Source: Octopus vulgaris
Taxonomy: Eukaryota
DNA: 64,000 nt
Assembly (NCBI GenBank): GCA_951406725.2
Contig: OX597815.1
Span: 131,564,001 to 131,628,000, forward strand
Reading direction: 5' to 3'
The notes under the pieces were generated by a model. It did no database searches. It saw only the letters and a list, made by a program, of their open reading frames with translations, and was not told where the DNA came from. Of this stretch, positions 1 to 64,000 are shown one piece after another (within the stretch, counting starts at the first letter, position 1; each line of letters starts with the position of its first letter). Position numbers and translations under genes: made by a program.

Positions 1-194
1 ATAGGGATATTTTATTTGCAGTAGCCCCAGCGAGGTCACAACCTCGAGGCTGAAACATATAATAGGATATGTATATATATATATATTAATTAATAAATTT
101 TTGGGTAGCAAAAAATTCTAGAAAAATTCTCCGCTACCAGCGGTCAAGTGAGAAAGAAAAAATAGTCAATAGACTACGTAATATACATTCAAAA

Positions 195-444
195 ATATAA
201 GGGATGGCCATAATAGGACATCCGACTCACTAGAAAGAGCAGTTAAACTCCAAACCACTAATAGTTGTAATTCTGAAATGGAAAGAGAAATAAAACGTTT
301 ACCCTATCTTTTCTGCATAGTCCAGAAAGGATAGGGTAAACGTTTTTATTTCTCTTTCAATTTCAGAATTACAACTATTAATGGTTTGCAGTTTAACTGC
401 TCTTTCTAGTGAGTCGGATGTCCTATTATGGCCATCCCTTATAT
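195..444. repeat. ~250 bp near-perfect foldback (arms ~195-315 / 323-444, 7-nt loop)
   Basis: ataagggatggccataataggacatccgactcactagaaagagcagttaaac... is reverse-complemented by ...gtttaactgctctttctagtgagtcggatgtcctattatggccatcccttat; only a few mismatches. Confidence 0.92.
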
Positions 445-452
445 GTTTGTAT

Positions 453-512
<60 letters not shown>

Positions 513-586
513 TTGTATATATATGTATGTATATGTATGCATGCATGTATATATATTTGCATATATATATATGTATATGTATGCAT

Positions 587-629
<43 letters not shown>

Positions 630-1018
630 GAAGTATATTTGCCACTAAATGTGGCGGACCCATAGCGAACGATGCTACAGTTGTTTATAGCCCCAGGAAG
701 ACATCTCCTCCATCTGGCTAACGACTCATTGTCTGTGTCCGATTAATATTTATGAAGAGAAATCATCGTTCCCATCTCGCGATTCCGTGCTGCTACTGTT
801 TACGTCTCGCTCAGAGATTTATTATTGCTCGTTTCTCCTGTTTCGAGATCAGCGACAGTTTTTCACTGGAAAAAGGCATATAGTACTTTGTGTTTGGAAT
901 GAGTTCTCATCGCTAGCTGGTGATTGTCACGTCACAGGCTAATGACGGGTTACTATTCAGAAACCCAAGTCCGTGTGTATCACGTAAGGTTATCTCTATC
1001 TCCCAACCGAAACACACA

Positions 1019-1096
<78 letters not shown>

Positions 1097-1554
1097 CCAC
1101 AATACATATGCATAGGATACAAGGGAAAAGCTTCTATGTGGTTGATGAAACTGTTAGAAACAGCAACAAAATGTCGCTGAAATGTAAATATAAACATTCT
1201 ACGGTTTTTAAATTACTTTGTTTCATAGGATAATGTCATCTCCAAATATTGTAGAACAGCAAACTTCGACAGATATTATAGTATTGGAATTCTATGAACA
1301 AGTTCATTATCAGCTGAGCCAGATATTGTATCTGAAGTATACATAAATAATTTAGCAACTGACATCATACAGAGGTTGGATCGAGGAATACTTCCACGGA
1401 ATGCATATGCAACTATCTACAAATTAGAAATGTGGACAGATTTACTTTATGCAAGAGATGCCTTCAGATGCAAACACCGACATACACACATATTTGCGCA
1501 TGTATTTTCACAGAGATACGTACACAAACACACATTCGTACACACACACACATA

Positions 1555-2333
1555 CAGTGTGCAGTGAACAAATTGTCACCTAAATTACACAAAACTGAAA
1601 ATAACACTGACGTCTCAGATATATTTTCCAAAATTGCATAAAAAAGTATCTTGAAATACTAAAGCGTAACTTTATTCAATAACATCGCCATTAGCTTCAA
1701 CCACGGCATCTAGATGACTTTGGAATCTCCTGCTACTCTTCTGGACCGACTCCTTGTTCAAGCTGGCGAATGCTGCCATAATCCTTGCCTTCAGTTCATC
1801 TTTGGTGTTACAAGGATTTTGTTGGTCTCTCGCTCAACTGCGCCCCACACATACCAATCAAGCGCGTTACAGTCTGCGGAGTTAGGTTGCCAGATGTTAG
1901 GTGTAACGTCGCAGAAATTGTCAGACAACCATAACTAGCTTTTCCTACTTGTGTACCATAGTGCAGAATCCTGTTGCCAGACATTGGGCAGCACTACCAC
2001 TTCCAGACACTTGATATATGCATCCGTATTGAATCTGAGGCCGTGTGGGAAGATGAATGGAGTCATAACCACTAGTGATCACTCCAAGCACCTTGATACT
2101 GACTGGATGTACGATTTTTATCCCTGTTGGTACATGTCTTCAGATTGACACCCAAGCAGTACAGCATATCGTTTCCAAATTTCTGACAGACTGAACTGCA
2201 TCATGGTCCTGTTCTACTAACAGACGGTGCCCAACTGATCCTACTCTACTGTGTAGTCGACGAAATAAAAAAACAATATACAAACGCAAAATTAAAAACC
2301 AGAAAATGGTGACAAGTTACCCATAGCACCCTG
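1555..2333 (-). mobile_element. Internally deleted Tc1/mariner-superfamily element (maT/DD37D-like) with degenerate transposase C-terminus
   Basis: Imperfect TIRs cagtgtgcagtgaacaaattgtcacc / ggtgacaagttacccatagcaccctg, both flanked by TA; minus strand translates NIWQPNSADCNALDWYVWGAVERETNK (WPPxSPDxNPxD motif). Confidence 0.75.
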
Positions 2334-2352
2334 TATACACACACACAGACAC

Positions 2353-2384
<32 letters not shown>

Positions 2385-3045
2385 CTGTATATATATATAC
2401 AGTTCAAATTTACATAAAATAAAAGACAAGGACAGATGTAGGAACAACAAGCAGGTATACTAATATGACGGTCGAAAAATGGAAAAGTGCTTCAGGTTTC
2501 GAATTTACGATATTCGACAGAAAGGAATAAGAGAGAAAATAGAGAAGGAATGAAAAACACGGTAAGAGAAAAAACATTGTAGAGTTCAGAGGTTCAACAC
2601 ACACACATACACACAGACACAGACACACACACACACACGAACACACACACACGTATATATATCTAAAATTATAATTTAGGGTATCTAAGAGATACCTCAC
2701 GCTGGAAATAGCAGCAAAATCTTGACTCTGAAACCACATTAAATTTTCATACAGCACCAGGAGAGAAGACATAAGGACAAGATGAACTAGCAAAAAATTA
2801 CAGGATAATTCCAGATCCCGGATTTCTGGTTTTGCATAAGAAATGCTTTGCCTCATGAGTGGAATATACACAGATAGTAACATGAATACACATATATATA
2901 CATATAACATATCAATACTTACATATACGAACGTATGCATACATATATATACACGTATGCACACGACCAGTTTGAACTGAACGCCTATAACTCCTCGTGC
3001 AATATGGTCAAAATATATATAATTTATATATATATATATATATGA

Positions 3046-3545
3046 ATTAAGCAGAAAATTCTTGATCAACATATTAACTACCATCGATTATTATTTTTTA
3101 ATACAAAATTTTATTATGTCTAACAGCCGTTTCTGCTTCCAATATCCGTTAACGCCTCTAAAGACAATTCTGAGAATAATATTCGCCATATTCTATAGCA
3201 CATCCGATCTGGAACATGGAGCTTCATGAGAGCGAAGAAAAAGACAAAATATAAATGCTATGATACAAATATACTAAGCCTTCTTTCCTCATTTCGAGGC
3301 CCTTTGCTTTTCTCTTCTCTTCTTTTATTTTCTCTATTCTTCTTCACACGAGGAAGCTCGATGTTCTAGATCAGATGTGCTATAGAATATGACGAATATT
3401 ATTTCCAGAATTTTCTATGGCAGCACTCAGGGACATTGGAAGCAGAAACGGCTGTTAGAAATGATAAAGTTGTGTATTAAGAAATACTAATCGATGGTAG
3501 TCAATTTGTTTGTTGATCTAGAATTTTCTTCATTTTCTGCTTAAT
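3046..3545. repeat. ~500 bp diverged foldback made of two inverted copies of a PLE pLTR-like unit
   Basis: 3046-~3260 is the reverse complement of ~3320-3545 (e.g. taacagccgtttctgcttccaat / attggaagcagaaacggctgtta); abuts (TA)n. Confidence 0.85.
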
Positions 3546-3769
3546 CTAAATATCATTCCTTGTAAACTTTCGTTTAATTTGTTATTGCCCGTATCCGATG
3601 ACCATAATATGCATGCGCAGGGTTAACATACGAAATTTATACCGGTAGTAAAAACGGATATTCTAATCCCTTAGACGGTTATTCCAACCAATAACTCGCC
3701 TAACCTATTACTAACCTATATATATATATATATATATATAATACACACACACATATATATATATATATT

Positions 3770-3826
<57 letters not shown>

Positions 3827-4899
3827 GCGTATACATGCTTGCATATATTTACGCAGACATGCGAAGAGCGAAGATAGACAAACACATATGGTTAGGGAAC
3901 AATGCGCATAAATGATTTTCGGACTTGTTCATACCCAACATTTTTCAGATTTCTCTTTTCTCGAATTGTGATGATGCATCAATTCTCCAACAAGATGTTT
4001 TTCTTTTCAACAATAACAATATCAGGTCTTATCTCAGTACATCCCCGCATCATATTAGATGTTCAATTCTAAAAGTATCTTTATTATATTTGATACTTTT
4101 ATTGGGTCAGGTGCCAACTCATGCAAAATTTTATTCTGTTCAGCTTATGTTTCGCACAACGTCTATTGCACTGTCCAGGTACTGCTATCCTGTCACTTTT
4201 GAATTTCTTTCCTGCAAATGTACTGCACTTACAGTATAGCGGACTCTTTCTTCTTTCATTTCACAATGCCAACAAAACGGTGACTATTGTATTATCTGTC
4301 ATATTTCACTTAATTACTTCTTAGGGGTTGCTCTTGTCCTACATCTATTAAAGCTTTAGTCTTCCAATTCATTCCAATAATATTTAATAATGTATTCCAT
4401 TTACCCTGTCTGGAATAAATAGGCCATTCATTAATGCGTCCCGCCATTTATTTTTGTCACTTCTATCATTCTTTTTAGTTCAGCTTTCAATTTGTAGGAT
4501 ATTACGCTTTATTTCCACCAGACAGCATACACCATTCTTTAAATATCAGACAAGATAAGTTTTTACTTTTTATACAATTTTTGTAGCTTGTTGATTATTT
4601 TCACACTCCGGTGCTGGGAACATGTATTTTACTGGTATCACTTTTTTTAGATGAAGTGGCCATTACTTTTCATATTTTAGCATCTAGTTTTCTAATCCCT
4701 TCTTTGCTTTATCTGATAATCTCAGATATGTACTTCATCATCCATACAACTTACGTGATTATTACTATAATCCATTTTATCAATTTGATTTGTATCTTAA
4801 TTCCAACTTTCCAAAATATTCGTTTCCTCATATGTTATCTTCACTTCAGTTTCTTTCCTCTTAACTGTTTCCAGTGTGGTTATAAATTCATATCTTCTA

Positions 4900-5330
4900 T
4901 TCTCCACGTCTCCCATCACTTCTCCAACCGATTTCAAAAATTTTTTTCCTATAAAACATAAACCCTATTAAATCATAATCTAGAAATCCATTCATATATT
5001 TGTTGAGCATTTCAGCAGATTTTCCGAGGGCAAATATGTCATCGTTGTATTGTCCATGTGAATGAAAAATATCTATGGACAATAGATGATGTTTTTTGGT
5101 CTGCATTTTCCTCTAAATCATGCACAGTACTCGTTTTCTCGTTTTTCGTATAATCAGTAGTTAAAGTTACCTTGTAGACAATGAACAAAAATGACGATAA
5201 ACTGTCTCTGTGTTAGCATCTTCTCTTTATTTCAATTCATCCTGTAACTCTCCAGATGATATAATTCCACACATCTAGTTTTTCATGCTACATCTAATGT
5301 AACCAGTGTCATTGCTTGCCACTCCAAATG
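4900..5330 (-). pseudogene. Highly decayed non-LTR retrotransposon RT fragment
   Basis: Minus-strand DSLSSFLF (GDSLSPLLF-like) followed by HHLLSID (HLLxMDD-like); many stops. Confidence 0.35.
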
Positions 5331-5815
5331 GCTCCATACATTATCTTAATCACGAAATCAAACAACTGTTGTGAACTAATCAGGCCGCTAGCCAAAATGC
5401 TATGTCTTTCCATTACAATCTTTCAATGTCATCTTGTCTATTCGATGGTGATCATCAGTCCCTCTGGTTTTCATGCGACAACACATTTGTTCCTGTGCCA
5501 TTAACTTTTCTACTTCGGAAAATGAATTGGTATATAAACGCTCGCGCGCGCGCACATACTCATACACACACACATACACACACACACACACACACACGGA
5601 CTCAGACACACACATACGCACACATTTACATACACGTATATAATTATATGCATGCATGTATGTATCAATGCTCACGAATAAATACAATCGCTTATATTCA
5701 CTATATTTCAAATTGTTTTAAAAAGTTACTGACATTCGTCTGCGTGTAATGGCAATACTGACTCACAGATGTGTTGCGTCAAAGCAGTGCAGAAGTCGGT
5801 TGAATTGATGCTTAA

Positions 5816-5925
5816 CCCTTTGAGCCCGTATTTTTCTCTGTACCGTAGGACCCTTCTAAACCGTAGCACCAGTGGAGTCCCAGATATATAGTAAAATGAG
5901 GTTCGTGAGGTCAGGGCTCAAAGGG
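5816..5925. mobile_element. 110-bp piggyBac-type MITE
   Basis: TTAA-CCCTTTGAGCCC ... GGGCTCAAAGGG-TTAA: perfect 12-bp TIR starting CCC with TTAA target duplication. Confidence 0.85.
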
Positions 5926-6580
5926 TTAATAGATATGAACTAAAAATATTACTGAACCTAAAATAAATTTTGACTCGTATCTAATTTTCTTGAATAGGTG
6001 CGTTTCTTTTTCTTTTTACAAAATAATGTACTCATTTATACATAATTACACTAAATGAATTAGGTTTCTAATCAGTAACATTTCCACTGTGTATTGCAAA
6101 GCTTTAAGTACATACAATATTCATAAGTTTTCGGTAGTAGCTATAAAGTACAGGTTCAGTTGTTTTCGTCTCTAGAAATACAAGCATACAATTGACTAAA
6201 TGAAAGGAATTGTTTCAAAGAAGCATACAAATCTACCCTAGCCTATGACCCCCTTACCAAATACAGTCCCAACGTTCACTTTAATCTTCCTAGGTGCATA
6301 AAAGTGATCCAGTAATTGGAACATAAATACATTCACTTACATATACATATATACATGCATATACAAAAATCTATCTATCTATCTGTCTATCTTTGTGCCC
6401 GTCTGTCTGTCTGCCTGTATGCCCGTCTGTTTCTCTGTCCATCCATCTGTCCTTCCGTCCACCCGTCCGTCCGTCTACCCGTCCGTCCATCCATCTGTCT
6501 ATCCATCCGTCCCTTCATCTGTCCGTCCATCCGTCTGTCTGTCAATGTAATATATATAATATACATACACACACACACGC

Positions 6581-6634
<54 letters not shown>

Positions 6635-7181
6635 AAACATACACACACACAAACACACAAACACACACACATATATGATGTATGTGTGTGACTGAAAATT
6701 TTCTAGTACAATATGATTCTAGAGATTTGGGGATATGAAGATTATAGCACTTATAGAAAAACAATAACAGGGATCTTTAGATTGGATTGGGAAGTCTGAA
6801 GATTTGTCGATTCTGATACGGATGATGTAATTTAACTTTTCAATGACTGAGAACCTGAAGTATGTATTGATTAGAGTAAGACTTAGTGTTTGTTCTTTAG
6901 CACAATTAAACGCCGATCGAGAAGAAAAGAAAACATTGGTGAAATGCATTTTAGCTGTGAAAATCTCGTATTATTTTAGAGCAGAAATTTATACATTGTG
7001 TTATGAAACCTTCATTGTTTACGTTGATCAAAAATACGTAGAGTTGATATGGAACAAAGACACTTAAAATCAAGCATGCTATATAGAAAGTATGGAACAG
7101 CTACTGTCTAATTAGAGAATTTCTAAGCGATGTTCCTGTATTTCAGAAAATAAACCCTATGCAGGTATAAATTGCACTTAT

Positions 7182-7570
7182 GCACAGGAGTGGCTATATG
7201 GTAAGAAGCTTGCTTCCCAACCTCATGGTTACGAGTTCAGTGCCACTGCGTGGCGCCTTGGGCAAGTGTCTTCTATTATAGCCTTGTGAGTGATTTGGTA
7301 GACGGAAACTGAAAGAAGCCCGTCGTATATATATATATATGCATGTATGTATATGTTTGTGCGTCTGTGTTTGTCCCCTCCACTATCACTTGAGAACCGG
7401 TGTTGGTGCTTCTGCGTCCCCGTAACTTAGCGGTTCGGCAAAAGCGACCGATAGAACAGGTACTAGGCTCACATAGAATAAGTCCTGGGGATCGATTTAT
7501 TCGACTAAAAGCGGTGCTCCAGCATGATCGCCTTCAAATGACTGCAACAAGTAAAAGAATAAAAGAAAAA
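7182..7570 (+). mobile_element. tRNA-derived SINE, family A
   Basis: tRNA-like head with A-box-like tggctatatggtaag and B-box-like gagttcagtgcc, central (TA)/(TG) tract, A-rich tail; colinear with 36614-37017 and 60028-60503. Confidence 0.85.
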
Positions 7571-7863
7571 GAAGAAAATAAATTGTACATGTGGCACATC
7601 ATAAGAATTACACTGTTGCAGATCACAGTGACGTCATAAGAAATACCGAAAACGACTCACGTGAAATATCTAAGCAAAAAGAAGCAGACCGTTGGAATGA
7701 AATAGTTCGCTCTTCTGAGCAAACCTGAATATAAATAAAACTTAGATGCAAAGATATATGAAACAGCTTAGATACTGCATCTTGAACTTCAAAATATGCA
7801 ATGTTCTAGTTACGATGAAAGTAAACAAACAAAGTATGCTTTAGAAGCGTTGAGATGTATTGA

Positions 7864-8256
7864 AAGATACTGAAATAATTAATTCAAAAACGCATGATAA
7901 TGCTAATACAATAGCGCTAACAAGATAAACTATCCATATATTGCAGAAAAATAAAGAATCATTACCGGCCAGCTATGAGACTCGAACTTACATTCCTGTG
8001 ATTACACTATTATCTTTACGTTAAACTGCCCAATAACGAATTGTTCTGAAATTTTAGGATTTATAAATCAGGCTTTAATTCGTTAATGGGCAGTTTACCT
8101 TAGAGGTAAAGTACTTGACGCCTAATCACAAAGATGTGAGTTCAAGTCTCATGGCTGGCCGGTAACGATCTTTCTGCAATATATGGCTAGCTTATCCTGT
8201 TCAGGCTATTGTATTAGCATTATCATGCGTTTGAGAATAAATTATTTCTGTATCTT
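7864..8256. repeat. ~390 bp foldback whose arms contain a tRNA-like segment
   Basis: 7864-8042 inverted against 8077-8256 (cgcatgataatgctaatacaatagc / gctattgtattagcattatcatgcg); right arm has tagaggtaaag...gagttcaagtctc. Confidence 0.85.
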
Positions 8257-8791
8257 GCAAAAATCTGGTATTTATTAGCTTAACGCGTGCTTATGAAGAA
8301 AGCCTATAAGATCGTTGGATTGAGAAAATCTCTTGGGAGCCGAAATATAAGCTTTGCGTTATTTGTTTTAAGTCTCTAAGTTTTATCTTCACATTCTGCC
8401 GAGGTTAAGTATCTCTTACATTTCTTCAGGACGATTAAAATAATTGATTAAGATCAATATATAAAAACAGCAAAGAAATATACAGACAAATAGACATTTG
8501 CACGAAACCCTTCAACTGCAGTTTATATGTGGCAAAATAAACAGCGGTATTCTATATGTCTTTGACGCGAGATCCAGCTGTTATAACACGACCGGATGCC
8601 TGTAACTGAAGAGCAAAATCAGAGGGAAATCACATGGTCTGGAAGTTCCCGTGGCCGTAGTAGATGGTTTCTTGTCAGCGATATGAGAGTACTGTCATGC
8701 ACCACGTGTCCATATGAAATACTCACTCAAAGTAAGTAACACAGTTTTGTATTCTAAGACGACATTGAAGGTAAGATGGTGACAAAGAAGG

Positions 8792-9029
<238 letters not shown>

Positions 9030-9288
9030 TATTTGATATACGTATACTTGTTAGAATCCAGCTAGGGAGCTAACATGACAAGGGAAATATATTTTATTGA
9101 CAGAAATATAGCTTTGTAGATATGTTTTACAGGATTGGTTCAGAGCCAGTTATATTGCAACCGAATTTGTATCGCATTAAACCATATATCTTACACCAAA
9201 CTGAAACTGCAGTTGCTTTCTTACTATTCAATTGCGATATCTACGTTTCCTTTAAAAACTCAGTTATCATTATTTCTAAGTTAAAAAC

Positions 9289-9686
9289 GCGGCGAGCTGG
9301 CAGAAACGTGAGCACGCCGGGCGAAATGCATAGCCATATTTCGTCCGAGGCTGCGTTCTGAGTTCAAATTCCGCCGAGGTCGACTTTACATTTCATCCTT
9401 TCGGGGGCGATAAATTAAGTACCAGTGACGCCCTGGGGTCGGTGTAATCGACTTAATCCGTTTGTCTGTACTTGTTTGTCTTCTCTGTGTTTAGCCCCTT
9501 GTGAATAGTAAAGAAATAGGTATTTCGTCTGTGTTTAGATTCTGAGTTCAAATTCCGTCGAGGTCGACTTTGCTTTTCATCAGGTCAGGGTCGATAAATT
9601 AAGTACCAGGTGCGTACTGGGGTTGATCTAATTGACTGGTCTCCTCCACCAAAATTTCGGGACTTGCGATCAAAGTAGAAAAGATT
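9289..9686 (+). mobile_element. tRNA-derived SINE, family B, dimeric form
   Basis: gcggcgagctggcagaaacg head, gagttcaaattcc B-box, body repeated after a linker (gtatttcgtctg...ctgagttcaaattcc...aagtacc). Confidence 0.85.
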
Positions 9687-9849
9687 ATTTCTGAGTTAAA
9701 CTATCATCCTGCAAAAACTTCTTTCTCAATGCATAACTTCGGAATTTTAGTTCAAATATTCTGTTTTATTTCTCATTTCATCCACTTATAAGATCAACAG
9801 CAGAATATTGTACTACTACTTGTGAATTATTATTAAAATTTCATTTGTA

Positions 9850-9907
<58 letters not shown>

Positions 9908-9966
9908 TTGTCTCTCTGTCTACCTGTCTTTCTGTATATCTGTATATCTATCTGTATGTCTGTCTG

Positions 9967-10014
<48 letters not shown>

Positions 10015-10070
10015 AACATCTGTCTGTCTCTCTGTCTCTGTGTCTATTTATCCAACTGTCTGTCAATCTA

Positions 10071-10101
<31 letters not shown>

Positions 10102-10112
10102 ATCCATCTAAG

Positions 10113-12150
10113 GTTGGATAGACCTAAGCCAGAAGGTTGGCGCTTGTCATAGAGAAACTGGTCGACAAAGCGCAAACGTGCGCCGTGCCGGTCCGCAGCA
10201 TCCATGACAACCATCACCTGATGCGCTACATCATTGACAGGGTAGTTAAGGAAGCTGGCATGGGTGAGGACCGTGATCAATTTGGATCAATCCAAAGCTT
10301 TCGATAGGGTAGACCATCGATACTTGGAGGCTGTCCACATAGCGGCTGGTTTCGGTCCCGTCTTCCGCGGCTTGATAGCTGCTTTGTACAGAGGTATCCG
10401 TTCGGTAATTCGCGTAAATTCACATCTATCGAGACCTTTCGACATTGCACGTTCGGTCCCCGACAGGGATGCCCCCTCTCGTCGCTTCTATACGTATTGA
10501 CTCTCGAGCCACTACTGCAGAAGCTGGCGACGCTGAAGGGCATCCCGCGAGAATTGTGATGCTGGACGAACGTGCCTGCATACGCGGACGAAGTCACTGT
10601 CATAGTGTCTAGCTAGAAGCAATCGAGCTGGTAGACGAGACACTAAAAGACGACGAAGCGGTAACAGGGGCGAAAATCAACCAGGAAAATCAGTGGACTT
10701 GCGGCTTGGCACCTGGAGAAGCAAGCCCATGCCGTCCACCAGCGCCTCTGTCGTGGAACACTGGACCGACGGTCCGGTCGAGTTGCTCGGAGTGTGGTTT
10801 AGTCAGGACCTCCAAACGGAGACCTCCAACGAGATAACGTGTAGGGTGGTCACTCGCACTCGGAAATGGGTCGAGAGGAAGCTGAGCCTAAAAGTTCGGG
10901 TGGAGGTGGAGAACACGTACATCTTGTCAGTCATCTACTACCGCCTGACCATTGTGCCTTGTCCCGACCCTACCATCACCAAGCTAGAACGCATTCTCTT
11001 CCGCTCCTTGTGGAAAGGATGCGTTCTGGTGGTCAGGCGATCCGTTTGCTGCCAACATCCGTTAAAAGGAGGGCTGGGCATGCGCTGAAACTGTGACATC
11101 CGCTCTACATAGATGACGGTGAACAGATGTGGTTACCGTTTGTGAGGCGCGCTTTTCCGCAGCTCGTCTCCATGACTGAACTGCAGTCGTGGATCAAAAG
11201 AGGCCGAGGAAGGGCGAATGGCACCGAGAGTGTCGCGTTGCTCTCGAGCAACTATGCCGTACCGAGTCGACCTTGAGCGACTTCAACACAACTAAAGCAT
11301 TCTATAGTGGAGGGAAGTACGACGACGATCTCGTGGCGAACCTGGGCGTCGACGAGGAATACCTGACCTGCTTGTACATGACGACTTTCGGGCTGGGACC
11401 TATGGACAACTTCCACAGATCCCTGGCCTGGCAGTGCTATCGAGAAGCGCTATCCGTTCGGGATAGGTTCTACAGGCATGGCTCGAGAAACAGGGTCCGA
11501 CCTGCCAGAAGTGCGGTCAGAGCGACGAAACCGTTCTGCACGCACTTGTGCAGTGTCCAACCATTTCCGACCTGTGGGCTTATGTCGAACGACTGCTGTC
11601 ACGTGTGGGACGAGTCGGTTTATCAGCCGAGTCTATCGTCAATATCGTCACGCCTCCTTCCTTCAAACGGGAAGGAAGAGCTATTTTTATAATACTTGTG
11701 GCTATGGCGAAAGAATGTGTATAGTGGACGCGTCTAAAAGTTCTAGAGACAAGCACTTTCCACTCTGGTGAATCTCTCATCAACTTCTTCAAGTATCACT
11801 TGAAGAGGAAGGTGAGAGTAAAGATGGAAGTTTTGTCGAGTGAATGTTGCAAAAAAAAGATGGGTGAATGTAGCAAAGATGGCACATGTGAATGATAGAG
11901 CCAGCTTGAGCATAATCCTATGAACCAAAAAAAGAAAGGAAAAAAGTGAGTCACTTACTGTAATGTGTTTTTTGCATGACATTATTGCCCAAGGTTACCG
12001 TGGTCTTTCTGTAGGCTTTTCTCTCCACGGATAAACCTAATCTGTTTCCCCTTTTTACGTTATGACATTTCTGTGATACACGATCCCTATTGATCGGCCT
12101 TTTTTTTAATGATCCTTTTTGATCGAATTTCTTTTTTCTTGTTACCATCG
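10113..12150 (+). mobile_element. 5'-truncated, frameshifted L1/Tx1-clade LINE ORF2 (RT + C-terminal zinc knuckle) and 3' UTR
   Basis: LDQSKAFDRVDH, RQGCPLS, YADEVTV, GAKIN, LLGVWF, KLSLKVRV, KGGLG and C.KC...ETVLHALVQC across shifted frames. Confidence 0.9.
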
Positions 12151-12924
12151 GTTTAAATGCATACACATACACATACACATACACACCCGCACACACAGAC
12201 ATATATACATATACGTACTTACATACGTACACGTATGTTCCTTCTATAATGTCACTTATTCTTCTATATATATATATGTATATGTATGTATGCATGTATG
12301 TGTGTATGTATGAATATATAAATCGACATTTGTGCAAATGTATATTGTTATTGTTCCCAGAAACGCACATTTATTAAGCATATTAAATAATGATATTAAG
12401 TGTTCAATCTAGCAATTCAAACATAATGCAGTGAGTAGAATATATCTGTTGAACGATTAGAAATGCAGTACAATATTAAAACACGGGTTAACTATCGATA
12501 TTAACATGAAAATGCAGAAATAAGATGCATTAAGTCATCAGCCTTTATTGTTACAGATGTTGAAGCCAAAATATCTATTGTGTGAAAAATTATGATGACT
12601 ATTCATAATCGATTCTTTCTCTTCGTCAAAGTGTTCATTAATAATGGACATTCTTATTGAAAGTGCACAGGTTATAGCATAGAGATGTAAATTTATAACC
12701 ACAAGTCAATGCATAGATCAGAGCTGATCTGTGAAATGCATTAAAGGTTATTTAAGATTTCAGATGTTGGAAAGTCTTTATAAAAGATTATACGATACAT
12801 ATTGTAAACATTGAAGATATCAAGAGTATTTGTCGTAACGGATACTGATGCCTAAAATTACAAATCGTTTCATCTTTGTAGTCTTCTGGTGACTAAATAA
12901 GTTGCATAACTGCAAGGTAACCAA

Positions 12925-13318
12925 GGCAGAGAGCTGGCAGAAACGTTAGCACGCCGGGCGAAATGCTTAGCGGTATTTCGTCTGCCGTTACGTATTTCGT
13001 CTGCCGTTACGTTCGACTTTGCCTTTCATCCTTTCGGGGTCAATAAATTAAGTACCAGTTACGCACTCGGGTCGATGTAATCGACTTAATCCGTTTGTCT
13101 GTTCTTGCTTGTCTCCTCTGTATTTAGCCCCTTGTGACTAGTAAAGAAATAGGTATTTCGTCTGTGTTTAGATTCTGAGTTCAAATTCCGTCGAGGTCGA
13201 CTTTGCTTTTCATCAGGTCAGGGTCGATAAATTAAGTACCAGTTGCGTATCAGTGTTGATCTAATCGACTGCCCCTCCCCCAAAATTTCGGGCCTTGTGA
13301 CTAGAGTAGAAAAGAATA
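12925..13318 (+). mobile_element. SINE family B, dimeric
   Basis: Colinear with 9289-9686; has an internal 19-bp tandem duplication gtatttcgtctgccgttac. Confidence 0.85.
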
Positions 13319-13332
13319 TTTAATTTTTCCAA

Positions 13333-13668
13333 GGCGGCGAGCTGATAGAAACGTTAGTACACTGGGCGAAATTCTTAGCGGTATTTCGTCTGCCGCTATG
13401 ATACCAGTTACGCACTGGGGCCGATATAATCGACTTAATCCGTTTGTCTGTCCTTGTTTATCCTCTCTGTGTTTAGCCCCTTGAAGGTAGTAAAGAAATA
13501 GGTATTTCGTCTGTCTCTACGTTCTGAGATGAAATTCCGCCGTGGTCGACTTTGAATTTTATTCTCTCGGGGTCGATAAATTAACTATCAGTTGCGTACT
13601 GGTGTCGATCTAATCGACTGGCACCCTCCACCAAAATGTTGGGCATTGTGCCTAAAGTGGAAAAGAAT
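13333..13668 (+). mobile_element. SINE family B, dimeric, internally deleted; in tandem with the previous copy
   Basis: ggcggcgagctgatagaaacg head, same linker and second unit. Confidence 0.8.
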
Positions 13669-14344
13669 TGCAAGGTAGCCAAATTATTGCAAAGGAAAGT
13701 AACCTGAAATGTACAGTCGATATCGGAATCGCCGTTAATATTATTATATATATGTATCTAGTAAGAAAGTCTCCGAATAAACTGAAGGAAATTTAAATAT
13801 AAAATTCCTACTATTTGTTGTCCAATACACATACACAGCTGCACACACACGCAAACACACACGTGTACGCATACACACACGCATACGCACACACACACGC
13901 ATATGTACATTTATACGCACACATCACACATGATACACAAACTAAATTATGCTCCTTTACTTTTTACTCATTTAACATTTCCAGCTCGCGGGCCGTGGCC
14001 ATGCTGAGGCACCACCAGCCGGTTTTGCTACACTTTCATTAATCGACATTAATATTTGGCGTTTGGTGAATGAGAGAATTGATGATGCAGCCCTAATACC
14101 TGCTTCCTGCGTTGAAATAGGCTTATCTGTAACACTTGACAGTAGGAGACCAAGTTTAGTTTTGAAGACGACTGCATCCACCTCATGAAGGTGTCTCTGT
14201 ATTTTTGAGAAGATACTGAAGAGCTGTGCGCTCTTAAATCCAAAGCTATTGCAGTATTTAGTCCTATATATTAACGGCAAGTGTAAGAATTTAGGCATTA
14301 TAGGATGGCATCCTGTTCTGGTGTGAATGTAACTTTCAATGCAA

Positions 14345-14560
14345 GGCGGCGAGCTGGCAGAAACGTTATCACGTTGCGTGAAATGCTTAGCAGTATTTCG
14401 TCTGTCTTTTCCTTCTGTCTTCAAATTCCGCTGAGGTCGACTTTGCTTTTTATCCTTTCGGGGTCGATAAATTAAGTACTAGTTGCGCACTGGGGTCGAT
14501 CTAATCGACTGGCTCCCTACCCCAAAATTTCGGGCCTTGTACGTAGTGTAGAAAAGAATA
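14345..14560 (+). mobile_element. SINE family B, monomeric
   Basis: ggcggcgagctggcagaaacg...ggggtcgatctaatcgactgg...gtagaaaagaat; lacks the linker. Confidence 0.82.
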
Positions 14561-15082
14561 ACTTACAGCACCAGCGTTTGGGACAAGTCCTTCCTGCATC
14601 TTTCAGATGTGTATTACAGTATATTTTTCCTGCCATCATTCAAGGGAGTAAAGACTGAGCCTTTTGAGTCTTTTACAGAAACTAATTCGCTGCATTGAGT
14701 TTGTCTTTTTTTGTGTAGCTTTTATGGACTGCTTCGAGTCGTGTTATTAATTTTACACTGTTGTGTCTTTAAACTGGGACCCATAGTCAAGAGAGATTTG
14801 GAAATATGTCCTCCAGAGGACCATTATTTTCTTCCTGCTGCATTCTTCTGAAAGTACCAAGAATCTATCAGGTCAGCCGCCTGCATCTCATTGCTAACTT
14901 ACTAATATGAACATAGGAGAATATATCAGGAGTCATATCAATTGCCATGTTTTACACTGATTATCAGTCTGGAACTGCAAATCTTCCAGTGTAGTTCGTT
15001 AGCATTGTATTTTACTTTGTCTGCTGATATTGTAAGTCTTGGGACCTTTCAATATTTAACTTGGGACCTTCCAGTGTTTAAC

Positions 15083-15741
15083 TGCGGTCAACACGCACAG
15101 AGGTTTATATACATACAATAGACAACCTTTTGGACTGAAAGAAGCACCTGCAAAATTTCCACAGGTGATGGACGCGATGTTAGCAATCTAACAATTCCTT
15201 AACTTGACGACGTGTTAATCAAAAGCGAATTGCGGAATGAGCATATCGAACACGTGCGGTGTGTCTTAAAAACATTTTTAATTATGGTTTCATGCTTATT
15301 GAAGAGAAGTGTGAATTTTCTTTGCCTAAACTCAAATACCTTGGTCATATAATTGACAGGAATGGAAGACGTCCTGACCCATCGAGGGCAGACGCAATCA
15401 AGAATATTTCTCCTCCAATGAATATACCGACATTACAAGCTTTCCTTGGCCTAGTAAATTACTATCAACAGTACATTCCAAATACACATAAACTAAGAGC
15501 ACCATTAAACGGTTTATTAAAAAAAAACAGAAGTAAAATTCCATTGGTCAGTAAAGTGCCAAAACGCATTTGAAAACATAAAGAAATTGCTAATTTCTGA
15601 CTTGTCACTAACGCATTTCAATCCTAGAAGGGACATTGCTGTAGCGTCTGATGCTTCGGTCTATGGAATAGTAGCAATCTTGCTACACAAGTATAAATAT
15701 GGGTATATGAAGCCAGTAGCTCCTGCTTCACGTTCACTGAT
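15083..15741 (+). pseudogene. Ty3/Gypsy LTR-retrotransposon pol fragment (RT-RNaseH)
   Basis: NTHRGLY, PFGLKEAP, LDDVLI, KCEF...KYLGHII, FLGLVNYYQQYIP, ASDASVYG, PVAPASRSL; frameshifted. Confidence 0.9.
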
Positions 15742-16092
15742 AACCACATCACCCCTAACATCTGGCCTCCTAGCTCCTTTCACTGCAACGCCCTTGATTA
15801 TTATGTGTGGGGTGCAGTTGAGCGAGAGACCAACAAACTAAAGATGAACCGAAGGCAAGGATTATGGCAGAATTCCCCAACTTAAATATGGATACTGTCC
15901 AGAAGAGATGCAAGAGATTCCGAAGTCGTCTGGCGACCGTGGTTGAAGCCAATGGCGATTTTATTGAATAAAGTTACTCTTTAGTATTTCAAGATATTTT
16001 TCTGAAATTTTGGTAAATATATCTGTTAAAAAGCGACATTAGTATTATTTTCATTTTTGCGTAATTTAGACGCATATATTCACCGCACCCTG
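15742..16092 (+). mobile_element. 3' half of a maT-like transposon, same family as 1555-2333
   Basis: cctaacatctggcctcctagc...gagcgagagaccaacaaa...ccgtggttgaagccaatggcgat matches 1685-1900 in reverse; ends in TIR gcaccctg + TA. Confidence 0.8.
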
Positions 16093-16186
16093 TATATATA
16101 CATACACATACACTCATATATGTACTTATATATACGTGTATGCTTTTATACGCATATTTGTATATGTACGTATATTTATAAAGATA

Positions 16187-16252
<66 letters not shown>

Positions 16253-16357
16253 CGGATGAAATACATTAGAACTGCTTATTCTCTACCATTCGATGCAGTC
16301 AGCCAGAATTTGGATTATATTACAGGGGTTGAAGTATACATGCCTGGATCTATTATT

Positions 16358-16479
<122 letters not shown>

Positions 16480-16523
16480 TGTGTGTGTGTGTATACAAGA
16501 GTTACGGAATGGACAGTTAAGGT

Positions 16524-16611
16524 CCGACTACATATGTTTCATAGCAAGCGGAACTTCCAGAGTGGTAAATATCCAGGCGAGGTTTATACTACAGGCTACT
16601 CTTCAGGCCAA
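16524..16611 (-). ncRNA. Type I hammerhead ribozyme with extended stem II; core intact
   Basis: Minus strand: ttggc-CTGAAGA-gtagc-[~50 nt]-gctat-GAAAC-atat-GTA-gtcgg; palindromic stem III ACATATGT, GUA triplet. Confidence 0.7.
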
Positions 16612-17356
16612 GGGTATCTTGATTAAATGAAAGTTTACATTACCGTATGGAGGTACATGTTAACGCAAGGAAGTTTCAGTTATAATGTGTTGAAATCACA
16701 TTAGGAGAGTAGAATGTTAATGTAGAGGTGAATAAGTATTAAAAGAAGGAAACAAGAAGAAAATATAAAGTAGTGAAAAGAACGAAGTATTTAAGCACGG
16801 TCATTTGACCGGTAGTATTCAATGGGGCAATTATAACTGAATCACAGAAATTAGCAAGGAGAGTGGTATTTGAATAAAAGATAATATGGATGGATGAGAG
16901 TGGGGAAATGTTTTTGATTAAGGGGGAGAAAAACTATTTATGCATGAATAAAGCAAAAAAGAATGGAGAGGAATCGTGGCGGAATGTATATTGTGTGCTG
17001 CTAGTGTGTTTACAGTATGAAGTAGTAGATACGTATGTTGGCGTTTGTACTGGTATGTTTACAAAGGGAGGGGTATGAGGGGGGAGATGGGTGAAATAAG
17101 AGAAAAATATTTTTTTTTAGAAGGTAAGGAAAAATTAAGATAAGCATATAAATGACAATAAGGAATTAAAGGGAAGATATACTATTGGTTAATATATAGC
17201 GTTAGTGAGGGTAGATAAGAAGAAAACTTATGAAGGTTTGGGGGGGGGCGGGAGAAGTTGTTATTTGTATTTTGATAATAGATTTAGTGACCAAGGTTTA
17301 CAGGTAAAAATTTTACTACTGCGTTCATTAAGACAATCCGTATGTATGTATGTATG

Positions 17357-17387
<31 letters not shown>

Positions 17388-18008
17388 GTATGTATGTATG
17401 TAAGTATGTTTGTATGTAAGTATATATGTATGTAAGTATGTATGTATGTAAGTATGTATGTAAGTATCTATGTATGTGAGTTTGTGTGTATTTTACTGAG
17501 GGTAAATTTTACTTTGCAATATTTACTTCCAGGTAATGTCTGCTACCTTGCTGTGCATTGCATTCGTCATTTAGTGTCTCCATGCAAAGACAAACATTGA
17601 TAACTATTTCAAGGTTTTTGCTTGGAAACATTTGCATTGAAATAAAAAGCAAGAGAAAATAGTACACAATGTTGTGCATATGCATTTATAGTAATTCATT
17701 TGTTATCTTATTCATATAACAGAAAACAAGTTGAAATAGTTTACAGTTGTAGCAATGTTCTTAATATCTTTTTTCACCCATTGCATTTTCAATACTAAGT
17801 GACTAAAAGTATTATGCATTCACTGGAATTTATTATTAATTTTCATTTTAAAGTATCAGCGGAATATGTATAATGTCAGATAATATCTAATATATATCAT
17901 TTAAACATGGGATTTAAAATCGAGGGCATAATGTTTAGGAAGCTTGAGACAAATAGTTTCTGTTGTATTTTGGTAACGACTTAGTACTGAAATACACGTC
18001 TATATGTA

Positions 18009-18049
<41 letters not shown>

Positions 18050-19116
18050 TAGACAAATCAAGGAGAAAAATAAGCGATTCAGTGATGTAAAATATGGCTG
18101 AGCATATATAAATAGCGTTATACACTTTCAAGTATTGACACTCCGCTGATTTACAAAGACAGAATTACAGACAATTGGATGTACTTAAGATTTTTCAAAG
18201 TAAAATATCAATAGTTAAAGAAGTATATCATTTTAATAAATATGCGGCATATGCGATTCACAAGGCAATTTACGGAACAGGAAAACGATACACATAATAA
18301 ATGTAGTTATGATTCGTCCTTCATGAGTTCTCGACCAAATATCGTCCCGATTTCGATATAGTCCGATAAAATGATTTAATTTGTTGGTGTCAGCAGCTTA
18401 AATTGCTGATTTATAACGAAACGGAATGATAGGCGAACAAGAACAGGTAAAATATTACAAGTACAATGATAATAAAACACGCGGTCACTAGGTCGAAGTG
18501 TAGCAATAAAGAGATATGAGAAGAACGGAAAGTAACAAATAAAATAAAAAACATGCAAGGGCAGTAACAAAAGATAATAAATAGTACAAAGTGATAATCG
18601 TATAAATAGAATGTCTTTGGAATGTGCAAAGGGACGTGGTGTGTGAAGTAACGCTAATAATTATTTCAATGTTTAGACAAGAAACGGGATCTGGAACGGA
18701 ATTCAAAAGTTTGAGCATTTTAAGGCCGTGGAAAAAAAGGTTAACTGGTCACGAGAACGATCCGTACAAGGAAGATATTCCTGTGATAAATATATATTCC
18801 GTATGGAAAGGGTTCGAATCGGTGTTATATATATTACTATTTTCAACATCCCATTAATATACTATTACAGTGATTACATAGCTTAATTAGCAAATAATGT
18901 TGTACAACTGTTGTTAATTAGAATAATGTCAGGGGAAGAGTAATTATGATTGTTTCATTAGTAAGTTACAAATGCAAAATTTTCAGTAACGTCTAATTAG
19001 TTACGCGAGCAATCAACTACACTTTTAATTAACAAAAATGCACGTTTGCGAGTAAACGCGCTCGCGGGCGTGCGCACACACACATACAAACACGCACACG
19101 CACACACACACACACA

Positions 19117-19250
19117 CGCTTAGCGGTATTTCATCCATTCTTACGTTCTGAGTCCAAATTCCACCGAGGCCGACCTTGCATTAACTCATTCAGGGTCGAT
19201 ATAATAAGTACCAGTTGAGTACTGGAGTCAATGTAATCGACTTAGCCACT
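19117..19250 (+). mobile_element. SINE family B fragment
   Basis: gcttagcggtatttc...gttctgagtccaaattcc...aagtaccagttgagtactgg. Confidence 0.7.
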
Positions 19251-19433
19251 CCTAAGTATGAGTATAAAAACTGCACCTCTCTGTCAAGCCATGTCGAGCC
19301 AGTGTGGTAGAGAACGTCCATAAAACCAGTATTATATTAAGCTCAGATTCAGAGCCTCCATATTAGACTGTGTTTGTTGGTGAAAACATACTGAGGCCTT
19401 AGTCTTGCTGTGGACTGAACATAAGCAATCCAA

Positions 19434-19523
<90 letters not shown>

Positions 19524-19543
19524 AAATGATGTGTTATGATACA

Positions 19544-19858
19544 TGAACTTGTTAAACTTTTTTGTGTTCTAAACATGCTCTTGTCACCAAAGAATGTATA
19601 TATATGTATTATAATACTCTGTGTCAACCAATATTCTGTGTGTGTTTGAATATACAGATACAATACCAATATCCCACTGAACTTTTTAATAATTCCTTCT
19701 GGAAACTATCTTTAACATGTTCTTGAGAATGTATATTTATGTTGTAATCTTTTGTGCCCAATATTTAAGGAACTTGTTAAACTCTTTTGTCCTTAACATG
19801 TCCTTGTTACCAAAGACTGTATATATGTAATGTAGCATTTTGTAACAACCAATAATTA
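19544..19858 (+). repeat. Three diverged ~100-130 bp tandem units
   Basis: gaacttgttaaact...aacatg...aagaatgtatat...ccaatatt recurs near 19544, 19679 and 19770. Confidence 0.65.
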
Positions 19859-19963
19859 AGGCAAGCAAACTACTACATGTTACTTTTGACAATCTTTTTC
19901 CAAAGAGTGAAACCGGTAAAGTAAATAAACATCTTTTAAAATTGCATTTTCAAACGTTCTTTC

Positions 19964-20065
<102 letters not shown>

Positions 20066-20066
20066 G

Positions 20067-20130
<64 letters not shown>

Positions 20131-20134
20131 AACC

Positions 20135-20331
20135 CTGTAAATGTGCATAGACAGCAAATAAATCATCCTCGCTTAGATGCATACCATGCAGCAACCACTT
20201 AGACACCTGTGCATAAGGAAAATTCACAAAGTTCCCTCTTTTATAAAATAAATGACAAAAACAACCTACTTCGACAGGCAAAAGATGAATATTTTATAAG
20301 GTTTTTGAATCCGAAACTAAACGGGAAATAA
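20135..20331 (+). pseudogene. C-terminal GIY-YIG remnant of a second, divergent PLE
   Basis: Across frames: [25 protein letters not shown]...[21 protein letters not shown], homologous to HRQQIRDP..IPLSNHLATC...NFIDKFEPKLNKQ* of the main ORF. Confidence 0.8.
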
Positions 20332-20381
20332 TCTACAATTTTACCTAAAACAACTTCCGCTATATGCAGTAGCCATAACAC

Positions 20382-20881
20382 ATGCTTGATAACGCTGAGA
20401 ACACCCGTTTCACCACGAATCGAAGACGAACTACGGTAAGAACTCTTCCCATTTTGTATGCAAACACCCTAATGCACACAACATGAACAAAAAGCACTAA
20501 CAAAATAGATATTGTTTTGAACAGACCATTAGCAGTAGAAATAACAGGAGATCATTTTCAAGACCTCAACAGAGATTACCCACAAGAAACTGGACAAAAA
20601 ACCGATCTAGATCTAGAAGTAAACCCAGATCATTTCTCCAGGTGGTTAAAAACAATGCTAACAAGAAATTGAAAAGTAGCATACATAATACCAAAAACAA
20701 GACAGAAAACATAACGAAACCAAGTAAAGTACCACAACCAAAACGCAAAATTCATCAAGCAAACATCAACAGGAATATAAATCATAACCAGAAAAAAATC
20801 CATTTTTTTACGTCAGGACAACAAACACCGGAGAAAGAAAAAATCCAAGAGGAAACATACCCCAAACAACTGAACGTATAG
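20382..20881 (+). CDS. Predicted spliced basic ORF1 of the PLE (exon 20382-20435, intron 20436-20524, exon 20525-20881)
   Basis: ATG at 20382; donor acg|GTAAGA, branch-like CACTAAC, acceptor ttttgaaCAG; phase-0 join gives MLDNAENTRFTTNRRRTT|TISSRNNRRSFSRPQQRLPTRNWTKNRSRSRSKPRS... Confidence 0.55.
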
Positions 20882-23115
20882 ATCCTAAAATAATTAATTT
20901 ATCAAAAAGAGATCTTGACAATGATGAAATCCAACTTCTGTCAAAAGGACTGAAATTCACACCTACACCAACAGCCAACCACCAAGAATTAAAGGAGGAT
21001 ATCCAAAAATTCTGTCGAAAATTACGACTTGTAGAATTCTTCGCTAACAAAAGTAATGAGATTGATGAATCCCTAGTAAGGAATAAATCAAATTTCACCC
21101 CACCAAAAGGAATAAATAACTACCTTGACCAATACATTGATATCCTGTCTAAATTTCCCCTTAGACGCAATACCAATGTTAGGCCAAACATTAGCAAATC
21201 AGAGATGTCTGCATGTAAACGTATACAAAACGATCAAACAATAATAATTAAACAAGCAGATAAAGGTGGTGTAATTGTTATTATGGATACCGAATACTAT
21301 AAGGATTTGGTTGAAGACCAACTGAAGGATACAACCTTCTATTGTGAAATACCCGCAAATATAGACCACCACATCATGAAAAAGATCAACAACCTGATTT
21401 CAACACACCACAACTCACTTACGGATAATGAAAAAGACTACATCACCAATTTTGAACCAAAACCCAGCAACTTCTACGGCTTACCAAAAATACACAAATC
21501 AAAAAACATTCAACAGGCAGTAAAAGAACAAGAAAGTGAGTACATAAAATTATTACATCCAAAAGACCTAAAACTTAGACCTATTATAGCTGGTCCAGCA
21601 TGCCCTACACACCGTCTAAGCAATTTTATTGACATTGTTTTGAAACCACTATGTACTTACATACCAAGTTTCATCAGGGATGACATCGACTTCCTGTCCC
21701 ATCTTCCCAAAACAACAGAAACAAATTCAGTTTTACTAAGTTTTGATGTGGTAAGCCTCTACACCAATATTCCACACGATTTAGGAATAAAGGCGATTAA
21801 ATACTGGTTAGAAAAACATAGAGAAGTGATTCCCAGCAGATTCACAGTGCCATTTATATTAGACACAGTCAAACTTATTCTAGAAAATAACACATTCTTC
21901 TTCAATGGAAATAATTACATCCAAATTAGAGGCACGGCGATGGGAACGAGGTTTGCTCCCGTTTACGCCAACTCTGTAATGGGATACTTAGAAGAACAAC
22001 TCTACCAAGAGGTGGAGGTAAACTATGGCACTGGATTTAGAAAGTATATTGAAAAGGCATGGAAGAGATACCTAGACGACTGTTTCATAATCTGGACAGA
22101 ATCTCTAAATACTCTGGAAGAGTTCAATATCCTCCTGAACAACCTACACCCATCTCTCAAATTTACAAAGGAGATGAGTAGTACCAAATTACCATTCCTG
22201 GATATAATGGTAATTAAAAAAGACACCACCATCACCACAGATATATACTATAAACACACAGACACACATCAATACCTAAATTTTAAGTCGTGCCATCCAC
22301 CACATACAAAACGTAACATCCCATACTGCCTAGCCAGAAGAATTTGTACTATTGTAGAAGATGCAAATATCAGGAACAAACGCCTAATAGAACTAAGAGA
22401 ATTTTTGCTCAAACAAAAATACCCATCTCTACTTATAGAAAATGGCATACAGCGGGCTATAAAAATACCTATACAACAACTTAGGACAACCCAAGGAAGA
22501 GGAAAACAAGAACAAGTCATACCATTCATAGTGACACACAACCCATGTCACCAGAATATCTTCAACATTGCCAAAGCAAACCTACCAATCATTGCCCAAA
22601 GTGATGAATTAAAAGACATAATCAAGGATCGAGCTATGGTGCTTAGTAAAAGACAGCCTAAAAACTTGAAAACATTACTAACAAAGGCAAAATTTGACCT
22701 CAGCAACAAAGACCAAACATTCACGGTATCTAAATGCAATGATAGCCGATGTGGCACATGCCAATTCATACATACCGGTCAATATATAAACACAAAAACC
22801 GGGAAAATATTCACAAACGCGAATATGAACTGCAAAAGCAGAAATTTAATTTACTGCATCAAATGCCCAAATTGTGAAGAAATATATGTAGGTCAGACGG
22901 GAAACGCACTATTAGAACGCTCACGTGTACACCGGCAACAGATTAGAGACCCAGAGGTCCGTCAGATACCTTTGAGTAACCACCTAGCAACATGTGGTCG
23001 GAAAATATATATAATATTTCCATTCTACAAATTACACAGCCCAAGTGAAATCGAGAGGAAAATCAGAGAAAAGAATTTTATTGATAAATTCGAACCCAAG
23101 CTAAATAAGCAATAA
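20788..23115 (+). CDS. PLE reverse transcriptase + GIY-YIG endonuclease (frame open from 20788; first ATG 21205)
   Basis: IINLS..LLSKGLKFTP upstream of the ATG; ADKG, FYGLPKIHK, RPII, FDVVSLYTNIP, GTAMG, RYLDD, LPFLD, SCHP; CNDSRCGTC linker; LIYCIKCPNCEEIYVGQT; no stops. Confidence 0.95.
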   Translation, partial: PEKNPFFYVRTTNTGERKNPRGNIPQTTERIDPKIINLSKRDLDNDEIQLLSKGLKFTPTPTANHQELKEDIQKFCRKLRLVEFFANKSNEIDESLVRNKSNFTPPKGINNYLDQYIDILSKFPLRRNTNVRPNISKSEMSACKRIQNDQTIIIKQADKGGVIVIMDTEYYKDLVEDQLKDTTFYCEIPANIDHHIMKKINNLISTHHNSLTDNEKDYITNFEPKPSNFYGLPKIHKSKNIQQAVKEQESEYIKLLHPKDLKLRPIIAGPACPTHRLSNFIDIVLKPLCTYIPSFIRDDIDFLSHLPKTTETNSVLLSFDVVSLYTNIPHDLGIKAIKYWLEKHREVIPSRFTVPFILDTVKLILENNTFFFNGNNYIQIRGTAMGTRFAPVYANSVMGYLEEQLYQEVEVNYGTGFRKYIEKAWKRYLDDCFIIWTESLNTLEEFNILLNNLHPSLKFTKEMSSTKLPFLDIMVIKKDTTITTDIYYKHTDTHQYLNFKSCHPPHTKRNIPYCLARRICTIVEDANIRNKRLIELREFLLKQKYPSLLIENGIQRAIKIPIQQLRTTQGRGKQEQVIPFIVTHNPCHQNIFNIAKANLPIIAQSDELKDIIKDRAMVLSKRQPKNLKTLLTKAKFDLSNKDQTFTVSKCNDSRCGTCQFIHTGQYINTKTGKIFTNANMNCKSRNLIYCIKCPNCEEIYVGQTGNALLERSRVHRQQIRDPEVRQIPLSNHLATCGRKIYIIFPFYKLHSPSEIERKIREKNFIDKFEPKLNKQ

Positions 23116-23596
23116 TAATAATACTTAGAGGTATTACTTCCACTGCTACGACCATGACCACTAACAACAACAACAATACTAAAGGTGATCAAGACGAAGA
23201 TAGCAGGAAAATTATCTTATTTAGGGTTAAAAGTTCTATTGCCACCACCATCACCACTAGCAACAATAATTAAGGTGCTGACAATGATGATGATGACAAT
23301 TGAAATATAAAAATATAAAAATCTCTGACAAAGGATATTTACAACATTTCTAAAAATAACCCAACAATTGCTGCTTCGGCCAGGGTCAAGATACAGGACT
23401 CTTGACCTGTCCAACAAAGCGTGATGCCTATCATATATATATATATATACACACTGATATATATATATATATATATATATATTGTGAAGCATGACTGTCA
23501 ACACTACTACATGAACCCGAAGATTGCAGAATTCAATGCATGAAAGTACTAGCTACAATTTGCAAAAAAAACAAACAAAACAAAAATCACACACAC

Positions 23597-23649
<53 letters not shown>

Positions 23650-23711
23650 TGAAGACGGGTGTGTGAACAACAAACAGATGTATTAGTTTAACGCTCGGGA
23701 AGTGAGAAAGT

Positions 23712-23749
23712 CTTTTATGTTTCGAGCCTACACGCTCATCATCAGAAAG
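23712..23749 (-). ncRNA. Minimal type I hammerhead-like motif, probably mutated
   Basis: cttt-CTGATGA-t-gagc-gtgtag-gctc-GAAAC-ATA-aaag; stems I and II pair, but ATA replaces the GTA needed to pair in stem III. Confidence 0.6.
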
Positions 23750-23777
23750 GGATATAGAAATAAACAGACAGAGAGAA

Positions 23778-23871
<94 letters not shown>

Positions 23872-24319
23872 ATATAACTGAAGGGTGCAAAAATGCACCG
23901 GCAATTACTAAAAATGTATCAAAATTTAACTCTGAAGATCACAAAAAACGCTGATCTCATTATATTTAGGGGAAGCGGGTACACTAAGCTAACCGATCTT
24001 CCTCTTGCGAGAAAAAAACTCACAAAAAGAAATAGTTGGACAGATCCTTATCAAGTAATTTCGAAATCTAATCACTATTGTCTTATTTCTCGTCAGAGAC
24101 ATCCAACAACTACACAATTCCTTTTTGGTTTTTAATTGCTAGCGAGCAACATACAGTATAATGTGTTTAATATATCTTAATATATTAATATATCATTGTA
24201 GTATCTTGTTGCATTGATAATGTACACTTTAACTGTTTGAAGTTTGGCGCTTGCCTATGAACGGTTTTTTCTTCTCATGAAGGCGAGCTATCTCTTTAAC
24301 CCTGAACACTAGGTGGATA

Positions 24320-24372
24320 CTTCTGACGAGAAACAGGACCTACTGGTTGAATTTCGATATCACGTGATAAAG
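24320..24372 (+). ncRNA. Type I hammerhead-like motif with one core substitution
   Basis: ctt-CTGACGA-gaaa-[18 nt]-tttc-GATA-tcacgtga-TA-aag; three stems pair, palindromic stem III, GAAA changed to GATA. Confidence 0.6.
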
Positions 24373-25937
24373 CTTTGACCAACTATTTTTGTGAGTATGT
24401 TCTGATGATGTTGTCATATAATCGTGAAAGTTTTCCCTTTAGCCGTGCACTTAAATATTAGCTATACTCTATAGCTGAGTTCTTTATATATTAGATTAGG
24501 TCAATTAATGGATGTTACACTCTCTTGTTTTCAGTTTCAAACCTACTGCTATTAAGTACGTATGACCGCACTTTATCCATATTTAACACGCAGAACTCTC
24601 GCCTAGGGTATTCTTTGCATAGAAAATAAGCTTTTGCGTTGAAAACTAACCTCATTACATTCCATTTACTTTTCACAATAATAGAATTTTGTTTTGAAAT
24701 TTGCATACAATGTATTTCACTAATGTTTTGTAATACGTCGGAAATATGTCCTTCACTTTTAGAAGTTAGGGTAAAAGCAAACTACACAACTGTACTGCAT
24801 TTTCCAGAATTCAAGGAAAGTATTTGTATTGGAGTCATCATATTTGCATGCTGTTTTTAGATTTGAAGCCAACTTACAGGGAAATTTTGACTATTATTCC
24901 ACTCGATAATCTCTGGCTGAATATTTTCTCTTCACTATATTAGATATGTAAAACCCTATCATATTTGTATGATTCATGGGATTTAGCTTCCCTTAAAACA
25001 GAATATTTAAGTGTTATTTATAGCTAGATATTTTTATATCTTTATGTCTTAAGTAGTTAGAGAGGATAAAATAAAGGTTTAAAAGTAAGATGCGCTTTGC
25101 AGAAACATTAAGAATGTTACTACGAGAATTATAATCACCAGTTCAGTTCCATTGCGTGATAGATAATGTGGTTTTAATTAAATTACTAAGCTGATAATAA
25201 AAAATATTATTTATGAGGAAATGGCATATGGATTGAAAATATGGTATAATGTATACGTGTAAAAGGCAATAAAAATTATCATTAAATTAACCGATAAAAA
25301 CGGCTATTAAAACCATAACAGATCGCTACTATAACATCGACATTAACGACTTTTCATATATCACCATTAAATATTTCACATGAGATTATCAGCAGGAAAT
25401 TCTTATTAAGTTCGGATAAAGAGGATTTTATGATATCTGTTTTGTTACTCCTGATATTAGTGTTTGTCACGGAAATAGAAGTTATGTTTACGAGTATAAT
25501 TCGAGGGAAATAAAGCATAATCGAATCAGTATTCAGTCAGATTATTACTAAAATATTCCTTGACGCGTATTAACGATTTTGTGACATAGGTAGGATATCA
25601 AATAAGTTTTCATCAGTGAGTTACTATTTCGTAATTTGGTTTTATTAACTTTAATAATATACTCAGAATAGTAATTAAAATAGATATTAAATTTTATATT
25701 ATTGCAAATACTTAGGCCGTCTTAATATAATTTCTTAATTGTGGCATAACTGATCATACTCTATATCGATTCAAACATTTCCGTATAGTTTGTACATATT
25801 AATGTTATTGGCGACTAAGAGAAACGCAGAAGCATAACGTAATGATTTATATGTCACATACATAGATTTATACATACATACAGTTATGTCGTACGTTCGG
25901 ATGACTTCTACTCAACTCCTCTCTCTTCTACTACTCG

Positions 25938-27710
25938 GCTTCTTTATTAGCCACAAGGGCCCAAACATAGAGGGGGAAAACAAGGACAGAAAGGACACCA
26001 CAGAGGGGACAATACATAGAACGAATATGATGAAATGATTATACAATAATGGGGTTGTGAATGACTGCAAGCGCCCCTCATCACATGCATTACCATTAAT
26101 CTTTTTAAACCGTCCGTTATTATCATATATTTAACTAACAATTAATTATCGTCTATCATTACAATTATTTGAACCGTTATATGTTCTCTAAAAATGTTCT
26201 TCCATTTTCCGATATTGTTAAACAAAACATAAAACACTTTTTCTTTTTCCTTTTTTTCTCCTTTTTCCTTTTTTTCTCCTTTTTCGTTTTTCTTTTCTTT
26301 TTCCTGTCGCTATGACATACTTATCTACTTTTTAGTAATATTTCATTAGTGGTTCGATTTCTACTAAATCGACTACTGTTGGCAATTCTTTGAATTCCAC
26401 CGTTATCCCTGATAGGTCGATGTTATCTCCACACTTTTCTTGTAGTATTTTATAACTTTCCTCTTCAATTACTATCGCCTTCATGTCCTCTGCATATATG
26501 TATGCTGGTAGCTTTACTCTTACTATTTGGTTGGACTTGAGTATTTTCTTCTCTGTTTCAATATTCTTCGGATAGGTTACGTAATACCATACACCGTTTC
26601 CTTTAACTTTCTTTCCTTTATTTTGGCTTTTCTATTCTCTCTTTTCCTCATCTACTCTAAACAGTCTCTTTAATTCTTCTTCGGCCTGCTAACTTTCCGA
26701 ATCCTTTTCTACCAAGGCAACTGGTATTTTTTACTTGTAGCTCCACTTTCTTTTTACTTTCTTTCTCTGTCACCCTTTTGTCCTCCTTCCTGCTGATCTC
26801 CTTCACGGTTTCTTTTCTCATATCTTCTCTCTTCTTTTTCTGTTTCTCTGGCGGAGAACCATTCCCTCCGCTCCTCCTCTATTTTTTAACAACAGTCATA
26901 TCATCAACTGTTTCCTTTGTCTCGACCTGTTCTACCTGGTCTCCTCTCTCTTGTCTTTCTACCTGTTCTGCTTGTTGCTTTTTCTAGGTGCACCATGCCT
27001 TTATGTGGCCCTTTTCACCACATCCAAAACATACAGGCGGCCTGCCCTCTACCATCAAACTCAATACAGCACTATCTCTTCCGCAATCCTATTTAAGTCG
27101 TCCACTGTTGCTTTTTGCTGCAGTACGACAGCAAAAGAATCCACTCTTCCGATCTTATTGCCTCTGTTGCGTGTTTGATTGCTTCTTCTTCAGACGTGAA
27201 GCGCACATCCACGGTGGCATACTTCCTTCCTCTTGTTCTAAAAGTTGTCAACTTTTTACTATTTTCCAATACTCCTATCTCCTCCACCGTCGCAATTTCT
27301 ATTTTTCTTGTCGCAATTTTCATAGTTTTATACGTGACTGTTCGCTTCATTATGTTGTTTGCCAGCTTTGCAGGTGGCGTCAAACTTTAACGTCTCGCCT
27401 TCTTTCTCCAGCAACTTTTCGCATGCTTTCATTTTTCTAGGTTCGACCTTGATTTCGAATGTCTCCAATGTTTTATCTTCAACTCCTTTCCCAGTTGCGG
27501 CCTTATAACTGTGGCTGTCCGCTGGCGCTTTTTCCATTTTCCTCATTGGGAAAAATTACCACAACAACAAATATTTAACAATATCAAAAACAGCAATAAC
27601 GAACAATTATTCAACGCTGCACTCACAAAAAAAAACATTCCGTCTTGGACAACTTCAAAGACAACACCTGCTACTCTGCTCTTCTCTCGACGTCTAGACT
27701 TCTCCCTCTA
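25938..27710 (-). mobile_element. Decayed LINE ORF1-like (gag-like CCHC knuckle) element ending in a 3' tail, with no ORF2 seen
   Basis: GRKYATVDVRFTSEEEA segment, VEGRPPVCFGCGEKGHIKAWC (CX2CX4HX4C, 26990-27031), K/E-rich region, then tail ...gcccttgtggctaataaagaag. Confidence 0.7.
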
Positions 27711-27899
27711 TATCTACGTATTGGGCTAGTCTACTTCATCGTCTGCGGGCGTCCACACAACACATACATAGAAACAGCTAACACACGTACTTATCTGCAT
27801 TTTAGGCGTGAGATCGACATCCTAAGTCATGCAACCACACATATATAAGCATGTACACGCACAAACAGGCACATACACACAAATACATATTCACATTAC

Positions 27900-27944
<45 letters not shown>

Positions 27945-27949
27945 GCATG

Positions 27950-27986
<37 letters not shown>

Positions 27987-28064
27987 ATACAGAGAGATAG
28001 ATTGATAGTTATATAGATGGATATATAAATATATAAACAGATAGACAGATAGATAGATAGATAA

Positions 28065-28098
<34 letters not shown>

Positions 28099-28989
28099 TG
28101 TCAGATAGATAGATAGATAGATAGATAGATAAATAGATATACATATTTTCGGCCATGTATCAATAAGCGTGCTTTTCTCTGAACTATCTACTCCTTTCTC
28201 CTTTTCCTCCGCTCTGAACCTTTTCCTCCTTCCGACGAGGATCCATGCTTGAAACGTTATTTTCAGTCTGATATATTCATTATACGTCTAATTCACTTCT
28301 GTTATTTTTTCTTGTTTTGTATTTATTTTTGATTTGCCTATATATATAAACATATACTCACCAGCACATATGCACACATACACATCGTTAACTTGTTTGA
28401 CCACCAAATATACTACTTGCAGATATTTACAAAGCTGATGTGTATGGCAAAGCCGTTTCAAATGGTGTCATCGATATAGAAACTCTGCTAGGACGCTAGA
28501 AAACGGAAGCTTGCATATATGGACTTACATAAAAGTCAACAAAATATAGCAGTACATGTTAGATAACGTCGTACTTAATCTTTACGTATCGTTCCGGATT
28601 TTTATCACAATGGTTGCAACTTAGCAAGTTAGATTCATAAGAAAAACAACGATCTCAGGACGAACATGGTACATGTAATATGGCGTCATTAACTCGACGC
28701 TTCATTGAAATGAGAAAAACAGCAATATCGTTTTCAAACAAATCACAGAAAATAATTTACAAAGATGCGTCCGTAAAGCATTTCTGCAAATTAGAAAAAC
28801 CGCGATAATCACTGTTGTAACTTTATGGTCTTTGATAAATAAATATTTTGAAATTACGTCATTTTTTGTTTAAATCATGAGCTGAACGCTGAAAGTATTG
28901 TTTCATTCTATTCCCCAACAAACACACACACAGATAGATGAATGGAAGGATGGATAAATAGATATGTGTGTGTGCATACATACACATAC

Positions 28990-29029
<40 letters not shown>

Positions 29030-29032
29030 CAT

Positions 29033-29107
<75 letters not shown>

Positions 29108-29404
29108 CTTTATGTGTTTCAGCCAAGTGGCTGCGGTCGTGATGGAGCACCACCTTGATTTTCCCTCCTTATGCTGTGTTCTCTGCACATTCCTTGCATA
29201 GCTCTTCTCCGCCACCTGATGTAGTCCAATCAAGATTTTTGATGGCACATATATATAATATGTGACAATTAGTTGGTTGTCACAATAAAACTCGTAGTTT
29301 CGGATGCTGGGGCATTACATTCATCATGCAATATCACATCTTCACAATATCGACTAGGCCATCCGATGCTGTTAGACACCGCTAGTCACAATGTGTTTCC
29401 AATG

Positions 29405-29510
29405 CTGTCTTGATTGTACCAACCTTCTCCATCTTGACTAAATCATCTTCCAATCGCCCTGAAGGCTTTCCAAGTGTCCTTTTCCGATCTCTTGGATACC
29501 ATTGTGAAAC
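29405..29510 (-). pseudogene. RTE-clade LINE C-terminal fragment
   Basis: QWYPRDRKRTLGKPSGRLEDDL (WxPxxxKRxxGRPxxRWxDD-like). Confidence 0.55.
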
Positions 29511-32500
29511 TTGCGGCATGACCAGCTCAGCGGAACTTTTGCTTTCACTCTGCTTCGTTCTCGAATTATCTTATATAATACGTTGGGTTAAAAAAGAAAA
29601 ATCTCACGGATAGTAAAAGAATCTCAAGAAAGCTGGCAATGGAACCCGCATCTTTTGTACTCGTATCAAACGTGCTTACTATCACACTAAAATAACCTCC
29701 AATATTTCATCAATCAAGTTAGGATCTTAATTTTTACTAGCAAGAAATTAAGTCGGCTTACATCGCGAAAATATAGATACCACTATCCAAACTATCACTG
29801 GATCCATCATACACTGATGAATTTATTCGAAAGTAAAATAGCGTCCATAGAAGCAGAAATGAATCTCTCACAAACTCATTCATTTTCTCTGATGTGGAAT
29901 ATTCTACATTTCCATGCATGTGGAAATACTAGAGACGAAGAAACTTCTAGAAACGAAGAAACTTTTGATTAAATTATTTTTTAATTGTGATAAAAAAAAA
30001 AATAATTTGAACAAAATACAGTTTAGTAATCAGGTAATATATTTTCATATAGCCTTTGGGAAATAACACGGATAATATCTATATTTGATGGACTGAGATA
30101 TATAGAATATATGGCTTCACAGTGCAATATGATAGCTTCAAGATGATAATTAAAAAGATATCAACACGTTAGGATGTCTATTGTAAAATAGATCAGATGT
30201 TGATTACGTCTAAACGATCGTACCTCATTAGGATTCTGTCTGGTGACGTAATAAAAATAACCGAACAGCAGTTTCAATCATCTGGAGTTGTAATTATTTT
30301 GTGGTTAATCTTTTGTTATGGAAACAAGGGAGAAAAACCAGACTAGAAAAAATAACTACCTCCGTTCAAAACTTCGTGATTGTAATTAATAGAATAATTT
30401 GAGGAGAGCAAAATATCACTCCATCTTCATTTGTCTCAATGCACACAGCTGTAAAATGAGATAATGAATTGCTGTTTCTAGCCCTAGGTAGGACAGATTT
30501 ATAGATAAAAAAATAGTTAAAACTATTTCCATCGTTTTAGTGTTACAAAGTATTACAGTGTCAAAATTGTAATTTCTCAATTGTAGACAAAAGTTATGAT
30601 TTGGGGGATATTAAGTGTTATTTTGAAAAGTTTAGAGGCCTCGTACAGACGCTTTTGTTGGTCGATTTGTAAAATTATTTTTTACATTTAAAAAAAATAC
30701 TGACTTAAGGAGCAGTGATATTATAGATAATAAATTCTGTTCACTTAATCATCTGGAATAGAAGAGACAGTTGTAGAGTAGACGTGGGGTTTTCACCCAT
30801 ATTTTACATATGGATCTCTTTCATTCCTGTTCTAAACAAATGGACCCCCATAGCCATTCAATCATTAAAAAATCGTATTATATTTTTATAATTAAATACT
30901 ATTAGGAAGTGTATAAAAAATAGCTAAAATACTTTGTGGATTGTATTAATATAACCAATGAATGGCAGCAGATATATTTCAATTATAAAATCTTATGATT
31001 GAGAACAACTGAAATAGACCATATAATTCATTTACGAATGTTCTAGAACGGATCTAATAAAATAATTTAATCAAATCAAATAAATTTATGAGATAGTGGT
31101 GGTGGTGAGTGTGGATGAGGTAATTCATCTTTATAACATTTATTCTATTACACTCGATCATGAATGTATATCGTTAGATATTCTGTTGGCCGACATTTGT
31201 TAATTACAAACCAAAACTTTTGTTTCAGAGAAGCCGAGTATGCTATGGACATAACCTCTTCTTTCTGAGCAAACCAATAAAAAGAGAAATAAATATGAAC
31301 AACTTGATCTTACATACATTAGCTGCGAAATTAAATATTTAAATCGTATCAACAAGGAAACTTTATCTTAAATAACTAATCCGTTGGAGCGTATGCACTG
31401 ACATTTCATTGCTAAACGCGTAAAACATCATATAAGTCCACCTACAATGACTTCATTATACCGTTTGAGATAATGGTTTGTGCTGAACATAAAATATCAA
31501 AGAGCTGATATTCAAAGTATACAGTTTTTTTTTAGTCTGTAAGAAGAAAAAATCTTGACGCACGCAAACAAAATGCAACATCGGTTGTATGATATTTTGA
31601 ACAGCTCGAATTTATTCTCGTGGTAGTTTCACTATTTATATTTCACTAACATAAGAAAGAAATATTGCATGATGGTAATTTGTTGAACTAATGTGAATGG
31701 AGAGGTTGTATATAATGTTACATCAGAAAATTTACATTGAAACAGAATCTCTCAAGTTAATTCACTTCTCTAACTGCAAAATTTTCTCTCCGATCAAAGA
31801 GATTCTGTACTTAGAAGCACAGCTTGGGTCGAAGCTTGTGGTTGTTACACATACTGTGAACTGGAATAGGTGTAAGGCATTCAGTAGGTAAAAGAATAAG
31901 GAAATAAATTTGCAACGTAATATAGAAAGAGAATCTAAGAAATTCTTACTTGGCATTCCATAAATATATTATCATTATTAACAATTTTACGTGGTGAAAG
32001 ATAAATGGAAACCGAATATTATAATTACTGTTTTATCATAAATAATTCATTGAAATAAAACTGACGTTGCATCGGGATTTCAGAAAGGAATTCTATGAAT
32101 TTCTTTTGCATGTGTTCTTATATTTTCCTGGAATCTACAATCTTCTAACCATAATAATATTTAGTTTTGGTTTACTTCAAAATTTACGTTTATGAACACC
32201 CTTTAGTATATATAAGTATATATAAAAAGAAAATTCTGCCGAAATTGTAAGAAACTAAATATACAGTAGCGTTCTAAAAATAGTCGTCATCACACAGATA
32301 AAATACGTATCAGCTTTCATCTTCGATGAATGAAAATTGAACACATTTGGTTTTTTTTAATTTTTAACAAACGTAACGACTAAAAAATTAGATGAAGCTA
32401 ATGTGTGAGAAGGTGAAATGAAGAAGGAATATAAACGAAAAAAAAAAGAATAATCAGAAAAATAAGTGAAAGATGTGAGACACATAAAAGATGACACTAT

Positions 32501-32771
32501 GGTACGCAGTGCTATTGTAAGCAGCACCTCAACTACGGTGGCTAAAATAAGTTTAAAAAAAAGACAATGCTTATTGAACGTAGATCGAATTAAATAAGAA
32601 ATTTACGCTAGCGCTGACATACCTTTGTGGTTAAGGAAATGATTGGCAACAGCATGGCTTAGAGTTTAGTACCACTGGGAGGAACACTATAGCCGAGGGT
32701 CGAACAATGCTTGTGAGGGAATTTGGTAAACGAAAGCTGTAACTAAGTCCGTTCAATATATACATACACTC

Positions 32772-32849
<78 letters not shown>

Positions 32850-32934
32850 ATAAATATATATATACACACACACAAACAAACACACATACATACGTATATA
32901 TAAGTATCCTTTTTGAGACTTACGGACTCATACG

Positions 32935-33125
32935 GGTCGGTTTCCATGTTGCATATATAGAACGAAGCGTCGCAGGATGGCTCAACTTTGCCAGATGAGT
33001 GAACTGGAGCAACGTGAATGGAAGTGCTTAGCTCAAGAGCACAACGTGGCGCCCGGTCCAGGAATTGAAACCAAAATCTTACGATCAGCATTCCAACACC
33101 CAAACCACTAGGCCACAAGCCTCCA
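32935..33125 (-). mobile_element. tRNA-derived SINE, family C
   Basis: tggcctagtggt A-box, ggtttcaattcc B-box, cgttgtgctcttgagctaagcacttc; related to 39378-39660 and 53385-53672. Confidence 0.7.
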
Positions 33126-33594
33126 ATGCATGTGTGTGTGTACGTATATATGTGTGTATGCGTGTGTTAGTGTGTGTGTGTGAGTATGTGTGCGTATTTA
33201 TGTGTCTTTGTCTCATTGTTTATCGACTCTCGCCACATTGAATCGGTGTTGGTTTGTTGACATCCCTATTAGTTAGCGGGTCAGCAAACGACAATAATTG
33301 TCAGGTTTAAAAGATATTTATAAGTACTCGCATTCGAGTATGTTCGACTACACTCTTCAAGGCAATGCGCCAGCATGACCGCAATTATAACAAATAAATG
33401 ATAAAAGATTAGATAGAGCATCAATCTTACTCCAATAACGAACGGAGCATATGAGTGAACATTTTCATTGAATTTGAACAATCATATATTATTCTTACCT
33501 GGCACCCTCATCTCCTAAATCAGAGGTGCCACTTTGTGACAAACGGTGTGACTTCTGCATTCAAAACACCCAGTGTAACCGATTTTTTCCAGGA

Positions 33595-33631
<37 letters not shown>

Positions 33632-34486
33632 GAATCCAGTTTATTTACCGACTCAAAAAGAATATCATATATGCTTAGGACTCACGCTTTTTTTCAGATG
33701 TGGCAACAACGAGCGTCTCCCGTGTCATGTTTTCAGACTATGACACACGTCTTCATTTCTTCATAAAACTTTTAACGCATTCTCTTCCCTTTTTCTGAAC
33801 GGCCATCAACACATAATAGAGATAACTGTGATATCAAAAAAAAAAAATGCTTGAACCTTTTTGTTTGGCTCTTGCAAAAGGCAGACACCACTCTCTTTAT
33901 GTATCCATAAAGTAGAATCACTTCACATCACTGAACACAAAGTGAGTCGCAGGAGTTACATTAGAGTTTTCTTTCTCTTAACAATGTCTACAAACACCAG
34001 GAGTCTCTCACTCGCAGCTGTTGTACGGCTGCTGACTCTACTTGAGTTCATACGCTTTTAGACAGTTATTTTTTCGTCCTGTGGATTGTCCAACGTAAAC
34101 TTCTCTCCGTAACCAAGCAGGATGGTTTCGGTTTACGGGATTAGTTACCGACGGTCCGGCAATCCGACAGGCTGTACACATATACATATATACTTGCACA
34201 TTTGCCAACCATTCTTATTTACCCCGAATCACACGAACGATTTTTTATCCACACGCGGTCGATTTCCTGTTCACCATGCCGTATTTTCCAGCTAATTGTC
34301 GCTGAAATACCGATATCAAACCGCTATGCCGCGTAACTTTTCCCGACCAATCGCAGTAATAAACACTGACTCATTTCAATCGAATTCTCGTTTAGACCTC
34401 AAGGATTTTGGTCAAACCGTTTTGATCTACACATGTCACTCTCAATAAATGTTTTGAATGCCCTTCTTTCGTTTGTCTACTCATTC

Positions 34487-34544
<58 letters not shown>

Positions 34545-34549
<5 letters not shown>

Positions 34550-34690
34550 GGTTGAGGGGCAAATCAATGTAATCGTCCCCAGAGCATAAATGGTATTTAT
34601 TTGATTGCCTCCGAAAGGATAAAAGACAAAGTAGATCCCGGCTGAATTTGAACTCCGGCGCAGTTACAATTCTGCCCGCTCGCTGCCTTA
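34545..34690 (-). mobile_element. Degenerate SINE family B
   Basis: Reverse complement ggcagcgagcgggcagaattg...gagttcaaattcagccggg...tttatcctttcggagg. Confidence 0.6.
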
Positions 34691-35504
34691 AATAGGACTA
34701 CATAACATCACGCTATCATATAGCCATTATCAGTATAAGTTATGAGTATTTCAACGGCAAAAATTCAATGAATTGCAATACACATTGTACAAAGATATAT
34801 CTCAATATTTTTTCCGAAATTGTTTCATCCAATAAAATTCTTATCAAGCTATTTTCCTGCAATTAAAATTTATGAAGAACCGGCCTACTTGTCATGTGAA
34901 TCAATGTTTATATTTGTTTTTATCTTCTGTATTTGTAATCGTTTGAATGATCAGGAAATATTTTTCGCTCACATCACAACAAATTTAGATATGAAAATAA
35001 ATAAACAAATCTATTATTGTGTACATTTACATTTAGTTATTTATAATTCACAATCCGCTGATATGTTTTCCTATTGTCTTTTATGAGATATGTACTCGAT
35101 TGAAAATTCGTTTATACTCGTAGTCTGTTGTTTCAAATATCGAATAAATAAAAAAAAAACACATGTACATTAATGTGTGTGTATTGCATGATATAAAAAT
35201 CAGTATTTACAACTCCAGGTTTATTCCATCATATCCAAAAAAGAGAAAACTGCGCGAAGGACTCATTTTATAGTCTGAGATTCTTTTCATTAGTCTCTAT
35301 AGACCTGTCCCCACTTCAAAAAGTTTCAGTTAATGGTATCGCTTGATTTTTTAACATCTCTATTATGAGACGCATGAAAAAACACCCCAAAGTCAAAGGA
35401 AATTCTATAATAATATGATAGCAAATGTCAGTGTGTGTGCTAATTCTTTGACCGTTGTTATTATATCTTTAATTGTGCAAAGGAGTATAGGTCAGAGCAA
35501 GACT

Positions 35505-36002
35505 GAAATGCTACATCCATGCTTCTTTAAGGAAATAATCGATCATCTCGAAAGAGTCCAGAAGCTGGCTACCCGCATGGTTCTTGGTCTCAAGCATTTG
35601 TCTTATGAAGAAAGGCTGATGACGCTCGACCTTTATTCTCTTGAAAAACAACGACGCCGTGGTGATCTCATTCTCGCTCACAACATCATAAGCGGAAAGT
35701 GTAACCTCTCGAAAGAGCTGTTCTTCACTCCTGCTCCAGAGCGTGGGCTGCGGGGTCACTCCGAAATGCTCTATCTACGACGATTTCATCTCAGTCGGAG
35801 AGGGGCTTTCCCTGTCCGGGTTGCGGATCCGTGGAACAAGCTGCCAGACGAGATAGTGAAGATGCCGACGACCGATCGGTTCAAAGTATGTCTTGACCAG
35901 AAATGGCCTGAACTCTTTGTATGACATAACTGCCTGTCCCCCTACATGGCCTTGCTTTTGCTTTTTGAGCCAATAAAAATTGAATTGAATTGAATTGAAT
36001 TG
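35505..36002 (+). mobile_element. 3' end of a CR1-clade LINE with (TTGAA)n tail
   Basis: LERVQKLATRMV..LSYEERL..LDLYSLEKQRRRGDLI..RGHS..RVADPWNKLP..FKVCLD*; short UTR; aattgaattgaattgaattg. Confidence 0.9.
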
Positions 36003-36613
36003 GAATTGCCGAAAACCGAGTTGCAACCGTCATGTGTGTATGTAGTCACATACACAGTTATGCATATACAACTCTCATTCCTTCTGAATATCCGTGGATT
36101 CTGTTCCAATACAGATTCCATACTTACCCTCTTTCTAAGACGCAAATCACTTTTCATATTCTTCTTCACATTTCATATGCAACTCTTCTTATCCATGGTC
36201 TGACTCCGCTCCTCTCGCTACATCGTTTTGCTCATAGCTACGCCAGAAAGATATATTTCATGTCTTGAGTGTGTACTTGGTACTTTACCTACCATTTAAG
36301 CCTCCCAGTTGTATATACAAAAGACATTTTTGCAGTTACTCAGGGCTCAAATTCCCCTCCCCTAATTCTCTAAATGTTTTTATTTTCTATTTTGCTCACC
36401 ACTTCCCCTTACCACTCTGAAAATCCTTCCCGGCACCCGCAACACTTCAGTCACATTCCTCGTTGCTTCTGAATTAACTCATCCTTTTTGGCGATTTTAG
36501 TACCCTTACGCCTTCTCGCAATCATATCATGCTGATTTTAAATCCAAATCGAATTTTCATCAGCCGAACCTCACTTTCCTTTATTGATGAGAAAAATACA
36601 TATGTTACAGATA

Positions 36614-37017
36614 GGCGCAGGAGTGGCTGTGTGGTAAGTAGCTTGCTAACCAACCACATGGTTCCGGGTTCAGTCCCGCTGCGTGGCATCTTGGGAAAGT
36701 GTCTTCTGCTATAGCCCTGGGCCGACCAATGCCTTGTGAGCGTATTTGGTAGACGGAAACTGAAAGAAGCCTGTCGTATATATATATATGTATGTGTGTA
36801 TGTGTTTGCGTGTCTCTGTTTGTTCCCCTAGCATTGCTTGACAACCGATGCTGGTGTGTTTACGTCCCCGTCACTTAGCGGTTCGGCATAAGAGACCGAT
36901 AGTATAAGTACTGGTCTTACAAAGAATAAGTCCCGGGGTCGATTTGCTCGACTAAAGGTGGTGCTCCAGCATGGCCGCAGTCAAATGACTGAAACAAGTA
37001 AAAGAGTAAAAGAGTAA
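36614..37017 (+). mobile_element. SINE family A, best-preserved copy
   Basis: ggcgcaggagtggctgtgtggtaag...gggttcagtccc...gaaacaagtaaaagagtaaaagag. Confidence 0.9.
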
Positions 37018-38690
37018 AGTGTATACAAAGACACTAAACAGTCTAACTGTCTGTCTGTTCGAGGCGATGTGTTTCCACTCTGTTGTATGTTTGTGAGACA
37101 TAAACCAGGTATAGCCGACACTTTAAGACTCCAGAAATCCTTAACTTCCAGTAATCACTTAATATCCTTTCATCACCTGATGAAATAGAGTCACATAGAA
37201 ATATCTAACGTTGAACTAACAATTGTATCATTGAATACACACGAAAGCAACATCAATTCACACATGTGAACGCATGCGACACATGCCGCACCCGCAAGAT
37301 CTATTTTAACCAACGTTCGCTTGTTTCATTGGAAAACTAAAGAATCGGTTCAGATCAAGTTGAGGACCAACTTACAGAAGGGGAACAGCAACATTTGAAG
37401 AGTTGAAGATATTGCTACCCATTGCCCAATTTAATATTCTTACTCTTTGAAAGGTAGTGGTACCGAGGAAAGATATCAAGTGGTACCAAGGGAGGTGAGT
37501 AAGTCTCATAAACACAGAGACATATCTGTCATCACCAACCAAATCGTCTGAAAACAAAACTGTATACCAATAATTAATATTCTCTGCCATTAGTGAATCA
37601 AAAGATTCACAAATGAAGAAGGAACAGTCACCAACAGATATAAGCATAAGTAAGCCTGGGTGTGTGTGTGTTGTGTTTCTGCTTATGTGTGCATATGTGC
37701 ATGTTTGTTTTTCGCGTGTGTGGAAGTGTAGATAAATAGCAAACAATCTAGTTTTGTAGACAGCTAGATATCTAGAAAGTAAGAGAGATATATAGAACAA
37801 TTTATTTCATCGTTAACGTAGTTTACTTATTGAAAATCGACTTTTCTTATTATTCATTGCGTAGGGAATTTTATTTGTTCAAAGACAAAGCATTTTAAAT
37901 TGTTATTTTTAAATACTTTTTCTAACGAAGAAATGTTTCATTTTTTTTTGTAGATTTTATATGAAAACACTATATCTAAGGAATCAATTATAATTCATGA
38001 CAGATTTCAATATTAATGCATTCCGTTTCATAGCAAAGTAGGCGTTAATAACAATATAGATTGATTATTTGATCAAACAGTAAACTTTTTTACTGTTGAG
38101 CCTTTGTCTTTAATTATATTCGCTTCTGCTTGTTTCTGAAACAGCGAAATAGCAAAGCCATATATGTGTGAAAGGGAAAAACATTCAAATCAGAACGGTA
38201 TGCTTTAGAAAGAAATGAAGGTTAGTGTGTGTGTTTGTATGTATGTATGTATGTATGTATGTATGTATGTATGTATGTATGTATGTATGTATGTATGTAT
38301 GTATGTATGTATGTGTGTATGTATGTATGCATGCATGCATGTATGTATGTATGAATGTATGTATGTATGTATGTATGTATGTATGAATGTATGTATGTAT
38401 GTATGTATGTATGTATGTATGTATGCCTGCTTGCATGCATGAATACATGTATGTGTGTATGTATGCATGGCTGTTTGTACATAAGCATGTCTCTGTGTAT
38501 GAATGTATGTGTATGTCTCTGTGTGCGTTGTGCGTATGTATGTATGCATGCATGCATGCAAATATGTTACCCTAGTTTATTCCAAATATTTCTTACCTAC
38601 CGTTTTGCAGCCTAAAAACAAATTTTTCATTAGAAATTAAACAACCACAAATAGGGCAGGCTTCTGTGTGTGTGTGTGTATATGTCTATC

Positions 38691-38728
<38 letters not shown>

Positions 38729-39377
38729 AAAATTGATTTTTCTTTTCAATTGCAAACTCTCTCCGTCTCTCTCTCACTCTAGATTATAATAGGAAAGGTT
38801 CTCAAGCATTTTTTTGCAACGTCAGTAGTAGTAGTAGTACTAGTGGTGGTCGTGGTGGTGGTGGTGGAGGAGGTGGTCGTGGTGGTAGTTGTGGTAGTGG
38901 TAGTGGTGGTGGTGGTGGTGATATTTGGAGTAGTAGTATTTGGAGGCGGAGGAGGGGGAGGAGGAAGTGGAAGAGAGGGCAGTTTGCGGTAGCAGTAGCA
39001 ACAGTAGCGGCAGTAGCGACAACCACCGGAGAAAGACCGCGAAAACGAGGGAGAAGAAATTAAAATGTATTGCAAGGACTGTAACTAGTCAACCATGTAA
39101 TTAAAGAGACGAAATTTTCCATTATATTCCCGTGTTTTATATCTTATTTGTTATCGCTATTCATTTTTATACATATCTCTATTTTTGAAAATAAGTCATT
39201 TAAGAACCTGTCATTGCTTCTACTTGCAATATTAATTGGCTCTCTGGGCAGATATTGAAAGTGACGGGTTTGATTATTGTTTTATAATAACTTTTGTAAA
39301 ATCTATGTATGATTATATATATGTATATATATTCAGACACACGCACGTGCACACACAAGCACACATGTGTTATAGTG

Positions 39378-39660
39378 AGGATGCATGGTCTAGTGGTTAA
39401 GGTGTTGCACTGGCGATCGCTAGACAGTTGTTTCGATTACTGAACCGGGTGGTGCGTTGTGTTCTTGAGCAAAACACTTCATCTCAAGCTGTCCTGCAAT
39501 CACCTCGACAGCAGACGCGTGGTACACAGTAACCGTATTCAAAAAACGTCGTTTTGACGGACAGAGTGAGCTGATATGTGTCACGCGCATTTAATCACTA
39601 TAAACAAATCCTTTGTGTGGGTCATTCAGTAAAAAGCCTGAACGCTCATACATAGTCTTT
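39378..39660 (+). mobile_element. SINE family C
   Basis: tggtctagtggttaagg...gtttcgatt...cgttgtgttcttgagcaaaacacttc. Confidence 0.65.
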
Positions 39661-39699
39661 GACGGGGCAGTCCATCATATATATACTTATACGTATATA

Positions 39700-39762
<63 letters not shown>

Positions 39763-39767
<5 letters not shown>

Positions 39768-40574
39768 AAATGGGACAATAACGCAAAACATCCAGGCAGT
39801 TAGGTGATACAGACAAAGGGACAACAAAACATCCAGATAGACGATAGAAAGAAAACAAGTACGGGTCATTCGGGACTTTCTTTTCTCTGACGAGTTCCAG
39901 ATTATCTTTGCAATTTCCGCTGGTTATACTCGACATTGCTCCAATCTGGCCAGCCCCAAGGAAAGACTAAGCTAAGAGCATTAGATTCCTCGGAAGAAAG
40001 TTGCGAATGTATACTAAAACAAGGACGGAAAAAAACGGAGAATGTTACACAAATACAAATAACAGGACATACCAACAGGTGTATTTCGACTAATGAAGAA
40101 TTAAATTAAGCTGGCGTGTGTGGAAATAAAGCCTTACGGCAGGGATACAAGATTTCACAGTCGTAGGGAGGAATATAGATGTTGCACGGACGACGGCCGA
40201 ATCAAGAAAGAAAGATCAGGCTTGACCGAACAGCGGTCACATGGGGAAAGAAAAGAAAGAGGTAGAGGCAGAGGGACGGAAGAGTTAAGGAGGGGCGAGA
40301 AAAAATGACAGGGACGCAGTGAAGTGAACAGAGGAGGGAAAGTGAGCAAGAAGAGAAGGCAGGGAAATATGAGAGAGGGGGAACGAACGAGCGAAGAGTG
40401 GAATGAACGATTAAGCGTGAAAGGGCTAATAGAAAGAAAGAATAGAGTCGTACAAGATTTAGATAAATATATACTTACATATGAGACCAAAGTATATGTA
40501 CACCGCTATATATGTATTTATATATAAAAAATACAAAATGGGACAAGAACGCAAAACATCCAGACAGTTAGGTG
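39763..40574. mobile_element. Non-coding element with ~44-bp terminal direct repeat, next to (TA)n
   Basis: atacaaaatgggacaa(t/g)aacgcaaaacatccag(g/a)cagttaggtg at 39763-39806 and 40531-40574. Confidence 0.6.
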
Positions 40575-41069
40575 CTATAAATTAAAAGAGTCAAAAAGGA
40601 AGAGTAAGTATGGTTAGTCAGCTTTTTAATCATTACAAATATTTCCATACATACAGATCCTCGTATATACACGATTTAAAGTTAAGTTTAAATTAAATCA
40701 TGCAACGATTTACCTGTAGAAGAAGATCTATATGTATCTCCTCAGGCGATACTCAGTTGCTATCTCCGTAAGTAAATCTAGATTTCCATGCTACAACATC
40801 CATGGCTTCTTCTTCGAAAGTAACAAACGTTGACGGTTTCAATTCGCTCGGTATGAGAGCGTAATCACGTTCGAGATGAGGTACAATGTGCATGTTGTCT
40901 GTTTATTTATTCCTTTTGACTCTTTTGCTTTTACTTTTTATTTTCACACACGCGGAATACCTAAGACTAGAATTAATAGCACACCATAAGAGTACTACCG
41001 GGTATTTAGGAATTCCAAGAGTGAATGAGCTCTATTTGTACTCTTATACGTTTTTAACAGAACACACCT

Positions 41070-41135
<66 letters not shown>

Positions 41136-42059
41136 TAGAAACTAATGTAAAAACGTTACGGAGGAAATATAAAAAAACACTAATAATGAACTCGAAAAGA
41201 CAAAAAACGAAAGTAATTGCTTATTGTTTCGCTACTGAAAGCTTCGTTTTCATTTACTGTATTGTAAGTGTCAATAGAAAAATAGAAAATAATACTTGTG
41301 AAAGCTGGTACATTGATAACGATTACAAAATATGGCAGAGACGAGAAAAATATTAACTGTAATGGTTCCATTGTGCTCTTAACATGTATCAGATCCTCAG
41401 CTCACCGGAAATTTTGTATCATAATATAGGATCTTCAGTGACACTGAAATATCGATTTCTTAATGTAGGCAGAGTAGATACGAAATGGCTGAGTGAATAT
41501 GATATTGGATAATGTATTTTCCTTTGATGCACGTTGAATGCGTAAGCCATACAGCGTATGACGTGCAATATAAGACTTTTACAAGACAAATAGCGCAAAA
41601 TAACCTCATGAGGTGACGAGGAAACTGCAGGCTATTCTCTATTCTCTAAGAATATGTAACCATTCTACTGCATTCATATTTGTCTGGGGAAAATTGTCTG
41701 GGTGTTTCTGCTTTCTTTTCAAGTAGAACAACAAGCTATAATTAAAAAACGGACAATCTTTACAGGATAGTAGCAGAAATAGTTTGTCTTTTTAATCGTT
41801 AGTCGACAATCGCCCTCCATATAATTGGCGAAAAAGGAAACAACTTATTAGCTAAGGAACCCACCAACACACCAATGGTTGTAGGAACGATTAAGGTAAC
41901 CATGATACTGCTCACCAGAAAAAAGACCTGGAAATGATATTCAAATCTTGCTCGCGGTCGAAATTATTCGACTATTAAGATAACCATGGTTAGAGAAACT
42001 AGCATGTAAGACATCAAGGTTGACGAAATAAATCTAAAAGAATAAAGGTAACAGATAGA

Positions 42060-43180
42060 TATATGACAATCACCTAAGTATTGGCTTTCTGAATATATCT
42101 GGTAAGCTATTTGCGAAAGTGACCTTAAAACGTCTCACCTCCCACTTCGATAACAGTTTCTCAGAAAGTCAACGTCAAGTCAGATCTAACAGAGCCATCT
42201 CTGGTGTGATGTTTACAACTTGGTGGATACAAGGGAAATCTACAGAATAAAATCTTGATGTCTAGTATATCTTCCTGAATATCAATAAAGTTTTCGGTGC
42301 AGTAAGTTGTAGAGGAATTTGGTGAATCTTTGAAAATATTCTTTGAAAAGATTTGAAAAGATTGTAATTTGTAAAAGATCATTCTCTCATTACAGCATTG
42401 TAGGAAGGTGTGCACCACAAGCATTGAAGATACGTTACATGCATTTAAATCATCATGTAATTGAACCATATAGGGCTGGGTCATTGTATCACATCTATTA
42501 GTTATCATCTCTGACATATACCAGAGTATTTTCAGAGTCTATAATAGAGTTGTCCATTAGATCCAAGGGAGAGAATGATGTTTGCAACTTCCAGCACTCA
42601 TAGGCACAGTCGAAGAAGTAATTTCTACGTGTGCATGCGCTCGATCATAAAAGTGATGTTATCTATGAAAGAAGGACTTTGTTAAGAAGAATATTAATAT
42701 GACCAATAAGATCATGCTACAGAAAGGGTAAGAAAACTGCAGTTTGGGATGAGTGCACTATAAACTGTAGTCAAAACAAGGAATACGCATTACAACGAAA
42801 ACCGATGTTTATCGGGGTGTTATCTTTACCATGTTTTTATATGGTAATGGCAACTGTACGTGACACCACCAATATGTGTGAGCTAGACCTAAGGTAATCC
42901 CCAAGACTCTGTCGTAAATGTAGACGTATGGGACCCAGAGAAGATGAATGGATTGCAGATTTCATCCAGATCCAGATCCATTAGGCAAGATGGCTTCCTC
43001 GAAAGGAGGCCTGTTTCACGGCGAGGAAGCCAATGGCTGGTGTTCACTCCTAGGCCGCCAAGGAGATATGAGGATCTCTTGAAATTCAACGTCAAAATAT
43101 ATGACAGTTTTCCTACCAGTGAGAAAGATAGGAACTTTGCCAGTGATTTGAACTCGACTCGTTAACCAGCTCCATGAATG
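42060..43180 (+). pseudogene. Highly decayed RTE-clade LINE ORF
   Basis: GKLFAKVTLKRL, SESQ, FLNINKVFGAVS (FxDxxKAFDxV-like), RPPRRYEDLLK in the expected order. Confidence 0.55.
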
Positions 43181-46100
43181 TCTTGCATTCTGCTCCATGA
43201 ATGTTCAGGGATCAGCCCCTCACGTGTAACGATTATGTTTGTTCAATCTGTCATTGATGATGCCCTTTGTAGTTAGCCATGAATAGCCGTTGTGGTTGTC
43301 ACCACAAGTAAATATATTAATTAGAAATAAAAAGGATATACGTTAGATCACGCCAGGTCAATAGAATGAACAATGAGGTCAACCATGGATTCAATTCTAC
43401 TATTGACGCCTTTTGAATGTCACGTGTAAAAACACTTTATTTATGTAACAGTGCTATATACCATAATTTTCAGAAATGTTTCCTTGCACCAAGGAGGTAA
43501 AGATTTGGCTTACGGCTATTTAGCGTTGAGAAACGAAAGTTAAATGCAAGATCAGTGGAATTCTGGTCTTTAACACTTTTAGAGTATGTTGCATATTATA
43601 AGCATTATTCATGCACCTCTGAGATGTAATTATCATATGTAGAAAGAGGGCTATAAATCAGAACAAAAAGCAGATCTGCATAAAAATTCTATATTTTATG
43701 AGAAATAAAATGGTAAACTGGAACGTCCAAGCCCTTGTAAACGCTCAAGGTGAATAAAAATGAGTTTGGGTAATGTTCAAGATTTGCTTAATTATTAGCG
43801 GCGTTCTTGAAGCGAAGTGATGTGAAATGATGTGAAGCTTCGCCAGAGTAATGCAACCAGTTTGAAGATCCGACAAGTCGACAGATTCATAGCTTTTCTA
43901 TGCTAATACTAGTGAGATTTAAATATTGCGATGTTCAGTGGTATTCCATAGAATGTCAGAAACACACAGTGATATGCTAAAGATTTGTACCATATATTTA
44001 TAATAGAAAGTAACTAAATCGCCAGACGTGATATCTTAAATCTTTTTGTACAACCCTTTCTCCTACATGCTTTAGGTTATTGCATTGTAAATATTCACTA
44101 ACTATATAATTACATACACATAAATATATATCTCTATCAATCTATTTATCAGTAGACATATGCAAATATCAGCAAGTGCGCATGCACATACAATGCATAT
44201 GAAATTTAGCAGATAATCGTGATTTCAGAAAAATAGATTTTGTCGAAATAACGGTTATGTCTTAAATAGTTTATTCCACACCCATCCCGCCATATTTCTC
44301 TTGAGTACTTAATTCTAATTAGCAGGGCATACGTTCTTTCAAATTTGTCACTCCCTCCAATATATATGTATATATATAGGCACTCTTGATATCTACTTAA
44401 TTGGAAGGTTTGTTAGAGCACAGAATATTGCAATATTTACCTTGACAAAATATCTCACACTGCTACCGGAATTACGAGATCACGTGTCCCCCCCCTCCTG
44501 CTAAGGTCTCCTCAGTGACAGCTGCTCAGCAGCGGCATAACCGCCGAATCTCTTATCAACGACACTTAAAATATCAGTGTCTATGCAGGCACTGAAGTTC
44601 GAAATAACCAGCGGGTTTCTGATTTTTTGATACTTCTATTCTTTAATTAACAAGAGAAGAGGTACTAATACCAAAAAGCAATATTGATCTCCAAGTTAAT
44701 ATGGCGTTTGTGCTAGTACATAGAATACTGATTATTTATCCTGACAGGATCTGTCGTAAGGGCACGTGGTGAATAAAAACGCTCGGAATTACAGCCACCG
44801 GAACTGGAAAATCGCGTGGCATCAACCTGCTATGGACATTACATTTTTAGTGGTCAGTCCTTTAAATTTTGTATGCAAAAATATTTTAATCTTCGGATTT
44901 TTTTAATATGCTAGGCCACTGGTTTTAATTGATTAATATCAATTTCTACCCTTATTCAATTTTAAATAATAAAAATGTTCTCTAACCGGTAAATTGACAG
45001 CTGCAGTTTATTAAATGCAGGGTAGATTTCCAATCTCAGCGCGCCAAAGTGAAGGCATTTGAAGGATACACATAAATATAATTTGTTGGGCTCTATGCAT
45101 GCGGGACTTCGGTCAAGCATTTTTGTATCAAGTCCTGGAAATTATATTTGTATAAGACAGACTATGCTGATGAACTTGCAGATTTCCACGTATCCATGTG
45201 CGCAGACATGCTTATGCTAGGTTAAACAAATTAACAAAGACTTTAGACACTTGCACGTACACGTACACACACGCACACATACACACCTACGTAGACACAC
45301 GTGTGCGCACATGCAGACATAGGCGCTCGCGCAGACAGTCACACACGCTCGCGCGCGCAGGAAACTTTGAAGAGGAATTAGTAAAAAACGAAATGAAGGT
45401 AACTAAAATTTACTCTGCCTAAAGATTAAGTGAAATTAATGAGCTTAAATGTGAAATATGAATAACATTCATCATAAGGGGATTTTATACAACCATGGAT
45501 ATCAGACATGGTAAATGGCGAATCGCATATTATCGATGCCTTTAAAGTCTGTTCAGCCGTGATTTGTATTTTTTAATAAACAAATTTTTGTTTATTTATT
45601 CGTGTTTGGGCTGAGGTTTTGTCTTCGCATTTATAAAGTGGGAAGACTAAGAGTTTGGCCAGAAAACATACTGTTTGCAACACAGCTCCACATAACGTAC
45701 ACTTTTAAAGAGCAACAAATGGGAAACTGGTTAAATTTGCATATATATTAAATTTCAAATATATCTTTATATATCCATTGTGCATTACAACTTTATTTCT
45801 TTTATACTGTTACTTGTTGGGATTAGAAACGATTTCTGTTTACTTGTCTCTCTGTTTATCTCTCTCTCTCTCTCTCTCTTTCACTTTAAGTATCTATCTG
45901 TCTACCTATCTATCTGTGTGTTTATAGGTGTGTGCGTACATATATACATAAATACGCGTATATAAAAATGGGACAAATTGAACGTAACACATATTTTCAT
46001 TTTATTTTATTCATTGTTTCGAAACAACATCAATGAAGCAAGAACCTAGAGTTTCATAAGATAGATTTTGTGAAACTCGGTCTGTCAAATTCTCTCTATC

Positions 46101-46694
46101 TTCTCTTACTCCACACACGAACATACACACGAGCACGATCACAAACACACATTTATAGCGACACACAATGAAATTGAGTATGATAAGTTTAATTGAATCA
46201 TATGATAATATATTTTCGAAGCTAATAAATCATTTTCACAAATGATATACTTTAAAAGTTTACATCAACACTGATCGCTATCATAATTAATTTGTCTAGA
46301 TTTGTAATGAGTACCAAATTTGATTTCAACAACTCACTTCTGATACAGGCACAGGCGTAACTAAGTTAGCAGATGAGTATATAAGTGGTACTACTTTAGG
46401 AATACAGAACGAAAAATAGAATCAGGTCAGGAACAAATTTCATATCAAATAATAATAAACATGTTGATAATCGGTGAGAAAACCAGTCAAAATATATCGT
46501 AGAAGTAAATGTCATAAGCTGTGAAGAAGCATACTTTCATATTTTAATACAAAGAAAATTATTCGACAAGAATATAAAAGTATTAACGACAACTCATCTC
46601 ATAAAGATGTGTTTATGTACATATATTTATATGTCTAAATTCGTGTGAGAACACTGTTATCTGTGTGCATAAATGCGTGAACAGACAAATATGC

Positions 46695-46773
<79 letters not shown>

Positions 46774-46780
46774 GTATATA

Positions 46781-46829
<49 letters not shown>

Positions 46830-46870
46830 ATGCATATATATATATATATATATATACATACATACATACA

Positions 46871-46906
<36 letters not shown>

Positions 46907-47230
46907 TATATATGCATACATGTCATATGCATTGATGATTACGTTGGGATATTGTAGTACATCATAAAGAAATGGTAAGCCAGTAACTACTAATGTTTAT
47001 TCCGAAAAACGGGAAGAAAATCAGTAGAGTGTTACATAAAATAGCTTGCATAATTTAGGCTACTCTTTTGAAACGTTCCGGAATTAAACAGTATGTATCC
47101 TTTTGCCATATACATAAAATAATATGCAGCAGTACACATAAGTGAATGTAATATAATGCACATGAAGCAAAGCACTGCAATGTAGATTGAATAATAAAGT
47201 AATATATATTAAGCAATGTAATGTAATATA

Positions 47231-48496
47231 TTAGCTTGTCCGAAAAGTTCGTGCCGATTTATACTAGCTTACCTTTCGACTTATTTTAGAACATGGTTGA
47301 GTCCATAAAATAGGATTTGACTACACCTCCATTTAGAGCATAGTTTAAGCTATCTTTTCGTGGAAGAAGGTTTATGTTCCTATAACCTGTGTTAATTCTG
47401 TAAACCTTTAAAATGGAAGATAAGAAAGTTCATTTTCGGCACTTGATGCTTTTCTTTTTCCATAAAGAGAAAAATGCCTCACAAGCAACCAAAGAATTAT
47501 GCGCAGTTTACGGTGATGTTTCTTTATCCGAAAGAACTGTACGGAAGTGGTTCGCAAGGTCGCGATTGTAGCCTCATTGTAGCCTTATTGATAAAGAACG
47601 ATCAGACAGACCATCCCCTACAGATGATGACCAAATCAAGTCATTAATTGAGTATAACCGACATTGCACAACCCGAGAATGTTCAGAAAGCCTCAACCTA
47701 TCAAAATCCGTCGTTCATGAGCACCTGTTAAAGCTTGGATACACAAATCGCTACGATGTTTGGGTACCATATAAGTGGAATGAGAAGAGCCTTTTTGATT
47801 CGCTTTATAAACGGGATAAAAACGCGCCTTTTTTAAAGCAAATTGTGACATGTGATGAGAAGTGAATTATCTACCGAAATGTTCAGAGAAAGAGATCCTG
47901 GAGTGAGCGATATAGCCACTCTTAGCCACCCAAAAGCGGGTCTTCACCCTAAAAAAGTCTTGCTTTGTGTCCGGTAGGAGTAGAAAGGAATTCTGTACTA
48001 TGAGCTTCTCCCAAGTAACCATACAATTAATTCTGAGAAATACTGCATACAACTGGACGAGTTAAAAGCAGCAATTCAAGAGAAACGTCCAGAATTGGCT
48101 AACAGGAAGGGTGTTGTTTTCCAACATGATAATGCAAGACCGCACGTTTTTTTGGGAACCAGACAAAAGCTGCTGCAGCTCGGCTGAGATGTATTACCCC
48201 ACCCTCCATATTTACCTGATATTGCTCCTTCGGATTTCCACTTATTCAGGTCTCTGCAGAATAGTCTTAATGGTAATAATTTCAATTCCTTGGGTGACGT
48301 AAAAAGATACCTTGATGAATTCTTTGCCATGAAACTACCTCAATTCTGGGAAGAGAGTAGTTTCAAGTCAAAGGGAAAATGGATACACACTGTGCAACAA
48401 AATGGTTCATATTTGTTTGATTAAAATGTATTGGCAAGTATTTATTGGCCTTTTTCTTTCCTTTAAAAGTCGGCACGAACTTTCCGGACAACCCAA
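47231..48496 (+). mobile_element. Full-length mariner (DD34D) transposon, 1266 bp
   Basis: ~30-bp TIRs ttagcttgtccgaaaagttcgtgccgattt / aagtcggcacgaactttccggacaacccaa; TA on both flanks. Confidence 0.93.
47413..48424 (+). pseudogene. Mariner transposase pseudogene
   Basis: MEDKKVHFRHLML.., WVPY, IVTCDEK*, FQHDNARPH, HPPYLPDIAPSDFHLF; stops and frameshifts. Confidence 0.92.
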
Positions 48497-48699
48497 TATA
48501 TTTAGCAATATGGTGTCATACTCATAGCTTAACATAATGTAATATGTATTAAGTAAGGTATTGTAATGAAAATGAAGTAACATGGTAATATATATCAGAT
48601 AACATACTGTAATAACACACTGCATTAAGTAATATAATGCACATGTATTATTATGTAATGCACATAAATAATACGGCGTAATATGCATAATGTAATACT

Positions 48700-48906
48700 C
48701 TATTATCTATTTATTTGTTTCAGTCATTCGACTGCGGCTATGCTTGAACATTGCCTTTAGTCGAACAAATCTAACTCCATGACTTATTCTTTGTAAGTCT
48801 TGTACATATTCCATCGGTTTCTTTTGCCGAACCGCTTTTGTAGTGGGACGTAAACACACCAGCACCAGTTCTCAATCGACGGTGAGGGGACAAACACACA
48901 CACACG

Positions 48907-48973
<67 letters not shown>

Positions 48974-49530
48974 CTCTCTCTATATAAACGGCAGTTTGTC
49001 TGTGCGTTTTCTGTGTGTCTGTTTTCTCGTACCCTCACTCTGACCACGGCTTTCAACCGATTCTGATGAAACTTGACACACACATAGCCCAATGTCATAA
49101 TTCAAAACTAACGCAGCGAAAATTTTGAAAAGTTCCCCCAGTTCTGAAAAAATCGATAAATTCGACATGGGGTCGAGAATCAGAAACCCAAACCACAGAC
49201 CGTCTAGGGGACGCAACTCCACCTTTTTTAACTCTCAAAAAACTTTACCATCATTTTTTTCCATTTTTTTGCTATTTTTTGGCTATAACTCTCTAAAATG
49301 CTTTATAGTTATTTCCCTTACAAACCCGAGCAACGCCGGGCGATACTGCTAGTATATATATATATACGACGGGCTTCTTCCAGTTTCCGTCAACCAAATC
49401 CACTCACAAGGCTTTCGTCGGCGCAGGATTATAGTAGAAGACACTTGCCGAAGGTGCCACGGAGTGTGACTGAACTCGGAGCTATGTGGTTGGTCAGCAA
49501 GCTACTTACCACACAGCCAATCCTGCGCCT
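48700..49530 (-). mobile_element. SINE family A split by a Helitron insertion (tail 48700-48960, head 49366-49530)
   Basis: Both halves match the reverse complement of 36614-37017. Confidence 0.8.
48973..49352 (+). mobile_element. Non-autonomous Helitron
   Basis: 5' A|TC start, subterminal hairpin cccg-agcaacgc-cggg, 3' CTAG|T end, no target duplication. Confidence 0.8.
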
Positions 49531-50080
49531 AGTACAATATATTGTACAATATATTGTTTTCAAATTTTGGAACAAGGCCTGCAATTATATATATACGACG
49601 GGCTTCTTCCAGTTTCCGTCAACCAAATCCACTCACAAGGCTTTCGTCGGCGCAGGATTATAGTATCACGGATCCCGAGAGAGCGAATGGAAAAGTCGAC
49701 CTCAGCACAATTCCTAGTTAGATTATAAAGACAAATGAAATGCCGCTAAGTATTTAACCCGGCGTGCCAACGGTTCTCGCCGCCTTATATGCATAAGGCG
49801 GGTGAAGAGGCCTGTCGCCAGTCTTTACGTTCTGCTTTAAAAAGTGTGCCGACGTCTAACTTATTTTTCAACCGGAGAGTACCAGTTGAGCAAAGCGATC
49901 GGTGTAATCGACTTACCTCCACATGAAATTGCTGGCCTAGTACACAAAATGTAAAGCAATATCTCTATATAGATGTGGTAGCATACTGTAATGTATTCTA
50001 ATATCCATTAAGTATTATTCTGCAACATGCATAATATACCTTAGTATATACATACATACATAAATATACATATACATATA

Positions 50081-50186
<106 letters not shown>

Positions 50187-50298
50187 TATATATATATATA
50201 CATGAATATATATATGCAGACATACACATGGTCACACATACACACATAAAATATATATATATATGTCTATCAATCTCTGTCTATCTATCAATCAATCA

Positions 50299-50423
<125 letters not shown>

Positions 50424-51389
50424 GTTAAGTAATATATTATAATACAGATGATCTAAAATGCAATAATTGAATGATTCGACATTTGCTATTCTGTTTCATC
50501 CCAACTAATATGCTGTATTGTGATACTGGTTCGGTACGTAAACAATACTAAATCTCATTGAATACCTTACAATATTAACTAATCAGGAGGCATAGATGTG
50601 GTTCCTATCTTATTCTGCTGCAGAGACGGCTCTGAGATCTAATCACTATTTAAGCTCGGACAGTAAAGATACGTGTATATTACGTGTTAGCATGCACATT
50701 TATCTGCAAATCATTCACATACACCACTTGAGTTAATACCCAATACTAACGACTGTTGTATCAAGCCAAAACATTGTAGTTTGTACAGTACGCATTTATA
50801 AGTACCACTGTTGTCCAAACTCCACTTAAAATGTAATGGCTAATCCGAGTTTATGGTAAAAAGCAATCTCCCAATTCGTTACAGATTCTGCTCGAACCGG
50901 ACACAACATAAGAAGCATGATTGTTAAGCATAAAACAACGTCAGCGCCTTCGAAGAAGCTTATCATTTTCAGACGTGCCTGTATTTTCCACATCATGCTG
51001 AAATACATCACATGATACACCGCTGCCCCCGACAAATATATCAACAAACGCACATAAAGCATCTTCTCAATGCGTATGAACAGGTTACAGAATGACAGCT
51101 AGATTTTAAAATTTCAAGTGAATCGCTACATTCTCGTGAGACTGATTGGTAATGTTCTCTATCCTTTATCATCGCTACTCTAATACTAATCACGCTTTTG
51201 AATATTTCATGATGTCTTCAAAAGGTATAGATCCTATTTCAGCTCAACTGAAAAGTTTATATTCATTAGATTTGCAAGATTATAGGTTGTTCACCTCAAA
51301 TTTATTAATCCATAATACGGTCCTACGTATATTTCATCTGTAATAATTATATATATATATATATATATACATTTGTTTGTGTGTATGTG

Positions 51390-53028
51390 TTTCCGATACT
51401 ACTTACTATCGACAGACATGCAGAATTGCAATGGGGACCAGAGCTGCTCCAGTCATTGCAAACCTCGTAATGGGTTACCACGAAATTAAGTTATACCAAT
51501 CGTCACTAGAAAAATATAGCGCCTCTTTCAATTGCTACTTAAAGGAGAACTCGAAGAGATATTTAGATGATTGCTTCATACTTTGGCAAGATTGCATGTA
51601 TCAACTCCTTGATTTCAAAAGAATGTTCAACAACATACACAGCAATATACAATTCACTATGGAACACAACAGTAAGCAACTACCTTTTCTAGACATCTTA
51701 ATTAGAATAGGTAACAACCACATAGAAACAGACATCTTTTATAAACCCACAGATTCTAAACAATACCTATTATTTAACTCCTGCCACCCCAACACATAAA
51801 AATCAACATACCCTTTAACCTAGCAAAAAGAATCTGCACCATAGTTTCCGATACATACACTCGTGAACATAGACTCCTTGAACTTAGATCTACACTAACC
51901 AAAAGACACTACCCAATCTCATTAGTAAATGAAGGCATCAAAAGAGCTAAGGGAATAGATATACAAAGATTAAGGAAAACTAGCCGAAATACTAAACAAG
52001 ACTTAAAAATACTCCCGTACATTTCCACACATAACCCCAGAAACAACGAAGCCTTCAACATCATCACCCAAGACCTTCCCATCCTCACAGCAGACAAAAC
52101 AATGAACGAAATTTTAAGCTCATATAAAATTATAAAAAGCAAAAAGCAACCGAAGTCACTGAAAAGAATATTAACCAGCGCTAGACTTTACCACTAACTA
52201 CTGAGCCAAAAGTGACAAAATGTGGACGTTCAACTGTGGAACATGCCCCCACCTTCTGGAGGGTTCAGAGTTCCAATTCAAACAAGGAGAAATATTTAAG
52301 ATCAAATCAAATTTCACCTGCGCCTCAGCAAATGTAATCTATGTCATGATGTGCATAGGATGTGGTAAACTCTATATTGGACAAACAGGAATTTCGCTCC
52401 GTCAAAGAATCACCATTCACAAAGAGCAAATCTATCACCCATAATACAGACAGTTAAAGGTGAGTGAACACATAGAAAGATGTGCCAGAAACCTTAATCC
52501 CAATTTCCAAATATTTCCCTTTTACCAATGCTCACAGAACACCACAATGCAACAAAGGTTGAATAAAGAGGCATATTTCATCAACAAGTTTCTCCCCAAA
52601 CTAAATATGAACACACAACTCAATACAGAACACCACTAACTCTTCAATTTAAACCACTAAACCCTATACACTACCTACATCATTCACATCTCTAATTCCA
52701 GAACTACTTACCTCCCTTACAAATAATCCGGAACTACTTACCTCCCTTACAAATAATCTTTAATCTTTTTTCTTAGGAACTATTAGACCTGACACCGTAT
52801 ATTAACCGGTGTTGTTCAAACGATGAATAGCCTTCGCGAAAACCAATTGGTTCGTTTTGTTCTCTTACTTTATTATTATTTTCATCTTATAAGCATCTCA
52901 TAATAATGACCTTTATGACTCGTATTACTACCTCAGTCAATCTAAATGTTCATATTTGTCACTACCTGTCATAAATAGTCTTTTTCTATCTGCAATATGC
53001 ATTTTCGTTGATTTTTCATATTTTACCC
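51390..53028 (+). mobile_element. 5'-truncated, decayed PLE (RT C-half + GIY-YIG + 3' region)
   Basis: AMGTRAAP, RYLDDCFILW, LPFLD, SCHP, CGTC, VIYVMMCIGCGKLYIGQT, FINKFLPKLN; frameshifts and a stop; ends at (TA)n. Confidence 0.92.
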
Positions 53029-53050
53029 CTATATATATATATATATATAC

Positions 53051-53100
<50 letters not shown>

Positions 53101-53322
53101 CATATATATTTGTAAATATATATGTATATTTAATAATATACTATATATATATATGCATATATGGACATAGGACGTCACAAACAGTAAAACAGTAAACAAC
53201 ATGAAATACGAAAACAAGTGAGTTTAATAGGCGAATAACGAGAGAAGGAAAGTACAAAAAGTTATACAAAAAAATGACCGTTCATCAGTTGTCGGCTGTT
53301 TATCTACTCCCCATTTCAAATA

Positions 53323-53383
<61 letters not shown>

Positions 53384-53384
53384 C

Positions 53385-53672
53385 ATATCCGTGATCACCG
53401 TAACAGACCAGGCTATCAGATGTTGCTACACATCGCTGGACAGAATGAGCTTAGCATTGTTTTTGTCTTCAAATGACGTCACCCCGGGAGAATGCCAACA
53501 GAAGAAAGAGTGAGAGTAAGTTGTGTCGAAAGAGTACAGCAGGGATCGCCACCACTCCTTGGCGGGGGCATCGTTTTCCCTTTAGGTGTTTTCGCTCAAT
53601 AACCACTCACAACGCCCGGTCTTGGAATCGAAACCGCGAGTCCACTGTCCTAACCACTGGGGCATTGCGCTT
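53385..53672 (-). mobile_element. tRNA-derived SINE related to family C
   Basis: Reverse complement tgccccagtggttagg...ggtttcgattccaagaccgggcgttgtgagtggttattgagcgaaaacac. Confidence 0.6.
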
Positions 53673-53717
53673 CCACACACACACATATATATATGTATAT
53701 AAATATATATATATGTG

Positions 53718-53765
<48 letters not shown>

Positions 53766-53802
53766 GTATGTATGTATATATATATGTATGTATATATATA
53801 TG

Positions 53803-53867
<65 letters not shown>

Positions 53868-55095
53868 TCTTTTATTTTTATTTTTATTTTATCTAGTTTC
53901 AGCTCACGAGCTGTGGCCCCATATATAATGTTAGGAAATATGATTCCAAGCTTACAGGGGAAAATCCAGTTTAGTGATACTAAATCAAATTTCACAATAT
54001 ATAATACATATAATACTATATTTTAATTGAATTGTTTTCACCGTTATCAATTTGAAAATATAGCCATGAAGCATGTGTAGTCTATTTACTAATTATATGC
54101 GATTTATTGAATATTTCGAACTTTAGTTGTAGGTAAATGTTTTATCGTTTCTTTAATTTTCTTCTATATTGTATGATGTATGGTATCATTGTTGAACTGC
54201 TACATAGTGGTTCTTCTCTAATTTATATACATGTATTATATATATATATATGCATATACACAAATACTTAACCGTACACACAACCACATACACCTACGCA
54301 TACACATATAGACACACACACACACACGCACACGCAAATGGACACACACATACCTCCCTTACACACACATCGCACACTCATACATACACGCATAAATTAT
54401 ACATACACACACACACGTAGATACGAGCACACACCACACACATACACAGGGTAAAGTACAATTACTCCACACACTCATCCCACGCATACACACATACACA
54501 CATGTACGTGCACATACATACATACACACATACACACTACATATACATACACGCACACACACATCAAACTACCAGTACCTTCTACTGACCATTTTCCTAC
54601 GCACATGTGTAGGTAGGCACACAACAGGCAGCCACTCCTACCAAAATTCTTAGTAGAAATTCTTCCTATGACCTTAAACGATACTAAACCCAACCACACA
54701 CATAAATAAACAGCCACAACCATACACATACACACACACACACACACACGGGCTATCATTACACACACACTTACAGACCTGCACGCACGCACATACCCAA
54801 ACATACACACACATACCACCTCTTCTTCCACTCTCCTGTTTTTGAAAGAAATTTTTCTTCACCCATTCCCTTCCGGTCCTTTCATTGTGTGACCGCGTGT
54901 GTATCGTTGGCGATTTTCTTTCTCCGTCTTCCCTTCTTTGGACGTTTTCTATATTTTTGACGAAGCGCACCGCTCGAACCATGAGGTCCTCTTTCTTTCC
55001 TTTCTGAGCGTCCAACAACACTACTTATTACGCGTCCTCGCGTTGTTGGTTTTTCTTGCTTGTTCATGTTTGGAATAACTATATATATATATATA

Positions 55096-55191
<96 letters not shown>

Positions 55192-55386
55192 TATATAATA
55201 GAAATATTAAAATTACTAAGTCTCTATAAGAATGCCATATTAATATGGCGATAACAATTAATATATATATATATATATATATTTACGGAGATCGTATGCT
55301 GGAACGAAAACAAATGTAGCGTGGAAGTTGTTTATAAGCCATTTAATAAACACACAAAAGCCATTAGATTCACTTCATCATTTATA

Positions 55387-55432
<46 letters not shown>

Positions 55433-55794
55433 TATATATATATGTGTACATATATGTATATATATATACACATATATGTATATCTATTTATATATGTGTG
55501 TGTAGAAGGTTTTGCATTATATATATATGTATATATATACATGTATATATATGGGAAACTGTCAAGATAGAAAATGATGCTAAAATAATTTTAAAAAACA
55601 TTTCAGTATTATGGCACTTTCCTTGTTTCTGCTAGATCCCCTCTCTCATGCTTACTCTTGTGGTTTCGAGGTCGTTGCGAATTCTTCGTAGGGAAGAAAA
55701 AGAAGAAGAAGAAGATGGGGAGGAGGAGGAGGAGAAGAAGAAGAAGAAGAAGAAGCAGAAGAAGGAGAAGAAGAAGAAGAAGAAGAAGAAGAAG

Positions 55795-55826
<32 letters not shown>

Positions 55827-55851
55827 GAAGAAGCAGAAGAAGAAGAAGAAT

Positions 55852-55975
55852 GGTTTAAAGATGGTATCATAAAACTTACTGAGGCGGTAGATTTCGCATG
55901 CGGGACCTGCTATTATAGGTCTCAATTTGAGGTCATTAGGTGTAGGGACTTTGATTCTTATGTCTGTGGCTATGT
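55852..55975 (-). pseudogene. Short PLE RT fragment
   Basis: PNDLKLRPIIAGPACEIYRLSKFYDTIFKP vs PKDLKLRPIIAGPACPTHRLSNFIDIVLKP in the intact ORF. Confidence 0.85.
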
Positions 55976-56004
55976 TGCAATAAAACAATAAACAAAAACA
56001 ATTT

Positions 56005-56158
56005 TCTTTCAGTTTCCGTCTACCAAATCCATTCACAAGACTTTGGTCGTCCCCCAGGCTACAGCAGAAGACACTTGCGCAAAGTGCCACGCAGTGGGAC
56101 TGAACCCGGAACCATGTGATTGGTAAGCAATCTACTTACCACGCAGCCAATCCTGCGC

Positions 56159-56160
<2 letters not shown>
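56005..56160 (-). mobile_element. SINE family A 5' half
   Basis: Reverse complement of the 36614 head. Confidence 0.85.
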
Positions 56161-56230
<70 letters not shown>

Positions 56231-56433
56231 CAATAAGAAAATGGGGGGGTCAATTGGTGTTTCATCAACTATTAGACATTATATTATGTCAACTTATATA
56301 TTTAGTTACTAAAATGACAATTACAAGAATATACTACCATGTATAAGATATTATGCTTTACATATAAAGATATATTAATATATAAAGATACTTGTAATTA
56401 TTAAAATATACCATACAGGAATATAAATTAGGA

Positions 56434-56546
56434 AAAATAACTTACAGCTGTTTCAGTCAAGAGGGAAAATACCTCATTCTGCCTATATTCCTCCAGTAGA
56501 CTGAAGTAATAATTAGATGAAATTGAGGCTTCGTCAGATATTTTTT
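56434..56546 (-). ncRNA. Type I hammerhead-like motif with extended stem II
   Basis: aaaatat-CTGACGA-agcc-[~70 nt]-gact-GAAAC-agct-GTA-agttatttt; palindromic stem III ACAGCTGT; stems I and II imperfect. Confidence 0.6.
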
Positions 56547-56839
56547 ATAAAGTGCATAAGGTTAAGTTATAAGTAAATATAAATATAAAATAAATAAATA
56601 ATACACACATAATTAAATACTCATACATATACATATACAAATGCATACATATATATAAATATACATAAATACTCGGTAGAGAGTACATGAGTAGCAGTGG
56701 TCTGAGAGCAATGAGCTCAAGAAAACAGAGACAATTCTAGCAATAGTAGAACACAAAAAAATAAAAGACAGATTGGTTTGTGTTTGTGAACTAATTTGTT
56801 GTCAATCAGACGAGTGTACTTTCTCTGGGTGTGCTCACA

Positions 56840-57300
56840 AATATATGCTATTGGTACCGCATCTGTCATGTTGTTACCAACAGTTCATTGCAGCTGCCTT
56901 CGTCTTAGAATTCTAAAGATTTTGCTGTCGTTGCAGCATAAAGTGATTTTTATGGCCTTGCTTTTTGCTTTTTGAGCCAAAAAATTAACTTAATTTAGCT
57001 ATTCATTGGCACAAGGAGCGTTTGAATTACTTATGTTGCTATGTTAAAGATATATGTTTGCCAGGATACATCGGCGATGACAGTGACGCCTAGCTTTTGA
57101 AACGAGCTTATGCGCTGTAATTTGTTTTTTGATATGTGAAGGGGTTGTGTTGAGGTAGACAAGTGACATGACACTATGTGGGGACACATAGACATTATTG
57201 ATGTTAGTGCAAAATTGATAAGAGATGATTTCGAGGAAGTGTCAATTAAAGAGGGAGCCCTACCGTACACAAGAGGTTCTCTCTGATACACACACCAGGG
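56840..57300. mobile_element. CR1-type fragments: plus-strand 3' tail (to ~56995) and minus-strand ORF2 piece
   Basis: atggccttgctttttgctttttgagccaa matches the 35946-35973 tail; minus strand KLGVTVIADVSWQTYI. Confidence 0.55.
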
Positions 57301-57941
57301 CGTAAACTATCCGTCTAATTGATGAGAGGCGGATGGATACGATTGACAGGTGGGTTTTGCAGCAAATTCAAATACTAGACACTTTAAGATGTTTTGCTGA
57401 CAATGAGAGCAACACAGCATTACCGAAATTCACGAAGATGTTAGCCTATTAATAAGTAACTCAGAAGAGTAGACTCCTGTTCCTCTGGCTTCATGAACGC
57501 TGTACTGATGATTAGTAAGAATGGAGACAGATTCAAAGCGTTAAATAAAATTGTGGTTGTCTAAATGAAGTTTAATTTATTTGACCTCAATACAACAAGA
57601 TAGAATGGGTTGCTCTTGTTAGTAATGCGCCATACTGCACATTATGTTTAGGATAGCAAGTTAGAGCACGTATATGCATCACAGTGAGAATATTTATATA
57701 AGAAAAATTATCAAAATATAGTTATGAACAATGTTTTGCAAAAGAGCTGCTACAAGATACTACAGACATCTCAGCTGCATTTTTCCTGTTCCGTTGCAGA
57801 TTAGTTCGCTATAACCGCTGGTCGTAATGTTTCATACGTTAGACGTCCATCGTTAAGTAACAAATAACTGTTTACGAATGAACGGATTCATTAGACACTT
57901 GTCTGTTTCTCTCTCTTTTTCTCTTTCCTATTCCTTCTATT

Positions 57942-57972
<31 letters not shown>

Positions 57973-59002
57973 CTCTCGAAATGTATTACTAAAAGCGCAG
58001 ACACACATATATACATACATGCGCGCATTAAATGTGTATGTATGTTTGTGTATGACGTATATATATATATATATATATACACTATCTACTTCCGCATACA
58101 TGTGCACATGCATAAAAACATAGAGACAGCTATATATATAAATAGCTACACATACACACACACACATATATATATACGCATATGGATATAGCTTTGTGCA
58201 TATATGAGTTTGTGAGCATATACACATGTAAGTATATACAAATGTACACATGCATACTCAAAGAGCATACTTACAATTGCATGTTATATTACGATTGAAC
58301 ACCTACAGGTTACGATAATTATCTCGAAATCTTCACTGCACTCTATTTATTCCTTTAAACGCCAATTTCTTATACTTCCTCTAACTTTGATCCACTCATT
58401 TTACTCTCAATATCCTGTTTCCTATTCGGAATATATCACTCATATTTTTCCTCCATTAAACTTCTGACATTACTTTGATACTGCTGATGCAAATTATCTC
58501 AATTGCATTGGCTATTTATAGAAATATTATGTTCTTAACAACTTTCTGAGAAAATCATAGTAGGGAGCGATAACATTACGTTTGCGTTTGATCTATCCAT
58601 TGAAGCCTCATTTTTTGCATGTAACGTACAGCTTATTCAAGGCAGGATTTATGTTGCGAAACGATGTTGCATCTTGTTCTGACTCACTTTTACTTTCATT
58701 TTTGCTTTGTTATGCTGCTCATAGAAATATAGAAAACCTAAGTGCATTATTTTTCGACAAGAGTTTCCACTTTATTCACCCATGGCTCCCCGTTTTCTTA
58801 TTGTAGGATAATTATAACACATCTAGATTGTTACTTGGTTGGCAAATTAAATTCCTAAGAAGGTTCTACCGTGTAGTAATTATATCACACTCCGTCTAAT
58901 TTTCCTGAGGCTATCCTTGGCCGCTTCTCTAGTTTCTTAGTTATTCTCTCTCCAGAATATCTCATTGTTGCTTTCACCCTCCACCCCTCTCTCACTATCT
59001 GT

Positions 59003-59062
<60 letters not shown>

Positions 59063-59100
59063 TACATATATACGATATAGAGAGAGAGAGAGAGAGAGAG

Positions 59101-59154
<54 letters not shown>

Positions 59155-59155
59155 G

Positions 59156-59233
<78 letters not shown>

Positions 59234-59261
59234 CATCTGCATATACATATATCTACACACA

Positions 59262-59466
59262 CAAAGGTGTGTTGATAAGTTCCTGACTGTAAGGATCTGG
59301 CGAAAGGCCTAGTTAGAGGGCCAAGCTTCCGAGTTCGTTTGCAAGGCTTAGAAAAACTGAAAGTCTCCCGAAATAAGCGCGTGAATCTAAAAGGTGAATA
59401 TGTTGGACGAAATCATAATTAACTCATCCTCCTGTATTTTCTTTTGCTCAGAAGCCAGGAACTTTA

Positions 59467-59468
<2 letters not shown>
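59262..59468. mobile_element. Probable mariner-type MITE
   Basis: Imperfect TIR gataagttcctgact / agccaggaactttat. Confidence 0.45.
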
Positions 59469-59549
<81 letters not shown>

Positions 59550-59553
<4 letters not shown>

Positions 59554-59910
59554 TCTATTCCTTTACTTCCTTCAGTCATTTGACTGCGGCTATCCTGGGG
59601 CACCACCTTGAAGAATTTTAGACGAATGTATCGAGCCCAGTACTTCTAGTTCTATTTCAACCTGCTACTTACTATATCTGTCTCTTTGCCAAACTGCTAA
59701 TTTAAAGGGATGTAAACACACCAACCCTGGTTATCAAGCAGTCGTGGGGAAGGAATACCGAAACACAGACACAATTTATACTTATTCATATATACATATA
59801 CTTGTCTTTATATGGACCCCAGGCTACAGTGACAGACACTTGCCCAAAGTGTAGCGCGGTGGGATTGAGCCCCGAACCATGTGGTTTGGAGGCAACTTTA
59901 TTTCCACAGA
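59550..59910 (-). mobile_element. Degenerate SINE family A-like copy
   Basis: ttcagtcatttgactgcggc tail and gacacttgcccaaagtg...cccgaaccatgtggtt head in reverse. Confidence 0.6.
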
Positions 59911-60027
59911 GTCACTCTTCTATGTATGTATGTATGTATGTATGTATGTATGTATGTATGTATGTATGTATGTATGTATGTATGTATGTATGGGTGTGTG
60001 TGTGTACATCCATACATCTATCCATAT

Positions 60028-60247
60028 AGAAGTGGCTGTGTGGCATATAGCTTGCTTACCAACCACATGTTTCCGGGTCACTGCGTGACACCTTGGGCAA
60101 GTGTCTTCTAATATAGCCTCGGGCCGACCAAAGCCTTGTGAGTGGATTTTGTAGACGGAAACTAAAAGAAGCCCGTCGTATGTATGTATATTTATATATA
60201 TATATATATATATATAGAACTGGAATCAATCAATCAATCAATCAATC

Positions 60248-60288
<41 letters not shown>

Positions 60289-60503
60289 TGTGTTTTGTGT
60301 GCCTGTATTTGTCCCTCCCCATCATCGCTTGACTTTCAATGTTTGTGTGTTTACGTTCCCGTAATTTAGCGGTTCGGCAAAGAGTGAACGATAGAATAAG
60401 TACTAGGCTTACAAAGAATAAGTCCTGGGGTCGATTTGCTTGACTAAATGTGGTGCTCCAGCATGACTGCAGTCAAATGTCAGAAACACGTAAAAGAATA
60501 AAG
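60028..60503 (+). mobile_element. SINE family A
   Basis: Colinear with 36614-37017, with an expanded central microsatellite. Confidence 0.85.
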
Positions 60504-60528
60504 GAATATATATGTGCGTGTGTGTGAG

Positions 60529-60590
<62 letters not shown>

Positions 60591-60915
60591 TGTGTGTGTC
60601 TGAGGGGATTAAAAAATCCTGAATTATGACAGATAAATCCAAATATACTTTGATAGAATTACGAGAAATTCAGAGCATCTGAGATGCTGAGTGACTGTAT
60701 GGAAAGAAGGTTGCTTCCAAACCACTAGGTTCGGTGTTCAGTGTCACCGCGCGGCACTTTGGGCAAGTGAGAACAAAAGATACATATGGGGGAAATTACA
60801 TCTTTATTACAGATATCAATTCATAAAGCCATTAATTGTTTCTATTGCAATGACGTATATACATACATACACACATATATACATACATACGTACATACAT
60901 GCATACATACATACG

Positions 60916-60946
<31 letters not shown>

Positions 60947-60985
60947 GTATAAATATATGTGTGTGAGTATATATATATATATATA

Positions 60986-62046
60986 GCAATAAAAATGGTA
61001 AATAATTTTTCTGTGGTTTTTCATGTAACCAACAATTATTTACCGGTAAATTTCGGTATGTAAATACGACAAATTTATCGTCAGGAACTTTGTAAGGTTC
61101 AGTATATAGTAAAGTAAATAAGAGGGCTAGCAGCAGGCTGTTTCGCCTCATACCCAAGGAATTAGAAATGGCAGTCAAAGACTGTTTTTTCCATTTTCTG
61201 TAAGTGGAGATTCCAAAAACGAAGGCCCGTGCGGCTCACATACACAAAACCGGAGTAGCAAATAGACGCAAACAGTCACTTACCGTTAATAACGAACATG
61301 TTTCTGGATCACAAACATAGAAAAGTAGTTTGAATTCCGTCATCGGCGCTATATTCGATAGCTTTACCAAATGCCACAGGCCCTCACTTCTGACCCAGCG
61401 ACATCAGATAGTGGGGGAAGTGCGCAGATGTTAAAACTAAGTAACGACTGGGAACGTAAATTTTCCCTCCAAAATTCTGCCATGCGCGCCTTCTGGGTAA
61501 TCGTAATGGAATGAGGAATCCACATGGTAATGCAATAAAAATGGTAAATAATTTTTCTGTGGTTTTTCATGTAACCAACAATTATTTACCGGTAAATTTC
61601 GGTATGTAAATACGACAAATTTATCGTCAGGAACTTTGTAAGGTTCAGTATATAGTAAAGTAAATAAGAGGGCTAGCAGCAGGCTGTTTCGCCTCATACC
61701 GAAGGAATTAGAAATGGCAGCCAAAGACTGTTTTTTCCATTTTCTGTAAGTGGAAATTCCAAAAACGAAGGCCTGTGGCATTTGGTAAAGCTATCGAATA
61801 TAGCGCCGATGACGGAAATCAAACTACTTTTCTATGTTTGTGATCCAGAAACATGTTCGTTATTAACAGTAAGTGACTGTTTGCGTCTATTTGCTACTGC
61901 CGTTTTGTGTATGTGAGCCGAACGGGCCTTCGTTTTTTGGAATCTCCACTTACAGAAAATGGAAAAAACAGTCTTTGACTGCCATTTCTAATTCCTTCTG
62001 TATGAGGCGAAACAGCCTGCTGCTAGCCCTCTTATTTACTTTACTA
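60986..62046 (-). mobile_element. Non-coding retrozyme-like / non-autonomous PLE: 242-bp direct repeats plus an inverted terminal copy
   Basis: 60986-61227 matches 61532-61773; 61770-62046 is the reverse complement of 61107-61382; (TA)n on both sides; hammerhead-like motifs inside. Confidence 0.85.
61289..61352 (-). ncRNA. Type I hammerhead-like motif with CCGAUGA core (second copy 61800-61863, + strand)
   Basis: atagcg-CCGATGA-cgga-[27 nt]-tcca-GAAAC-at-GTT-cgttat; 6-bp stem I, palindromic stem III. Confidence 0.6.
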
Positions 62047-62061
62047 CATATTATTTACTTT

Positions 62062-62108
<47 letters not shown>

Positions 62109-63193
62109 TGGTTCAGTAAAAATTTAGTTGAATATGTTACTTTAGTTAAAGGCACCATAATTTGGTATGGTATTACCCATATAATTCAAAATGGGGTGAT
62201 TATAATCAAAATAAGCAACAAGGATATCCAAAGGTAATGCAGTACGATCGTCTCATGCGACTCCATTTAATTAAACAATGCAAGTATTACATCTGTTTTA
62301 AAGTGTAGGGCAATCTTCAGTTGCATATAAATATAGAATTTAGTTAAATTGGAAAGATTCATTTTTATTCATATTCCATTTACCAACATCACAAAGAGGA
62401 TAAGTAGGTAGACAGAGAAACACGTTTCATCAACACAAACATGGTAGTAATTAATATTTTTTCATGGAGATACTGCTTATCATTGATTTTACTTTGCTAT
62501 TTAGACTTAATATTGGGGAAGGAGGTTTAATACTATTCCATCAGGTATAGTGGAGACAAAAACAAGAATCTTTCTTTTATAGATAGAGGAAGAGACAGTT
62601 TAAGTGGCAGAGCCATAAATCAAGTTCCCTTTGAAGAACTCAATTTGGTTAAGATGAATATATTTCAGCTAAAATTAGTAGGCCAAAACTGATGAGATAG
62701 GGAGAATAGAAACTTCTAATACTTAACTATTTAATAGCGATAATCCTAATTGTGATATGAAATAAATAGGTATATTTTAGATAGTTTTTTCAAAGAATTC
62801 GAATGATTTTAGTATCTTATAAAATATAGGGATGGAGAATATAAAAATGATTTCATATTTGTATATAAATATAAATCAAATTAATATAAATTTATAGTTA
62901 ATTAGTAAATAGTAATTTATTGGTATTGAGTTAAATTAAAGGAATAATTTCATATGTTATCAACATGCTAATGACTTTAGAACGTATTTACTTGTGTTAT
63001 AAAATAGATAGTGAATTATAACAGTATGGTTCTGTATAGGTTTGTAGAAGATATAAAAATCAACTATCAGGAACACGAGTGGCTTGTTGCCACAGAAGGT
63101 TGTAAAGTGTTGCCGAATCGAAGTACGATAACCTGAACTAAGGTTATTTTATAGTTCATGGTTAGCAGCTGGGCTTACAGTATATGCGAATGA

Positions 63194-63450
63194 ATATCCA
63201 AAAATTAGGGAATGGAGACGATATAATCCAGGCTGCATGTGTTTCATAGCCAGTAGAACCTCGGAAGTAGTAATTATAGAACTGGATATATCAGCGACAA
63301 TTTAAACTTCATATAATCAAGCTATCCTTAGACTGAAGTGTAGTTTGCAGTCTACATTTCGTTTGGATAATTAGTACTTCCGAGCTTCCGTTAATTATCA
63401 AACATATGTAGCCTGAATATTATCTACTCCATTCCCTAATTTTTGCATAT
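63194..63450. repeat. Nested foldback of a pLTR-like unit
   Basis: aaaattagggaatggag / ctccattccctaatttt, ctcggaagtagtaattat / ataattagtacttccgag, tagactg / cagtcta. Confidence 0.75.
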
Positions 63451-64000
63451 ATATATATATATATGTATATATAAATGCATGTGTGAGTATGTGTATGTGT
63501 TTGTGTGTGTGAGTGTGTATTGTCTTTTATGCATACTTTATTAAATGTATATGTTCAAGTTTTATCGTCTTTATATTATTCGTACTATCAGTTTCCTATA
63601 GTAGGTTTGGCACAGTAGAATTTCAAAATATGAAGTTGAATCGGTGAGAAAACAAATCAACCGACATCCAAACCTACGCGGATTTCCCCAGATCATGTAA
63701 TTTCTAAAAAGACAGAAAGAAACATACGGGACTTAAAAGACGAGTGCTAATTACATTGATCAACAATCTTCCAGGGATAAGGATAAATATTTAATTCATT
63801 TGTAAAGAACATCCTGCAATTTTGGGATCTAGATACGTTGAGCAAGAAAGTGTGAAAAATGGTGTTTACAGCAAACATAACTTTAGAGGTTAAAAAAAGA
63901 CCAATAAGTGTTTGGGACACCTTTAGAGATGTACACACTAGAGAAAGTTAATTTTGGAGTCATGGTAATGCAGTGATGTAACACAAGAATTGAAAGATGC

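Follow-up and report, generated by a model that had tools for sequence, protein, structure and literature searches.

A probable -1 ribosomal frameshift joins a separate ORF1 to the reverse transcriptase and endonuclease in a Neptune-like Penelope family of Octopus vulgaris

A 64,000-nucleotide stretch of the Octopus vulgaris genome (GCA_951406725.2, contig OX597815.1, positions 131,564,001 to 131,628,000 of the forward strand; hereafter the window) carries what its sequence identifies as a 5'-truncated member of a young Neptune-like Penelope retrotransposon family. In intact copies of this family ORF1 is a single 430-aa frame without an intron, and it overlaps a reverse transcriptase (RT) and GIY-YIG endonuclease (EN) frame that lies at -1 to it. 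The RT-EN is probably made by programmed -1 ribosomal frameshifting at a U UUU UUU heptamer, as a rare fusion to ORF1. Most ribosomes would stop after codon 430 and release ORF1, and a minority would slip one base at codons 406-407 by tandem slippage of two Phe tRNAs, both of which could re-pair perfectly after the slip at T TTT TTT, giving an ORF1-RT-EN product of 1175 aa. ORF1, with its predicted helical N-terminal half and basic, disordered C-terminal half, would pack RNA, standing to the fusion as Gag does to Gag-Pol. It is the conservation of the heptamer in phase, with its type changing across relatives, that points to a programmed -1 frameshift.

The features of the window are collected in Table 1. 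A first-pass annotation, made from the letters of the window alone, had described an RT frame open from 20788 with its first ATG at 21205, a basic ORF ending at 20881 and overlapping it by 94 nt, and a T TTT TTT run correctly phased for a -1 shift, and all of this holds. Frame coordinates place a basic frame at 20501-20881, upstream of and overlapping the RT frame, and ORF2, which matches both RVT_1 and GIY-YIG, contains no Met before residue 140. The Cys and His residues of the CCHH endonuclease were taken from the ORF2 translation. Neptune we take to be the clade of endonuclease-bearing Penelope-like elements of Arkhipova 2006. The endonuclease lies C-terminal to the RT, not N-terminal as in the Naiad/Chlamys arrangement, and the linker that connects RT to EN has the Neptune-clade form CX2-5CxxC, the Cys linker of Neptune and Nematis being defined in the part of PMC8557442 consulted. 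By eye, against the alignments of that paper, the window RT is closer to Neptune than to Nematis; our own RT tree holds no named references.

Table 1. Features of the window copy and its surroundings (positions in the window).
Feature	Positions	Strand	Remarks
3' end of another Penelope-like family, decayed GIY-YIG	20126..20398	+	Foreign, outside the element; contains ATG 20382; 273 bases, 73-90% matches elsewhere
Window copy, Neptune-like Penelope family, 5'-truncated	20399..23430	+	99.7% identity to intact copy L031
ORF1, 3' portion (codons 271-430 plus stop)	20399..20881	+	Basic, predicted disordered; TAA 20498-20500 in the window copy only
Candidate intron, GT..AG (rejected)	20436..20524	+	Coordinates deduced, none given in the first-pass annotation
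ORF1/RT overlap	20788..20881	+	94 nt, RT -1 to ORF1
ORF2, RT and GIY-YIG	20788..23115	+	775 aa; INLS/GLKF N-terminal motifs, Cys linker, C-terminal GIY-YIG
Slippery heptamer T TTT TTT, predicted -1 shift site	20803..20809	+	ORF1 codons 406-407; same position in relatives
RT core	21655..22113	+	Pfam RVT_1, E 3.4e-6, slightly below the curated cut-off
CX4CX2C linker motif, Neptune/Nematis type	22735..22761	+	From sequence; definition in PMC8557442
GIY-YIG endonuclease with CCHH residues	22846..23106	+	Pfam PF01541, E 2.7e-5, above the cut-off
3' pseudo-LTR, first part	23218..23430	+	Further piece at 23481-23559 between TA runs

The full unit of the family measures 4271 bp and has a direct pseudo-LTR repeat, about 635 bp long in the intact copy L031, with partial copies, inverted or in tandem, next to most of 19 other loci; pseudo-LTRs, partial tandems and inverted 5'-truncated copies, features of EN+ Penelope-like elements, are all present in the family. 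Intact copies account for about 190 junctions at more than 99% identity, and the family is spread over many chromosomes. Within the pseudo-LTR of L031 (3900-4040) repeated CCAAT boxes and a TATA-like word can be seen by eye about 300 nt upstream of the ORF1 start, a stretch that is absent from the window copy. A simple pattern search of the same pseudo-LTR found no core of the hammerhead ribozyme that is expected there in EN+ Penelope-like elements.

The window copy itself lacks the promoter region and the first 270 ORF1 codons. Searching the 2.8-Gb source genome, where 40 out of 628 candidates were scored, gave 42 matches; once the window's own is set aside, 39 of these begin at 20399 and 2 begin later. 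Upstream of that point all 29 other loci examined share a common sequence that the window does not have, and the window copy cannot make ORF1 or the fusion from its own promoter region because that region is absent. The foreign 3' end abuts the truncated copy directly, with no TA run separating them. Where the window has TAA at 20498, each of the 33 other distinct copies in the comparison (chosen as best matches to the window) has AAA, and the stop is a private nonsense change of this copy.

The first-pass annotation had the element expressed through both an intron and a -1 frameshift. The second part is well supported by conservation in the genome and in distant relatives; the intron, like the start at ATG 20382, is an artefact of the 5' truncation beside another element and of the private TAA. 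The ATG sits in the fragment of the other element, the family beginning at 20399, and the deduced intron is ordinary ORF1 coding sequence in intact copies. Readthrough of the TAA was also rejected, the stop being private to the window copy. A longer in-frame intron would run from 20436 to an acceptor AG at 20880-20881, but that acceptor is rich in purines and its phase, judged by eye, is lost in two of three other families; contigs from runs guessed to be RNA contain no such joint, and this candidate too was rejected.

Two other structures lie close to the copy. A hammerhead-like core (CUGAUGA...GAAA) is visible on the minus strand at 23690-23745, within a small piece of a different repeat flanked by TA runs; it escaped Rfam, which returned microsatellite-driven noise only for the window and reported no hammerhead, this visible one included. 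At 19520-19960 a 440-bp unit with an approximate internal repeat stands between two TA arrays and is possibly a small non-autonomous element.

Within the family the split two-ORF form is the norm. The exact junction occurs at 180 places in the source genome, compared with 193 for its flanks (the two patterns being slightly unequal in length), so that the split is not a sequencing slip of the window copy, and the T-run and the -1 offset proposed earlier are kept in other copies. Among the 100 junction rows listed, 95 are exact, three have A8, one has T8 and one has an extra G; eight Ts, which the first-pass annotation had considered as a sign of one continuous ORF, are thus found in a single listed row, and about 5 of the 100 listed copies are fused in frame. 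All five of these variants add one base and none loses one, all fuse the ORFs, and a nearby A6 run shows both gains and losses. The restriction to +1 variants could reflect cis-preference for RT-richer transcripts, or slippage or assembly bias. A frame-joining indel was present in 11 of 41 compared segments, where six or more distinct changes on differing SNP backgrounds account for it; this proportion is not a frequency because the copies were selected for long open frames. The open frame of fused copies, at 1175 codons, equals the predicted length of the shift product (407 + 768). Unspliced contigs span the junction in three of four runs whose RNA status was guessed; being contigs, these cannot show level or rare splicing, and one run (X7) has no ORF1 coverage.

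The junction is also retained in other families of the source genome. Four families including that of the window have an unbroken ORF1 of 454-495 codons from stop to stop; in the other three (479-495 codons) it ends in the same overlap with CAT TTT TTA G, where the window family has CAT TTT TTT A. The RT N-terminus pattern was found at 449 places belonging to other families, of which 50 loci were read; source-genome searches with two relatives as query recovered the window family alone. At the protein level, 62 of the 72 listed ORF1 relatives of 330-480 aa have F-L (60) or F-F (2) within their last 45 residues, and 10 lack the motif. Per residue, the motif is 14 times as dense in this C-terminal stretch (64 per 3240) as in the 90 residues upstream of it (9 per 6480). 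The motif is preceded by H, S, P, R, N, Y, D, G or L, and K, E, Q, M or W occurs there in none of the 62, compared with a background of 22.7% (p 1e-7); NNT TTT TTA excludes these five because they have no codon ending in T. Residue F406 is invariant in a 56-row ORF1 alignment, which is not an independent test because the rows were picked from motif-bearing full-length matches.

A metagenome scan extended the comparison to more distant relatives. From 80 loci kept, 63 with an RT N-terminus were used, after loci without one, three duplicates of a single contig and a broken match had been set aside. An RT tree of 38 rows (400 residues or more, no more than two stops; midpoint root) separates 30 rows, including the window family, from 8 with support of 100/100. 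Of 11 loci assigned to the sister side, 10 have an RT frame that is open for 91-177 codons upstream and Met-bearing, with no long overlapping ORF. From the other 52 loci, 7 with less than 300 nt upstream were dropped, and addition of eight source-genome families chosen by eye and deduplication at 80% gave 43, in which related loci do not represent independent events. In 37 of these 43 the overlap contains an in-phase heptamer, against 4.8 expected from local composition, and the two other phases give 2 and 4; the heptamer rule was widened to a final G after such cases appeared, with the same rule used for the null. Where ORF1 has at least 150 codons the figure is 30 of 31, the exception being G GTA AAC. 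Six of the 43 have no in-phase heptamer, two of them with a long Met-bearing frame running into the RT. The subclade of the window family uses U UUU UUA, UUG or UUU, and its sister subclade U UUA AAC and, in one case, A AAA AAC, frequently followed directly by the ORF1 stop. Most loci with enough sequence have a GIY-YIG-type motif downstream.

On the Neptune-like side, L241 (112-1584) and L236 (6-536) have no shift site and a long frame into the RT with a His...Asp...Gln...Cys pattern, which to us recalls an Ulp1-type cysteine protease; Pfam gave no Ulp1-type protease match on this frame, which may be a polyprotein alternative to frameshifting. Among the U UUA AAC relatives, L213, L239, L245 and L248 have much longer ORF1 frames, of 720-950 codons, and these may contain extra domains.

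The ORF1 of intact copies, at 430 aa and with a helical N-terminal half, is not the small protein first proposed. An AlphaFold model (mean pLDDT 69) has six helices, confident over approximately residues 81-240, and beyond residue 260 the protein is basic and predicted to be disordered. Pfam gave no Gag match and no family in more than one of 56 members, Foldseek returned nothing at E <= 0.001, and the best VIA-align hit (Z 9.6, rmsd 5.1, 147 aligned) was among generic helical bundles with no clear fold match. ORF1 has 392 relatives at E <= 0.001, and the 150 listed range from 51 to 706 aa with none longer; two named relatives are bivalve, and no relative was found in viral contigs. Fused long relatives numbered 0 among 293 candidates, which is weak evidence. 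By analogy with Gag, ORF1 may be an abundant RNA-packing protein.

A stimulatory hairpin or pseudoknot downstream of the run, for which the first-pass annotation had suggested folding, did not appear in the window family: five folds and a simple pseudoknot search 3' of the heptamer found nothing, with z from -1.2 to +0.6. At programmed -1 sites such an element is expected 5-9 nt downstream. Downstream hairpins with z < -2 occur at 7 of 20 U UUA AAC loci, compared with 2 of 23 loci of the window family's subclade. Seven loci (L223, L227, L231, L235, L247, L249 and L263) share a GGACC/GACCG...CGGUC/GGUCC stem 6-11 nt after the heptamer, and this stem is a candidate stimulator in the U UUA AAC subclade.

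We considered whether the T-run could serve something other than a ribosomal shift. The best-surviving alternative, an improbable one, is that it serves as the pyrimidine tract in front of a 3' splice site whose AG lies at 20815-20816 (TTTTTTAG in relatives) and that an intron joins ORF1 to the RT frame. The run with its downstream CAG resembles an acceptor, the CAG of the window family being in phase six bases on; TTTTTTAG is found in 15 of the 23 loci of the subclade with the AG in the same phase; and introns are kept by Penelope-like elements according to the part of PMC8557442 consulted. However, 8 of the 23 loci have no AG right after the run, one family (L203/L211) has no in-phase AG at all, and the run is six Ts with no C in all 23, while the sister subclade has U UUA AAC. 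The four source-genome families offer no good in-phase donor, the best scores under an approximate matrix being 1.6-3.7 bits or below zero and falling at unrelated positions, and the ORF1 tails beyond the shift site are conserved as protein. The guessed-RNA contigs contain no spliced joint, although contigs drop rare forms.

Two further explanations appear very unlikely, and to the same degree. RNA polymerase might add U or A in the T7 and A7 runs and so bring a few transcripts into frame, as the pure T7 beside A7 in the window family and the five of five +1 variants among the 100 listed rows would allow, but in most relatives the site reads U UUU UUA/G or U UUA AAC, sequences that depend on the observed codon phase and make poor homopolymers. 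Alternatively, the rare fused copies could be single-ORF masters and the 95% of split copies passengers moved in trans. Some copies do have a single open frame, reaching 1175 codons; their fusions, however, stem from six or more distinct indels on differing SNP backgrounds, no other private variant is common to the A8 copies, and other families and distant relatives retain the split at the same motif. Least probable of all is separate translation of ORF2, through reinitiation or from a non-AUG codon close to the ORF1 stop. Of the 37 loci with a heptamer, 8 do have an RT-frame Met upstream of INLS, but the first AUG of the window family (21205) would remove the conserved N-terminal motifs, and the conserved heptamer would be left unexplained.

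Beyond the window family, we lean narrowly towards a broader reading of programmed -1 frameshifting, in which a deep and large Neptune-like EN+ Penelope branch is not single-ORF: a gag-pol-style -1 frameshift would join an undescribed coiled-coil ORF1 to RT-EN, with HIV- and coronavirus-type heptamers swapped between subclades, the U-rich subclade might need no classical 3' structure, and databases would carry truncated RTs with ORF1 missed. If this is true, a major Penelope-like group sets its ratio of structural protein to enzyme as retroviruses do, contrary to the single-ORF picture. It would also bring to light an overlooked family of ORF1 proteins, put right the N-termini in many RT models and supply natural -1 sites with no obvious 3' structure. 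The junction of the window family suits a direct reporter assay because the family is young, numerous and near-identical.

Among Penelope-like elements, the endonuclease-less Athena/Terminon elements have a frameshifted ORF1. The window family differs from such elements in carrying an endonuclease and in being dispersed over many chromosomes. Canonical EN+ Penelope-like elements are single-ORF by description in the parts of PMC8557442, PMC3846280 and PMC4209133 consulted, whereas in the window family ORF1 stands apart and the -1 junction is conserved. That some 95% of junctions have two overlapping ORFs is a departure within the EN+ Penelope-like group, not an exclusion from it. A literature search whose scope lay outside the 2006 clade, 2007 Athena and 2017 Terminon papers and Repbase found no -1 frameshift described for EN+ Penelope elements, and the parts consulted of PMC5408684, PMC6431247, PMC5718144 and bioRxiv 10.64898/2026.07.22.740005 have nothing on the ORF1/RT junction. 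The legend to Fig. 1 of PMC8557442 does speak of an ORF1 separable by a frameshift with a pseudoknot; the text consulted leaves the clade unnamed, and Neptune may already be marked in the figure. As far as that legend goes, the likeness is a coiled-coil ORF1 split from the RT by a frameshift, and the difference is the pseudoknot, which was not found in the window family.

The other comparison is with the gag-pol junctions of retroviruses and LTR retrotransposons, in which -1 frameshifting takes place at heptamers such as U UUU UUA of HIV-1, coronaviruses using U UUA AAC. Unlike gag-pol, the window family has an ORF1 with no Gag or other Pfam match and no clear fold match, no LTR-type integrase and no stimulator that we could find. 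What the two systems have in common is a heptamer of the form X XXY YYZ, placed where a structural ORF and a polymerase ORF briefly overlap, and the heptamers of HIV-1 and of coronaviruses both occur among the relatives of the window family.
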